The translations under genes and the position numbers were made by a program. This document shows positions 1-37,941 of a stretch of 37,941 bases of DNA, in pieces. Every line of letters begins with the position of its first letter. The stretch's first letter is position 1. The stretch is from Methanomicrobiales archaeon (lineage in GTDB: Archaea > Halobacteriota > Methanomicrobia > Methanomicrobiales > JACTUA01): positions 1-37,941 of the forward strand of contig JAJRDA010000003.1 of NCBI GenBank assembly GCA_028678665.1, written 5' to 3'. The notes below the pieces were generated by a model that saw only the letters and a list, made by a program, of their open reading frames with translations, was not told the origin of the DNA and ran no database searches.

Positions 1-103
1 ATCAGGTCCGGGCTCATCGCCCCAACGCAGTCCACCACGCGGCAGCCGGTCAGGCTGGGGTGATACCCATCGAAAAACCGGGGGAGAGGATCCCCCTGGG
101 ATG

Positions 104-1489
104 TTAGAGTTTCTTGAGGGCCTGCACCAGCTTCCCGACCGTCTCCCGCGCGTCGCCGTAGAGCATCCGCGTGTTGTCCCGGTAGAACAGGTCGTTCTCG
201 ATCCCCGCAAAGCCCTTCCCCTGCCCGCGCTTGAGGACGATCACATTCTTTGCCTGTTCGACATCCAGGATTGGCATGCCGAAGAGCGGGCTGCCCTGCC
301 GGTGCGCCGCCGGGTTCACGACATCGTTGGCCCCGATGACGAGGACGACGTCAGTGCCGGGGAACTCGGGGTTCACCTCGTCGCGGTCGAAGAGGTGGTC
401 GTAGGCAACTCCTGCCTCGGCTAAAAGGACGTTCATGTGCCCGGGCATCCGCCCGGCAACCGGGTGGATCGCGAACTTCACCGAAACACCCCTCGCTCCG
501 AGCAGGTCGGAGAGCTCCTTCACTTTCTGCTGGGCCTGGGCGACTGCCATGCCGTAGCCGGGGGCGATGATCACCCGGTCCGCGTAGGCGAGCAGGATTG
601 CAACGTCGTCAACCTCGATCGCCTTCATGCTGCCCGATACCTGGGCCGCCTGCTCCTCCGTTGCGCCGAACGCCCCGAAGAAGACGTTTGCGAGCGAGCG
701 GTTCATTGCCTTCGCCATGTGGAGAGTGAGCAGCGAGCCCGCCGCACCCACAATGATACCCGCGATGATCATCGCGTAGTTGGGGGTAGCAAACGAGAAC
801 CCGTCCAATGCAACGGCGAGACCGGTGAAAGCGTTGTACATCGAGATGACGACCGGCATATCGGCCCCGCCGATCGGGAGCGTCATGAGGAGCCCGAAGC
901 CGAGAGCGAGTAGGAAAAAGAGGGGGAGCCACATGCTGACAGAAAGCGGTACCCAGGAGGGCTGCAGGACGACGAAGATCCCGGAAATGATGGCGAGGGC
1001 AAGGACCACCATGTTGACAGGCTGCTGGCCCGGGAAGGTCACCGGCCGCGATGGCATCCAGCCCTGCAGCTTCAGGAACGCAATGAGGCTCCCCGAGAAC
1101 GAGACAGCCCCGATCAGGCCGCCGGCGACCGCAAGCGAGGCGGTGATGGCAGTGGTGGGGCCAAGAAGGGCGACGGCCGAGATCCCGGCTGCCGCGCCGC
1201 CCCCCATCCCGTTGTAGAATGCGACCATCTGGGGCATGTGGGTCATCGACACGCGCCTGGCCGCGATATAGCCGAAGCCGCCGCCGACCACGATCGCGAT
1301 GGCGATCAGGGCGATGTTGGTGAGATTCGGGGTAAAGAACGTGACGAGCGTTGCGATGAGCATCGCGGCGCCGGCCCATACGATCCCGCTCCGGGCCGTG
1401 AGCGGGTGGCTCATCCGCTGGAGGGCGATGATGAACAAAAAGACCGTCGCCAGGTAGACGGGCTCGATGGCAAAGGAGAGGTCAGCCAT
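104..1489 (-). CDS. pntB: NAD(P) transhydrogenase subunit beta
   Basis: Multi-TM N-terminal half, then GGADMPVVISMYN, AMNRS, PGYGMAVAQAQ, HPVAGRMPGHMNVLLAEA and GANDVVNPAA (NADP-binding dIII). Start moved to ATG 1489 (MADLSF), next to the upstream stop. Confidence 0.97.
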   Translation of the reverse strand: MADLSFAIEPVYLATVFLFIIALQRMSHPLTARSGIVWAGAAMLIATLVTFFTPNLTNIALIAIAIVVGGGFGYIAARRVSMTHMPQMVAFYNGMGGGAAAGISAVALLGPTTAITASLAVAGGLIGAVSFSGSLIAFLKLQGWMPSRPVTFPGQQPVNMVVLALAIISGIFVVLQPSWVPLSVSMWLPLFFLLALGFGLLMTLPIGGADMPVVISMYNAFTGLAVALDGFSFATPNYAMIIAGIIVGAAGSLLTLHMAKAMNRSLANVFFGAFGATEEQAAQVSGSMKAIEVDDVAILLAYADRVIIAPGYGMAVAQAQQKVKELSDLLGARGVSVKFAIHPVAGRMPGHMNVLLAEAGVAYDHLFDRDEVNPEFPGTDVVLVIGANDVVNPAAHRQGSPLFGMPILDVEQAKNVIVLKRGQGKGFAGIENDLFYRDNTRMLYGDARETVGKLVQALKKL

Positions 1490-1490
1490 G

Positions 1491-1802
1491 TCACGCCCCC
1501 TTTCCGGGCTTCTTTCCGCTGCGGTCGAACATCTGGAGGATCCGTTCCGTGACCACATACCCGCCGGTCACGTTCGCTGCCCCGAGCACAACGGCGATGA
1601 ACCCGATCGCCTGCTCGAGAGGCGTCGTGGCAAGGCCGAGCGCCACCATCGCCCCCACGAGCACAATCCCATGGATGAAGTTCGAGCCGCTCATCAGGGG
1701 TGTGTGCAAAATGACGGGGACACGGCTGATGACCACGTAACCGGTGAATGCGGCGAGCATCGCGATGTAGAGAGCGATCCAGAAGGCCGTGATGTCGATC
1801 AT
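1491..1802 (-). CDS. pntAB: NAD(P) transhydrogenase subunit alpha part 2 (membrane)
   Basis: 103 aa, 3 TM helices, LHTPLMSGSNFIHG and NVTGGYVVTERILQMF motifs; overlaps the pntAA stop (ATGA). Confidence 0.96.
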   Translation of the reverse strand: MIDITAFWIALYIAMLAAFTGYVVISRVPVILHTPLMSGSNFIHGIVLVGAMVALGLATTPLEQAIGFIAVVLGAANVTGGYVVTERILQMFDRSGKKPGKGA

Positions 1803-2971
1803 GGCTTCCCTCCGCTGATGAGGTCACGCGTGGGTGCATGCCGGACCTCGCCTGCGTGGACAAGGAGGCTCGATGCCAGGATCTCGTCAGTGAACTCACG
1901 GGTGAGCGCCCCGTCCTTCCCGAGAAGGAGCGAGAGGAACGACTGGAGGTTCTTCGCGTACATCTGGCTTGCGTGATACGCGACCCGGGCCGGCAGGTTC
2001 TGCGGGCCTACGATTGTAACACCGTGCTCCTTCACGGTCTTTCCGCTCTGGGTCAGCTCGCAGTTGCCGCCCGACTCGGCAGCTAGATCGACGATGACGG
2101 CACCCGGACGCATCGTTGCCACGGTCTCTCTCGTGATAAGGATCGGCGCCTTCCGGCCGGGGATTGCGGCCGTCGTGATCACGATGTCGGCCCGTGCCAC
2201 CGCGGCAGAGACCATCTGCTGTTCCTTCACCTTCTCTTCCGGCGTGAGCTCGCGGGCGTAACCGCCCTGGCCTTCCGCATTGATCTCCAGCTCGAGGAAT
2301 TTCGCGCCGAGGCTCCGGACCTGTTCGCCCGCGGCACGCCGGACATCGTATGCCTCGACCATGGCGCCAAGGCGCCTCGCTGTCGCGATCGCCATGAGGC
2401 CGGCAACGCCCGCACCAAGGATGAGCACTGTGGCCGGCCGGATCGTGCCCGCAGCCGTGGTCAGCATCGGGAGGAACCTGGGGCAGTGGTTGGCACCGAG
2501 TATCGCTGCGGCGTACCCGCCGGCCGTTGCCTGGGAACTGAGCGCGTCCATGCTCTGGGCACGGGTGATCCGCGGGACCAGCTCGAGGGCAAAGGCGGTG
2601 ACCCTGCGGTCACGCATCCGGGTCACGGTGGAGAGGTTGCTGGCCGGATTCATGAACCCGATGACGATCGTGCCCTCGGCGAGCATCTCCACATCGGCCA
2701 TGGCCGGGGGCTGTACGCACAGCACGATGGCGGCACCCTGGAGCAGTTCGGCCCGGCCGGGCACGATCCTAGCACCGGCGGCAACATAGAGGTCGTCCGG
2801 GTAGAACGCTCCTCTCCCCGCATCATGCTCGACCCGGACCTCGTACCCCGACTTCGTGAGTTTCTGGACTACCTCTGGCACGCTCGCAACGCGCTGTTCA
2901 CCGGGGGCCTGTTCCCTGACAACGGCGATCACGATACCCGTTGTTGTGTGTGCAACGGTGGGGGTGCTCAT
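1799..2971 (-). CDS. pntAA: NAD(P) transhydrogenase subunit alpha part 1 (NAD(H)-binding dI)
   Basis: GEQRVA, RITRAQSMDALSSQA, GAGVAGL, GGYARELT and DLAAESGGNCE motifs. Start ATG 2971 (MSTPTV) is preceded by a GGGAGG SD-like sequence. Confidence 0.96.
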   Translation of the reverse strand: MSTPTVAHTTTGIVIAVVREQAPGEQRVASVPEVVQKLTKSGYEVRVEHDAGRGAFYPDDLYVAAGARIVPGRAELLQGAAIVLCVQPPAMADVEMLAEGTIVIGFMNPASNLSTVTRMRDRRVTAFALELVPRITRAQSMDALSSQATAGGYAAAILGANHCPRFLPMLTTAAGTIRPATVLILGAGVAGLMAIATARRLGAMVEAYDVRRAAGEQVRSLGAKFLELEINAEGQGGYARELTPEEKVKEQQMVSAAVARADIVITTAAIPGRKAPILITRETVATMRPGAVIVDLAAESGGNCELTQSGKTVKEHGVTIVGPQNLPARVAYHASQMYAKNLQSFLSLLLGKDGALTREFTDEILASSLLVHAGEVRHAPTRDLISGGKP

Positions 2972-3461
2972 CCGTCCCTCCCTGCCTGGCCGGCATGTTC
3001 GATACGGAACAACATACCACTCCTCCCTTGATGGTAGCAATGTCTCCTTCTAGTTGTACCTGTACCCTTTTTACCTTACGCAACCGGACTCGCCACTTCG
3101 TGCCTGGATCGCATTAGAGAGTCACCGGACAATGCCCCTCTTCCCGTAGCCATGATCCGGGTGCCGGAAACGAAAACAACAGTCCCCCCTTTTCTCACGT
3201 CGATAGGCGTGCCGAGCGGGCATGCCGGCCCGCAGGCCCGGGATGGTGGACGGCGCGAAGGAGGAGGGGATCCGGTTCCGGACCATGATACCGGTAACGA
3301 AACGGTCAAATGAGCGGGATTTGAGGGAAGGGCGGACTCGATTGTCCCTGGATTTTGAATATTTTTTAATGAGTACCATCAACAGTAGAGTATGAAAAAA
3401 GATTTCTGGTCATCCATCCCAATCACCTTTTTATTCCGGCGGCTGACTCTGGAGGAGCACC

Positions 3462-4310
3462 ATGCTGAGAGGAGTGAGTGATGTTGCAGCGACGTCGTTT
3501 GTCACCCTCTATTGTCATGCCATTGAGAGCCGTTCAGACAATCCCGTACTCTCTGACCCGAAATCTGTTGAGATCACGACCCAACTGAATAAAACGCTCT
3601 CCCTGTCCGGGCATCCGCTCGACAGGGCCCTTGTCTCCGGCACGTTGGATAAGAGGCTTGTTGTCCATATTGCTATCCGTGCAAAAAAATACGATGACTA
3701 TGCACGGGATTTCTTACAGAGGTTTCCTGACGGCGTTGTTGTCAATATCGGCTGCGGGCTCGATTCACGGTTCCTGCGGATAGATGATGGACGCGTGGTC
3801 TATTATGATCTTGACCTGCCGGAGATCATAGAGATCAAAAAAGCCTTTTTCAACGAGACCGAGCGGTATCACCTTCTCGCCTCCTCAGTATTGGATTTTG
3901 ACTGGATGGTTCCTGTCCTGCGGCACAAAGGGCCGTTCCTGTTCATGGCAGAAGGAGTATTCATGTACCTGGACGGGAAGGATGTCCAATCGCTGGTGCT
4001 GAAGATCCAGGAAAAGTTCCCGGGTTCCGAACTGGTGTGCGAAGTGGTGAATTCAGTCTGGCTCAGATACCCGTTAAAAAAATTACTGGATTACAAGATA
4101 CAGCGACAGGTGCACCTGGGAAAGGATGCCACGTTCCGGTCCGGTATCCACGACGGTCGCGAGATGGAACAATGGCATACCGGCATACAGTTCCTCGACG
4201 AATGGAGTTACTTTGATTCCGAAGAAGAGAAACTGGGGTGGTTCAAAGTCCTGAGCCATATCGAACTCATCAGGAAGACCCAGTGGACTGTCCACTACCG
4301 GTTGAACTGA
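3462..4310 (+). CDS. Class I SAM-dependent methyltransferase, TcmP/leucine-carboxyl-methyltransferase-like family
   Basis: VVNIGCGLDSRF, YDLDLPEII and FMAEGVFMYL motifs; GGAGG SD upstream; visibly lower GC than host genes. Confidence 0.88.
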   Translation: MLRGVSDVAATSFVTLYCHAIESRSDNPVLSDPKSVEITTQLNKTLSLSGHPLDRALVSGTLDKRLVVHIAIRAKKYDDYARDFLQRFPDGVVVNIGCGLDSRFLRIDDGRVVYYDLDLPEIIEIKKAFFNETERYHLLASSVLDFDWMVPVLRHKGPFLFMAEGVFMYLDGKDVQSLVLKIQEKFPGSELVCEVVNSVWLRYPLKKLLDYKIQRQVHLGKDATFRSGIHDGREMEQWHTGIQFLDEWSYFDSEEEKLGWFKVLSHIELIRKTQWTVHYRLN

Positions 4311-4621
4311 TAGGACCCGGCGCTGGACTGAATATTGCCCGGATTGCCAGCAATGCATGATCCGGGAAAGGTCCGCGATGGGCCTGTGAAAACCCCTCAT
4401 CAAGCGATACCCTCCCTGGCAACGAAACGTTTTTCTCATCCGGGTACCCAACAGGTTCCCATGGACCACACCGGTTCAGCAGTTCACAGTATCCGTTTCT
4501 CCTGGCCTGCCTGTGGTAAGCGGCCGCTCTTCTTTGTACATTAACCCATATTCTTGATCCGCCCCCTGTGCGGAACAGGACGCCTGCATCTGAACTCTCC
4601 CATCATCATTGGTATACCCTC

Positions 4622-5155
4622 ATGATCCAGACAGAAAAGGAAGGAAAGGGGGTCTGGACCCCCCTGGAAGACGCCCGGCTGTATGATCTCATCGCAGCCC
4701 TGGGCGACCGGACCGAGCACCTGCGCCGTGTTCATGCCGCCGAGGTCCTTGGTTCCGCCAGCGACCCGAGAGCCGTTACCGCTCTCGTGAATGCCCTCAG
4801 GGATGAGCACCCGGACATCCGCAGGCTCTCGGCACGGGCGCTCCGGGAGATCGGCTCCATCCGCTCGGTGGAGCCCCTGATCGACCGCATGAGTGACCCG
4901 GAGGAGAAGTGGAAGACCCGCATCTGTGCGGCGGAAGCCCTGGGCCGCATCGGCACGTCGAGCGCCATCGACGGGCTGGTCGCACGCCTGCGAGACCCGT
5001 CCGAGAACCTGGAGACCCGTATCGCCGTCGCGACGATCCTGGGGAGGACGCGGAGCCCTGCAGCCGAAGGGGCGCTCAGGGAGTGCCTCCGGGACCCGGA
5101 TCCCCGGGTTCGGAATGCGGCGGAGAAGGTGCTGGGGATGGAGGGGAGGGAGTGA
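4622..5155 (+). CDS. HEAT/PBS-lyase-like repeat protein
   Basis: Repeated (V/I)R..AAEALG.IG...AV..L...L.D units; start moved to ATG 4622. Confidence 0.85.
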   Translation: MIQTEKEGKGVWTPLEDARLYDLIAALGDRTEHLRRVHAAEVLGSASDPRAVTALVNALRDEHPDIRRLSARALREIGSIRSVEPLIDRMSDPEEKWKTRICAAEALGRIGTSSAIDGLVARLRDPSENLETRIAVATILGRTRSPAAEGALRECLRDPDPRVRNAAEKVLGMEGRE

Positions 5156-5258
5156 AGGGAGACACGCTCTCCCACTCACTCACCAGGTCACATCCCGCAG
5201 CCGGCAATAACCTGCCGGAAAAGGAGAGAAGAAAGGGCTGTGATGCAGCCCATCGGGT

Positions 5259-5543
5259 TTACTTCTTTTCCATCATTTTTTCGAGGTAGTCACCGATGAA
5301 GGCACCGATGATGAAGATGATTACGAGGATGATGATTCCGATGAAGATGCCGATTGCGCCCATGAACCCGGTCGCAAGGCTGATGCCGCCGGGGGCCAGG
5401 AAATACGCGAGGAGCCCGAAGATGACGGCAAAGATGATACCGACAATCGCTCCCTGTTTGAGGAGCCCCATGAAGTCTTCCTTGCCCTTGCGAAGATAGC
5501 CGAACACGATACCGATGATGAGAATCAGCAGCTCAAACCACAT
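5259..5543 (-). CDS. Small membrane protein (3 predicted TM helices), unknown function
   Basis: Hydrophobic 94-aa ORF starting MWFELLILII with an AGGAG SD upstream; host-like codons. Confidence 0.8.
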   Translation of the reverse strand: MWFELLILIIGIVFGYLRKGKEDFMGLLKQGAIVGIIFAVIFGLLAYFLAPGGISLATGFMGAIGIFIGIIILVIIFIIGAFIGDYLEKMMEKK

Positions 5544-5771
5544 ACACAGACTCCTGATGCCAGGTGAGTTGCCCCACCCTCCCAAGTAACTTTCGAAATG
5601 ACAGTGGGAAATCAGGAGGAGAAGGGGATGGAAACGTGATCCTCTCCGGGGGGTAAGGGGTGTTCATATCGCCTCTGTACCCACCCCTTCTCAGCAGAAT
5701 CTTCCTTTCTGTTCACCGTCAAGGAAACGGAAGGATTTTAAAGAGAGGAATACCGTACAAGACGGGATTTC

Positions 5772-6851
5772 CTACTTCTTCTCCTCTATCTTCATTCCCT
5801 TATTGTCGATCTTCGTCTCCACCGCCACCTTCAGGCCCAGGTCCGCGATTGCCTTCTCCAGCTCCTTCCGGGACCGTTCCGTGACCACCGCGATCGTGGG
5901 GCCCACCGAGGACATGCCCACGAAGTCGAAGCCGGCTTCCCGGATCCTGGCCATGTACTGGTAGATACGGAAGCCGTGGTGCTCCACCTCGGCACGCTTG
6001 GAGCCCCGGAACTCGATCTCCCAGAAGATCTTCCCTGCCTTCTTCACGTCCCCCCGTTCCAGCGCCGGGATCAGATCCATCATGACCATGTGGCACTTCA
6101 CCTCCCGGTCCATGTAGTCCAGGTTCCGGCCCCGGTTCATCAGGAGTTCGATCTCCCGGGTGCCCGCGGACGAGATGTCAGAGGTGGGGATGACAATGAA
6201 GACATTCTGACCCTCGGCAAAGGCATGTTTGTACACGAGCGCCAGGTCGTCCCCCATGATGGCCATGCCACCGTGAGTGGAGACTGCGGGGCCGACCCCG
6301 GTCTCGAACGCGAACGCGATCCTGCCATCGCCCGTCTCCTCCACAAAGTTATAGCCCATCAGGAGCCGGAGCTGGTCCTGGGTGAGGGGGGACCCCACCG
6401 CCCGGTTCATGGCATTCAGGGTCGCGATGGAGATCGTGGAGGTGGACCCCATCCCCACGTGATGGTACTGGTGGTCCCGGGCGGTGATGCGGAAACCTCC
6501 CTGGTAGCCGACGGCCTTCCGGAAGATTTCCACGTGGTGGCGGAGGACCGGTGCACGATCATAGGTGATCTCCACCTCCTTCGGGGTGCAGGTGACCTCA
6601 GCGGTACAGTACACCTGCACCGCGAATCCCACGCCCCCGCCTCCGGGCTTCCCCGGCGCGAACCGGTTCATGTCCAGCACCGTCAGGTGGATCCGGGCAG
6701 GAGCGGTGACCACCACCGTGCCCTTCACCGGCTTCAGGCTGTACTTCTGCTTCTCGAATCCCAGGGTATTCACCTGGTCTCCGGGCAGGAACGGCTGTAA
6801 GTCGTACTCCACGAGATCCAGGTCCCCGCCCCGTATCATCAGTTTCGGCAT
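5772..6851 (-). CDS. GHMP-kinase superfamily protein, beta-RFAP synthase-like
   Basis: APARIHL..LD, GGVGFAV, HHVGMGSTS (GHMP loop) and GMSSVGPT motifs resemble beta-ribofuranosylaminobenzene-5'-phosphate synthase. Confidence 0.78.
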   Translation of the reverse strand: MPKLMIRGGDLDLVEYDLQPFLPGDQVNTLGFEKQKYSLKPVKGTVVVTAPARIHLTVLDMNRFAPGKPGGGGVGFAVQVYCTAEVTCTPKEVEITYDRAPVLRHHVEIFRKAVGYQGGFRITARDHQYHHVGMGSTSTISIATLNAMNRAVGSPLTQDQLRLLMGYNFVEETGDGRIAFAFETGVGPAVSTHGGMAIMGDDLALVYKHAFAEGQNVFIVIPTSDISSAGTREIELLMNRGRNLDYMDREVKCHMVMMDLIPALERGDVKKAGKIFWEIEFRGSKRAEVEHHGFRIYQYMARIREAGFDFVGMSSVGPTIAVVTERSRKELEKAIADLGLKVAVETKIDNKGMKIEEKK

Positions 6852-6857
6852 ATGCTC

Positions 6858-7412
6858 TCACACCTTCGGACGGTCAAAGTAGATGTTCTTGCCCGCGGCC
6901 TTCAGCGGGATCCCGTACCCCACCTGGCACCCCTCCAGCCAGCCCAGCGAGAGGGCTGCGACACCGCAGGAGTACATCACCCGGTTGTCCACGTTGTGGA
7001 TCTGGGCGGTCTTCACCGCCGAGCCGATGGCGATGCCCAGGTCCACCATCCGGACGGCACAGTTGGGGCCCCTCAGGGGGGCCTTCTCTGCGGGGGACGC
7101 AGGGACAAACTTCAGCATCCCCGCACACGTGGCAAAGCCGCAGGCGCCGCAGTCGATGCCGGCAGTGGGCTCCTTCCGGGCGCCCAGGAGCACGCATGCA
7201 TCGCTCTGCTCCACGTTGGCGGCATCCCGGAGAAAGAAGACGATGCCACGCGCTTCCCCGATGCTCCTCATGGTCCTTGCCAGCAGAGGGAGGCCGTCCC
7301 GTTTCACCACACGGGTGAAGAGCACGTCTGTCCCCCGCGCCTTCGGGGCAGTCCTCGCTGAAAGCGCCATCAGGCCTGCCACCGTCTCCACGGCCGCAAT
7401 CTCGTCGTTCAT
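6858..7412 (-). CDS. DUF2148 ferredoxin-domain protein
   Basis: SARTAPKARG, CGACGFATC, GPNC, DLGIAIGSAVK, VDNRVMYS and KNIYFDR motifs; start MNDEIAA. Confidence 0.82.
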   Translation of the reverse strand: MNDEIAAVETVAGLMALSARTAPKARGTDVLFTRVVKRDGLPLLARTMRSIGEARGIVFFLRDAANVEQSDACVLLGARKEPTAGIDCGACGFATCAGMLKFVPASPAEKAPLRGPNCAVRMVDLGIAIGSAVKTAQIHNVDNRVMYSCGVAALSLGWLEGCQVGYGIPLKAAGKNIYFDRPKV

Positions 7413-7588
7413 ACCGTTCGCCCTGTGACACTTCCACGCTCTTGAGATATAACTCTTCCACTCCAACGCCAACGGCGATTCCACACCGGAATACCGGCAT
7501 GCGGTGGGAACTCCACGGGACCCATCGGGAACCCCCCGAACGCAAATACTTATCCATTCCCGCGTGCACCACTCACCCGGGATAGACG

Positions 7589-9037
7589 ATGGAGAAAAAA
7601 ACCTTGACCACGAACCAGGGAGTTCCGGTTGCGGATAACCAGAACTCGCTCACTGCAGGGCAGCGTGGACCGGTCCTTCTTCAGGATATTCACCTCGTCG
7701 AAAAACTTGCGCATTTCGACCGGGAGAGAATTCCTGAGCGTGTGGTCCATGCCAAGGGTGCGGGTGCCCATGGATATTTCCAGGTTTACAGGAGCATGGC
7801 CCGCTACACGAAGGCAAAGTTCCTCCAGGACCCGAAAAAGAGAACACCGGTATTTGTACGGTTCTCCACGGTGGTGGGAGCACGGGGATCCGCGGATTCA
7901 GCACGCGATCCCCGGGGATTCGCGGTAAAATTCTACACAGAAGAGGGGAATTACGATCTCGTCGGGAATAATCTCCCGGTCTTCTTCATCCGGGACGCGA
8001 TCAAGTTCCCCGACATGGTACATTCGTTCAAACCTGCACCGGAATCCAACGTCCCCACCAGCTCATCGGCCAACAGCCGGTTCTGGGACTTCATCTCCCT
8101 CACACCGGAGTCCACCCACATGATCACCTGGCTCTTCTCCGATCGGGGCACGGTGAAGTGTTACCGGAAGATGGAGGGGTTCGGGGTCAATACCTATATC
8201 TGGGTGAATGCAAAGGGCAAGGGCGTCTATGTCAAGTACCACTGGAAACCTGCGGCAGGAATTGAAACGATTGACCGCCACGAATCCACCCGTCTCGCGG
8301 GAGAGGATCCTGACATTGCCACAAGGGACCTCTATGACTGGATTGCATTGGGGAAGACGGTTGAGTTCGAGCTCAACGTCCAGCGGATGGAATTCGATGA
8401 CGAGCGGAAGCTGGATTTTGATCCGCTCGATGCGACCAAGACATGGCCGGAGGACAGCTACCCGCTCATGCCGGTCGGTAAAATGATCCTTGACAGAAAC
8501 CCGGAGAATTATTTTGCGGAGGTGGAGCAGGCCGCATTCTGCCCGGCATCCGTAGTTCCCGGGATCGAACCCTCCGCTGACAAGCTCCTGCAGGGCCGGT
8601 TGTTCTCGTACGCGGACACCCAGCGGCACCGGCTGGGGCCGAATTACCTCCAGATCGCCGTAAACCGGCCCAGGGTTGCGGTCCACAACAACCAGAGGGA
8701 CGGGGCGATGCAGTCCGGCGTCGGGCACACGGGAACGGTCAATTATGAGCCCAATACTCTCGGGGGTGGTATGCCCCGCGAGTCCGGGGACAGGACATTT
8801 GAAGGCCGCCCGTTTGAAGGGGGAGAGGTCCGCCGGAAGATCGCTCTCGCGAACGACTTCCAGCAGGCAGGAGAACGGTACCGCTCCCTCTCGAAAAGAG
8901 ACCAGGATCACCTGGTGGAAAACATCGTGGATCCGCTCAGTCATGCAAAGAAGGAGATCCAGAAACGGATGGTGGAGAACCTGAGAAAAGCGGATGCAGA
9001 CCTCGGGAAGCGGGTGGCAAAGGGACTGAAGCTCTGA
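7589..9037 (+). CDS. katA: Monofunctional heme catalase (small-subunit type)
   Basis: FDRERIPERVVHAKG distal-His motif, VGNNLPVFFIRD, and RLFSYADTQRHR proximal-Tyr motif. Confidence 0.97.
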   Translation: MEKKTLTTNQGVPVADNQNSLTAGQRGPVLLQDIHLVEKLAHFDRERIPERVVHAKGAGAHGYFQVYRSMARYTKAKFLQDPKKRTPVFVRFSTVVGARGSADSARDPRGFAVKFYTEEGNYDLVGNNLPVFFIRDAIKFPDMVHSFKPAPESNVPTSSSANSRFWDFISLTPESTHMITWLFSDRGTVKCYRKMEGFGVNTYIWVNAKGKGVYVKYHWKPAAGIETIDRHESTRLAGEDPDIATRDLYDWIALGKTVEFELNVQRMEFDDERKLDFDPLDATKTWPEDSYPLMPVGKMILDRNPENYFAEVEQAAFCPASVVPGIEPSADKLLQGRLFSYADTQRHRLGPNYLQIAVNRPRVAVHNNQRDGAMQSGVGHTGTVNYEPNTLGGGMPRESGDRTFEGRPFEGGEVRRKIALANDFQQAGERYRSLSKRDQDHLVENIVDPLSHAKKEIQKRMVENLRKADADLGKRVAKGLKL

Positions 9038-9154
9038 TCGGGTCACCGGACTGCAGGTGAACAGACCGCGGTTCACCGGAGCGGGAGAAGGAAAGGCACC
9101 TCACTTTCACACCGGCCGGGAGGGCTTGATAAGCGGGGAACGGCAGGTACCCGT

Positions 9155-10240
9155 GTGGCAGTCGCGGCAGAGACCCTCCGGGCACTGGTGCGGGGGAGTG
9201 TCCATGACCTCTGCGTCCCCGGTCATGAACCGGCATTATCCCCACCGGGAAGACCTGCTGAGGGGAAGGCTGCACCGTGCCGCCGCCTCTTCAAGCTGCT
9301 CCTGCAGGGCTCCTGCCGGTTCGACTGCGCCTACTGCACGCTCCGGAACAGCCGCCGGGACCTCTCCCTAACACCGGAGGAGGCTGCAGGCCTCTTTCTC
9401 GGTATGCAGGCCCGAGGCGAGGCCGACGGCTTCTTCCTCTCTTCTGGAGTCGGTGAAGATACGGACAGGGTGATGCACGATCTCGTGGAGACCGGTGAGA
9501 TCCTGCGCCGGCGGGGGTACACCGGCTACCTGCACCTGAAGATCCTGCCCGGGGCTGCACGGGCCGACATCGCGGATGCTGCCAGGGTGGCGGATCGTAT
9601 CAGCATCAACCTGGAGGTGCCATCGGCAGGCCGCATGAGCGAGGTGGCGCAGGTGAAGGATTACCGGAGCGACCTCCTCACCCGCCTCTCCTGGATCCGG
9701 GAGGCCAGGCCCTTCGGCCACACGTCCCAGATGGTGCTGGGAGCTGCGGGGGAGACGGACCGTGAGGTGTACCGGCGCATCGCCTGGCTCTACGGCAGGA
9801 TGCAGGTCTCCCGGGTGTACTACGTCCCCTTCCGGCCACTGGCCGGTACGCCGATGGAATCCTATCCCCCAGCACCGGTCTGGAGGGCGTGGCGGTGGTA
9901 CCAGCTGGATACCCTCGTGCGAACCTACCGGCTCGGCCCTGCCGACCTGGAGACCCTCTTTGACGGCGGGGGGATGCTCACGAACCGTGACCCCAAGGAG
10001 GTGCTGGCTGAGCAGCACGGACCGGTGGACCTCCTCACGGCGCACCGGACCGACCTCCTCCGTGTGCCCGGCATCGGCCCGCGGACGGCGGAGAAGCTCG
10101 TGGCAGCGAGGATCCGTGGCGGGATCCGGGATCTCAGGGACTGTGCGGCCTGCGGCGTGAACCTCCGCCGGGCGGGACCCCACCTGGCCCTGGGTGGGAG
10201 ATCACCGGCCCAGCGGCCCCTCTCGGATTTCGTGAGGTAG
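9155..10240 (+). CDS. Radical SAM protein with C-terminal helix-hairpin-helix (putative DNA modification/repair, TIGR03916-like)
   Basis: CRFDCAYC cluster motif, GFFLSSGV, YLHLKILPGA, DRISINLE and LLRVPGIG HhH; the start is uncertain. Confidence 0.85.
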   Translation: MAVAAETLRALVRGSVHDLCVPGHEPALSPPGRPAEGKAAPCRRLFKLLLQGSCRFDCAYCTLRNSRRDLSLTPEEAAGLFLGMQARGEADGFFLSSGVGEDTDRVMHDLVETGEILRRRGYTGYLHLKILPGAARADIADAARVADRISINLEVPSAGRMSEVAQVKDYRSDLLTRLSWIREARPFGHTSQMVLGAAGETDREVYRRIAWLYGRMQVSRVYYVPFRPLAGTPMESYPPAPVWRAWRWYQLDTLVRTYRLGPADLETLFDGGGMLTNRDPKEVLAEQHGPVDLLTAHRTDLLRVPGIGPRTAEKLVAARIRGGIRDLRDCAACGVNLRRAGPHLALGGRSPAQRPLSDFVR

Positions 10241-10246
10241 ACCGGA

Positions 10247-10660
10247 TCACTTCCGGAAGGTCACGCCATCGAATGACGCCACCAGCCGGTCCCCGGCCTT
10301 TACCATGACCCGGTACAGGGCGGTGTGCTCCGTCTCGCCCAGGAACTCGGCCACCGCTTCCAGGGGACCGGTGGCAGGGACCATGAAGGTGATGTACACT
10401 GACGTGGCCACCTGCATCTCCTCCTGGTTCGCAGCAATGGCGAAAGCCTGGTCCGCGAGGGAAAAGATGGCGCCACCGTGGATCACGCCGTGGGGGTTCT
10501 CCTTCCCCTCCGGGTTCATCGTGACCCGGGCTCCCCGGGGCCAGACTTCGGTGATCTCCATGCCCAGCAGGTGGGCATAGGGGCTCCCGTTGAAGGCCTC
10601 CACCCGCTCCCGCACCCGCCGGGTGAAATCATCCCCTCCTGTGTGGTGCAGGTCGTTCAT
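10247..10660 (-). CDS. PaaI-family (hotdog fold) thioesterase
   Basis: NPHGVIHGGAIFSLADQAFA motif; start MNDLHH lies just after the GT2 stop. Confidence 0.9.
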   Translation of the reverse strand: MNDLHHTGGDDFTRRVRERVEAFNGSPYAHLLGMEITEVWPRGARVTMNPEGKENPHGVIHGGAIFSLADQAFAIAANQEEMQVATSVYITFMVPATGPLEAVAEFLGETEHTALYRVMVKAGDRLVASFDGVTFRK

Positions 10661-10673
10661 CCGCCACCGTCCG

Positions 10674-11372
10674 TCAGCGGTACTCCTGCCGCGAATACTG
10701 GTATTTCGAGGATTCCCCGCCATGGTATACGATGTACAGCCACCGGTAGATGGAGCGGAGCGTCCCGAACTGCTGGTAGCGCCGCATGGAGAATCCCACC
10801 TTCAGCGCGGGATCCAGCACCACCTGTCCCAGATTCTTCATCCGGAGCGCGATCTCCAGGTCGTCCCCGGCGTCGATGGTCCGGTACATGCCGGCCGTGA
10901 GGAAAGCCTCGCGATCAAACGCGGTGTTGCATCCCAGGGTGTAGTAGAGGGTGCGGGTCCAGTACCCGACACGGGAGAATGCATTGGCGAGAGCAAGGGC
11001 CAGGTGGTTCCGGATGCCTCCCTCCCGGGGGTAGACCGTCCCGTACAGCTGAACCGGGCGGTACCGCTCGAAATCAGAGAGTATCCGCTCCAGCCAGTCC
11101 GGCGGGACCACGCAGTCCGCATCGGTGGTGGCCACGATCTTCCCCCGGGCCTGCTGGATGCCATCGTTCCGGGCGCCCCCGACCTTGGCAGAGATCTGGA
11201 TGAACACGAGGTCAGCGAGGGGTGCCGCCAGCTCCCGGGTCCGGTCCCGGGAGTTCCCGTCCACGACGATCAGCTCGTACTGATCCCGCGGGATTGTCTG
11301 GTGGTTCAGGGATTCCAGACAGGCGACGATGTTTGCCTCTTCGTTGTAGGCGGGGATGACGACGGAGATCAT
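10674..11372 (-). CDS. Glycosyltransferase family 2 (GT-A)
   Basis: ISVVIPAYNEE, IVVDGNSRDRT, ARNDG and TDADC (DxD) motifs. Confidence 0.93.
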   Translation of the reverse strand: MISVVIPAYNEEANIVACLESLNHQTIPRDQYELIVVDGNSRDRTRELAAPLADLVFIQISAKVGGARNDGIQQARGKIVATTDADCVVPPDWLERILSDFERYRPVQLYGTVYPREGGIRNHLALALANAFSRVGYWTRTLYYTLGCNTAFDREAFLTAGMYRTIDAGDDLEIALRMKNLGQVVLDPALKVGFSMRRYQQFGTLRSIYRWLYIVYHGGESSKYQYSRQEYR

Positions 11373-12343
11373 GGGACGGACAGCTCCCTGTACAGCTCAG
11401 CGTGGCGCTTCGCGATAAGCCTGATGTCGAAGGGTTCGGTGGCTGCCCGGGCTTTCTCGCCGGAGAGGCGCCACCGGTCCCGGGTCTGGACCAGCTGCTG
11501 CGCATCGTCAAGGCCGTCGAAGAACGCGATGGTGTCGCCGAAGATCTCCCGGAACTCGGGGATCCCCCGGGCGAGAACGGGGAGGCCGCTCGCGAGCGCC
11601 TCCAGGATAACGAGGCCGAAGGTCTCGGCATGGGAGGGCATGAAGAAGAGGTCGGCCCCGCTGTAGGCCTCCATGATGTCCGGGATGAAACCGGTGAAGA
11701 TCACATTCTCGTGGGTCTTTCGCTTCTCCCGCCGGATCCGGAAGTAGTCCTTGGAGAGGGGGCCGTAGGGGAACCCCCCGACCCATACCCAGATCAGGTC
11801 CGGGACCCGTCCGGCCAGGTCCAGGAAGTCGTAGATACCCTTCCGGGGGGTCTGCTGGGCCACCGTGAGCACCACCGTTTCGTCATCGTCCACGCCGAGG
11901 GCAGCCCGGAACGCTCGCCGTTTTGGTTCGGATCGCTGGAAGAAGGCCCGGTCCACGCCGTTCGGGATCATGGTGGTGGGTACGCCGGGGAGCATGGCCC
12001 GCACGTCCCGGTCGCAGGGGTCCGATACGGTGATGATGTGGTCAAAACCCCTGTAGATGGGGGGGTAGAGCCGGTTCACGAGACCGCTGGACGCAATGTT
12101 GCCGACGTTGGTGTGGGGGGTAGAGTGGGCAGTGAGGAGCCGGATCCCCTTCGTGTAGGTGCGGTACAGGAGGGCCAGGGGGCCGAAGGTGTGGAAATGG
12201 GCCACGTCCACGTCCCGCCGGGGAGAGTTCCAGGAGGCCTGGATGTCGCCGCCGGGCAGGTTCCGGTAGACCATCTTCGCGGCGGTGGCACAGCCGATGT
12301 ACTTGAAGACCAGGAAGTCCTCGACCACGAAGTTCACGCGCAT
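11369..12343 (-). CDS. Glycosyltransferase family 4 (GT-B, retaining)
   Basis: IPNGVD, RKG and ETFGLVILEALASGLPV (Ex7E) motifs. Confidence 0.93.
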   Translation of the reverse strand: MRVNFVVEDFLVFKYIGCATAAKMVYRNLPGGDIQASWNSPRRDVDVAHFHTFGPLALLYRTYTKGIRLLTAHSTPHTNVGNIASSGLVNRLYPPIYRGFDHIITVSDPCDRDVRAMLPGVPTTMIPNGVDRAFFQRSEPKRRAFRAALGVDDDETVVLTVAQQTPRKGIYDFLDLAGRVPDLIWVWVGGFPYGPLSKDYFRIRREKRKTHENVIFTGFIPDIMEAYSGADLFFMPSHAETFGLVILEALASGLPVLARGIPEFREIFGDTIAFFDGLDDAQQLVQTRDRWRLSGEKARAATEPFDIRLIAKRHAELYRELSVP

Positions 12344-13653
12344 GGGACCGTCTCCGCAAAGTCCATGGCGGCCCGGATGCAGGCGTCCATGTTCAGGTAC
12401 TCGAACCGGGCGAACCGGCCCAGGAGGTCGATCCCCCGGGCTTCCACGTGGTCCCTCACCACCCGGATATTCCGCAGGTAGTCCAGGTCATAGATCACGT
12501 AGGCGAAGGGCTCCCGTTCCACCCGCGAATACACCACCGCGTCGGGGGAGGGGAGGATCCCCATCCGGCAGAGCCCCGAGACGACATGGCCCACGAGGGC
12601 GGAGTCCGTCATCGATGCGACGGCATCCCCCTCGCGGTACGTGATCTCGGCGAGGAGAGAGGCGTGCCCTTCCGGGGCCACCGCATCGCTGTAGCTGGAC
12701 GGGAACGAGATCCGGTTGAACTGGCCCAGGTCCTTCTCCGGGATGTACATCCAGGAGATCGGTGGGACCGTGCCCCTGATGCCCAGGGAGACCGAGAAGA
12801 GGGAGTTGTATTTCAGGTTCCTGCAGGCGTCCCGGACCGGGACCGGGACGTCCGCCAGGCAGGGGAGGAGCGCCTGGAGCGGGATCGTGGAGATCACCCG
12901 GTCTGCCCGGACGGTCTCCCTGCTGTCAGAGACAAGGTACCCCTTCCCTTCGCGCTCAACGGACCGGACGGGAAAGCCCGTGCGGATAAACTCCTCAACA
13001 GGTGCCGCGATGGCGCAGACCATCGCCTCGATACCGCCCCTGGCCGGGTACGAGAAGACCGCCTGGTGCGTGTACCCCACCGTCGGGATCCCGATGGCGG
13101 CCCGGATCACGTCCTCCACCGGCGGCCGTGGGATCCTCCCCTCCACCCAGTGGGTGGACATCTCCTCCAGGGGATACTTCCAGATCTTCTCATTGTACGG
13201 GACCAGGTAGCAGTCAGCAATCCCCCTGCCGAAGGTCTGATCGATCCATTCCCGGAAATTGGCGGGAGGGTGAACGGTACCCTTCTCATGGGCGATCAGC
13301 GCCTGGATGAAGCCGTGGATGCAGGTATAAAGGTCCTCTTTCGGCAGGGCATACAGGCCGTTTTCGAACGGGTACGGGACCTCCCTTCCCTTATAAAAGA
13401 CGACGGTGTTCCGTTCCCGCACCACCCGGTTCTCTCCCAGCACCTCCTGCATGAAGGCCAGGGCGCCTTTGTCGCGGGAGAAGATGATGTGGGAACCACC
13501 GCGGTCGAAGGTGAAGCCCTGCTCGGTGCGGGACCGGCACAGGCCTCCGATCTGCCCTTCCCGCTCCAGCACCACCACATCGTGCCCCTTCTCATGGAGG
13601 AGCCGGGCTATGGTGACACCGGAGAGACCGCCACCCAGGACTGCCCACTTCAC
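12334..13653 (-). CDS. FAD-dependent oxidoreductase, UDP-galactopyranose mutase/HemY-like
   Basis: GTG start 13653 after AGGAGAGG. Motifs GGGLSG, GGLCRS, FDRGGSHIIFS, YNEKIW, FSYPARGG, RISFPSSYS and GRFARFEYLNMD. Confidence 0.85.
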   Translation of the reverse strand: MKWAVLGGGLSGVTIARLLHEKGHDVVVLEREGQIGGLCRSRTEQGFTFDRGGSHIIFSRDKGALAFMQEVLGENRVVRERNTVVFYKGREVPYPFENGLYALPKEDLYTCIHGFIQALIAHEKGTVHPPANFREWIDQTFGRGIADCYLVPYNEKIWKYPLEEMSTHWVEGRIPRPPVEDVIRAAIGIPTVGYTHQAVFSYPARGGIEAMVCAIAAPVEEFIRTGFPVRSVEREGKGYLVSDSRETVRADRVISTIPLQALLPCLADVPVPVRDACRNLKYNSLFSVSLGIRGTVPPISWMYIPEKDLGQFNRISFPSSYSDAVAPEGHASLLAEITYREGDAVASMTDSALVGHVVSGLCRMGILPSPDAVVYSRVEREPFAYVIYDLDYLRNIRVVRDHVEARGIDLLGRFARFEYLNMDACIRAAMDFAETVPCA

Positions 13654-13751
13654 GCCTCTCCTATAGGACCCGGCTCCATATATGGGTGATGCCGTGCCAC
13701 AGGAGGGCCGGCAGGTATTTATTCCCAAAGAAATTATCAAGTATACTGTAG

Positions 13752-14087
13752 ATGATAACAATACAGGAAATCTTCTCGCATCTCCTCGATGACCTGGGGG
13801 AAGAGATCCTGCGGGCCGAGCTGGAGGGGATCGGGCGCAAGCACCGGGGGATCCGTGCCCGGCAGCGGAAGACCGGGCGGGTGGGCCGCTGCGCACGGGA
13901 GATCCTGGTCTTTTCGGGCGGGACCGGTGAGCCCCCCGCACGCCAGGTCGCCCGGAGGGCGCTGGAACGGAACCTCTCCCAGGCCTCGGTCTATCGGCTG
14001 GTGGGGGAGCTGAACCGCCGGGGGAACCCGGTCCGGGGAGCGGTGGTCCTCCGCGAGATGAAACGGATCCGGGAAGGGATTGTGTAA
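13752..14087 (+). CDS. Hypothetical basic protein (111 aa)
   Basis: Clean ORF with host-like codon usage (CGG, GAG) after an AT-rich promoter-like stretch; no recognisable motif. Confidence 0.65.
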   Translation: MITIQEIFSHLLDDLGEEILRAELEGIGRKHRGIRARQRKTGRVGRCAREILVFSGGTGEPPARQVARRALERNLSQASVYRLVGELNRRGNPVRGAVVLREMKRIREGIV

Positions 14088-14147
14088 TCTAGACATGAGC
14101 GGAGCGTGCCACAGCATCGGATTGTCTCAGGAAAGGCAGGATCAGAT

Positions 14148-14214
14148 TATCCTCACGGGGGAGGGATCGGGAGGAGGCTCTGCCCCCTCCCGTCACCCAC
14201 CCCCGATGAGGATA
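14148..14214 (+). repeat. Intergenic hairpin repeat family A, copy 1
   Basis: TATCCTCA-CGGGGG...CGGGAGGAGGC-TCT-GCCCCCTCCCG...CCCCCG-A-TGAGGATA; homologous to copies at 27473, 36661 and 37838. Confidence 0.85.
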
Positions 14215-14323
14215 GACGGACGTGTCGGTGAAGTCCGAGACGATGGGACCGTAGGGAACCCATACACCCACTATTTTTGAAAAGAAAGGGTTGTTTCCTG
14301 ATGAAAAAATTGAGAAGAAGAAT

Positions 14324-14779
14324 TCATCTCGGCTGGATGAACCAGCCGGTCAGGGTCTCGTCCAGGATCTTCTTCTCCGTGGGCCGGGTGGCCAGGCTCA
14401 CCGCCACCATGGCGAAGGCCGAGATGACCAGAGCGTAGAAGGAGAAGTGAATCGGGTAGGTGAGGATCTTGAAGAAGGAGAGGCCGCCGACCACGACCGC
14501 CGAGCCAAGGCCGCAGGCCATGGCAGCAAGGGCCCCCTCGCGGGTAGCCCGGCGCCAGTACATGCCGGCGAGAAGCGGCACGGCAAAGGTGGCCAGCATG
14601 ATGCCGATCCCGAGCCAGATCAGGAAGGCCAGGTAATCGGGCGGCTTCACGGCCAGGAAGACGGTGAGGATCCCGGCACCGATGGTGGTGGCCTGGGAGA
14701 CACGGAGGACCGTTTTGTCATCGGCCCCCGGCCGGAGCACGTTCCGGTAGACATCCCACCCGAACATGGAGCCGATGGT
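14324..14779 (-). pseudogene. 5'-truncated sodium:solute symporter (SSS/PutP/PanF family) fragment
   Basis: TIGSMFGWDVYRN...PLLAGMYWRRATREGALAAM are the last TM helices of an SSS protein. The frame is closed by TAA directly upstream of TIGSM, so roughly the first two-thirds are absent. Confidence 0.82.
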
Positions 14780-14973
14780 TTAACTCGATCGATCCGGCAC
14801 CTGGGCTGAGTGAGGGCGGAGCGTCGGTGACGGGATCGACCTTTCAGGAGATGGACAGGCCCGAGGCTGGAAGAAGGTGCACGGAGAGGCCGGTTCTCAC
14901 CCGGCGTCTGGTCATTCTGCCGAACAGGAGATAGGAAGGGGAAAGGAGGAGCGTGCAGAGGAAAAAAGGGATA

Positions 14974-15342
14974 TCACGCGGCCTGCTCGATCTCGTGCAG
15001 GATCTCGGCGATGTCGTACAGGCACCGCTCATCGAACCGGATGCTGTTGATCTCGTCCCGGGTGACCCGCCCGTTCACCCAGAGGGGGATGGAGAGGAAA
15101 TTGAAGAGGTTCTTGTAGAACGAAAGCCAGTAGAGCTGCTCCTGGTCGGTATGATCAGGAAGGTTGTCCAGGTCCAGGGTCCGTACGTCGTATCCGAGAT
15201 CTCCGACCTTCTCCTTGGCATACTCCCGTGCCCTGACCAGCCGGTCCAGCATCTCCTGGATATCCGACACACCGTCCACGTTGAGGAGTTCTTCCACCTC
15301 GTAGGGGAACATCCTCCCGTTATTCCATGATGTCTCACTCAT
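14974..15342 (-). CDS. Hypothetical acidic protein (122 aa)
   Basis: ATG 15342 preceded by an AGGTGAT archaeal SD; host-like codon usage. Confidence 0.75.
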   Translation of the reverse strand: MSETSWNNGRMFPYEVEELLNVDGVSDIQEMLDRLVRAREYAKEKVGDLGYDVRTLDLDNLPDHTDQEQLYWLSFYKNLFNFLSIPLWVNGRVTRDEINSIRFDERCLYDIAEILHEIEQAA

Positions 15343-15717
15343 ACCATCACCTGACAGCCTGGGATTGGAATCCACGACCAGTCATGGACCCGGTGTGAAA
15401 TAACCATGGTGAGCGTTCAGGCTGTTCCGGAAGAGACGGGACCCTCCCGCCTGCTCCAAAATCGTCCAGAACCGTACAGATTCCGAAAAAAACGATGATT
15501 TGAAGGATTCAGATTTCTCCAGGTCCGGGAGAAAACGCTGCGAGAATAGGCCCCGGAACGCAGGGTTTCTCCGCATCAACCCCTGCAGTGAATGCGGGTA
15601 CGCGGGGGTATCCCCACCGCAACAGATGCAGGCGGGGACCTGCCGCTACCCCCGGCCGGCCTGCAGGGAGCGGAGTGTGGACAGGCAATTACTAATTTTC
15701 CGATGGAAAAGAAGAGG

Positions 15718-16221
15718 TTATTTTGTGGGCTGGACCGTCTTTGCCCCACGGAGCATTGTGATCTTCCCGGTCCGGATCAGCTCCTTCACCCCGAACTGGC
15801 GGAGGAGCTTCTCCAGCGCATCGATCTTCCCGGGGTCACCTGCCACCTGGAGCACCACGGTCTTTGCACCCACGTCCACGATCTGCGCGCGGAAGATGGA
15901 GGCGATCTGCATCACCTCCGAGCGGGAGGAGCCGGGTTCCGCGTTCACCTTGATGAGGGCCAGCTCCCGATCCACGATCTCGCTCTCCGTGATATCGGAG
16001 ACCTTGATGACATCGATCAGCTTGTTCAGCTGCTTCATCACCTGTTCGACCTGTGCGTCGTCGCCGATAACGACGATGGTCATCCGGCTCATGCCGGGGA
16101 GCTCACTCGTTCCCACGGCCAGCGACTCGATGTTGAATCCCCGCCTGGCAAAGAGCCCGGAGACCCGGGTGAGGACGCCCGCCCGGTTCTCCACAAGGAC
16201 GGAAAGGGTATGGGCCTTCAT
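15718..16221 (-). CDS. ilvN: Acetolactate synthase small (regulatory) subunit
   Basis: LSVLVENRAGVLTRVSGLFARRGFNIESLAVG and QLNKLIDVIKV ACT domain. Confidence 0.97.
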   Translation of the reverse strand: MKAHTLSVLVENRAGVLTRVSGLFARRGFNIESLAVGTSELPGMSRMTIVVIGDDAQVEQVMKQLNKLIDVIKVSDITESEIVDRELALIKVNAEPGSSRSEVMQIASIFRAQIVDVGAKTVVLQVAGDPGKIDALEKLLRQFGVKELIRTGKITMLRGAKTVQPTK

Positions 16222-17966
16222 GCGGCCTTCCTCCCGGGCCTGAAGGTGACATCGCCCTCTTCCGCGGCTGCCAGCTCCAGTTCCCGCTCCGGCACGACGT
16301 GCCCACCGATCATCTCGTTGATGGCGGCCCCCGCCGGCACCATGGGGAAGACGTTCTCCTCCCGCTCGATGCGGACGTCCAGGAGGAAGGGGCCGTCGGT
16401 TTCAATCATCGTGCGGAGGGCCGAGGGGACCTCCTCGCACTGCTCCACCCGGATCCCGTCAATGCCGTAGGCCTTCGCAATGCCCACGAAGTCGACGGGG
16501 GGAAGTTCCGTGTAGGAGTACCGGTGGTCGTAGAAGAGCTCCTGCCACTGCCGCACCATGCCCAGGAACATGTTGTTCAGGATCACGACCTTCACCGGGA
16601 TATTATTGGCAGCCACCGTCCCCAGTTCCTGGATGTTCATCTGGAAAGAGCCGTCACCGGCGATGTCCACCACGGTCTCGTCCGGCCGGGCGAAGTGGGC
16701 CCCGATGGCGGCAGGGAACCCGTAGCCCATCGTGCCGAGACCGCCGGACGAGAGCCAGGACCGGGGTTTCCGGAAGCAGTACCACTGGGCGGTCCACATC
16801 TGGTTCTGCCCCACCTCGGAGACGATGATCCCCTCGCCCTTCAGCAGGTTCGAGAGCTCCTGGATGACGTACTGCGGGCGGAGGCACCCGTCGCTCTTGT
16901 AGGAGAGCGGGTGCTTGCGCATCCATGCCCGGATCCGGGTGAGCCATTGCTTCCGGTCATCGCGCTTTTTCAGCCGGTTGAGCATCACCTGCAGCACCGA
17001 CCGCACGTCGCCGACAATCGGGACATCCACCTTCTTGTTCTTCCCGATCTCGGCCGGGTCGATGTCCACGTGGATGATCTGCGCGTGGGGGGCAAAGGTC
17101 GGGAGCTTTCCCGTGACGCGGTCGTCAAACCTGACACCCAGGGCAATGAGCAGGTCGCTCTCGGTCACGGCATAGTTGGCGTAAACGGTCCCGTGCATGC
17201 CCAGCATCCCCAGGTTCAGGGGGTGGTCGCAGGGAATGGAACCCAGTCCCATCAGCGTGGTCGTGACCGGGCAGAGCAGGCGCTCGGCGAGCTGGACCAT
17301 CTCTCCCGATGCCTCGGAAGTGATAATCCCCCCGCCGGCATAGATCACCGGCCGTTCCGCCTTCTCGATCAGCTCGATGGCCTTGTCGATCTGCCGCGTG
17401 TGTCCTTTCAGGGTGGGCTGGTAGCCACGGAGATGCACCTTCTCAGGAAGGGGGGGCACCTCTTCGATCTGGCCGGCGGTGACGTCCTTGGGCAGGTCGA
17501 CGAGCACGGGGCCCGGCCTCCCGGTACGGGCGATGAAGAACGCCTCCTGGACCACCCGGTCCACGTCCACCGTCCGCTTGACGAGATAGCTGTGCTTGGT
17601 GATGGGCAGGGTGATGCCCGTGATATCCGCTTCCTGGAAGGCATCGTTGCCCAGGAGACTGGTGGGTACCTGGCCGGTGAGGGCCACCATCGGGACCGAG
17701 TCCATGTAGGCGGTGGCGATGCCTGTCACCAGGTTGCAGGCGCCGGGGCCTGAGGTGGCCATGCAGACGCCCACGCGGCCGCTGGCCCGGGCGTACCCGT
17801 CCGCCGCGTGGGCGGCCGCCTGCTCGTGGCGTACGAGGATGTGCCGGATCGGGGAATCGTAGAGTTCGTCGTAGACTGGCAGGATCACTCCGCCGGGGTA
17901 GCCGAAGATGGTGTCGACTCCCTCCCGCTGGAGCCCCTCAACGAGTATCTTTGCTCCGGTCTTCAT
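16218..17966 (-). CDS. ilvB: Acetolactate synthase large subunit
   Basis: FGYPGG, RHEQAAAHAADGYAR, VGQNQMW and GDGSFQMN...NN TPP motif; start MKTGAK. Confidence 0.97.
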   Translation of the reverse strand: MKTGAKILVEGLQREGVDTIFGYPGGVILPVYDELYDSPIRHILVRHEQAAAHAADGYARASGRVGVCMATSGPGACNLVTGIATAYMDSVPMVALTGQVPTSLLGNDAFQEADITGITLPITKHSYLVKRTVDVDRVVQEAFFIARTGRPGPVLVDLPKDVTAGQIEEVPPLPEKVHLRGYQPTLKGHTRQIDKAIELIEKAERPVIYAGGGIITSEASGEMVQLAERLLCPVTTTLMGLGSIPCDHPLNLGMLGMHGTVYANYAVTESDLLIALGVRFDDRVTGKLPTFAPHAQIIHVDIDPAEIGKNKKVDVPIVGDVRSVLQVMLNRLKKRDDRKQWLTRIRAWMRKHPLSYKSDGCLRPQYVIQELSNLLKGEGIIVSEVGQNQMWTAQWYCFRKPRSWLSSGGLGTMGYGFPAAIGAHFARPDETVVDIAGDGSFQMNIQELGTVAANNIPVKVVILNNMFLGMVRQWQELFYDHRYSYTELPPVDFVGIAKAYGIDGIRVEQCEEVPSALRTMIETDGPFLLDVRIEREENVFPMVPAGAAINEMIGGHVVPERELELAAAEEGDVTFRPGRKAA

Positions 17967-19449
17967 TCTCCTCACCCAGCAGCCGGTTCATGCCCGCAAT
18001 GACTGCTTCGACGCTGGCCATGATGATGTCGGTGCGGGCTCCGCGAGACGTAAGTATCTTTCCGTCCTTACTTAACCTTACCGTAACCTCGACGAGGGCG
18101 TCCGTCCCGCCCCGGATGGCGTCCACGTGGTACTCCTCCAGGCGGATGTCCCCGGCCGCGGCAACGGTGCGGCGGAGCGCCTCGACCGCGGCATCGACAG
18201 GACCGTTTCCCGTCGATGCACCGGTGACATCCTTCCCGTTCACGACCAGGGTCACCGACGCGGTGGGCACCACGTGGCTCCCCGAGACCACCGTGAACTG
18301 CTTGAGAGAGAGGGCAGGGGTGAATGCGAGACCCAGCACCGCCTCGGCGATGGCCATGAGATCGGCATCGGTGACGCGTTTCCCCTGGTCGCCCAGGGCT
18401 TTGATTCGTGCCACGATCTCCCTGAGCTGTTTCTCGTCAGCGGTGTAGTGCATCTCGTCCAGGGCTGCCTGGACGGACGCGGAGCCGGAGTGCTTGCCCA
18501 GCACGATCCGCCGGCGGCGGCCCACGAGATCCGGCGTGATGGGCTCGTAGGTCCGGGAGTCCCGGAGGATCCCGTGGGCATGGATCCCGCTCTCGTGGGT
18601 GAAGGCCATCTCGCCCACGATGGCCTTATTGGTAGGCAGGGGGACGCCGGTGAGCCGGGATACCAGCGTGGAAAGGTGGTAGAGCTCCTGGGTACGGATG
18701 CCGGTCCGGTACCCGTACAGCACCTCCAGTGCCATGACCAGCTCCTCAAACGCGGTGTTCCCGGCCCGCTCCCCCAGGCCGTTCACCGTGGTATGGGCGC
18801 AGGTGGCCCCTGCCTTCAGGGCAGCGAGCGTGTTGGCCATCCCCACCCCCAGGTCGTCATGGCAGTGGATGGAGAGCGGGGCCAGGGCCGCGAGCGGTGG
18901 CATCATCTCTACCGTCCGTTCAGGGGTCAGGATCCCCACCGTATCGCAGAAGCAGAGCCGGTCCGCTCCCCGACGGACGCCCTCGGCAAAGATCTCCCGG
19001 AGGAACGCCTGGTCCGCCCGGGAGGCATCCTCGCCGGAGAGCTCCACGATGAGCCCCCGCTCCTTCGCGTGCTCCACCGCGCTCCACGCCATCTGGCATA
19101 CCTGGTCCCTGCTCTTCCGGAGCTTCTTCTGGATGTGGAGATCGCTCACCGGGACGACCAGGTGGACCGAATCAACCCCGCAGTCCGCGGCCTGGTCGAT
19201 GTCCTCCCGGAGGGCACGGACATACGTGCAGATCTCGGCGGAGAGCCCTGCACCTGCAATGAGGCGGATGGCCTCCCGTTCTCCCTCCGACGCGGCCACT
19301 GAACCGGCCTCGACGACGTGGACACCCACATCGGCAAGTTTCGTGGCGATCTCGAGCTTTCCGGACGGCGTGAGCGAGACACCCGGTGTCTGTTCGCCGT
19401 CACGCAGGGTGGTGTCAAAAAAGCGGATTCCTTCAGCGAATAAAACAAT
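17938..19449 (-). CDS. cimA: (R)-citramalate synthase; 5' end lacks a canonical in-frame start codon
   Basis: The frame stays open to 19452 and reads (G)IVLFAEGIRFFDTTLRDGEQTPGVSL. SVHLVVP, GLIVELSGEDASR, HCHDDLG and HESGIH match archaeal CimA-type DRE-TIM enzymes; the gene lies upstream of ilvBN. Confidence 0.85.
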   Translation of the reverse strand: MVLFAEGIRFFDTTLRDGEQTPGVSLTPSGKLEIATKLADVGVHVVEAGSVAASEGEREAIRLIAGAGLSAEICTYVRALREDIDQAADCGVDSVHLVVPVSDLHIQKKLRKSRDQVCQMAWSAVEHAKERGLIVELSGEDASRADQAFLREIFAEGVRRGADRLCFCDTVGILTPERTVEMMPPLAALAPLSIHCHDDLGVGMANTLAALKAGATCAHTTVNGLGERAGNTAFEELVMALEVLYGYRTGIRTQELYHLSTLVSRLTGVPLPTNKAIVGEMAFTHESGIHAHGILRDSRTYEPITPDLVGRRRRIVLGKHSGSASVQAALDEMHYTADEKQLREIVARIKALGDQGKRVTDADLMAIAEAVLGLAFTPALSLKQFTVVSGSHVVPTASVTLVVNGKDVTGASTGNGPVDAAVEALRRTVAAAGDIRLEEYHVDAIRGGTDALVEVTVRLSKDGKILTSRGARTDIIMASVEAVIAGMNRLLGEENEDRSKDTR

Positions 19450-19456
19450 CCCTCAT
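19433..19456 (-). other. 7-codon upstream ORF (MRDCFIR*) overlapping the cimA 5' end out of frame
   Basis: ATG AGG GAT TGT TTT ATT CGC TGA; first ATG downstream of the TATA box; cimA is in the +1 frame. Confidence 0.7.
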
Positions 19457-19488
19457 GGTGTGCACCGGAAAGTAGTGGTGGAAGATCG

Positions 19489-19496
19489 TATTTAAA
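19489..19496 (-). promoter_or_regulatory. TATA box of the cimA-ilvB-ilvN operon
   Basis: TTTAAATA, 32 nt upstream of the uORF ATG, in an otherwise GC-rich context. Confidence 0.7.
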
Positions 19497-19592
19497 GATT
19501 GAGGAACGGCATGTCCCGTTTGGATCTCCATCGTTTGGAGGGATAAGAGATCCTGAGAATGCGCTGATCCCGGTTGCGGAGAAAAAGGGGGT

Positions 19593-20261
19593 TCAGGGGG
19601 CCGGTGCCGGGGCGGGACCGGCACTGTCATAGAGCAGGGTGGTGTAGCGTGCACCGAACAGTGCCAGGGGAACACCGAGGAACATCTGGATGAGCCACCC
19701 GATCAGGGGAATCATGCCGATGATGGCCAGGATGAAGGCGAGGACCATGACAACGATGATAAAGATGATGAGTGCCAGGAGGTAGCTGCCCCAGCCGATC
19801 TTCCCGATGTGAGCCAGGATCGCACTGATGTTGAAGGCCTCACCGAATTTATCCGTGCGGGCAAACCGCACTTCCGCAATCACGAGGATAAGTATCGTGA
19901 GGATAAGCACGATGATGGCAAGGAGAATCCCTCCGGCAATGCCAGCCCACATGCCCGCACTCAGGGAGCCTTCAGCTACCGCCGTGATGATGGCAGTCCC
20001 TACGGTCAGGAAGAAGATGGCAAGGAACGGGATAAGGTAGATCAGACAGATGATCAGGAGTTTGATCCCGTCAACCAGGAGCTTCACCCAGTCAGTGAGC
20101 TCCGGGGCAGGCTTGATACCCCGGTAGACCTGCATCTGGTAACCAATCATGAGCGGGAAGAGGATACTGCAGACAAGAAGCAGGATCCAGCGGACCCATT
20201 TCCCCCAGACAGCCTCGACCGCGTACTCGTAGGAATCACCCAGCGCTTTACCTATATCCAT
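19593..20261 (-). CDS. DUF4013 family membrane protein
   Basis: MDIGKALGDSYEYA..WGKWVRW, GYQMQVYRG..PAPEL.DW..L.VDG and IGW..Y motifs. Confidence 0.85.
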   Translation of the reverse strand: MDIGKALGDSYEYAVEAVWGKWVRWILLLVCSILFPLMIGYQMQVYRGIKPAPELTDWVKLLVDGIKLLIICLIYLIPFLAIFFLTVGTAIITAVAEGSLSAGMWAGIAGGILLAIIVLILTILILVIAEVRFARTDKFGEAFNISAILAHIGKIGWGSYLLALIIFIIVVMVLAFILAIIGMIPLIGWLIQMFLGVPLALFGARYTTLLYDSAGPAPAPAP

Positions 20262-20646
20262 AGAATCACCGTACCGGTGTCTTCTTTTCCTTATATATAT
20301 ACCTATCTCTCAAAGTCTTCGATATAACGGTTTTTTATGAAAAAAACCTCTCTCCCATCATTTGCGATTTTCTTTTTCCGGCAGAAATTTTGCGAACCTC
20401 GCAGGGATGGCATGGGGGGACCCTCCATGCCCTGGATGGCTCCCATGGAAGGCAGCGGCAACAGCGGGTGGGAATGCCCCCCGGGGTGGTTTCGGAGGTT
20501 CTCGCTGCCATGTCCCGGGGATACTCAGGGAAGATGGAGATACCCATCCAGTCGAGTGGAAAGAGCCGGGAGGCAGATCCGGATGGGGGAGACACGGGTC
20601 AGTGGGAGAAAATTATACGAGATCGTGGAGAAGAGGTAGAGAAGAG

Positions 20647-21075
20647 ATGAGAGGGATGGTGGCGATGCTCCGGTCGTTCCTGGTGTTCGTTCTGATACTC
20701 TCCATTCTGGTCGCGGGATGTGCTGGCAACCAGGAGGCGGTCACCGTCAGGACCGGCGAAGTGTTCACCATCGGCATCGGCCAGAGCGCCCGGATCGCGG
20801 GGGAAGACATGGTGATCACGTTCGAGGAAGTCATCGGCGACAGCCGCTGTCCCAGGGAGGTGGTCTGTGTCTGGGCTGGTGTGGCTGCGAGTCGTGTCAG
20901 GATTATCCACCTGGGCACCCCCTCCTCCCTGGTGCTGAATCAGCCGGGACTTTCAGAGGACGCACAGGAAACTTTTGGTGACTATACGCTCACCTTCAAC
21001 CTGAATCCCTATCCAAGGGCGGGCGAGGAGATACCGCCGGACGAGTACCGACTGACCCTGAGTATCACCAGATAG
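20647..21075 (+). CDS. Putative lipoprotein
   Basis: Signal peptide with LVAGC lipobox and a DSRCP..VVCVWAG motif; the start could also be 20656 or 20665. Confidence 0.75.
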   Translation: MRGMVAMLRSFLVFVLILSILVAGCAGNQEAVTVRTGEVFTIGIGQSARIAGEDMVITFEEVIGDSRCPREVVCVWAGVAASRVRIIHLGTPSSLVLNQPGLSEDAQETFGDYTLTFNLNPYPRAGEEIPPDEYRLTLSITR

Positions 21076-21118
21076 TTCCCCTGGCCGCGTACCTCTCATC
21101 CGGAAGAAAAAAGGAAGA

Positions 21119-21885
21119 TCAGGAGATCTGTGGTCCAGGGGTGTCCGGAACCGCTTCGACCCCGGCTGGCGGTATCCCCAGTTCGTAGACCAGCGTCTGG
21201 AACCGGGCACCAAAGATCATCACCGGGACGTACAGGAAGAGCGCCACAACCAGCACCGGTATGATCAGCAGGAGGAGGTAGACCGCGTATTTTCCTGACA
21301 TGAGCCAGACCAGGCTTCCAGGGGGGAACCGGTTGAAGAGGGAGAAGGGTGAGAACGCCACCTGGCCTCCCGGCCAGATATGACACCACCGACCCGCAGG
21401 GCGATGATGTACGGTCCCCATCCGATGGTCCGGATAGGGGCCAGGACGTTCCCGATCTGGAAAGCATCCCCTGCCCTCCCGCTCTGTGCCCCCAAACGAT
21501 GGCGATATACAGGAGCACTGCCGCAACGATGAAGAGAATGACCGCGGCGAGGAGACCCAGCAAGAAGACGAGAACGGGGAACGGAGAGAAACCACTTTTT
21601 GCGACGAGGGACTGGATCAGGGGTATCAGGGAGAGGAAGAATACCAGGAGTCCCGGAAGCAGGTAGACTATGTTGATGGCCAGGTACTTCAGGCCGTCAA
21701 GGAAAAGCCTGCCCTACCCCTCCAGCTCCGGTGGTGATGAGCCGCCGCGATATATACTCATCATATACCCTAGGGACACGGGGAAGACCACGAGGGATAC
21801 GAAAGAGTCCCCACCTCTTCCAGTGTCCCCAGATTGCTACTTTCGTGAACCCGATTGCATCCCCGACCATCTGTTCAAAGTCCAT
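21119..21885 (-). pseudogene. Degraded DUF4013 paralog
   Basis: Pieces in different frames align to 19593..20261: MDFEQMVGDAIGF..WGHWKRW / GYMMSIYRG..PPELEG*GRLFLDGLK / AFQIGNVLAPIRTIGWGPY / VPVMIFGARFQTLVYE. In-frame TAG at 21714-21716 plus several frameshifts. Confidence 0.85.
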
Positions 21886-21903
21886 GGAACCATCACCCTG
21901 CGT

Positions 21904-23388
21904 TCAGTGCCTGAAATATCTGATCCCGGTGAATATCATCGCCACGTCCAGCCGGTTCGCTGCCGCGATCACCTCTGCATCCCGAATGGATCCCCCGGGC
22001 TGGACGAGCGCAGTGGCCCCGGCCGCGGCCGCTTCCTCCAGGGTGTCCGGGAACGGGAGGAACCCGTCTGATGCCACCCCTGATCCCTTCAGGGAGTGGC
22101 GGGCTTTCTGGACGGCGATCTTCGCTGCATCCACCCGGCTCGTCTGCCCTGCCCCGATCCCCAGGGTCCGGCCCCGGTCCGCGTAGACGATGGCATTGGA
22201 CCGGGTGTGGGTGCAGACCTTCCAGGCCAGCCTGAGGGCCTCCAGTTCACCGGCCGTGGGATCCCGTTCGCTGACCACCTTCCAGTGCTCCTGGAACGCC
22301 GGGGTCTGCTGCAGGAGCGCCCCGCCGTCGATGGTCCGGATCTCCGGGCCGGGGGAGGGTGGCGGGAGCGTGAGGACCCGCATCTGCTCCTTCCGTTTCA
22401 TCTCCGTAAGGGCCGGTGCGGTAAACAACGGGGCGATGACCACCTCGATGAACGTGCTGCAGATCTCCCTTGCGGTATCCGCGTCCACCTCCCGGTTCAG
22501 GGCCACGATCCCCCCATAGGCAGAGACCGGGTCCGCTTCCCTGGCTTCGATGTAAGTCCTGTGCAGGTCGTTCCCCACCGCAACGCCGCATGGGTTGTTG
22601 TGTTTCACACAGACAGCGGCGCAGTCGTCGAATTCCCGCAGAAGGCCGACGGCAGCAGAGAGGTCCAGGTAGTTATTGTACGACATCTCCTTTCCCTGCA
22701 GGGGAACGCGGCCAGCAATCCCTGCCTCACCATACACCGCCCCCTGCTGGTGGGGATTTTCGCCGTAGCGGAGGGGACGCCCGTTCCGGAACTGCACGGT
22801 ATACACGTCGGGGAACCGGGTCCCGAGGGAGTGAAGGTGGTTACTGATGGCGGCATCGTAGGCGGCCGTGCGGGCGAAGGCCTTCTTTGCGAGCCGGAGG
22901 CGGTCCTCCGTGGTGAATCCCCCGGACTCCGCGGCCCGTATCACGGCGGGATAATCCTCCGGGTCCACGACCACGGCCACGTCCCGGTAGTTCTTGGCCG
23001 CGGCGCGGATCATGGCCGGCCCCCCGATGTCTATGAACTCTACCAGGTGTTCCAGGTCCAGGCCCTGGCCTGCCATCTGCTCGAAGGGGTACAGGTTCAC
23101 GACCAGCAGGTCAATCCCCTGGATCCCGAGAGTCTGCATGACGGCGTCGTCGATACCGCGGCGTCCCAGGAGACCCCCGTGGATCTTCGGGTGGAGGGTC
23201 TTCACCCGGCCGTCCATCATCTCCGGGGCCCCGGTGTAGGTGGAGACCTCGGTGAACGGGATCCCGGCAGACGCGAGGGCTTTACCGGTGCCTCCCGAGG
23301 AGAGGATCTGTACCCCGTGCCGGGTCAGGGCACGGCCCAGTTCTGTAATGCCGCGTTTCTCCCAGACGGAGAGGAGTGCCCACTGCAT
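21904..23388 (-). CDS. purH: Bifunctional AICAR transformylase/IMP cyclohydrolase
   Basis: ALLSVWEK, GRVKTLHPKIHGG, IDIGGPAMIRAAAKN, LRYGENPHQ, KHNNPCG and QPGGSIRD motifs. Confidence 0.97.
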   Translation of the reverse strand: MQWALLSVWEKRGITELGRALTRHGVQILSSGGTGKALASAGIPFTEVSTYTGAPEMMDGRVKTLHPKIHGGLLGRRGIDDAVMQTLGIQGIDLLVVNLYPFEQMAGQGLDLEHLVEFIDIGGPAMIRAAAKNYRDVAVVVDPEDYPAVIRAAESGGFTTEDRLRLAKKAFARTAAYDAAISNHLHSLGTRFPDVYTVQFRNGRPLRYGENPHQQGAVYGEAGIAGRVPLQGKEMSYNNYLDLSAAVGLLREFDDCAAVCVKHNNPCGVAVGNDLHRTYIEAREADPVSAYGGIVALNREVDADTAREICSTFIEVVIAPLFTAPALTEMKRKEQMRVLTLPPPSPGPEIRTIDGGALLQQTPAFQEHWKVVSERDPTAGELEALRLAWKVCTHTRSNAIVYADRGRTLGIGAGQTSRVDAAKIAVQKARHSLKGSGVASDGFLPFPDTLEEAAAAGATALVQPGGSIRDAEVIAAANRLDVAMIFTGIRYFRH

Positions 23389-23588
23389 ACCCAACCCTTC
23401 ACCCGGGGTGTCATAATAGGTGGTATTTCCGCGCTCCCTCGCGGTGAAGCGGCGCAGAGAGAGGGGTGATACCCGCATTCATGGAGGAAAAATACAAACG
23501 AGGCAGGAATCATGCTTCGATTGCAGGAAGGATGGCAATTATCCCTTATGGTGAGAAAAGAGACCCGTTATCGAGTGATTTCCCTGGG

Positions 23589-23608
23589 GAAAAGCAATAC
23601 TTATATAG
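23589..23608 (+). promoter_or_regulatory. BRE/TATA promoter of grpE-dnaK-dnaJ
   Basis: GAAAAGCAATAC-TTATATAG about 45 nt upstream of the grpE ATG. Confidence 0.65.
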
Positions 23609-23652
23609 AACTCCACCTCCATTACTGATTGTACACTGACAGAGGGTTCCGT

Positions 23653-24192
23653 ATGGCAGACCCACAACCGGACCAGGAGAATGCATCACCCGCCATGGCG
23701 GAACCAGTCCCTGCCGGCCAGCCGCCGGAAGAGGATACCGCCACCGCGGATCTGCAGCGATCGTACGACGAGCTCCGGGACCGGTATCTGCGCCTGGCCG
23801 CAGACCTGGACAACTTTCGGAAACGGGCCGCCCGCGAGAACGAGGCCGTGATCCGGGAACAGGTGGAGCGGTTCACCCGCGACCTGCTGGGGGGGATGGA
23901 TGACCTGGACCGTGCGCTCCAGTCCGACGGCACCATGCTCCGGGAGGGGCTGGAGCGGATCCGGCAGGTCTTCCTTGCCTCCTTTGCCCGGCACGGCATC
24001 CGGCCGGTGGAGGCAATGGGGGTTCCCTTCAATCCCCGGGAGCACGAGGCGGTGGCCTGCGTGGTCTCGGATGAGCCCGAGGGGATCGTGATCCAGGAAG
24101 TGAACCGTGGGTACGCCAGAGAGGACCGGATCATCAGGTTTGCGAAAGTGATTGTCTCGAAAGGAAAAGAGAAGGAACAGGAGATACAATGA
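23653..24192 (+). CDS. grpE: Nucleotide exchange factor GrpE
   Basis: [22 protein letters not shown] and GY...[10 protein letters not shown] motifs. Confidence 0.95.
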
Positions 24193-26039
24193 CGGCACAG
24201 AAGGTGAGCGAGAAAGTACTGGGTATCGACCTGGGGACCACCAACTCCTGCATGGCCATCATGGAGGCAGGGAGACCGGTGGTGATCCCGAACGCGGAGG
24301 GCGGCAGGATTACCCCGTCCATCGTGGCGTTCAGCAAGGAAGGGGAACGGGTGGTGGGCTCGGTGGCCAAGCACCAGGCCATCACGAACCCCCAGCGGAC
24401 AATCATGTCCATAAAAAGGAAGATGGGCACGAGCGAAACCATCTCCATCGACGACAGGAAGTTCACGCCGCAGGAGATCTCGGCCATGATCCTGCAGAAG
24501 ATGAAGGTGGATGCCGAGGCCTACCTGGGGGAGAAGATCGCAAAGGCGGTGGTCACGGTCCCTGCCTACTTCAACGATGCCCAGCGGCAGGCCACCAAGG
24601 ACGCGGGGAAGATCGCGGGACTGGACGTGCTCCGGATCATCAACGAGCCCACGGCCTCGGCCCTCGCCTACGGGATCGACAGGGAGAAGGAAGCCACGGT
24701 GCTGGTCTACGACCTGGGCGGCGGCACCTTCGACGTTTCCATCCTGAACCTGGGGGACGGCGTCTTTGAGGTGCAGTCAACAGCAGGCAACAACCACCTG
24801 GGGGGGGACGACTTTGACCAGCGGGTGATGGACTTTCTCATCGACGAGTTCCGGAAGAAGGAAGGGATCGACCTCCGGAAGGACCCCATCGCCATGCAGC
24901 GGCTCCGGGATGCCTCCGAGAACGCGAAGATCGAGCTCTCCACCGTGACGAAGGCCGCCATCAACCTCCCCTACATCACCTCCGATGCCAGCGGACCCAA
25001 GTTCCTGAACCTGGACCTGACCCGGGCGAAGCTGGAGCAGCTGACCCGCGACCTGATCGATGCCACCATTGGCCCGGTGAAACAGGCCCTCTCAGATGCC
25101 AAGATGGAACCGAAGGATATCGACCATGTGCTCCTTGTCGGAGGTGCCACCCGGATGCCCGCGGTGCAGGAGCTGGTCAAGGACATGCTGAAGAAGGAGC
25201 CGGACAAGGGGATCAACCCGGACGAGTGCGTGGCAGTCGGCGCTGCCATCCAGGGGGCTGTCCTCACCGGCGAGACGAAGGACATCGTGCTCCTGGACGT
25301 GACCCCGCTGACCCTGGGAATTGAAACCCTGGGCGGGATCGCGACGAAGATCATCGAGCGGAACACCACCATCCCCACGAGAAAGAGCCAGATCTTCTCC
25401 ACTGCCGCCGACGGCCAGACCGCGGTGGATATCCACGTGGTCCAGGGAGAGCGGGCGCTTGCGAAGGACAACGTGACCCTGGGGAAGTTCCAGCTCACCG
25501 GGATCCCCCCTGCACCCCGTGGCATCCCGCAGATCGAGGTCACCTTTGACATCGATGCGAATGGCATCACCCATGTGACGGCAAAGGACCTGGCCAGCGG
25601 CAACGAACAGGCCATCACCATCAAGGGGGGAAAGGGCATCCCTGACAGGGATATCCAGCGGATGGTGAACGAGGCCAAGGGCTTCGAGGAGGAGGACCGG
25701 AAGAAGCGGGAGGAGATCGAGCTTCACAACATGGCGGACACCGCCATCTACCAGGCCGAGAAGACCCTGAAGGATGCCGGGGATAAGATAGAGAGCGCGG
25801 ACCGGTCCGGTATCGAGGCTGCCGCGGACAATCTCAGGAAAGCCATGGACGCGAATGACACCGAGGGCATGAAGAAGGGGTTGGACCGGCTCACGGAAGC
25901 AGTCTACGGTGTGACCCAGAAGATGTACGCAAAGGCCCAGGCAGCGAGAGAGCAGGCACAGGCCGGGCCTGCGGGGAGCGGCGGGGCAACAGACGAGAAG
26001 GTCGTGGATGCCGACTTTGAAGTGAAAGACGACGCGTGA
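24189..26039 (+). CDS. dnaK: Chaperone DnaK (Hsp70)
   Basis: [27 protein letters not shown] and [10 protein letters not shown] motifs; archaeal/Gram-positive type lacking the ~23-aa insert. Confidence 0.99.
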
Positions 26040-27208
26040 GCCGGATGACCCCGGGCGACTACTACCAGGTCCTGGGTGTCCCCAGGAGCGCGGGTGAGAA
26101 GGAGATCCGGAAGGCCTACCGGACGCTGGCCCGGAAGTACCACCCCGATGTCTGCAAGGATCCGGGGGCAGAGGAGCGGTTCAAGGAGATCAACCAGGCT
26201 TACAGCGTGCTCTCGGACCCGGACCGGAAGGCCCAGTACGACCGGATGGGCCACGACACCTACACCAGCGCCTCCCGGGGGTCGTACACCGGAGGAGGGT
26301 TCGGCGGGGGGCCCTTCGGAGGGTTCCAGGCAGATTTCTCGGGGTTCGGGGATATCTTTGACACCTTCTTCGGGGGGGGACCCTTCGGAGGGTTCCAGCG
26401 CACCGCCCAGGGTCCTCGGTCCGGTAGCGACCTCCTGATGCGCCTCCAGGTGCCCCTGGAGGACGCGGTGGCAGGCACGGACCGGGAGATCGAGGTCTCC
26501 CACAGCGAGCCGTGCCCTGCCTGCAAGGGAAGCGGCAGCGAGACCGGGAAGGTGGTGAACTGCGCCAAGTGCGGCGGGACCGGCCAGTTCCGGCAGATGA
26601 CCTCCACCGCGTTCGGGCAGTTCGTCCGGATGTCCACCTGCCCGGAGTGCAGCGGGCGGGGAAGAGTCCCTGAGAAGCAGTGCCCCTCCTGCCGGGGCAG
26701 CGGCCATACCCGGACGAAGCGGAAGATCAGGGTCCACATCCCGGCAGGGATTGAGACGGGCATGCGGCTCCGGATGGAAGGCTTCGGCGAGGCCGGCGAG
26801 TACGGGGCCCCCAGCGGCGACCTCTTCGTCGAGGTGGCCGTGCTCCCCCACGACCGGTTCATCCGGGACGGCGACGACCTGGAGACCGCGATCCACATCT
26901 CGCCGGCCCAGGCGGTGATCGGATCCGCGGTGGACGTGGAGACCATCGATCACCGGCACATTGACGTCCACGTCCCCCCGGGAACCCAGCAGAACGCCGT
27001 GATCCGGGTGCAGGGGGAGGGCGTGAAGAGGAAAGGCCGCCACGGTGACCTCAGGGTCAGGGTCAAAATCGCGGTGCCGAAGCACCTGACCGACGAGGAG
27101 CGGGGACTCTACCACCGCCTGCTGGAGCTGGAGGGGAAGAAGGCTCCGGAAAGCGGGGGATTCTTCGGCGACTTCATGGGGAAGAAGCGGAAGAAGAAGG
27201 ACCGCTGA
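26036..27208 (+). CDS. dnaJ: Chaperone DnaJ
   Basis: J-domain with HPD, G/F-rich region and four CxxCxGxG motifs; the start may be ATG 26045. Confidence 0.98.
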
Positions 27209-27368
27209 TCCCCACGGCTGGGGATGAAGAGAGAACGAGCCGCATCCTTCCCGACTCCCATGCCGGGAACAGAGATCCTTTCCCCTCTGTTTCCCTGTAG
27301 TATCTCTTACCCTCCCCGTTGCTCTCCTCCAGGGCAAAGGGGGTCATTATTCTTTTGGAATACGTCTG

Positions 27369-27416
27369 GTGAGACGCTCTCGGGGGCGCCGCCCCCGCCG
27401 CGTGGGCACCCCCCGG
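27369..27416 (+). repeat. Intergenic hairpin repeat family B, copy 1
   Basis: GTGAGACGCTCTC-GGGGGC-GCC-GCCCCC-GCCGCGTGGGCACCCCCCGG. Confidence 0.8.
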
Positions 27417-27472
27417 AGGTTTCCGGGCACCCTCACCTGAAGGATACCCCAAAGAAAAAGGATGGGACGGAA

Positions 27473-27534
27473 TATCCTCACGGGGGAGGGGCCGGGAGGG
27501 GGCAGGCCCCCTCCCGCCGGTTATCTCGGAGGAT
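27473..27534 (+). repeat. Intergenic hairpin repeat family A, copy 2
   Basis: TATCCTCACGGGGGAGGGGC-CGGGAGGGGGC-AG-GCCCCCTCCCG...GGAGGAT. Confidence 0.85.
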
Positions 27535-27592
27535 CATCTCACCACCGTCCCCGAGCCAAACCTTCATCTCCCAAAGAGGCGACGGGCTCAGC

Positions 27593-27907
27593 ATGGCCCC
27601 CGGAGAGGAATCCCCGCCGTCCGTCCTCGTTAGGTATCTGGCCGGCCTCGGGGACCCTGACCCGATGCGCCGGTACCGGGCAGCCGAGGCACTGGGGCGC
27701 CTGCGCGATCCGGGCGCAGTGGAGGGGCTTATCCGGGCACTGGATGACCCCGACTGGAGGGTCCGGGTCAAGGCAGCCTGGGCCCTGGGCACCATCGGGG
27801 ACATGCGGGCGTACCGACCGCTGGAGCACCACATGCAGGACCCGGTGGACAGCGTCCAGGAGATGATCCGCGAGGCCCTGGACCGTATCCGGGCAGGGGG
27901 GGGATGA
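27593..27907 (+). CDS. Small HEAT/PBS-lyase-like repeat protein
   Basis: RRYRAAEALGRLRDPGAVEGLIRALDDPDWRVRVKAAWALG; true start ATG 27593 (the upstream ORF extension runs through repeats). Confidence 0.85.
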   Translation: MAPGEESPPSVLVRYLAGLGDPDPMRRYRAAEALGRLRDPGAVEGLIRALDDPDWRVRVKAAWALGTIGDMRAYRPLEHHMQDPVDSVQEMIREALDRIRAGGG

Positions 27908-27992
27908 AGGGAGAAAATCAGGACTATATCATCCCAATCGGGAAAAAAGGGCTTCCATGAACTATTAAGTAGGAGGGAGTGCCACCTTTTTC

Positions 27993-28166
27993 ATGGATTC
28001 GGGCTCCCGGATCAGGACCTGGCTCTTCTTTTACCTGATCTGCCTGGTGGGGCTCCTCTGGGCGACGTTTCTCTTGGCCACGGGAGGCTGGTTCTGGGTC
28101 TCGATCTGGATTGTTCTTGCCGTCGTGGGCACCAACAGTATCGTCCTGGTGCTCCGGTTCCGGTAA
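27993..28166 (+). CDS. Small 57-aa two-TM membrane protein (absent from the ORF track)
   Basis: MDSGSRIRTWLFFYLICLVGLLWATFLLATGGWFWVSIWIVLAVVGTNSIVLVLRFR*; host-like codons; TATTAAGT about 22 nt upstream. Confidence 0.65.
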   Translation: MDSGSRIRTWLFFYLICLVGLLWATFLLATGGWFWVSIWIVLAVVGTNSIVLVLRFR

Positions 28167-28245
28167 CAGCCATCTCACCCTGACCGATGTGCGTGACCTC
28201 AGCCCTTATCATCCGGGGAACAGATTCCCTGGGGTGAACGCTCCC

Positions 28246-28740
28246 ATGGAGAGGAAGGGGGATACCGGTAAAATCCCGATCTTTGTTGCGGCAACAGGGA
28301 AGGTGGAGATGGTGGACCCGATCCGGAAGACTGATGAGGAATGGCGCAGGATCCTTCCGCCATTTTCCTTTGAGGTGGCCCGTGGACACGGGACCGAGCA
28401 GGCCTTCACCGGCCGGTACCACGATTTCCATGGGGACGGCGTGTACCGGTGCATCTGCTGCGGGACCGACCTCTTTCTCTCCCGGGCCAAGTTCGATTCC
28501 GGGACAGGATGGCCCAGCTTCAGCGCCGCCATCGCCCATGAGAACGTGGCGCTCAGGACTGACAGGAGTTACGGGATCGTGCGGACAGAGGTGCTCTGTG
28601 CACGGTGCGATGCCCATCTGGGGCATGTCTTTGACGATGGCCCACCCCCCTCCGGGAAGCGGTACTGCATGAACTCCGCTTCCCTCCGGTTCGTGGCACG
28701 GGGCGATCTGGCGAAAAAGGATCCAGGATCCCCGGGGTAA
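28246..28740 (+). CDS. msrB: Peptide-methionine (R)-S-oxide reductase MsrB
   Basis: GTEQAFTG, CICC and CARC zinc ligands, KFDSGTGWPSF, HLGHVFDDGP and RYCMNS; GGGGTGA SD before ATG 28246. Confidence 0.96.
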   Translation: MERKGDTGKIPIFVAATGKVEMVDPIRKTDEEWRRILPPFSFEVARGHGTEQAFTGRYHDFHGDGVYRCICCGTDLFLSRAKFDSGTGWPSFSAAIAHENVALRTDRSYGIVRTEVLCARCDAHLGHVFDDGPPPSGKRYCMNSASLRFVARGDLAKKDPGSPG

Positions 28741-28750
28741 TACACAGGGA

Positions 28751-29314
28751 TCAGGGACCCGGTCGCGCCAGGATCAGGTAGTGGTACGGGCCGCAGTCCT
28801 GCAGTGATGGCAGGTGAAACCCGGCCTCACGGATCAGGGCCAGGGCATACTCCGGGGGGAACCTCTTCTCTCTGGGAGGACCGATGGGCATCTCCCTCGC
28901 ATGCCAGTCCAGGTCCGCGAGGACTCCCCCCTCCCGGACCATCCTTCGCGCGTTCCGGAGCACCCGTCCGGGATCCGAAAAATCATGCAGGCAGATCCCG
29001 AAGAAGACCACATCCCCGCAGCCGGAACAGAGCACCGTCTCTTCTGCGGCTCCCGCCCGCGCCGAGACCCAGTCCATCCCTGCATCCGCAGCACGGTCCC
29101 GCAGGCGCGTGACCGCTTCCCCATTGATATCGATCCCGCAGACACGGCCGGAGGCGCCGACCCTGCGAGCGGCAGGCAGGGCAAAGTACCCTTCCCCGCA
29201 CCCTACGTCCAGGAACGTCATCCCCGGAACGACCCCGATGGCGGCCAGCACGCGTTCGGGGTCCTGCCAGCGCCGCCGTTCAGGATCATCCGGAGGAAAC
29301 CGGGGATGTGACAT
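28751..29314 (-). CDS. Class I SAM-dependent methyltransferase (UbiE-like)
   Basis: FLDVGCGEGYF, GIDIN, CLHDF and DW..REMPIGPP motifs. Confidence 0.88.
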   Translation of the reverse strand: MSHPRFPPDDPERRRWQDPERVLAAIGVVPGMTFLDVGCGEGYFALPAARRVGASGRVCGIDINGEAVTRLRDRAADAGMDWVSARAGAAEETVLCSGCGDVVFFGICLHDFSDPGRVLRNARRMVREGGVLADLDWHAREMPIGPPREKRFPPEYALALIREAGFHLPSLQDCGPYHYLILARPGP

Positions 29315-29429
29315 CTTCTACCCTCAGGATCATTGCGCTGCGCGAAGGCATGAGCCCGGCGCCTGGACCCTCCAGGAATACATTACCATACCATGAAGTT
29401 AATGAAACTCATTGATTCCTTCTTTAATT

Positions 29430-29519
29430 GCCTATTATTGCTATCAGACCTGTAACAGCCATTATAGCAGAGTTTTAGACCCAATAATGGCTAAATCAAA
29501 ATAGATATACATATATATA
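29430..29519 (+). promoter_or_regulatory. AT-rich promoter with inverted repeat and TATA box
   Basis: AGCCATTAT (29457-29465) / ATAATGGCT (29484-29492) inverted repeat, followed by AAAATAG-ATATACATATATATA. Confidence 0.6.
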
Positions 29520-29562
29520 CGTGCATGAAATTGTAATGTGCAGACACGGACAGTGACCAACA

Positions 29563-29925
29563 ATGTCTCAAGTGAAAATCAAGCCCTGGGTCAGCGCTTC
29601 AGAAGTCGTGTATGCGATCAATGACATCGCGGAGGAGGTGGAACGTTTCAGGCGTCTCCCTGAGGAGACCCTGGAACAGTACAGCATCATCGCCGCGATC
29701 TCGGACCGCGAGTTCAAGAACCTCTTCCTGAAGATGCTGCAGGAGCGGCGTCCCAAGGAGTACCCCAAGTTCCTCCACTACCTGGACCGCATGGCCGAAA
29801 ACGGACGCAAGTACACACGAGAGTACCGAGCACAGATGCGCATGATGTCAGCAAAGGTGGGGATGATGTACCACCTCTACGGGGGGGACCTTCCTTCCAA
29901 GAAAAAGGAGACTGCCACGAACTGA
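29563..29925 (+). CDS. Hypothetical protein (120 aa, helical, charged)
   Basis: Strong host-like codon bias, own TATA box and a pyrimidine-rich tract downstream. Confidence 0.8.
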   Translation: MSQVKIKPWVSASEVVYAINDIAEEVERFRRLPEETLEQYSIIAAISDREFKNLFLKMLQERRPKEYPKFLHYLDRMAENGRKYTREYRAQMRMMSAKVGMMYHLYGGDLPSKKKETATN

Positions 29926-30134
29926 CCATCCCTGATACGTTCCTCTTTACCCTCACCCCTCTCATCCCACCTTTCTGGAAGTTCTTGACCAAATCATTAT
30001 GCGGCAACGGCCCGCATCCCCATCCTCACAAAACCCTTCCATCCTTTTCTCCCACCGGATTCCCTGACCCGACAAGGGGCTGAGCCACGTTCCGTGAGAT
30101 GTGGACCAGTGATCCCCGTGATTCAGGACACCGA

Positions 30135-30186
30135 CAGGGGGGGCGCCCACGCGGCGGGGGGCGGAGCCCTCCCTGGAGCGTCCCCG
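30135..30186 (-). repeat. Intergenic hairpin repeat family B, copy 2 (reverse)
   Basis: Reverse complement reads GGGGACGCTCCAGGGAGGGC-TCC-GCCCCCC-GCCGCGTGGGCGCCCCCCCTG. Confidence 0.8.
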
Positions 30187-30236
30187 CAGACGTATTCATC
30201 GGGGATACCGACCCGCTTCCTTTCCGGGCAACAGTG

Positions 30237-30260
30237 AGAAAGAGAGGAAAAGGAAAGAAG
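30237..30260 (-). terminator. Pyrimidine/U-rich tract downstream of pan (archaeal-type terminator)
   Basis: CTTCTTTCCTTTTCCTCTCTTTCT on the minus strand about 20 nt after the stop. Confidence 0.45.
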
Positions 30261-30277
30261 TGGTGAGAGATTCCGCT

Positions 30278-31444
30278 TCACCGGTACATGCGGTCGTCGC
30301 GGAGGGAAGGTTCGCTCCTCACCTTGGCGAGGGCTGCGGTGAAATCCTGCTGCTCCACGGCGTCCGCACCGCGCCGGACGGCATTCATGCCGGCCTCGCG
30401 GCAGATGGCCTGGAGATCCGCGCCGGTGCCGCTCTCGGTCCCCTTCACCAGATCCTCCAGGTCCACCTCCCCCACCTTCATGGAGCGGGTATGGATCTTC
30501 AGGATCTCCCTGCGCGCCCCTTCGTCCGGGAGCGGGATCCGGAGAACCCGGTCGAACCGGCCGGGCCGCAGGATGGCGAGATCCAGCATGTCCAGCCGGT
30601 TCGTGGCCGCCATGATCCGGATGTCGCCCCGGTTGTCGAACCCGTCCATCTCTGCCAGGAGCTGCATGAGCGTCCGCTGCACCTCGGCGGATCCCGAGGT
30701 GCCGTCATGGGTCCGCATGGAGGCGATGGCATCGATCTCGTCGATGAAGATGATGGAGGGGGCGCGTTCCCGGGCCAGCTGGAAGAGCTCCCGCACCAGC
30801 TGGGCTCCTTCCCCGATGAACTTGTGCACCAGTTCCGACCCCGACATCCGGATGAAGGTGGCGCGGGCCTGGTGGGCGACGGCTTTCGCGATCAGGGTCT
30901 TTCCCGTCCCTGGCGGGCCGTGGAGGAGGATCCCCTTGGGGGGCTCCACCCCGAGCCGCCGGAAGACCTCGGGGCGGGTCAGGGGGTACTCCACCGCTTC
31001 CCGCACCTCCTCGATCTCCTGCCGCAGGCCCCCTATCTGCTCGAAGGTGACATCAGGCGAGGCCTCCAGCTCCATCACCCGCACCCGGGCATCGAACACG
31101 GAACCGATGATCTTGACGACAGAGAGCGCGTTGTTCACCGCCACCTTTGTACCGGGTTTCAGGGTCTTCTGGAGTTCCTCGTTCACGGTGGTGAGGTACT
31201 CCTGGTTGTTCCCCTGCTGCCTCAGGTACACCTCCCCGTCCCCCATCACCTCCACCACCGAGGCGACAAAGAGGGGCATCCGCTTCAGCTGTGCGTTCTC
31301 CCGCCGGAGCTGGTTCACCTCCTTCTGGAGGTTCTCGTTCCGTACCTTGAGATCCAGCTGCTGGGCACGCAGCTCCTGGAGTTCCAGGTTCATCTTCACC
31401 AGGTCTGTCTCGGATCTGACCTGGCTGGACACGGTGTCATCCAT
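30278..31444 (-). CDS. pan: Proteasome-activating nucleotidase
   Basis: N-terminal coiled coil and OB domain, GPPGTGKT, IIFIDEID, RPGRFDR and a C-terminal HbYX motif (MYR). Confidence 0.97.
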   Translation of the reverse strand: MDDTVSSQVRSETDLVKMNLELQELRAQQLDLKVRNENLQKEVNQLRRENAQLKRMPLFVASVVEVMGDGEVYLRQQGNNQEYLTTVNEELQKTLKPGTKVAVNNALSVVKIIGSVFDARVRVMELEASPDVTFEQIGGLRQEIEEVREAVEYPLTRPEVFRRLGVEPPKGILLHGPPGTGKTLIAKAVAHQARATFIRMSGSELVHKFIGEGAQLVRELFQLARERAPSIIFIDEIDAIASMRTHDGTSGSAEVQRTLMQLLAEMDGFDNRGDIRIMAATNRLDMLDLAILRPGRFDRVLRIPLPDEGARREILKIHTRSMKVGEVDLEDLVKGTESGTGADLQAICREAGMNAVRRGADAVEQQDFTAALAKVRSEPSLRDDRMYR

Positions 31445-31482
31445 CTCATTCTCTATATAGGGCGTGATCGCATATATCAGGT

Positions 31483-31902
31483 GTGGCGTCCGTCATCAGG
31501 GGGAGGGGAATCGCGGGGGGCACGGGCACCGGGCCCCTGCTCGCGAGCAGCGAGCCCATCTCCTTCCTGGGGGGAGTGGACCCGAAGACCGGGATGGTCG
31601 TGGAGCCGGGCCATCCGCTGCTGGGGAAGTCGGTGGCCGGGTGCGTGCTCTTTTTTCCGCACGGGAAGGGTTCCACCGTCGGGTCCTACGTGCTCTACGC
31701 CCTCCGGCACAACGGGAAGGCGCCGGCTGCCATCGTGAACCGGGAGGCGGAACCCATCATTGTTGTCGGGGCCATCATCGCGGGCATCCCCATGATGGAC
31801 CAGCCGGATCCTGCCATTGACCGGATCCCGGAGGGGACCCGGGTGACCGTCGACGGTGGGAAGGGGGAACTGACCTGTGAGGGTGAACTGGAGGGTCATT
31901 AA
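31483..31902 (+). CDS. DUF126 / aconitase X swivel domain protein (phosphomevalonate dehydratase small subunit-like)
   Basis: ISFLGGVDPKTG, GKGSTVGSYVLY, APAAIVN and VDGGKG motifs. Confidence 0.88.
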   Translation: MASVIRGRGIAGGTGTGPLLASSEPISFLGGVDPKTGMVVEPGHPLLGKSVAGCVLFFPHGKGSTVGSYVLYALRHNGKAPAAIVNREAEPIIVVGAIIAGIPMMDQPDPAIDRIPEGTRVTVDGGKGELTCEGELEGH

Positions 31903-32989
31903 TGCGGCCGCCAGCTCGTACGCCCCCCTGTTCGCATCCTGTGCAGAGTACGGCTTTTACCTGAGACCGGTGGATGCACCCGCGCCGGATATCACCTGTT
32001 ACAGCCTGAACTCGGTGAATGAACCGGCATTCCGGGAGGAGATCGCGAGGGCCGGATGCACCACCATCGTTGGCGGTCCCCACGCGTCCGCGTGCCCGGA
32101 GCAGGTGGCAGCGTATGCCGATTACGTGGTGGTGGGCGAGGGGGAGTTTACGCTGCCGCGCCTCCTCTCCCGTCTGGAGGAGGGAGGGACAGGACCGGTC
32201 CCCGGGGTGGTGTGCCGCGGAGGCACCCTCCCCACGGACCACACGGTGATCCTGGACGCGTTCCCACCTTTCTCGGTCATGAAAGGGTACATCGAGATCT
32301 CCCGCGGCTGTCCCTTCGGGTGTGCCTACTGCCAGACCCCCTGTCTCTTCGGGTCCACGATGCGGCACCGGTCCATTGACACCATCGTCCGGTTCGCGTC
32401 CCGCTACCACGACATCCGGTTCGTCTCCCCCAATGCCCTCGCCTACGGATCCGACGGGAGGACCCCCCGGCTGGAGAAGGTGGCGGCGCTCCTCTCCCGC
32501 CTCTCAGGGAATATCTACTTCGGTACCTTCCCGAGCGAGGTGCGCCCTGAGTTCATCTCCGGGGAAGCCCTGGATCTGATCGCTTCCTGCCGTGCCAGCC
32601 GCCGGATCGCCTTTGGTGCCCAGTCGGGGAGCGACCGGATCCTCTCCCTGATCCGCAGGGGACACACGATCGCAGACGTCATCGCTGCCGTGGAATGCTG
32701 CCGGGCTCATGACTTTGTTCCGTCCGTGGACTTCATCCTGGGATTCCCCTTCGAGACCGCGGAGGACGAGGAGGAGACGCTGGGACTGATCCGGTGGGTG
32801 ACCCGCCATGGGAAGGCCCGGGTGCATGCCTTCATCCCCCTGCCGGGTACCGCACTCGCCGGTACCGTCCCGCGCCCCCTCTCCCGCCATACCCTCCAGA
32901 TCCTGGGGAATCTGGCACTCCACGGGCGGATCACCGGTTCCTGGAACGATCCCGCGGTAAGGTTTTTTAAGGCACGTTCCGATATATGA
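31877..32989 (+). CDS. B12-binding-domain/radical SAM protein (TIGR04013-like)
   Basis: GGPHAS, VVGEGE, IEISRGCPFGCAYCQT, FPSEVRPE and GAQSGSDR motifs. Confidence 0.88.
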   Translation: MRVNWRVINAAASSYAPLFASCAEYGFYLRPVDAPAPDITCYSLNSVNEPAFREEIARAGCTTIVGGPHASACPEQVAAYADYVVVGEGEFTLPRLLSRLEEGGTGPVPGVVCRGGTLPTDHTVILDAFPPFSVMKGYIEISRGCPFGCAYCQTPCLFGSTMRHRSIDTIVRFASRYHDIRFVSPNALAYGSDGRTPRLEKVAALLSRLSGNIYFGTFPSEVRPEFISGEALDLIASCRASRRIAFGAQSGSDRILSLIRRGHTIADVIAAVECCRAHDFVPSVDFILGFPFETAEDEEETLGLIRWVTRHGKARVHAFIPLPGTALAGTVPRPLSRHTLQILGNLALHGRITGSWNDPAVRFFKARSDI

Positions 32990-33633
32990 CCATGATAAAG
33001 ATTCTGCAGATTGCAGATCTTCACGGGCAGTTCGGGAAACTGGACTCGTTTTTAAGCCTTGAGCCCGACCTGGTCGTCATCTCCGGTGATATCACCGAGA
33101 ACGGGCCCGTGGACGTGGTGCCCGATCTCCTGGACCGTATCGAGGTCCCCGTCTTCGTGGTCCCCGGGAACTGCGACCCCCGGGATATCCTGGACGTCCT
33201 GGAGGACTCGAGCGCTGTCTGCCTCCATGGCTCCACCATGACGCTCGGGAAAGTGACCCTCACGGGAATCGGAGGATCCAACAAGACACCGTTCGGCACC
33301 CCCTTCGAACTCACCGAAGAACAGATCGAGGGGATCCTGAACGGGCTCACCTCGCACCTGGAGAAGAACGTGCACAACATCCTCGTGACCCACGCTCCCC
33401 CGGAGGGGACACTGGACCGGGTAGGCGAGGCCCACGTGGGGAGCCCGGCCCTCCGGAAATTCATGAAGCACTTCGACCTGGTCTGTTCTGCCCACATCCA
33501 CGACGACCGGGGTGAGATGGAGGTGGACGGCGTCCGGATCGTGAACCCGGGCCCGGCCAGCGAGGGTCACTGCGCCATGATCCAGCTGGGCGACGAGCCC
33601 CGCGATATCACCATCAAGATCCTTTCCGTGTAG
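32986..33633 (+). CDS. Calcineurin-like metallophosphoesterase
   Basis: DLHG, GD, GNCD, THAPP and AHIH metal-binding motifs. Confidence 0.92.
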   Translation: MTMIKILQIADLHGQFGKLDSFLSLEPDLVVISGDITENGPVDVVPDLLDRIEVPVFVVPGNCDPRDILDVLEDSSAVCLHGSTMTLGKVTLTGIGGSNKTPFGTPFELTEEQIEGILNGLTSHLEKNVHNILVTHAPPEGTLDRVGEAHVGSPALRKFMKHFDLVCSAHIHDDRGEMEVDGVRIVNPGPASEGHCAMIQLGDEPRDITIKILSV

Positions 33634-34186
33634 AGAGGAGCATCTCCAGGTACGAGACGGAGAGGGATTCTCCCCGGACCCCCAGCTCTTCTGCAATAGT
33701 TCGGATCCGGCGGACCGCCTCTGTTCGGGAGAGACCCATGGGTGCCTCGATCTCGATAAACGTCCCGAGCGACTCCACCGTGTCCAGGGCAATGGTGGCC
33801 CCCTCCCGCCGGTACAGGTCCCGCTCCTTCACCACCTCTGCCGTGGGCCGGAACCCCAGCCGATCCAGCACCTGCTCCAGGAGATCCCCCTCCACCACCG
33901 AGACACAGATCTCCTCCCTGGCCTTGGGCCCGTCGCCGGGGAGTTTTGGTCCCTTGTAGGTGAGCACCGGTGCCTCTCCGGGCCCCGGCGTCCCTCCGGA
34001 CACCGGTACTCCCCCGGAGTACCTGACCCGGAGGGCTTCATCGGTGACCGCGAAATCGCGGTGAGGGGCGTTGAAGTACACGTCCCGTTCCACCACCACC
34101 CCAAGGTGCTCTGCCTTCAGGTCCCGCAGGCGTTTCCTCACCGGTTCCAGGGCACTGACACGGATCTTGGCCTCGATCTCCATCAT
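33614..34186 (-). CDS. cyaB: CYTH-domain protein (class IV adenylate cyclase-like / triphosphate tunnel metalloenzyme)
   Basis: EIEAK, DVYFNAPHRDF..TDEALRVR, LTYKGPK, LGTFIEIE and SYLEML motifs. Confidence 0.88.
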   Translation of the reverse strand: MMEIEAKIRVSALEPVRKRLRDLKAEHLGVVVERDVYFNAPHRDFAVTDEALRVRYSGGVPVSGGTPGPGEAPVLTYKGPKLPGDGPKAREEICVSVVEGDLLEQVLDRLGFRPTAEVVKERDLYRREGATIALDTVESLGTFIEIEAPMGLSRTEAVRRIRTIAEELGVRGESLSVSYLEMLLSTRKGS

Positions 34187-34304
34187 GGCGACTGCTTCCT
34201 GTAGAAAGGTACCGCCCGGCTGAAGTGAACCTTTCCCCACGTTCCCGCAGGAGAACGGTGCCTATAAATGCCCTTCCCTCCCTGTATTATAGTCAGGTAA
34301 TGAA

Positions 34305-34994
34305 ATGACTGTTGCAGAAGGCGATTTCATCCGGCTCAGCTACACCGGGAAGGTGGACGACCGGATCTTTGATACCACCGACGAGGAAACCGCGAAGGAG
34401 TCAGGGATCCACAACCCGTCCGCCGTGTACGGGCCCGTGATGATCCGGGTGGGATCCCGGCACGTGGTCATCGGACTGGACGATGTTGTCATCGGGAAGG
34501 AGGCAGGCGAGAGCGGGGAGGTTGAGGTGCCCGCCGAGAAGGCATTCGGCCCCCATGACGAGACCCGGATGGAATCCGTCTCCGTGGCCAAGTTCCGGGA
34601 GAAGCCCTGTCTCGGTATGCAGGTGGAGCTGGAGAACCGGGAAGGCACAGTGGTAAACCTGATCGGGCGCAGGGCCATCGTGGATTTCAACCACCCGCTG
34701 GCGGGTAAGACCATCACCTACTCTTACAAGGTGGAGCGCATCGCCGAATCCAATGAGGAGAAGATCGCCGGGCTGATCCACCTCTACACCCAGCGGGAGA
34801 TGGAGGTGAAGGAGGAGGGGTCCACCGTCATGATCCTGCTCCCCCCGGCCATCAACTACGACCGGCGCTGGCTTCTCTGGCGGAGCCGGGTCGTGCAGGA
34901 GATCTTCGAGTACTTCCCCGATGTCCAGGACATCGTGCTCCAGGAGACCTTCCACCGGCCGGAGAACAAAGAGGCCGGCGGGCAGGAGACCTGA
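34305..34994 (+). CDS. Long-type archaeal FKBP peptidyl-prolyl isomerase (SlyD-like)
   Basis: GDFIRLSYTG, FDTT, VIGLD, EKAFG and VDFNHPLAGK motifs plus a C-terminal extension. Confidence 0.93.
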   Translation: MTVAEGDFIRLSYTGKVDDRIFDTTDEETAKESGIHNPSAVYGPVMIRVGSRHVVIGLDDVVIGKEAGESGEVEVPAEKAFGPHDETRMESVSVAKFREKPCLGMQVELENREGTVVNLIGRRAIVDFNHPLAGKTITYSYKVERIAESNEEKIAGLIHLYTQREMEVKEEGSTVMILLPPAINYDRRWLLWRSRVVQEIFEYFPDVQDIVLQETFHRPENKEAGGQET

Positions 34995-35130
34995 ATTTCG
35001 GCAGGGGCAACGGGGCTCGCCCAATCCCCTGTCCTTTCTCTGCCCCTCTTCTTCGTTTTTTCCCCCCGGACAGATCCACCGGCGGTTATATGGTGACGGA
35101 GCGGTACAACCTCGATAGGACAGGGAACCC

Positions 35131-36507
35131 ATGACCGCCGACCGCTACTTCAACCGCGAGATCGAGACGCTGGACCGGGACCGGCTGGATGAGATTATCG
35201 CTGAACGGGTCCGGTATACGGTCCGGTACGCCAACGAGCATTCCCCCTTCTACCGGGGCTGGTTCCGGAGTCACGGGATCGACCCCGCGTCCATCCGGAC
35301 CCACGAGGACCTGAGCCGGCTGCCCGTCATCTCGGGGAGCACCATCCGGTCGCACCAGCCGCCGGTGGCTCAAGAGTTCGGCTTCCATTCTGCCCCATGG
35401 GATCAGGTCTTCACCATCCACGAGACGAGCGGGACCAGTGGCACCCCCAAGGCGTTCTTCCTCACCTGGCAGGACTGGGAACGATACGCAGAGAAGTACG
35501 CCCGGATCTTTGTCTCCCAGGGCTTCGGGCCCGGGGACCGGGTGGTGGTCTGCGCTTCCTATGGCATGAACGTGGGGGCCAACACGATGACGCTTGCGGC
35601 GCGGTACGTGGGCATGGCCATCATCCCCCAGGGGACGTGTGCCTTCCCTGGCCGGGTGATCACGAGTTACCGGCCTACGGGGATCGTCGGCTCGGTCTTC
35701 AAGCTGCTGAACCTGGCCCGCCGCCTGGAGGCCGAGGGAATCGACCCCCGCACCTCCGGTATCCGGCGGCTGGTAGCAGGAGGGGAGTCCTTTGCCCCGG
35801 AGTCGCGGGCATACCTGGCAGAGGTCTGGGACTGCCCGGTACACAACACCTATGGGTCCACGGAAGGGACGATGTGCGGCGAATGCGACCGGCACACCGG
35901 GCTGCATGTCCCCGAGGACCTGGTGCACCTGGACGTGTACGACCCGGCGCTCCAGGCCTTTGTACCGGAAGGGGAGTGCGGCCGGATCGTGCTCACCACC
36001 CTCATCCCTCCCGGCAGCCACTGCGGCATGCTGCTCCTCAACTACGACACCGAGGACACCACCGTCATCCTTTCCCGGGAGACGTGCGCCTGCGGCCGCA
36101 CCCACCTGCGGATCCAGAACCCCCAGCGGGAGGCCGAGACCTTCCGGGCGGGGGGAGCGTTCCTGAACCGGGTGGACGTGGAGCGGGGGGTCTTCCAGCG
36201 GGGGAACATGGAATACCTGACCGGCGATTACGAGGCCTTCCTCACCGATGGAGACCGGGAAGGCAGCACCGTCCTGCAGGTAACCATGGAAAGCCAGGAT
36301 CCTGCACGGGCGGACCGCGACGGGATCGCGGACCGGTTCGTGCGGGGTTTCATCGGCAGGAACCCGTACCTCCAGGCGGCCCATGACGAGGACCTCCTTA
36401 CCTTCGCATTCTCCTTCTCTGCACCGGGTACCCTCGCGCACCAGCAGGTGAAGGGCAGGCCGAAACGCCTGGTGGACCGGCGGACCGGGACCGGCGGCCG
36501 GGCCTGA
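35131..36507 (+). CDS. ftsA: Coenzyme F390 synthetase (adenylate-forming, PaaK-like)
   Basis: YFNREIETL, HETSGTSGTPK, CASYGMNVGAN, YGSTEG, LLNYDTED and KGRPKRLVDRR motifs. Confidence 0.88.
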   Translation: MTADRYFNREIETLDRDRLDEIIAERVRYTVRYANEHSPFYRGWFRSHGIDPASIRTHEDLSRLPVISGSTIRSHQPPVAQEFGFHSAPWDQVFTIHETSGTSGTPKAFFLTWQDWERYAEKYARIFVSQGFGPGDRVVVCASYGMNVGANTMTLAARYVGMAIIPQGTCAFPGRVITSYRPTGIVGSVFKLLNLARRLEAEGIDPRTSGIRRLVAGGESFAPESRAYLAEVWDCPVHNTYGSTEGTMCGECDRHTGLHVPEDLVHLDVYDPALQAFVPEGECGRIVLTTLIPPGSHCGMLLLNYDTEDTTVILSRETCACGRTHLRIQNPQREAETFRAGGAFLNRVDVERGVFQRGNMEYLTGDYEAFLTDGDREGSTVLQVTMESQDPARADRDGIADRFVRGFIGRNPYLQAAHDEDLLTFAFSFSAPGTLAHQQVKGRPKRLVDRRTGTGGRA

Positions 36508-36553
36508 GGTATCAACAGGCGAGACCGGTTATTTTACACGCACGTGACTTCTC

Positions 36554-36610
36554 GTGAGACGCTCCAGGGGGGGACCTGCGTTCCCCCCTGCCGCGCGGAC
36601 GCCCCCCCTG
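36554..36610 (+). repeat. Intergenic hairpin repeat family B, copy 3
   Basis: GTGAGACGCTCCAGGGGGGGA-CCTGCGT-TCCCCCCTGCCGCGCGGACGCCCCCCCTG. Confidence 0.75.
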
Positions 36611-36660
36611 GCTGGTGATCGTTCACCACGTCGGTCCCCGCTGAAAAGCGCGGCTCAGGC

Positions 36661-36705
36661 TATCCTCACGGGGGTGGGACCGGGAGGGGGCTTTGCCCCC
36701 TCCCG
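36661..36705 (+). repeat. Intergenic hairpin repeat family A, copy 3
   Basis: TATCCTCACGGGGGTGGGAC-CGGGAGGGGGC-TTT-GCCCCCTCCCG. Confidence 0.85.
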
Positions 36706-36768
36706 CAGCATTTACCGGATACCGATGTTTCACCAGATCGGTATCACCGATGGATCACTCCATCCTCC

Positions 36769-36813
36769 CCCGGGGATGCCCACGCGGCGGGGGCAGAGCC
36801 CCCAAGAGCGTAC
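36769..36813 (-). repeat. Intergenic hairpin repeat family B, copy 4 (reverse)
   Basis: Reverse complement reads GTACGCTCTT-GGGGGC-TCT-GCCCCC-GCCGCGTGGGCATCCCCG. Confidence 0.8.
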
Positions 36814-36946
36814 CACTCGTCGTACGCGAAGATGGGAAAAAACCTCAGGGGGCACGGCAGGGGGAATCCGCCCCCCCCGGGAGTGTCCAGCACCGAAAGA
36901 AGAGGCCCCCTCGATACAGGGTGATATTACCGTCCGGGTTTCCGGT

Positions 36947-37708
36947 CTACCGGCCGATATACCCGGGGGGCAGGGTGCAGAGGGCTTTCCTCAGAACGTC
37001 CTCTTCCGGTCTGAAGTACAGCTGGTCATGCCCCTTCCAGGTGGTGCAGTTGCGGAAGACCACCGCCGGGGTCCCCTGGTGGCTCTCCCCCATCACGAAG
37101 TTGGCGAACCCGGCGATCTCGTCCACCACGGCCTCCTCGGTGATCTTCAGCACGTGCCCGAAGAGGTCCGTGTCCTTCCTGAAGTCCCGGATGGCGGTCA
37201 TCCCGGCCCACCCGATCGCATGGCCGGTCTGGCCCCTCCGGAACGCCCTCCCGACGGTATCGGTGATGATCACGCCCACACTGCTCCCCGATACCTCACG
37301 GATCCTGGCGCGGACCCCTTCTGCGGCGGCCATGGGATCAGGGGGCAGCAGGATTACCATCCCGTCCTCGATATTGGACCGGTCCACACCTGACCGGACC
37401 CCGATGTGACCGTTCTTCATCACCGACAGGATGAAGGGGTGCTCCAGAATCACCTCCTGGGCCTCGTCCAGCACCGCCTGGACGAACCGGGGATCCTCCC
37501 CGTCCCTCTCCGCGATCCGCAGGGCACGGGGGGAGGGAGTGATGGAGGGAAGGGCCCGTGTGTGGCCATTCGCCTTGGAGTAGACGGTGTGGGCCATGCT
37601 CAGGATATCCCCGTCCCGGAGGGGCACCCGGGCGTGGATCAGGGAGGGGAGATCATCCCCCTTCCTGATGAGGGGGAGGCCTTCCACCGGAATCACCGAG
37701 ATCTTCAT
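36947..37708 (-). CDS. cofE: Coenzyme F420-0:L-glutamate ligase
   Basis: GLPLIRKGDDL, SGVDRSN, LLPPDP, VIITDTVGRAFRRGQ, GHVLKITEEAVVDEIA and MGE..QGTP motifs; start MKISVIP. Confidence 0.94.
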   Translation of the reverse strand: MKISVIPVEGLPLIRKGDDLPSLIHARVPLRDGDILSMAHTVYSKANGHTRALPSITPSPRALRIAERDGEDPRFVQAVLDEAQEVILEHPFILSVMKNGHIGVRSGVDRSNIEDGMVILLPPDPMAAAEGVRARIREVSGSSVGVIITDTVGRAFRRGQTGHAIGWAGMTAIRDFRKDTDLFGHVLKITEEAVVDEIAGFANFVMGESHQGTPAVVFRNCTTWKGHDQLYFRPEEDVLRKALCTLPPGYIGR

Positions 37709-37837
37709 ACCAGCACTGTGGCACACCTTGGGTGATAAACCGTGGCATGGGGGAAAGAAATGAAGTGGCCGATCGGTGGAGCATCGCGAATGGCCACAGC
37801 CCGGTTGCACATGCGGCGAGATAACCCCATGGAGAGT

Positions 37838-37907
37838 CTCTCCTCACTGGGGGTGGGGTCGGGTGGGGGGCACAGCCCCCACCCGTCGCCCTCCCCGATG
37901 AGGAGAG
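37838..37907 (+). repeat. Intergenic hairpin repeat family A, copy 4
   Basis: CTCTCCTCA-CTGGGGGTGGGGT-CGGGTGGGGGGC-ACA-GCCCCCACCCG...CCCCG-A-TGAGGAGAG. Confidence 0.85.
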
Positions 37908-37941
37908 GTGAGCCGTGGCTATTCCACGATCCCGTCCCACA

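Follow-up and report, generated by a model that had tools for sequence, protein, structure and literature searches.

Organization of the Locus

The window, i.e., the whole stretch of 37,941 nt that was analyzed, comes from a Methanomicrobiales archaeon and is housekeeping DNA, in which no AglB, flippase or GT-C gene was found. Four genes on the minus strand follow each other from position 13653 to 10247, and their common orientation and their junctions are as given in the preliminary description. The first gene (12334..13653) encodes an FAD flavoprotein of 439 aa, a homologue of UDP-galactopyranose mutase (UGM), and has a GTG start with GGAGAGG just ahead of it. It is followed by the genes for a retaining GT-B glycosyltransferase of class GT4 (11369..12343, 324 aa, Pfam Glycos_transf_1), for a small inverting GT-A glycosyltransferase of class GT2 (10674..11372, 232 aa, Pfam Glycos_transf_2) and for a PaaI-like hotdog-fold thioesterase (10247..10660, 137 aa, Pfam 4HBT, TIGR00369), which closes the transcription unit at this locus. 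The ATG of the GT4 gene (12343-12341) starts 10 nt before the end of the TGA of the mutase gene (12336-12334), the GT4 and GT2 genes overlap in an ATGA (11372-11369), and GT2 and hotdog genes are separated by a gap of 13 nt (10661-10673) that includes GGTGG. For the hotdog gene an alternative start at 10723 also gives an open, longer reading frame. Third-position GC is 0.79-0.89 in all four frames, which is the coding signature of this genome with its 63% GC. The divergent, AT-richer intergenic region of 98 bp 5' of the mutase gene (13654..13751), as read from the sequence, contains the TATA-like stretches AATAAATA and CATATATGG and is presumed to be the promoter region of this gene.

The mutase gene has a GT4 and/or GT2 orthologue directly downstream in 78 of 80 related loci, which argues against a chance arrangement; in the remaining two the contig edge is reached. 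The hotdog gene stands behind GT2 in 57 of the 80 loci, plus four with an insert. Across the six families of Methanomicrobiales it holds this place in five of ten genomes, and the cluster is without it in the other five and in the UGM-GT4-GT2 cluster of Methanospirillum hungatei JF-1. Its product scores 52.6 bits with TIGR00369 (cut-off 36.6), and 78.1 bits with PaaI TIGR02286, which is under the cut-off of 118.9. The thioesterase is thus a facultative neighbor; it lies probably outside the pathway to which it had tentatively been added, and is probably a passenger.

The Flavoprotein as a Putative UDP-Galactopyranose Mutase

All five motifs for which the flavoprotein had been likened to UGMs were found, namely FDRGGSHIIFS (residues 49-59), YNEKIWKYPLEEMSTHWVEGR (153-173), FSYPARGG (200-207), RISFPSSYS (314-322) and GRFARFEYLNMD (412-423). 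The FAD site lies at G7-G12 and the His loop at G52-G53-S54-H55; the Pfam domains are Amino_oxidase (120 bits) and NAD_binding_8 (51.9 bits). In both sequence and fold the nearest solved structures are the UGMs of Trypanosoma cruzi (TcUGM) and Aspergillus fumigatus (AfUGM). Against PDB sequences, TcUGM (4dsg) was matched at E 3.9e-45 and AfUGM (3ute) at E 1.9e-37, and a profile search gave 6e-53 and 7e-51, respectively. The AF2 model (pLDDT 93.2) has the three-domain UGM fold, with ranks 1-34 of the Foldseek search all taken by Af or Tc UGM (TMq 0.86-0.89). Glf-type PDB entries were matched at E-values of 1e-5 to 1e-11, and the bacterial Glf model TIGR00031 was rejected (62.3 bits vs. a cut-off of 303.75, residues 2-196 only). 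HemY TIGR00562 was rejected as well (44.9 bits vs. 97.85, residues 3-80 only), and the protoporphyrinogen oxidase (PPO) structure 2ivd was matched at E 6.7e-9 over residues 2-67 only, the FAD-binding N-terminus. In this comparison the UGM matches were full-length and best, and HMMs, PDB, fold and residues agree with the original proposal of a eukaryote-type UGM homologue that is neither HemY nor of the Glf type.

The active-site reference set of AfUGM comprises 20 residues (PMC3322874, Table 2), and 15 of these are identical in the mutase (H55, F58, R81, Y153, N154, W158, R173, W301, Y303, R314, E336, Y385, R413, Y419, N421). Three further positions show conservative changes from AfUGM (F158Y, M159L, N207Q) and two differ (P206H, Q458M). 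The catalytic His, both Arg and the phosphate-binding Tyr positions are retained. A lack of the substrate-binding Arg, Trp and Tyr of UGMs had been named as a reason to doubt the assignment; in the alignment none of them is missing, and with the exception of L150 (L/M) no mapped active-site position varies among the 26 archaeal homologues. Also the residues that bind NAD(P)H in fungal UGM are retained, namely R91, Y104 and, as Thr, S93. From these alignments and the model the flavoprotein is very probably a galactofuranose-making enzyme, a UGM.

The eukaryotic UGMs (A. fumigatus UgmA, 3ute/3uka; TcUGM, 4dsg/4dsh) are the closest known counterparts of the putative archaeal mutase, which is operon-encoded; they have the three-domain fold in common with it, at 25-29% sequence identity. 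They are 480-510 aa long, whereas the archaeal mutase is without the eukaryotic insertions, and in its profile alignment to 3ute about 27 extra target residues follow R327. Unlike in eukaryotic UGMs, the C-terminal Y-x-N-M spacing is the bacterial one, as seen for Y370/N372/M373 of DrUGM (PMC3322874, Table 2). The His loop is GGSH, with one extra residue compared to the eukaryotic GGH, whereas the His itself is invariant. Bacterial UGMs have a Pro at the position corresponding to G61 of TcUGM. Exchange of this Gly before the His for Ala or Pro (G61A/P) cost TcUGM about 90% of its activity (PMC4192007). Bacterial Glf (E. coli, K. pneumoniae, M. tuberculosis, D. radiodurans) catalyzes the same reaction as is expected of the mutase and shares with it the His, two Arg, the equivalents of Tyr419/Tyr453 and GR(F/L)..Y..NMD. 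However, five active-site positions carry the eukaryotic and not the bacterial Glf residues, and the identities, in AfUGM numbering, include the eukaryote-specific F66, R91, N163, W315 and Y317.

The Two Glycosyltransferases

For both transferases the earlier class assignment was borne out by Pfam. The GT4 protein reaches 84.2 bits with Glycos_transf_1 (cut-off 26.4) and also matches Glyco_transf_4; in its E240-x7-E248 motif the second Glu is invariant among the orthologues and the first nearly so. The best NCBIfam match is IagA/BgsA (NF053513, 135.2 bits over residues 1-320 of 324), which at a cut-off of 460 does not make it a family member, followed by Dgs with 94.8 bits. Both families are matched by 18 of 18 GT4 orthologues and give the top two E-values in the family summary, with IagA/BgsA the best. 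These GT4 enzymes of Firmicutes (IagA/BgsA/LafA and Dgs) are similarly short with about 325-333 aa, and residues 1-320 of GT4 align with 1-330 of 333. According to PMC3083329, BgsA acts on MGlcDAG, to which it attaches the second Glc, but not on DAG, and the BgsA/IagA enzymes are (1->2) glucosyltransferases. The substrate of IagA/BgsA/LafA is a membrane lipid that already bears one sugar, Glc-diacylglycerol, to which they add the second, whereas the acceptor of the archaeal GT4 would be a Galf-bearing ether lipid. By analogy GT4 is proposed to be the second-sugar (alpha-glucosyl) transferase. That its nearest families are glycolipid alpha-glucosyltransferases fits the earlier idea of a head group in which alpha-Glc is linked 1->2 to beta-Galf.

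The GT2 protein scores 111.9 bits with Glycos_transf_2 (cut-off 23.3). In an alignment of 18 orthologues T82-T83-D84-D86 are invariant and A85 nearly so, giving the DxD D84-A-D86; D170-D171, a candidate for the catalytic base, and FSMRRY (194-199) are invariant as well. The C-terminal helix is aromatic and amphipathic. The fold neighbors nearest to the AF2 model (pLDDT 81.7) are soluble GT2s with hydroxyl acceptors and not polyprenyl-phosphate enzymes. No specific match to any characterized lipid glycosyltransferase was obtained, the best NCBIfam models being TIGR04283/MftF (80-84 bits, below cut-off). AglJ (TIGR04182, 35.3 bits vs. 325), Dol-P-hexose (NF041391, 30.2 vs. 375) and ArnC (28.3 vs. 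529) were rejected, each being matched by the N-terminal half only.

In the mycobacterial glf-glfT1/glfT2 and in other pairs of UGM with a GT2 galactofuranosyltransferase, a mutase gene also stands beside inverting GT2s, which turn UDP-Galf into beta-Galf linkages. The GlfT enzymes polymerize galactan on a polyprenyl-linked primer; they are larger than the archaeal GT2, and neither NCBIfam nor fold searches gave a specific match between the two. From its sequence GT2 is proposed to be a beta-galactofuranosyltransferase.

Distribution of the Module

UGM was found in 286 of 301 Methanomicrobiales genomes (202 of 208 of high quality) and in 42 of 43 genera. For the GT2 orthologue the count was 99 of 101 genomes, with all 27 genera represented. 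Among the 101 genomes covered by both counts, 98 have both genes, and in ten of ten genomes from all six families the two are adjacent, directly or via GT4. UGM and GT2 are thus a core module of the order that is vertically kept. GT4 has a more scattered distribution, being encoded in 70 of 101 genomes from 17 of 27 genera, which fits an optional second step; where present it adjoins the UGM gene, usually between UGM and GT2. Outside the order homologues of 38-50% identity occur in other contexts, and the GT2 orthologue is adjacent in one of ten loci. Methanoperedens carries UGM-GT4-GT2, and the module appears to have been passed sideways into this lineage, of which dihexosyl-archaeol is the abundant lipid.

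The lipids of M. hungatei carry alpha-Glcp-(1->2)-beta-Galf and beta-Galf-(1->6)-beta-Galf head groups. An absence of the operon from such producers had been listed as evidence against its proposed role, and the translationally coupled cluster is present in M. hungatei JF-1: UGM, GT4 and GT2 of locus L132 are letter for letter ABD39898.1, ABD39897.1 and ABD39896.1. In the JF-1 genome this UGM gene is the sole match to the Glf model or to any known class of pyranose-furanose mutase, and no GT75 was found there. In four Methanospirillum strains every intact GDGT lipid bears a disaccharide (PMC11346949, Table 2), and the lipids of Methanomicrobiales have head groups of glucose and galactose (PMC6581649, citing Koga 1998).

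A Proposed Route to Galactofuranose Lipids

Among candidates for building the sugar head groups of Methanomicrobiales membrane lipids, we consider the mutase with the two transferases the strongest to date, and give a probability of roughly 0.6 to the reading that the mutase-GT4-GT2 module makes the galactofuranose-based glycolipid head groups of these membranes. Of the Galf-glycolipid operon in the preliminary description, the UGM, both transferase classes and the link to M. hungatei hold; the role of the thioesterase probably does not, and the GT2 found behind AglJ in three genomes (see below) speaks against part of the proposal.

In the first step, which is strongly supported by sequence and model, the mutase with reduced FAD is predicted to interconvert UDP-galactopyranose and UDP-galactofuranose via a flavin-N5 adduct. 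It counts against the proposal that no GalE match over the cut-off was found in the genome of the window (best 163.9 bits vs. 262.3). GT2, as a peripheral membrane enzyme, would then move Galf from UDP-alpha-Galf onto archaeol or caldarchaeol, the acceptor that we infer, at the hydroxyl left free on the glycerol, which would give beta-Galf-lipid. Finally, the retaining GT4 may put an alpha-linked hexose, probably Glc in 1->2 linkage, on the monoglycosyl lipid, a step proposed because BgsA/IagA/LafA do likewise on monoglucosyl-diacylglycerol. Lineages without GT4 would end at Galf or make Galf-Galf. The wider claim that UGM-(GT4)-GT2 forms the complete, order-defining pathway for these head groups is put forward tentatively, as we regard it as somewhat doubtful.

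If the proposal is true, this would be the first gene set assigned to furanose head groups of archaeal lipids, with the small GT2 as archaeol/caldarchaeol beta-galactofuranosyltransferase, and the presence or absence of GT4 would predict Glc-Galf lipids for each lineage. The compact archaeal mutase, eukaryote-type and possibly NAD(P)H-reducible, would then represent the prokaryotic stock that gave rise to the fungal and trypanosomatid UGM.

Alternative Explanations

The module could instead work on a dolichol carrier and not on the core lipids of the membrane. GT2 and GT4 would then add Galf and an alpha-hexose to a sugar that AglJ has placed on dolichyl phosphate, and the glycan would go by N-glycosylation to proteins of the S-layer, the sheath or the archaellum; in another version GT2 would make a lipid-carried Galf donor. 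AglJ is the dolichyl-phosphate hexose enzyme of N-glycosylation, and in three genomes (G301, G302, G091) the GT2 orthologue, detached from the mutase, stands directly behind an AglJ orthologue (TIGR04182, 426 bits vs. 325), which keeps this reading alive. However, all three belong to the 'UGM-GT4 only' group and may reflect one rearrangement, AglJ occurs in the flanks of none of about 100 mutase-centered loci, and AglJ and AglB of the present genome sit on other contigs. In other families of the phylum, the genes downstream of the mutase homologue encode a GT2 of another kind and a flippase-like protein of MprF type in two of the three f8 loci scanned (L111, L112). One genome of the genus Methanospirillum has a second mutase copy, which lies in a glycan island of low GC and has two GT2s and a Wzx-like flippase as neighbors, and therefore the mutase family also serves other glycans. 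On the other hand, GT2 reaches just 35 bits with the AglJ model and 28-30 bits with ArnC and Dol-P-hexose, its fold neighbors use hydroxyl acceptors, the nearest families of GT4 are glycolipid synthases, and genes for surface glycans are not usually conserved so near-universally, as single copies and within housekeeping DNA. Taken together, we regard a role in N-glycosylation as unlikely, and lipid head groups remain the preferred product.

A mutase that acts on another nucleotide sugar (UDP-GalNAc, UDP-arabinose or a CDP/GDP-sugar), so that the transferases' product is not a Galf lipid, seems improbable to us. The sugar could differ, as the sugar-side flap has His for P206 and Gln for N207 of AfUGM, besides Met for Q458 and the extra residue in the His loop. 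In addition, a look-alike cluster of the protein atlas bears the name 'O-antigen synthesis protein WbyH family', and WbyH is proposed to act as a paratose ring mutase. However, the 15 identical residues include R182, R327, W315, Y317 and N457, which in AfUGM contact galactose or galactose phosphate (PMC3322874), galactose is on record as a lipid sugar of Methanomicrobiales, and the search of the M. hungatei JF-1 genome for known mutase classes gave no second candidate for making the Galf of its lipids.

That the database label is right and the flavoprotein a protoporphyrinogen/coproporphyrinogen oxidase or amine oxidase, lying beside the transferases incidentally, is hardly credible: it would agree with the Amino_oxidase domain, with PPO structures as the next fold class (TMq 0.74-0.81) and with the source names, most of which read 'protoporphyrinogen oxidase' or 'FAD-dependent oxidoreductase' as had been anticipated, but the PPO matches are confined to the N-terminus, the full-length UGM matches are 30-40 orders of magnitude better, the active-site set of UGMs is invariant, the synteny with the glycosyltransferases is maintained order-wide, and M. 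hungatei JF-1 has no haems of the b and c types (PMC4704411).

Organization of the gene cluster

The flavoprotein gene starts at 13653 on the minus strand with a GTG codon, with GGAGAGG ahead of it, and encodes 439 aa (Pfam Amino_oxidase/NAD_binding_8). It is followed on the same strand by a GT4 gene (324 aa, Glycos_transf_1), whose ATG lies in a 10-nt overlap with the flavoprotein stop, by a GT2 gene (232 aa, Glycos_transf_2) linked to the GT4 gene through an ATGA junction and, after a 13-nt gap, by the gene of a hotdog-fold thioesterase (TE; 137 aa, 4HBT), which ends at 10247. The preliminary description had seen four co-oriented genes with overlapping or near-abutting junctions, and all three junctions were recovered. 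Third-position GC is 0.79-0.89 across all four frames. The cluster is limited upstream by a 98-bp AT-richer spacer followed by a divergent 111-aa ORF, and downstream by a convergent radical-SAM/helix-hairpin-helix gene. The remaining genes of the window are housekeeping genes (transhydrogenase, catalase, acetolactate synthase, isopropylmalate synthase, PurH, DnaK/DnaJ). AglB, flippase and GT-C genes were not found within the window; the AglB and AglJ orthologues of this genome are located on other contigs.

The flavoprotein is a compact homologue of eukaryote-type UGM

The flavoprotein was compared with all PDB sequences. UDP-galactopyranose mutases (UGM) of Trypanosoma cruzi (TcUGM, 4dsg; E 3.9e-45) and Aspergillus fumigatus (AfUGM, 3ute; E 1.9e-37) matched over nearly the full length, protoporphyrinogen oxidase (PPO; E 6.7e-9) was restricted to residues 2-67, and the bacterial mutase Glf (E about 1e-6) matched in the N-terminal part. 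With a profile of 26 archaeal homologues the UGM matches improved to 6e-53 and 7e-51, and profile positions 4-419 align to AfUGM. An AlphaFold model based on the same 26-homologue alignment reached a pLDDT of 93.2 and a pTM of 0.90. In Foldseek, ranks 1-34 were occupied by TcUGM and AfUGM chains only (TMq 0.86-0.89, identity 25-29%), while PPO begins at rank 35 (TMq 0.74-0.81). The closest NCBIfam models are those of the unnamed PRK07208 (188 bits, below cut-off), and bacterial Glf (62 bits, under its curated cut-off) scores higher than HemY (45 bits). The look-alikes in a protein atlas carry generic names, except for one 'WbyH family' cluster. The comparison of AfUGM/TcUGM with Glf and HemY, which had been proposed as a check, therefore came out in favour of UGM by sequence, profile and fold.

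The five motifs quoted in the preliminary description are located at residues 49-59, 153-173, 200-207, 314-322 and 412-423. Twenty active-site residues from Table 2 of PMC3322874 were mapped via HMMER alignments, and the chain numbering was verified with residues that PMC7662398 and PMC4192007 name. Fifteen of them are identical to AfUGM (in flavoprotein numbering H55, F58, R81, Y153, N154, W158, R173, W301, Y303, R314, E336, Y385, R413, Y419 and N421). The substrate-binding Arg, Trp and Tyr residues, whose loss had been named as an argument against a mutase, are kept (R173, R314, W301, Y303, Y385, Y419). Relative to AfUGM, F158Y, M159L and N207Q are conservative changes and P206H and Q458M non-conservative ones. 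The mapped positions are invariant in 26/26 archaeal sequences with the exception of L150 (L or M). At the five positions that discriminate eukaryotic from bacterial UGM (F66, R91, N163, W315, Y317) the flavoprotein is eukaryotic, and equivalents of the NAD(P)H-binding R91, S93 and Y104 of AfUGM are kept, with Thr at the S93 position.

However, the protein departs from the eukaryotic enzymes in three respects: its His loop has one extra residue (GGSH), the eukaryotic insertions are absent from its 439 aa, and the C-terminal Y-x-N-M spacing is that of bacterial UGM. It lacks the length and insertions of eukaryotic UGM and stays under the curated cut-off of the bacterial family. Taking the residue, sequence and fold matches together with these departures, we name it a compact eukaryote-type UGM homologue with predicted mutase activity. 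With the extra His-loop residue and the altered flap positions, the sugar it uses could differ.

Distribution and synteny

By title, the best 80 related loci belong solely to Methanomicrobiales or Methanoperedens (Methanoregula, Methanosphaerula, Methanolinea, MAGs). In the sampled genomes of the order the mutase is present in 286/301 genomes (202/208 of high quality) and 42/43 genera, and the GT2 orthologue in 99/101 genomes and 27/27 genera. The GT4 orthologue occurs in 70/101 genomes and 17/27 genera, and is nearly missing in family f3 (3/21) and genus g15 (Methanoregula, 0/8); Methanoculleus and Methanospirillum carry it. Mutase and GT2 are found together in 98 of the 101 genomes checked for both; the exceptions are G069 (mutase only), G099 (GT2 only) and G105 (neither).

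The most frequent arrangement among the 80 loci is UGM-GT2-TE (49, and 4 more in which an insert precedes TE), followed by UGM-GT4-GT2-TE (8), UGM-GT4-GT2 (7) and UGM-GT4 (7); at contig ends UGM-GT2 (3) or UGM alone (2) is seen. Across ten genomes spanning six families the mutase adjoins GT2, directly or via GT4, in all ten, and TE follows GT2 in five. The proposed four-gene unit therefore holds as UGM-(GT4)-GT2, but not for the thioesterase, which is also absent from the clusters of four complete genomes of the Methanospirillum genus (g36) and was rejected as an obligatory pathway member.

In a phylum sample beyond the order, 18/128 genomes carry a homologue (identity 38-50%). M. acetivorans, run as a control, showed no match to a related model. 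The GT2 orthologue adjoins it at 1/10 of these distant loci, and the UGM-GT2 linkage is not sustained there. In family f8 a different GT2 (307-335 aa) adjoins a 38%-identical mutase homologue at 3/3 loci scanned (L111, 3931-7234; L112, 3122-6205; L113, 4077-6261), two of which (L111 and L112) also carry an LPG_synthase_TM (MprF flippase-like) gene. In a quick tree with midpoint root the Methanoperedens mutase is nested within the Methanomicrobiales clade (SH-aLRT 95-96).

The cluster in Methanospirillum hungatei

In four complete g36 genomes UGM, GT4 and GT2 follow one another with 4-nt overlaps, and in one of these genomes the three proteins are identical at every position to ABD39898.1, ABD39897.1 and ABD39896.1 of M. 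hungatei JF-1. The disaccharides of M. hungatei lipids were reportedly described by Kushwaha et al. in 1981 as alpha-Glcp-(1->2)-beta-Galf and beta-Galf-(1->6)-beta-Galf. The expectation that the operon occurs in producers of galactofuranose (Galf) lipids is thus borne out by the exact cluster in an organism whose lipids are said to have these structures. In the genome matching JF-1 the UGM of the cluster is the sole match to the Glf model and no GT75 mutase was found; likewise, in the window genome and four others the mutase is the one Glf-model match and there is no GT75 mutase. One g36 genome carries an extra canonical Glf. GalE-like genes are present in the window genome, none of them at the model cut-off. 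The M. hungatei cluster is spanned whole by single contigs from four RNA-library runs of two studies, although contigs cannot show transcription.

ABD39898.1 is named 'UDP-galactopyranose mutase' in one record and 'FAD-dependent oxidoreductase' in another; database annotation as UGM thus already exists for this protein, and also for one Methanoculleus protein. According to its genome paper, JF-1 is without b- and c-type haems (PMC4704411); the UGM-GT4-GT2 genes are absent from the text of that paper. In four Methanospirillum strains all intact GDGT lipids bear a disaccharide (PMC11346949, Table 2). In PMC6581649, glucose and galactose are listed among the lipid head groups of Methanomicrobiales (citing Koga 1998), and dihexosyl-archaeol is one of the top three intact lipids of Methanoperedens by abundance.

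Glycosyltransferases and proposed pathway

GT4 has an end-to-end alignment to the IagA/BgsA model (135 bits), with Dgs second. This family is the closest to GT4, but with a cut-off of 460 bits GT4 falls outside its membership. All 18 GT4 orthologues match both IagA/BgsA and Dgs, and these have the lowest E-values of the family summary (1.8e-50 and 3.1e-40). According to PMC3083329, BgsA, IagA and LafA are (1->2) glucosyltransferases attaching a second glucose to monoglucosyl-diacylglycerol, and BgsA does not accept diacylglycerol.

In the GT2 alignment the DxD (D84, D86) is invariant; further features are the D170-D171 pair, the motif FSMRRY and, at the C-terminus, a helix that is amphipathic and aromatic. 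The nearest folds to its model (pLDDT 81.7) are soluble hydroxyl-glycosylating GT2s (AvpGT, WrtF, RmlT, TarS/TarP, SpsA, K4CP). Models of polyprenyl-phosphate enzymes reach 28-35 bits, confined to the N-terminal half, and no specific match to characterised lipid glycosyltransferases was found.

A dolichol or N-glycan role of the small GT2 is nevertheless a lead. In three genomes the GT2 orthologue is located directly downstream of an orthologue of AglJ, the dolichyl-phosphate hexose enzyme of N-glycosylation (TIGR04182, 426 bits, over cut-off), at L129 (G301, 4908-6538), L128 (G302, 4444-6150) and L127 (G091, 4041-5747); here GT2 is detached and only GT4 follows the mutase. This adjacency ties GT2 to the dolichyl-phosphate enzyme and is the strongest lead in that direction, but it may reflect one rearrangement in a single lineage, and no AglJ was found near the mutase at the mutase-centred loci. 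The mutase family also feeds other glycans, as indicated by a second copy in one g36 genome (L134 in G281, 4079-10301), which lies in a 36% GC island beside a pair of GT2 genes and the gene of a Wzx-like polysaccharide transporter and suggests a strain-specific Galf-containing surface glycan.

For the cluster itself we prefer a glycolipid pathway. The mutase most likely would form UDP-Galf, as predicted from its residues and fold. The universal small inverting GT2 would then transfer beta-Galf to the glycerol hydroxyl left free in archaeol or caldarchaeol, and the patchy retaining GT4 would add an alpha-hexose, probably Glc in 1->2 linkage. We infer the two transfer steps from gene neighbourhood, phyletic distribution, similarity to enzyme families and what is known of the lipids. 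We favour GT2 acting before GT4 because UGM and GT2 are universal and GT4 is not, and because relatives of GT4 use monoglycosyl lipids.

In the literature, covered mostly without subscription journals, we found no gene assignment for archaeal Galf lipids and no study of an archaeal eukaryote-type UGM. New from this window are the order-wide core status of UGM and GT2, the optional GT4 of glycolipid type, and the exact cluster in an organism with reportedly known Galf lipids. Few enzymes are assigned to sugar addition on archaeal membrane lipids. The cluster offers a testable three-gene proposal in organisms of known lipid phenotype, with the presence of GT4 in some lineages and its absence from others as a natural experiment. 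It would also correct thousands of protoporphyrinogen oxidase records in organisms making no haem, and provide lipid-biomarker geochemistry with a genetic marker for producers of hexose-bearing archaeol and GDGT. Drug-target work on fungi and trypanosomes includes eukaryote-type UGM, which has close, shorter prokaryotic relatives.

Neighbouring genes and taxonomic labels

In three low-GC f3 genomes a gene for a 470-aa MFS transporter is located between mutase and GT2 (L103, 3451-4872; L104, 3042-4457; L105, 2948-4354); among named organisms, Methanoplanus and Methanomicrobium are closest to these genomes. Paralogues of the transporter are numerous, and positional orthologues were seen only in G003, G039, G033, G051 and G021. 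The arrangement is reminiscent of the glycolipid synthase and MFS flippase pairs of Firmicutes, a hint at a flippase.

The locus L076 of an 'uncultured Methanospirillum sp.' has 65% GC and L129 of the same genome 72%, compared to about 45% in cultured Methanospirillum, and in the quick tree the mutase of this genome falls with Methanoregulaceae/Methanosphaerula. Its label looks doubtful; L076 was dropped as a Galf-lipid producer on GC, and g36 and M. hungatei JF-1 were used instead. Protein P0053 carries the label 'Candidatus Methanomethylophilaceae archaeon'; in the quick tree it is nested with Methanoculleus (SH-aLRT 100), and its contig is probably mis-binned.

The radical-SAM/helix-hairpin-helix gene (9155-10240, plus strand; TIGR03916, 175 bits, below cut-off) also adjoins GT2 in families f2 and f6. 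The divergent 111-aa ORF (13752-14087, plus strand), without a match in Pfam and NCBIfam, is found at the same position upstream of the mutase gene in relatives (identity 84% in L002, 55% in L124, 43% in L030 and 42% in L068) and is possibly a small regulator. A 147-aa ORF (14324-14767, minus strand) matches only the final 87 positions of the sodium:solute symporter (SSF) family and may represent a symporter gene that has been truncated or broken; at L106 a complete 527-aa SSF gene lies upstream of the mutase gene.

Follow-up and report, generated by a model that had tools for sequence, protein, structure and literature searches.

The cimA-like gene read here from a Methanomicrobiales archaeon has no ATG, GTG or TTG in the enzyme frame ahead of its DTTLRDGEQ motif, and is preceded by a short upstream open reading frame (uORF) in a different frame. 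The best explanation for this arrangement, which we put at a rough probability of 0.55 on comparative grounds, is a starvation-triggered +1 ribosomal frameshift at a NUU-(Ile/Leu) codon pair within the uORF; the leader would then act as a translational sensor of amino-acid supply. The same leader precedes a leuA-like paralog, with a Leu codon in place of the Ile codon.

The window, the whole stretch of 37,941 nucleotides that was analyzed, carries all of the features described here on its minus strand. A TATA-like box (TTTAAATA, 19489-19496) is the predicted promoter of a leader/cimA-ilvBN transcript, and a TTTATATA-like block (consensus TTTATATA) is found at an equal distance in aligned relatives. 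A Shine-Dalgarno (SD)-like GGTG (19463-19466) lies 6 nt upstream of the uORF ATG and 13 nt from the ATT at 19449; the distance from GGTG to ATG is 6-9 nt in most Methanomicrobiales leaders (for SD spacing, six gene starts were inspected by eye). The uORF itself reads ATG AGG GAT TGT TTT ATT CGC TGA (MRDCFIR*, 19433-19456), with ATG at 19456-19454, TTT at 19444-19442, ATT at 19441-19439 and TGA at 19435-19433. Its core dicodon, TTT ATT (Phe-Ile, 19439-19444), would provide the P-site and the hungry A-site codons of the proposed shift.

The synthase frame (P0001; 17938-19452 including the stop, 504 codons from stop to stop) is +1 to the uORF and reads GIVLFAEGIRFFDTTLRDGEQ. Upstream it is closed by a TGA (19453-19455) that overlaps the uORF ATG as ATGA, an overlap also present in most relatives, and its first in-frame ATG, GTG or TTG is the GTG at 19329, past DTTLRDGEQ (19390-19416), the N-terminal motif conserved across the synthase family. 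A sequence-only reading of this DNA had claimed that cimA lacks a usable start and that the synthase is +1 to a MRDCFIR* uORF, and our direct reading of the bases agrees on both counts. A change from the 0 to the +1 frame has to fall within 19436-19452, an overlap whose upstream limit is the TGA of the enzyme frame and whose downstream limit is that of the uORF. This overlap is narrower in relatives, where the uORF stop adjoins the core (CTT CTT TGA in G037, TTT TTA TAA in G209). Codon 2 of the enzyme frame is ATT (19447-19449), a rival non-AUG start, and a T6 run (TTT TTT, Phe-Phe, 19417-19422) stands just before DTT; T5-6 is kept within the order and not in other families. Downstream lie ilvB, encoding the large subunit of acetolactate synthase (16218-17975), and ilvN, encoding the small subunit (15718-16221). 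The likely ilvB start, ATG 17966, overlaps the 3' end of cimA and has the layout GGTG-N6-ATG, equal to that of the uORF.

The remainder of the synthase gene is intact, as had been claimed: the NCBIfam match extends over residues 7-493 (E 1e-182), with scores of 608 bits for NF002085 (cut-off 517) and 507 bits for TIGR02090 (cut-off 485), and homologs carry Pfam PF22617, PF00682 and PF08502. A TIM-barrel with DTTLRDGEQ followed by a C-terminal LeuA_dimer domain places the protein in the LeuA/CimA family. Homologs are named differently, D-citramalate synthase by JGI and 2-isopropylmalate synthase by NCBI, and the paralog P0002 scores above this synthase on LeuA models (672 vs 608 bits). The JGI names, the higher LeuA score of the paralog and the fit of the leader Ile codon point indirectly to an (R)-citramalate synthase rather than LeuA. 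Gene callers shorten the gene to 463 aa without DTTLRDGEQ (P0004); the NCBI proteins P0003, P0051 and P0052 of relatives begin M-VLF at the codon equivalent to ATT 19449, and one nr record (P0078) starts MRFFDTT. A third paralog (aksA/nifV-like, G000:C16) has an ordinary SD-ATG and no leader.

The shortened gene call would be in keeping with an assembly error or a pseudogene, a reading whose probability we consider negligible. We compared the base calls with Logan contigs from four runs in three studies. Record 6 of X10 covers 19289-19466 with one substitution and no gaps, record 19 of X5 covers 19304-19472 with nine substitutions and no gaps, and record 5 of X1 is exact over 19440-19469; record 15 of X2, from a relative, has a deletion at 19429 that, being of 3 nt, keeps the reading frame. 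Over 19430-19460, the bases for which the sequence-only reading had advised a check, the independent contigs of the three studies show no indel, and the ATG is not put in frame. The same layout is found at 53/53 loci, closed genomes among them, and it recurs in many complete single-contig genomes; the intactness of the remaining gene likewise argues against a pseudogene. As far as sequence data can show, assembly error is ruled out. The X10 run is labelled metatranscriptomic and flagged 'probably DNA', and its contig ends at 19466, a weak hint of a transcript start that we did not use as evidence; no RNA dataset is listed among the runs carrying the locus.

The leader is conserved throughout the order. 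Each of the 53 usable orthologous loci has an out-of-frame ATG whose distance from the D codon is 3n+1 (d = 37, 40, 43, 52 and 55), a constancy far beyond chance, and 26 of the 53 have no canonical in-frame ATG, GTG or TTG. The uORF pattern M-[S/R/T]-[D/E]-[C/R]-F-I-x(-x)-stop is present in 53/53 usable loci and in 10/10 further f3 loci; codon 6 is Ile (ATT or ATC) in 62 of these 63, and the TTT ATT columns are nearly invariant in alignment A1. Beyond the order, the nucleotide core GAT-YGY-TTT-ATT occurs in 26 of 40 loci from the phylum's other families, and every one of these motif-bearing loci lacks a canonical in-frame start (26/26). The alignment of cimA 5' regions across groups that the sequence-only reading had proposed thus shows both the out-of-frame ATG and the TTT-AT(T/C) core to recur. 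In L008, f14 and f23 the ATG is displaced upstream, yet it remains in frame with GAT-xxx-TTT-ATT, and every indel found between core and DTT has a length divisible by three. The uORF extends to 12-20 codons in f7 and several others, running past DTTLRDG, and starts with CTG instead of ATG or GTG in 2/10 f7 loci.

In many lineages the enzyme frame does have a canonical start, be it GTG at codon 1, an ATG ahead of RFFDTT (genus g3), ATG in f3 leuA or, in family f18, an ordinary ATG giving M-V-A-L-F. Normal in-frame ATGs in orthologs had been named in the sequence-only reading as a refuting outcome, and the canonical starts of these lineages count against a frameshift. Enzyme-frame codon 2 is invariably ATT or ATC in cimA lineages lacking the GTG, and may be AGT, AAT or ATG where the GTG is present; codon 3, which precedes the core, encodes a hydrophobic residue (V/A/I/F) without exception, and the uORF codon that overlaps it is NNY throughout. 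Two details of the sequence-only reading did not survive the comparison. The proposed slippery UUU(U) run is not kept as a run (TGC TTT offers T3 only, and f7 has ATT ATT), and the opening Ile-Val-Leu of the enzyme frame, seen there as the three end products of the operon, is a by-product of dual-coded overlapping nucleotides.

The leuA-like paralog carries a Leu codon exactly where cimA has Ile: CTT in 25/25 Methanomicrobiales and 17/17 haloarchaeal loci, TTA in 9/9 loci of family f14 and TTG in 2/2 of f19, with core forms YTT-CTT, TTT-TTA, TTT-TTG and GTT-CTT. That three different Leu codons are used shows that it is the amino-acid meaning of the uORF frame that is preserved, and Ile in cimA against Leu in leuA at the same position is what an amino-acid-sensing mechanism predicts; in each case the leader ORF carries a codon for the presumed regulating amino acid. 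In genus g9, leuA-type leaders read CGT ACT GCC TTC TTC, with neither AUY nor a canonical start, and still retain the uORF motif Y-C-L-L through synonymous changes. The linker from the core to DTT is kept as protein in the paralog (N-A-R-K-N, F-F-Q-G-T-L); together with its length changes in threes, this indicates that the linker is translated in the enzyme frame.

A +1 recoding site should combine an upstream 0-frame ORF that has its own initiation signals with a startless +1 ORF, and this is the arrangement observed. The short overlap also seems to hold a codon pair conserved beyond coding needs: the NUU-AUY or NUU-Leu core columns are invariant or nearly so in alignments A1, A3, A5 and A6, and TTA, TTT and ATT are retained throughout the order and the haloarchaea, which we take to be GC-rich and in whose genomes TTA, ATT and CTT codons are presumably rare. 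Hand counts of substitutions further suggest that the selected frame switches at the core. Substitutions ahead of it are silent in the uORF (TAT to TAC and TGT to TGC in genus g9, CGA/CGG in haloarchaea) and radical in the enzyme frame (I to T, V to A); those that follow it are silent in the enzyme frame (Thr ACG/ACA/ACT, Leu TTA/CTG, Ser TCC/AGC).

A P-site codon of the form NUU, found throughout, makes UUN the codon in the +1 frame. By inspection, and with assumed anticodons, re-pairing after a +1 slip would be perfect for UUU-UUA/UUG (a T6 run) and UUU-CUU, isoenergetic for CUU-CUU-C with a GAG anticodon, two of three for UUU-AUU and GUU-CUU, and poor for AUU-AUU (f7). Many leaders have an SD-like tract (GAGGG, AGGGGG or GAAGG) 5-6 nt upstream of the core, which is absent in the ACA variants. 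Several observations stand as counterpoints to a shift: the slip from UUU to UUA in cimA would place a G:A clash at the wobble position, the AUU P-site codon of f7 re-pairs poorly, and the SD-like tract is not universal and lies 5-6 nt away, where prfB has a spacing of 3 nt. In E. coli, measured shifting at hungry codons is inefficient. RNAalifold found no conserved pairs in 22 leaders, and an Rfam search in evalue mode over 19250-19650 gave no match, only two chance-level rows with E about 9. With no conserved pairs and a T6 that is not kept outside the order, the leader does not resemble a transcription attenuator with mutually exclusive hairpins.

According to the frameshift reading, ribosomes would initiate at the SD-led AUG 19456 and make M-R-D-C-F. 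With ample charged Ile-tRNA they would decode AUU and CGC and terminate at UGA; a heptapeptide would be released and no enzyme made. When Ile-tRNA is scarce, the A site would stay empty at AUU and the ribosome would move +1, either by re-pairing of the peptidyl-tRNA-Phe from UUU to UUA or by out-of-frame binding of an incoming Phe-tRNA at UUC, and would continue through F-A-E-G-I-R-F-F-D-T-T-L-R-D-G-E-Q into CimA. The overlapping downstream ilvB and ilvN would probably be co-expressed by translational coupling, and the leuA-like paralog would work likewise, with Leu as its A-site codon. We infer that a shift occurs, that the core dicodon is its site and that it depends on tRNA charging. The slip on isoleucine starvation put forward in the sequence-only reading is thus upheld in part: the uORF, the constant +1 relation, the Ile codon in 62/63 loci and the Leu codon of the paralog speak for it, and the ATY pattern and the NCBI annotation fit an AUU start.

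Such a start is the basis of the main rival reading, tenable but less likely, in which translation of CimA begins at AUU 19449 in its own frame (relatives would use AUC or GUG) and the uORF is a competing or regulatory decoy sharing the ribosome-binding site. The invariance of ATY in every GTG-less cimA-type lineage, and its variability where GTG exists, is predicted by an AUY start; in f18, f11 and f17 the neighboring codon itself is a normal ATG, and the M-V-A-L-F of f18 suggests that translation in the enzyme frame may begin ahead of the core. The hydrophobic codon 3 and the database records that begin at the ATT codon fit as well. Initiation signals argue the other way: GGTG is 13 nt from the ATT and 6 nt from the ATG, and the G-rich tract adjoins the ATT with zero spacer. 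The g9 leuA-type leaders keep Y-C-L-L with neither AUY nor a canonical start, and Ile in one paralog against Leu, in three synonymous forms, in the other is left unexplained. A ribosome paused at the Ile or Leu codon would moreover cover an AUY 8 nt upstream, so that starvation would repress the enzyme, the wrong regulatory sign. A CTG start at 19407, also raised earlier, fails because this codon lies inside DTTLRDGEQ and can give no useful start.

Termination at the uORF stop and reinitiation at ATC 19428-19426, giving M-R-F-F-D-T-T, is improbable. Genus g3 does have an in-frame ATG there, 1 nt past the uORF stop (TGA-A-ATG), four codons ahead of D one usually finds ATC, ATT, CTG, GTN or ATG, and P0078 begins at this residue; however, the restart codon is CCA in L017, L024 and L027 and AGC in L015, the uORFs of 12-20 codons terminate beyond DTTLRDG, and the linker between core and DTT changes length only in threes and is protein-conserved in the paralog. 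We regard as very improbable an earlier +1 shift at AGG-G (19453-19450), where tRNA-Arg(CCU) would re-pair on GGG to give M-(R/G)-I-V-L-F. It would account for the protein-like conservation of I-V-L-F, and A-GGG is widespread (this genome, f7, f10, f16, f20; AGA-AGG in f14), but large clades have AGT or ACA at this codon, on which re-pairing is impossible, f23 has TGG and L015 TGT, and the Ile/Leu rule would again lack a reason. Scarcely credible is an RNA structure, riboswitch or DNA operator to which the ORF features are incidental. The nucleotide conservation of the block exceeds that of the catalytic-motif codons, and the position of the block, 35-55 nt past the TATA box, is one where archaeal repressors frequently bind; yet neither RNAalifold nor Rfam supports a structure, and an operator needs no in-frame ATG, no 3n+1 rule and no synonymous Leu swaps (CTT/TTA/TTG). 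Several narrower candidates were rejected: an oligo-T terminator in the RFF codons (T6 is replaced by TTT CTG, TTC TTT or TTG TTG outside the order), a K-turn or box C-D reading of ATGAGTGAT...CTGA (CTGA is not conserved), transcriptional slippage on the T run (T4 only, T3 in the TGC TTT variants), and an inverted repeat GGATT...AATCC, absent as a conserved feature in relatives.

The proposed +1 frameshift at NUU-(Ile/Leu) has its closest published counterpart in the haloarchaea. The start-codon problem of haloarchaeal leuA2 (HVO_1510), which the sequence-only reading had mentioned, is borne out by the part of Pfeiffer & Dyall-Smith 2021 (PMC8305020) covered here: leuA2 peptides were reported upstream of the first canonical Met. 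As possible explanations the authors put forward an atypical CTG start or ribosomes that slip from an out-of-frame ATG, and they speculate that leuA2 is translated only without leucine. The gene family is the same, as is the out-of-frame ATG uORF +1 to an often startless enzyme frame; that paper, in the part covered, concerns haloarchaeal leuA2 only and names no shift site in its main text. Relative to that part, the cimA-like methanogen paralog, the core dicodon, the Ile/Leu paralog rule and the phylum-wide distribution are new. In the literature searched, only PMC8305020 bears on slippage at these genes. The portion of the Methanosarcina mazei Ribo-seq paper (PMC11456600) covered does not mention citramalate, isopropylmalate or frameshift, and isopropylmalate, citramalate and leuA are likewise unmentioned in PMC8211752, in PMC3711429 (GeneTack) and in the part covered of the recoding review PMC5009743.

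Among better-known systems, prfB (RF2) would share with these leaders a short 0-frame ORF before a +1 shift at a NUU P-site codon, a shift made during the wait for a limiting factor at the A site, with many of them a purine-rich SD-like tract a few nucleotides upstream, and a feedback logic in which scarce product leads to shifting and so to more product. The prfB shift codon is CUU, with an SD-like spacing of 3 nt. In the archaeal leaders, by contrast, the A site holds a sense codon (Ile or Leu) and not a stop, charged tRNA rather than a release factor would be sensed, and the SD-like tract is not universal and 5-6 nt away. Hungry-codon shifting and Ty1 (CUU-AGG-C) likewise involve a slow A-site sense codon and re-pairing of the P-site tRNA on UUN, but such shifting is known as an artefact of starvation in the laboratory or from retrotransposons whose expression depends on a rare tRNA. 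As in ilvL, leuL and trpL attenuation, a leader ORF with end-product codons lies upstream and pausing would switch the genes on; unlike those leaders, this one has one or two regulatory codons and no run, has no alternative hairpins, and overlaps out of frame a structural gene without its own start. The AUU start of E. coli infC recalls the in-frame AUU or AUC at the expected N-terminus, as NCBI annotates relatives; here, however, the AUU lacks an SD at a suitable distance, another frame offers a strong AUG 7 nt upstream, and the AUU explanation is not transferable to all leuA-type leaders.

We consider the odds about even that these leaders are an ancient, phylum-wide archaeal 'translational attenuator', in which one hungry sense codon of a mini-ORF (Ile for cimA, Leu for leuA) gates a +1 shift into the enzyme that opens the pathway. 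Neither leader-peptide attenuation nor T-boxes are known from Archaea, and our literature search surfaced no report of an archaeal leader peptide; how archaea match branched-chain amino-acid synthesis to demand is largely open. Hundreds of cimA and leuA genes appear to be mis-annotated, in at least three incompatible ways: without the catalytic motif, with an ATT/ATC start, or with a start at a later codon. If the proposal is true, the published Haloferax annotation issue would be resolved. The 2016 review PMC5009743, in the part covered, knows of no natural hungry-codon shift that makes a starvation-specific trans-frame protein, and this would be the first natural hungry-codon frameshifting to serve as metabolic feedback. 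It would also be the first case of cellular +1 recoding that methanogens and haloarchaea have kept in common, an addition to a very short archaeal list. Charged-tRNA levels would directly set the synthesis of the enzyme, and through coupling that of ilvBN, providing a simple mechanism for sensing tRNA charging.

The cimA-like gene of the window (minus strand, 17938-19452) is preceded on its strand by a TATA-like box, TTTAAATA, at 19496-19489 and by an SD-like GGTG at 19466-19463, six bases before an ATG. This ATG opens a short upstream reading frame (uORF), ATG AGG GAT TGT TTT ATT CGC TGA (MRDCFIR*; 19456-19433), and the synthase is encoded at +1 relative to it. The enzyme frame is closed by the TGA within ATGA at 19455-19453, after which it reads GGG ATT GTT TTA TTC GCT GAA GGA ATC CGC TTT TTT GAC ACC ACC (GIVLFAEGIRFFDTTLRDGEQ); its first ATG, GTG or TTG is the GTG at 19329, downstream of the catalytic motif DTTLRDGEQ. 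Apart from this, the product is a full-length protein of the isopropylmalate/citramalate synthase family (NF002085, 608 bits, residues 7-493). The gene is the first of an operon continuing with ilvB and ilvN, and ilvB overlaps its 3' end with the same start context as the uORF, GGTG-N6-ATG. The most likely ilvB start, ATG 17966, is preceded by GGTGAGGAG and sits inside the last cimA codons (17938-17975), so ilvBN translation may be coupled to that of cimA. A 222-codon ORF lies upstream (19593-20261, minus strand), for which no NCBIfam match was found at E<=1e-10.

An assembly error was ruled out, as the leader is without indels in contigs from sequencing runs of three studies. Two of these contigs align with 0 gaps over 19289-19466 (X10 record 6) and 19304-19472 (X5 record 19), and X1 record 5 matches exactly over the part of the leader that it covers. 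A contig of a related population from one wetland run (X2 record 15) carries a 3-nt deletion at 19429, with a G>C change (19426-19431), just past the uORF stop; because the deletion is 3 nt long, the frame is preserved. With no ATG, GTG or TTG ahead of the catalytic motif and no indel in the contigs, the sequence-only reading of a gene that lacks a usable start codon and follows an out-of-frame uORF was confirmed. Database annotations of this gene and those of its close relatives (17938-19329; P0003-P0078) disagree with one another: some are truncations of 463, 466 or 458 aa without DTTLRDGEQ, some NCBI entries translate an initial ATT/ATC as Met, and two others begin with MRFFDTT and MSGNIRFF, respectively.

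Orthologs were sought in 40 relatives and then in 150 genomes drawn from the class, all 150 being listed under the same order, and were found in 41/41 and 144/151 genomes, respectively, counting the window's own. Of 55 loci fetched, two were left out as too near a contig end. An ATG-started uORF is present in all 53 usable loci, with the consensus M-[S/R/T]-[D/E]-[C/R]-F-I-x(-x)-stop, and its ATG stands 37, 40, 43, 52 or 55 nt from the D codon, always 3n+1. The enzyme frame has no ATG, GTG or TTG before DTT in 26 of the 53; in the remaining loci either a GTG overlaps the uORF ATG (ATGAGTG) or, in genus g3, an ATG immediately precedes RFFDTT. The same leader occurs in 10 further loci of family f3, and the sixth uORF codon is ATT or ATC in 62 of the 63 loci of the order, the exception being CTT in genome G026. 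Among cimA-type leaders, that of G026 (family f3, genus g12) alone carries a Leu codon (TAC TTT CTT) in place of Ile; in its family, cimA and leuA lie next to each other in divergent orientation, separated by about 290 nt.

Across a phylum-wide sample, an ortholog at E<=1e-150 was found in 96 of 121 genomes, and 40 5' ends were fetched. The block (A/G)TG-A-GGG-ATY-GYT-TTA-TTY, or a form of it whose ATG lies a few codons farther upstream in the same frame, is present in 26 of these 40 loci outside the order (families f7, 10; f14, 5; f10, 4; f16, 3; f20, 2; f23, 2), none of which has a canonical in-frame start. In alignment A1, made of 43 leaders, GAT and TTATT stand out as nearly invariant columns. 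Two f7 loci carry CTG at the start position of the uORF frame, not ATG or GTG, and retain TGAGGGATT and an ATT ATT core. Ordinary ATG starts are found in 14 more distant loci (f8, f15, f17, f11, f12, f18, f25); in f11 and f18 the ATG stands exactly at the codon following the TGA of the window gene, giving M-V-A-L-F-K-G-I-R-F-F-D-T-T in f18. Haloarchaeal cimA-type leaders contain GAY CGN TTT ATT in 2/9 cases. In 6/9 the F-I leader is replaced by a conserved upstream stretch some 45 nt long (GAGGATAGAGGAAGTCG..GC....CGGCTGG.CG.GAAATTC), which may act as a structured RNA or as a binding site. A T6 run in the RFF codons was rejected as a general element, as it is not conserved outside the order.

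The second synthase of the window's genome, P0002 (518 codons; contig C94, 5507-7080, minus strand), is 45% identical to the cimA-like protein, is more LeuA-like on NCBIfam, and has the same type of out-of-frame leader: a TATA box, then ATG...GGG TAT TGT CTT CTT CAC CCC TAG, with the enzyme frame again at +1 (...GGT ATT GTC TTC TTC...) and again without a canonical start. A third, aksA/nifV-like paralog has a normal start. The leuA-like paralog shows this arrangement in 25/25 genomes of the order, with an ATG uORF whose frame contains an invariant YTT-CTT and with the enzyme frame always at +1; the f3 genomes with an insertion of 9-12 nt follow the pattern too. The f14 paralog reads ATG AGG GAT CGT TTT TTA C (9/9) and the cimA-type gene of that family ...AAT CGT TTT ATT; the f19 paralog has TTT TTG (2/2), and haloarchaeal leuA2-type genes have CG(A/G) GTT CTT C (17/17). 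The codon after NUU thus stands for Ile in the citramalate-type gene but for Leu in the isopropylmalate-type gene, where three different Leu codons spell it.

Hand readings of the differences among relatives indicate that the frame under selection switches at the core dicodon, TTT ATT in the window (19439-19444). Upstream of it, substitutions are silent in the uORF but change the enzyme-frame residues radically; in genus g9, TAT>TAC and TGT>TGC turn the enzyme-frame G-I-V into R-T-A, and haloarchaea vary between CGA and CGG. Downstream, it is the enzyme frame in which substitutions are silent (Thr ACG/ACA/ACT; Leu TTA/CTG; Ser TCC/AGC), and the uORF frame in which they alter the amino acid. 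Length differences in the linker from core to DTT are always multiples of three, and in the paralog its protein sequence is conserved (N-A-R-K-N; F-F-Q-G-T-L); the uORF stop falls anywhere from directly after the core (CTT CTT TGA in G037; TTT TTA TAA in G209) to 14 codons later.

The simplest account covering all lineages, to which we give a probability of about 0.55 from these comparisons, is a +1 shift of the ribosome at NUU-(Ile/Leu) that would be promoted by starvation at the A-site codon. It fits the unvarying 3n+1 spacing, the SD-led AUG, an enzyme frame that lacks a start of its own and the change of selected frame, and most of all the amino-acid codon that differs between the paralogs. 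The main rival, initiation at AUU/AUC (or GUG), would explain why ATY is invariant wherever GTG is missing and why codon 3 of the enzyme frame is always hydrophobic, and it is the solution adopted in NCBI records of relatives (P0003, MVLFADGIRFFDTT; P0051; P0052). Against it, the SD spacing to AUU would be 13 nt, the g9 leuA leaders lack any AUY, the Ile/Leu codon is given no role, and the regulatory sign would be wrong should a stalled ribosome mask the start. We rate it as clearly less likely than the shift. The remaining explanations we rate lower still; no Rfam family matched the leader, and no conserved secondary structure was found in the leaders.

For the +1 shift, leuA-type leaders would allow perfect or isoenergetic re-pairing of the P-site tRNA; in cimA (UUU to UUA) two of three pairs would form, and in f7 (AUU) re-pairing would be poor, so the details of the slip remain inferred; a Ty3-like out-of-frame entry of Phe-tRNA would be equally possible. 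The earlier proposal that scarce Ile-tRNA would make ribosomes slip from the uORF into cimA remains a hypothesis, and is the best-supported of the explanations.

Haloarchaeal leuA2 (HVO_1510) is listed as an open issue in section 3.2 of Pfeiffer and Dyall-Smith 2021 (PMC8305020), the only paper that a literature search for HVO_1510 found. Its authors report peptides from upstream of the first canonical Met, propose an atypical CTG start or slippage from an out-of-frame ATG, and speculate that translation may take place only when leucine is absent. These synthase genes were not matched in an archaeal recoding review (PMC8211752), the GeneTack survey (PMC3711429) or the searched portions of a 2016 frameshifting review (PMC5009743); the 2016 review also says that starvation-specific hungry-codon frameshifting has no known natural example. 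The feature, a proposed case of programmed +1 frameshifting, was thus recorded a single time before, as an unanswered question about a haloarchaeal paralog. The comparisons made here carry it over to cimA and to methanogens, define its core and add the paralog-specific codon rule.
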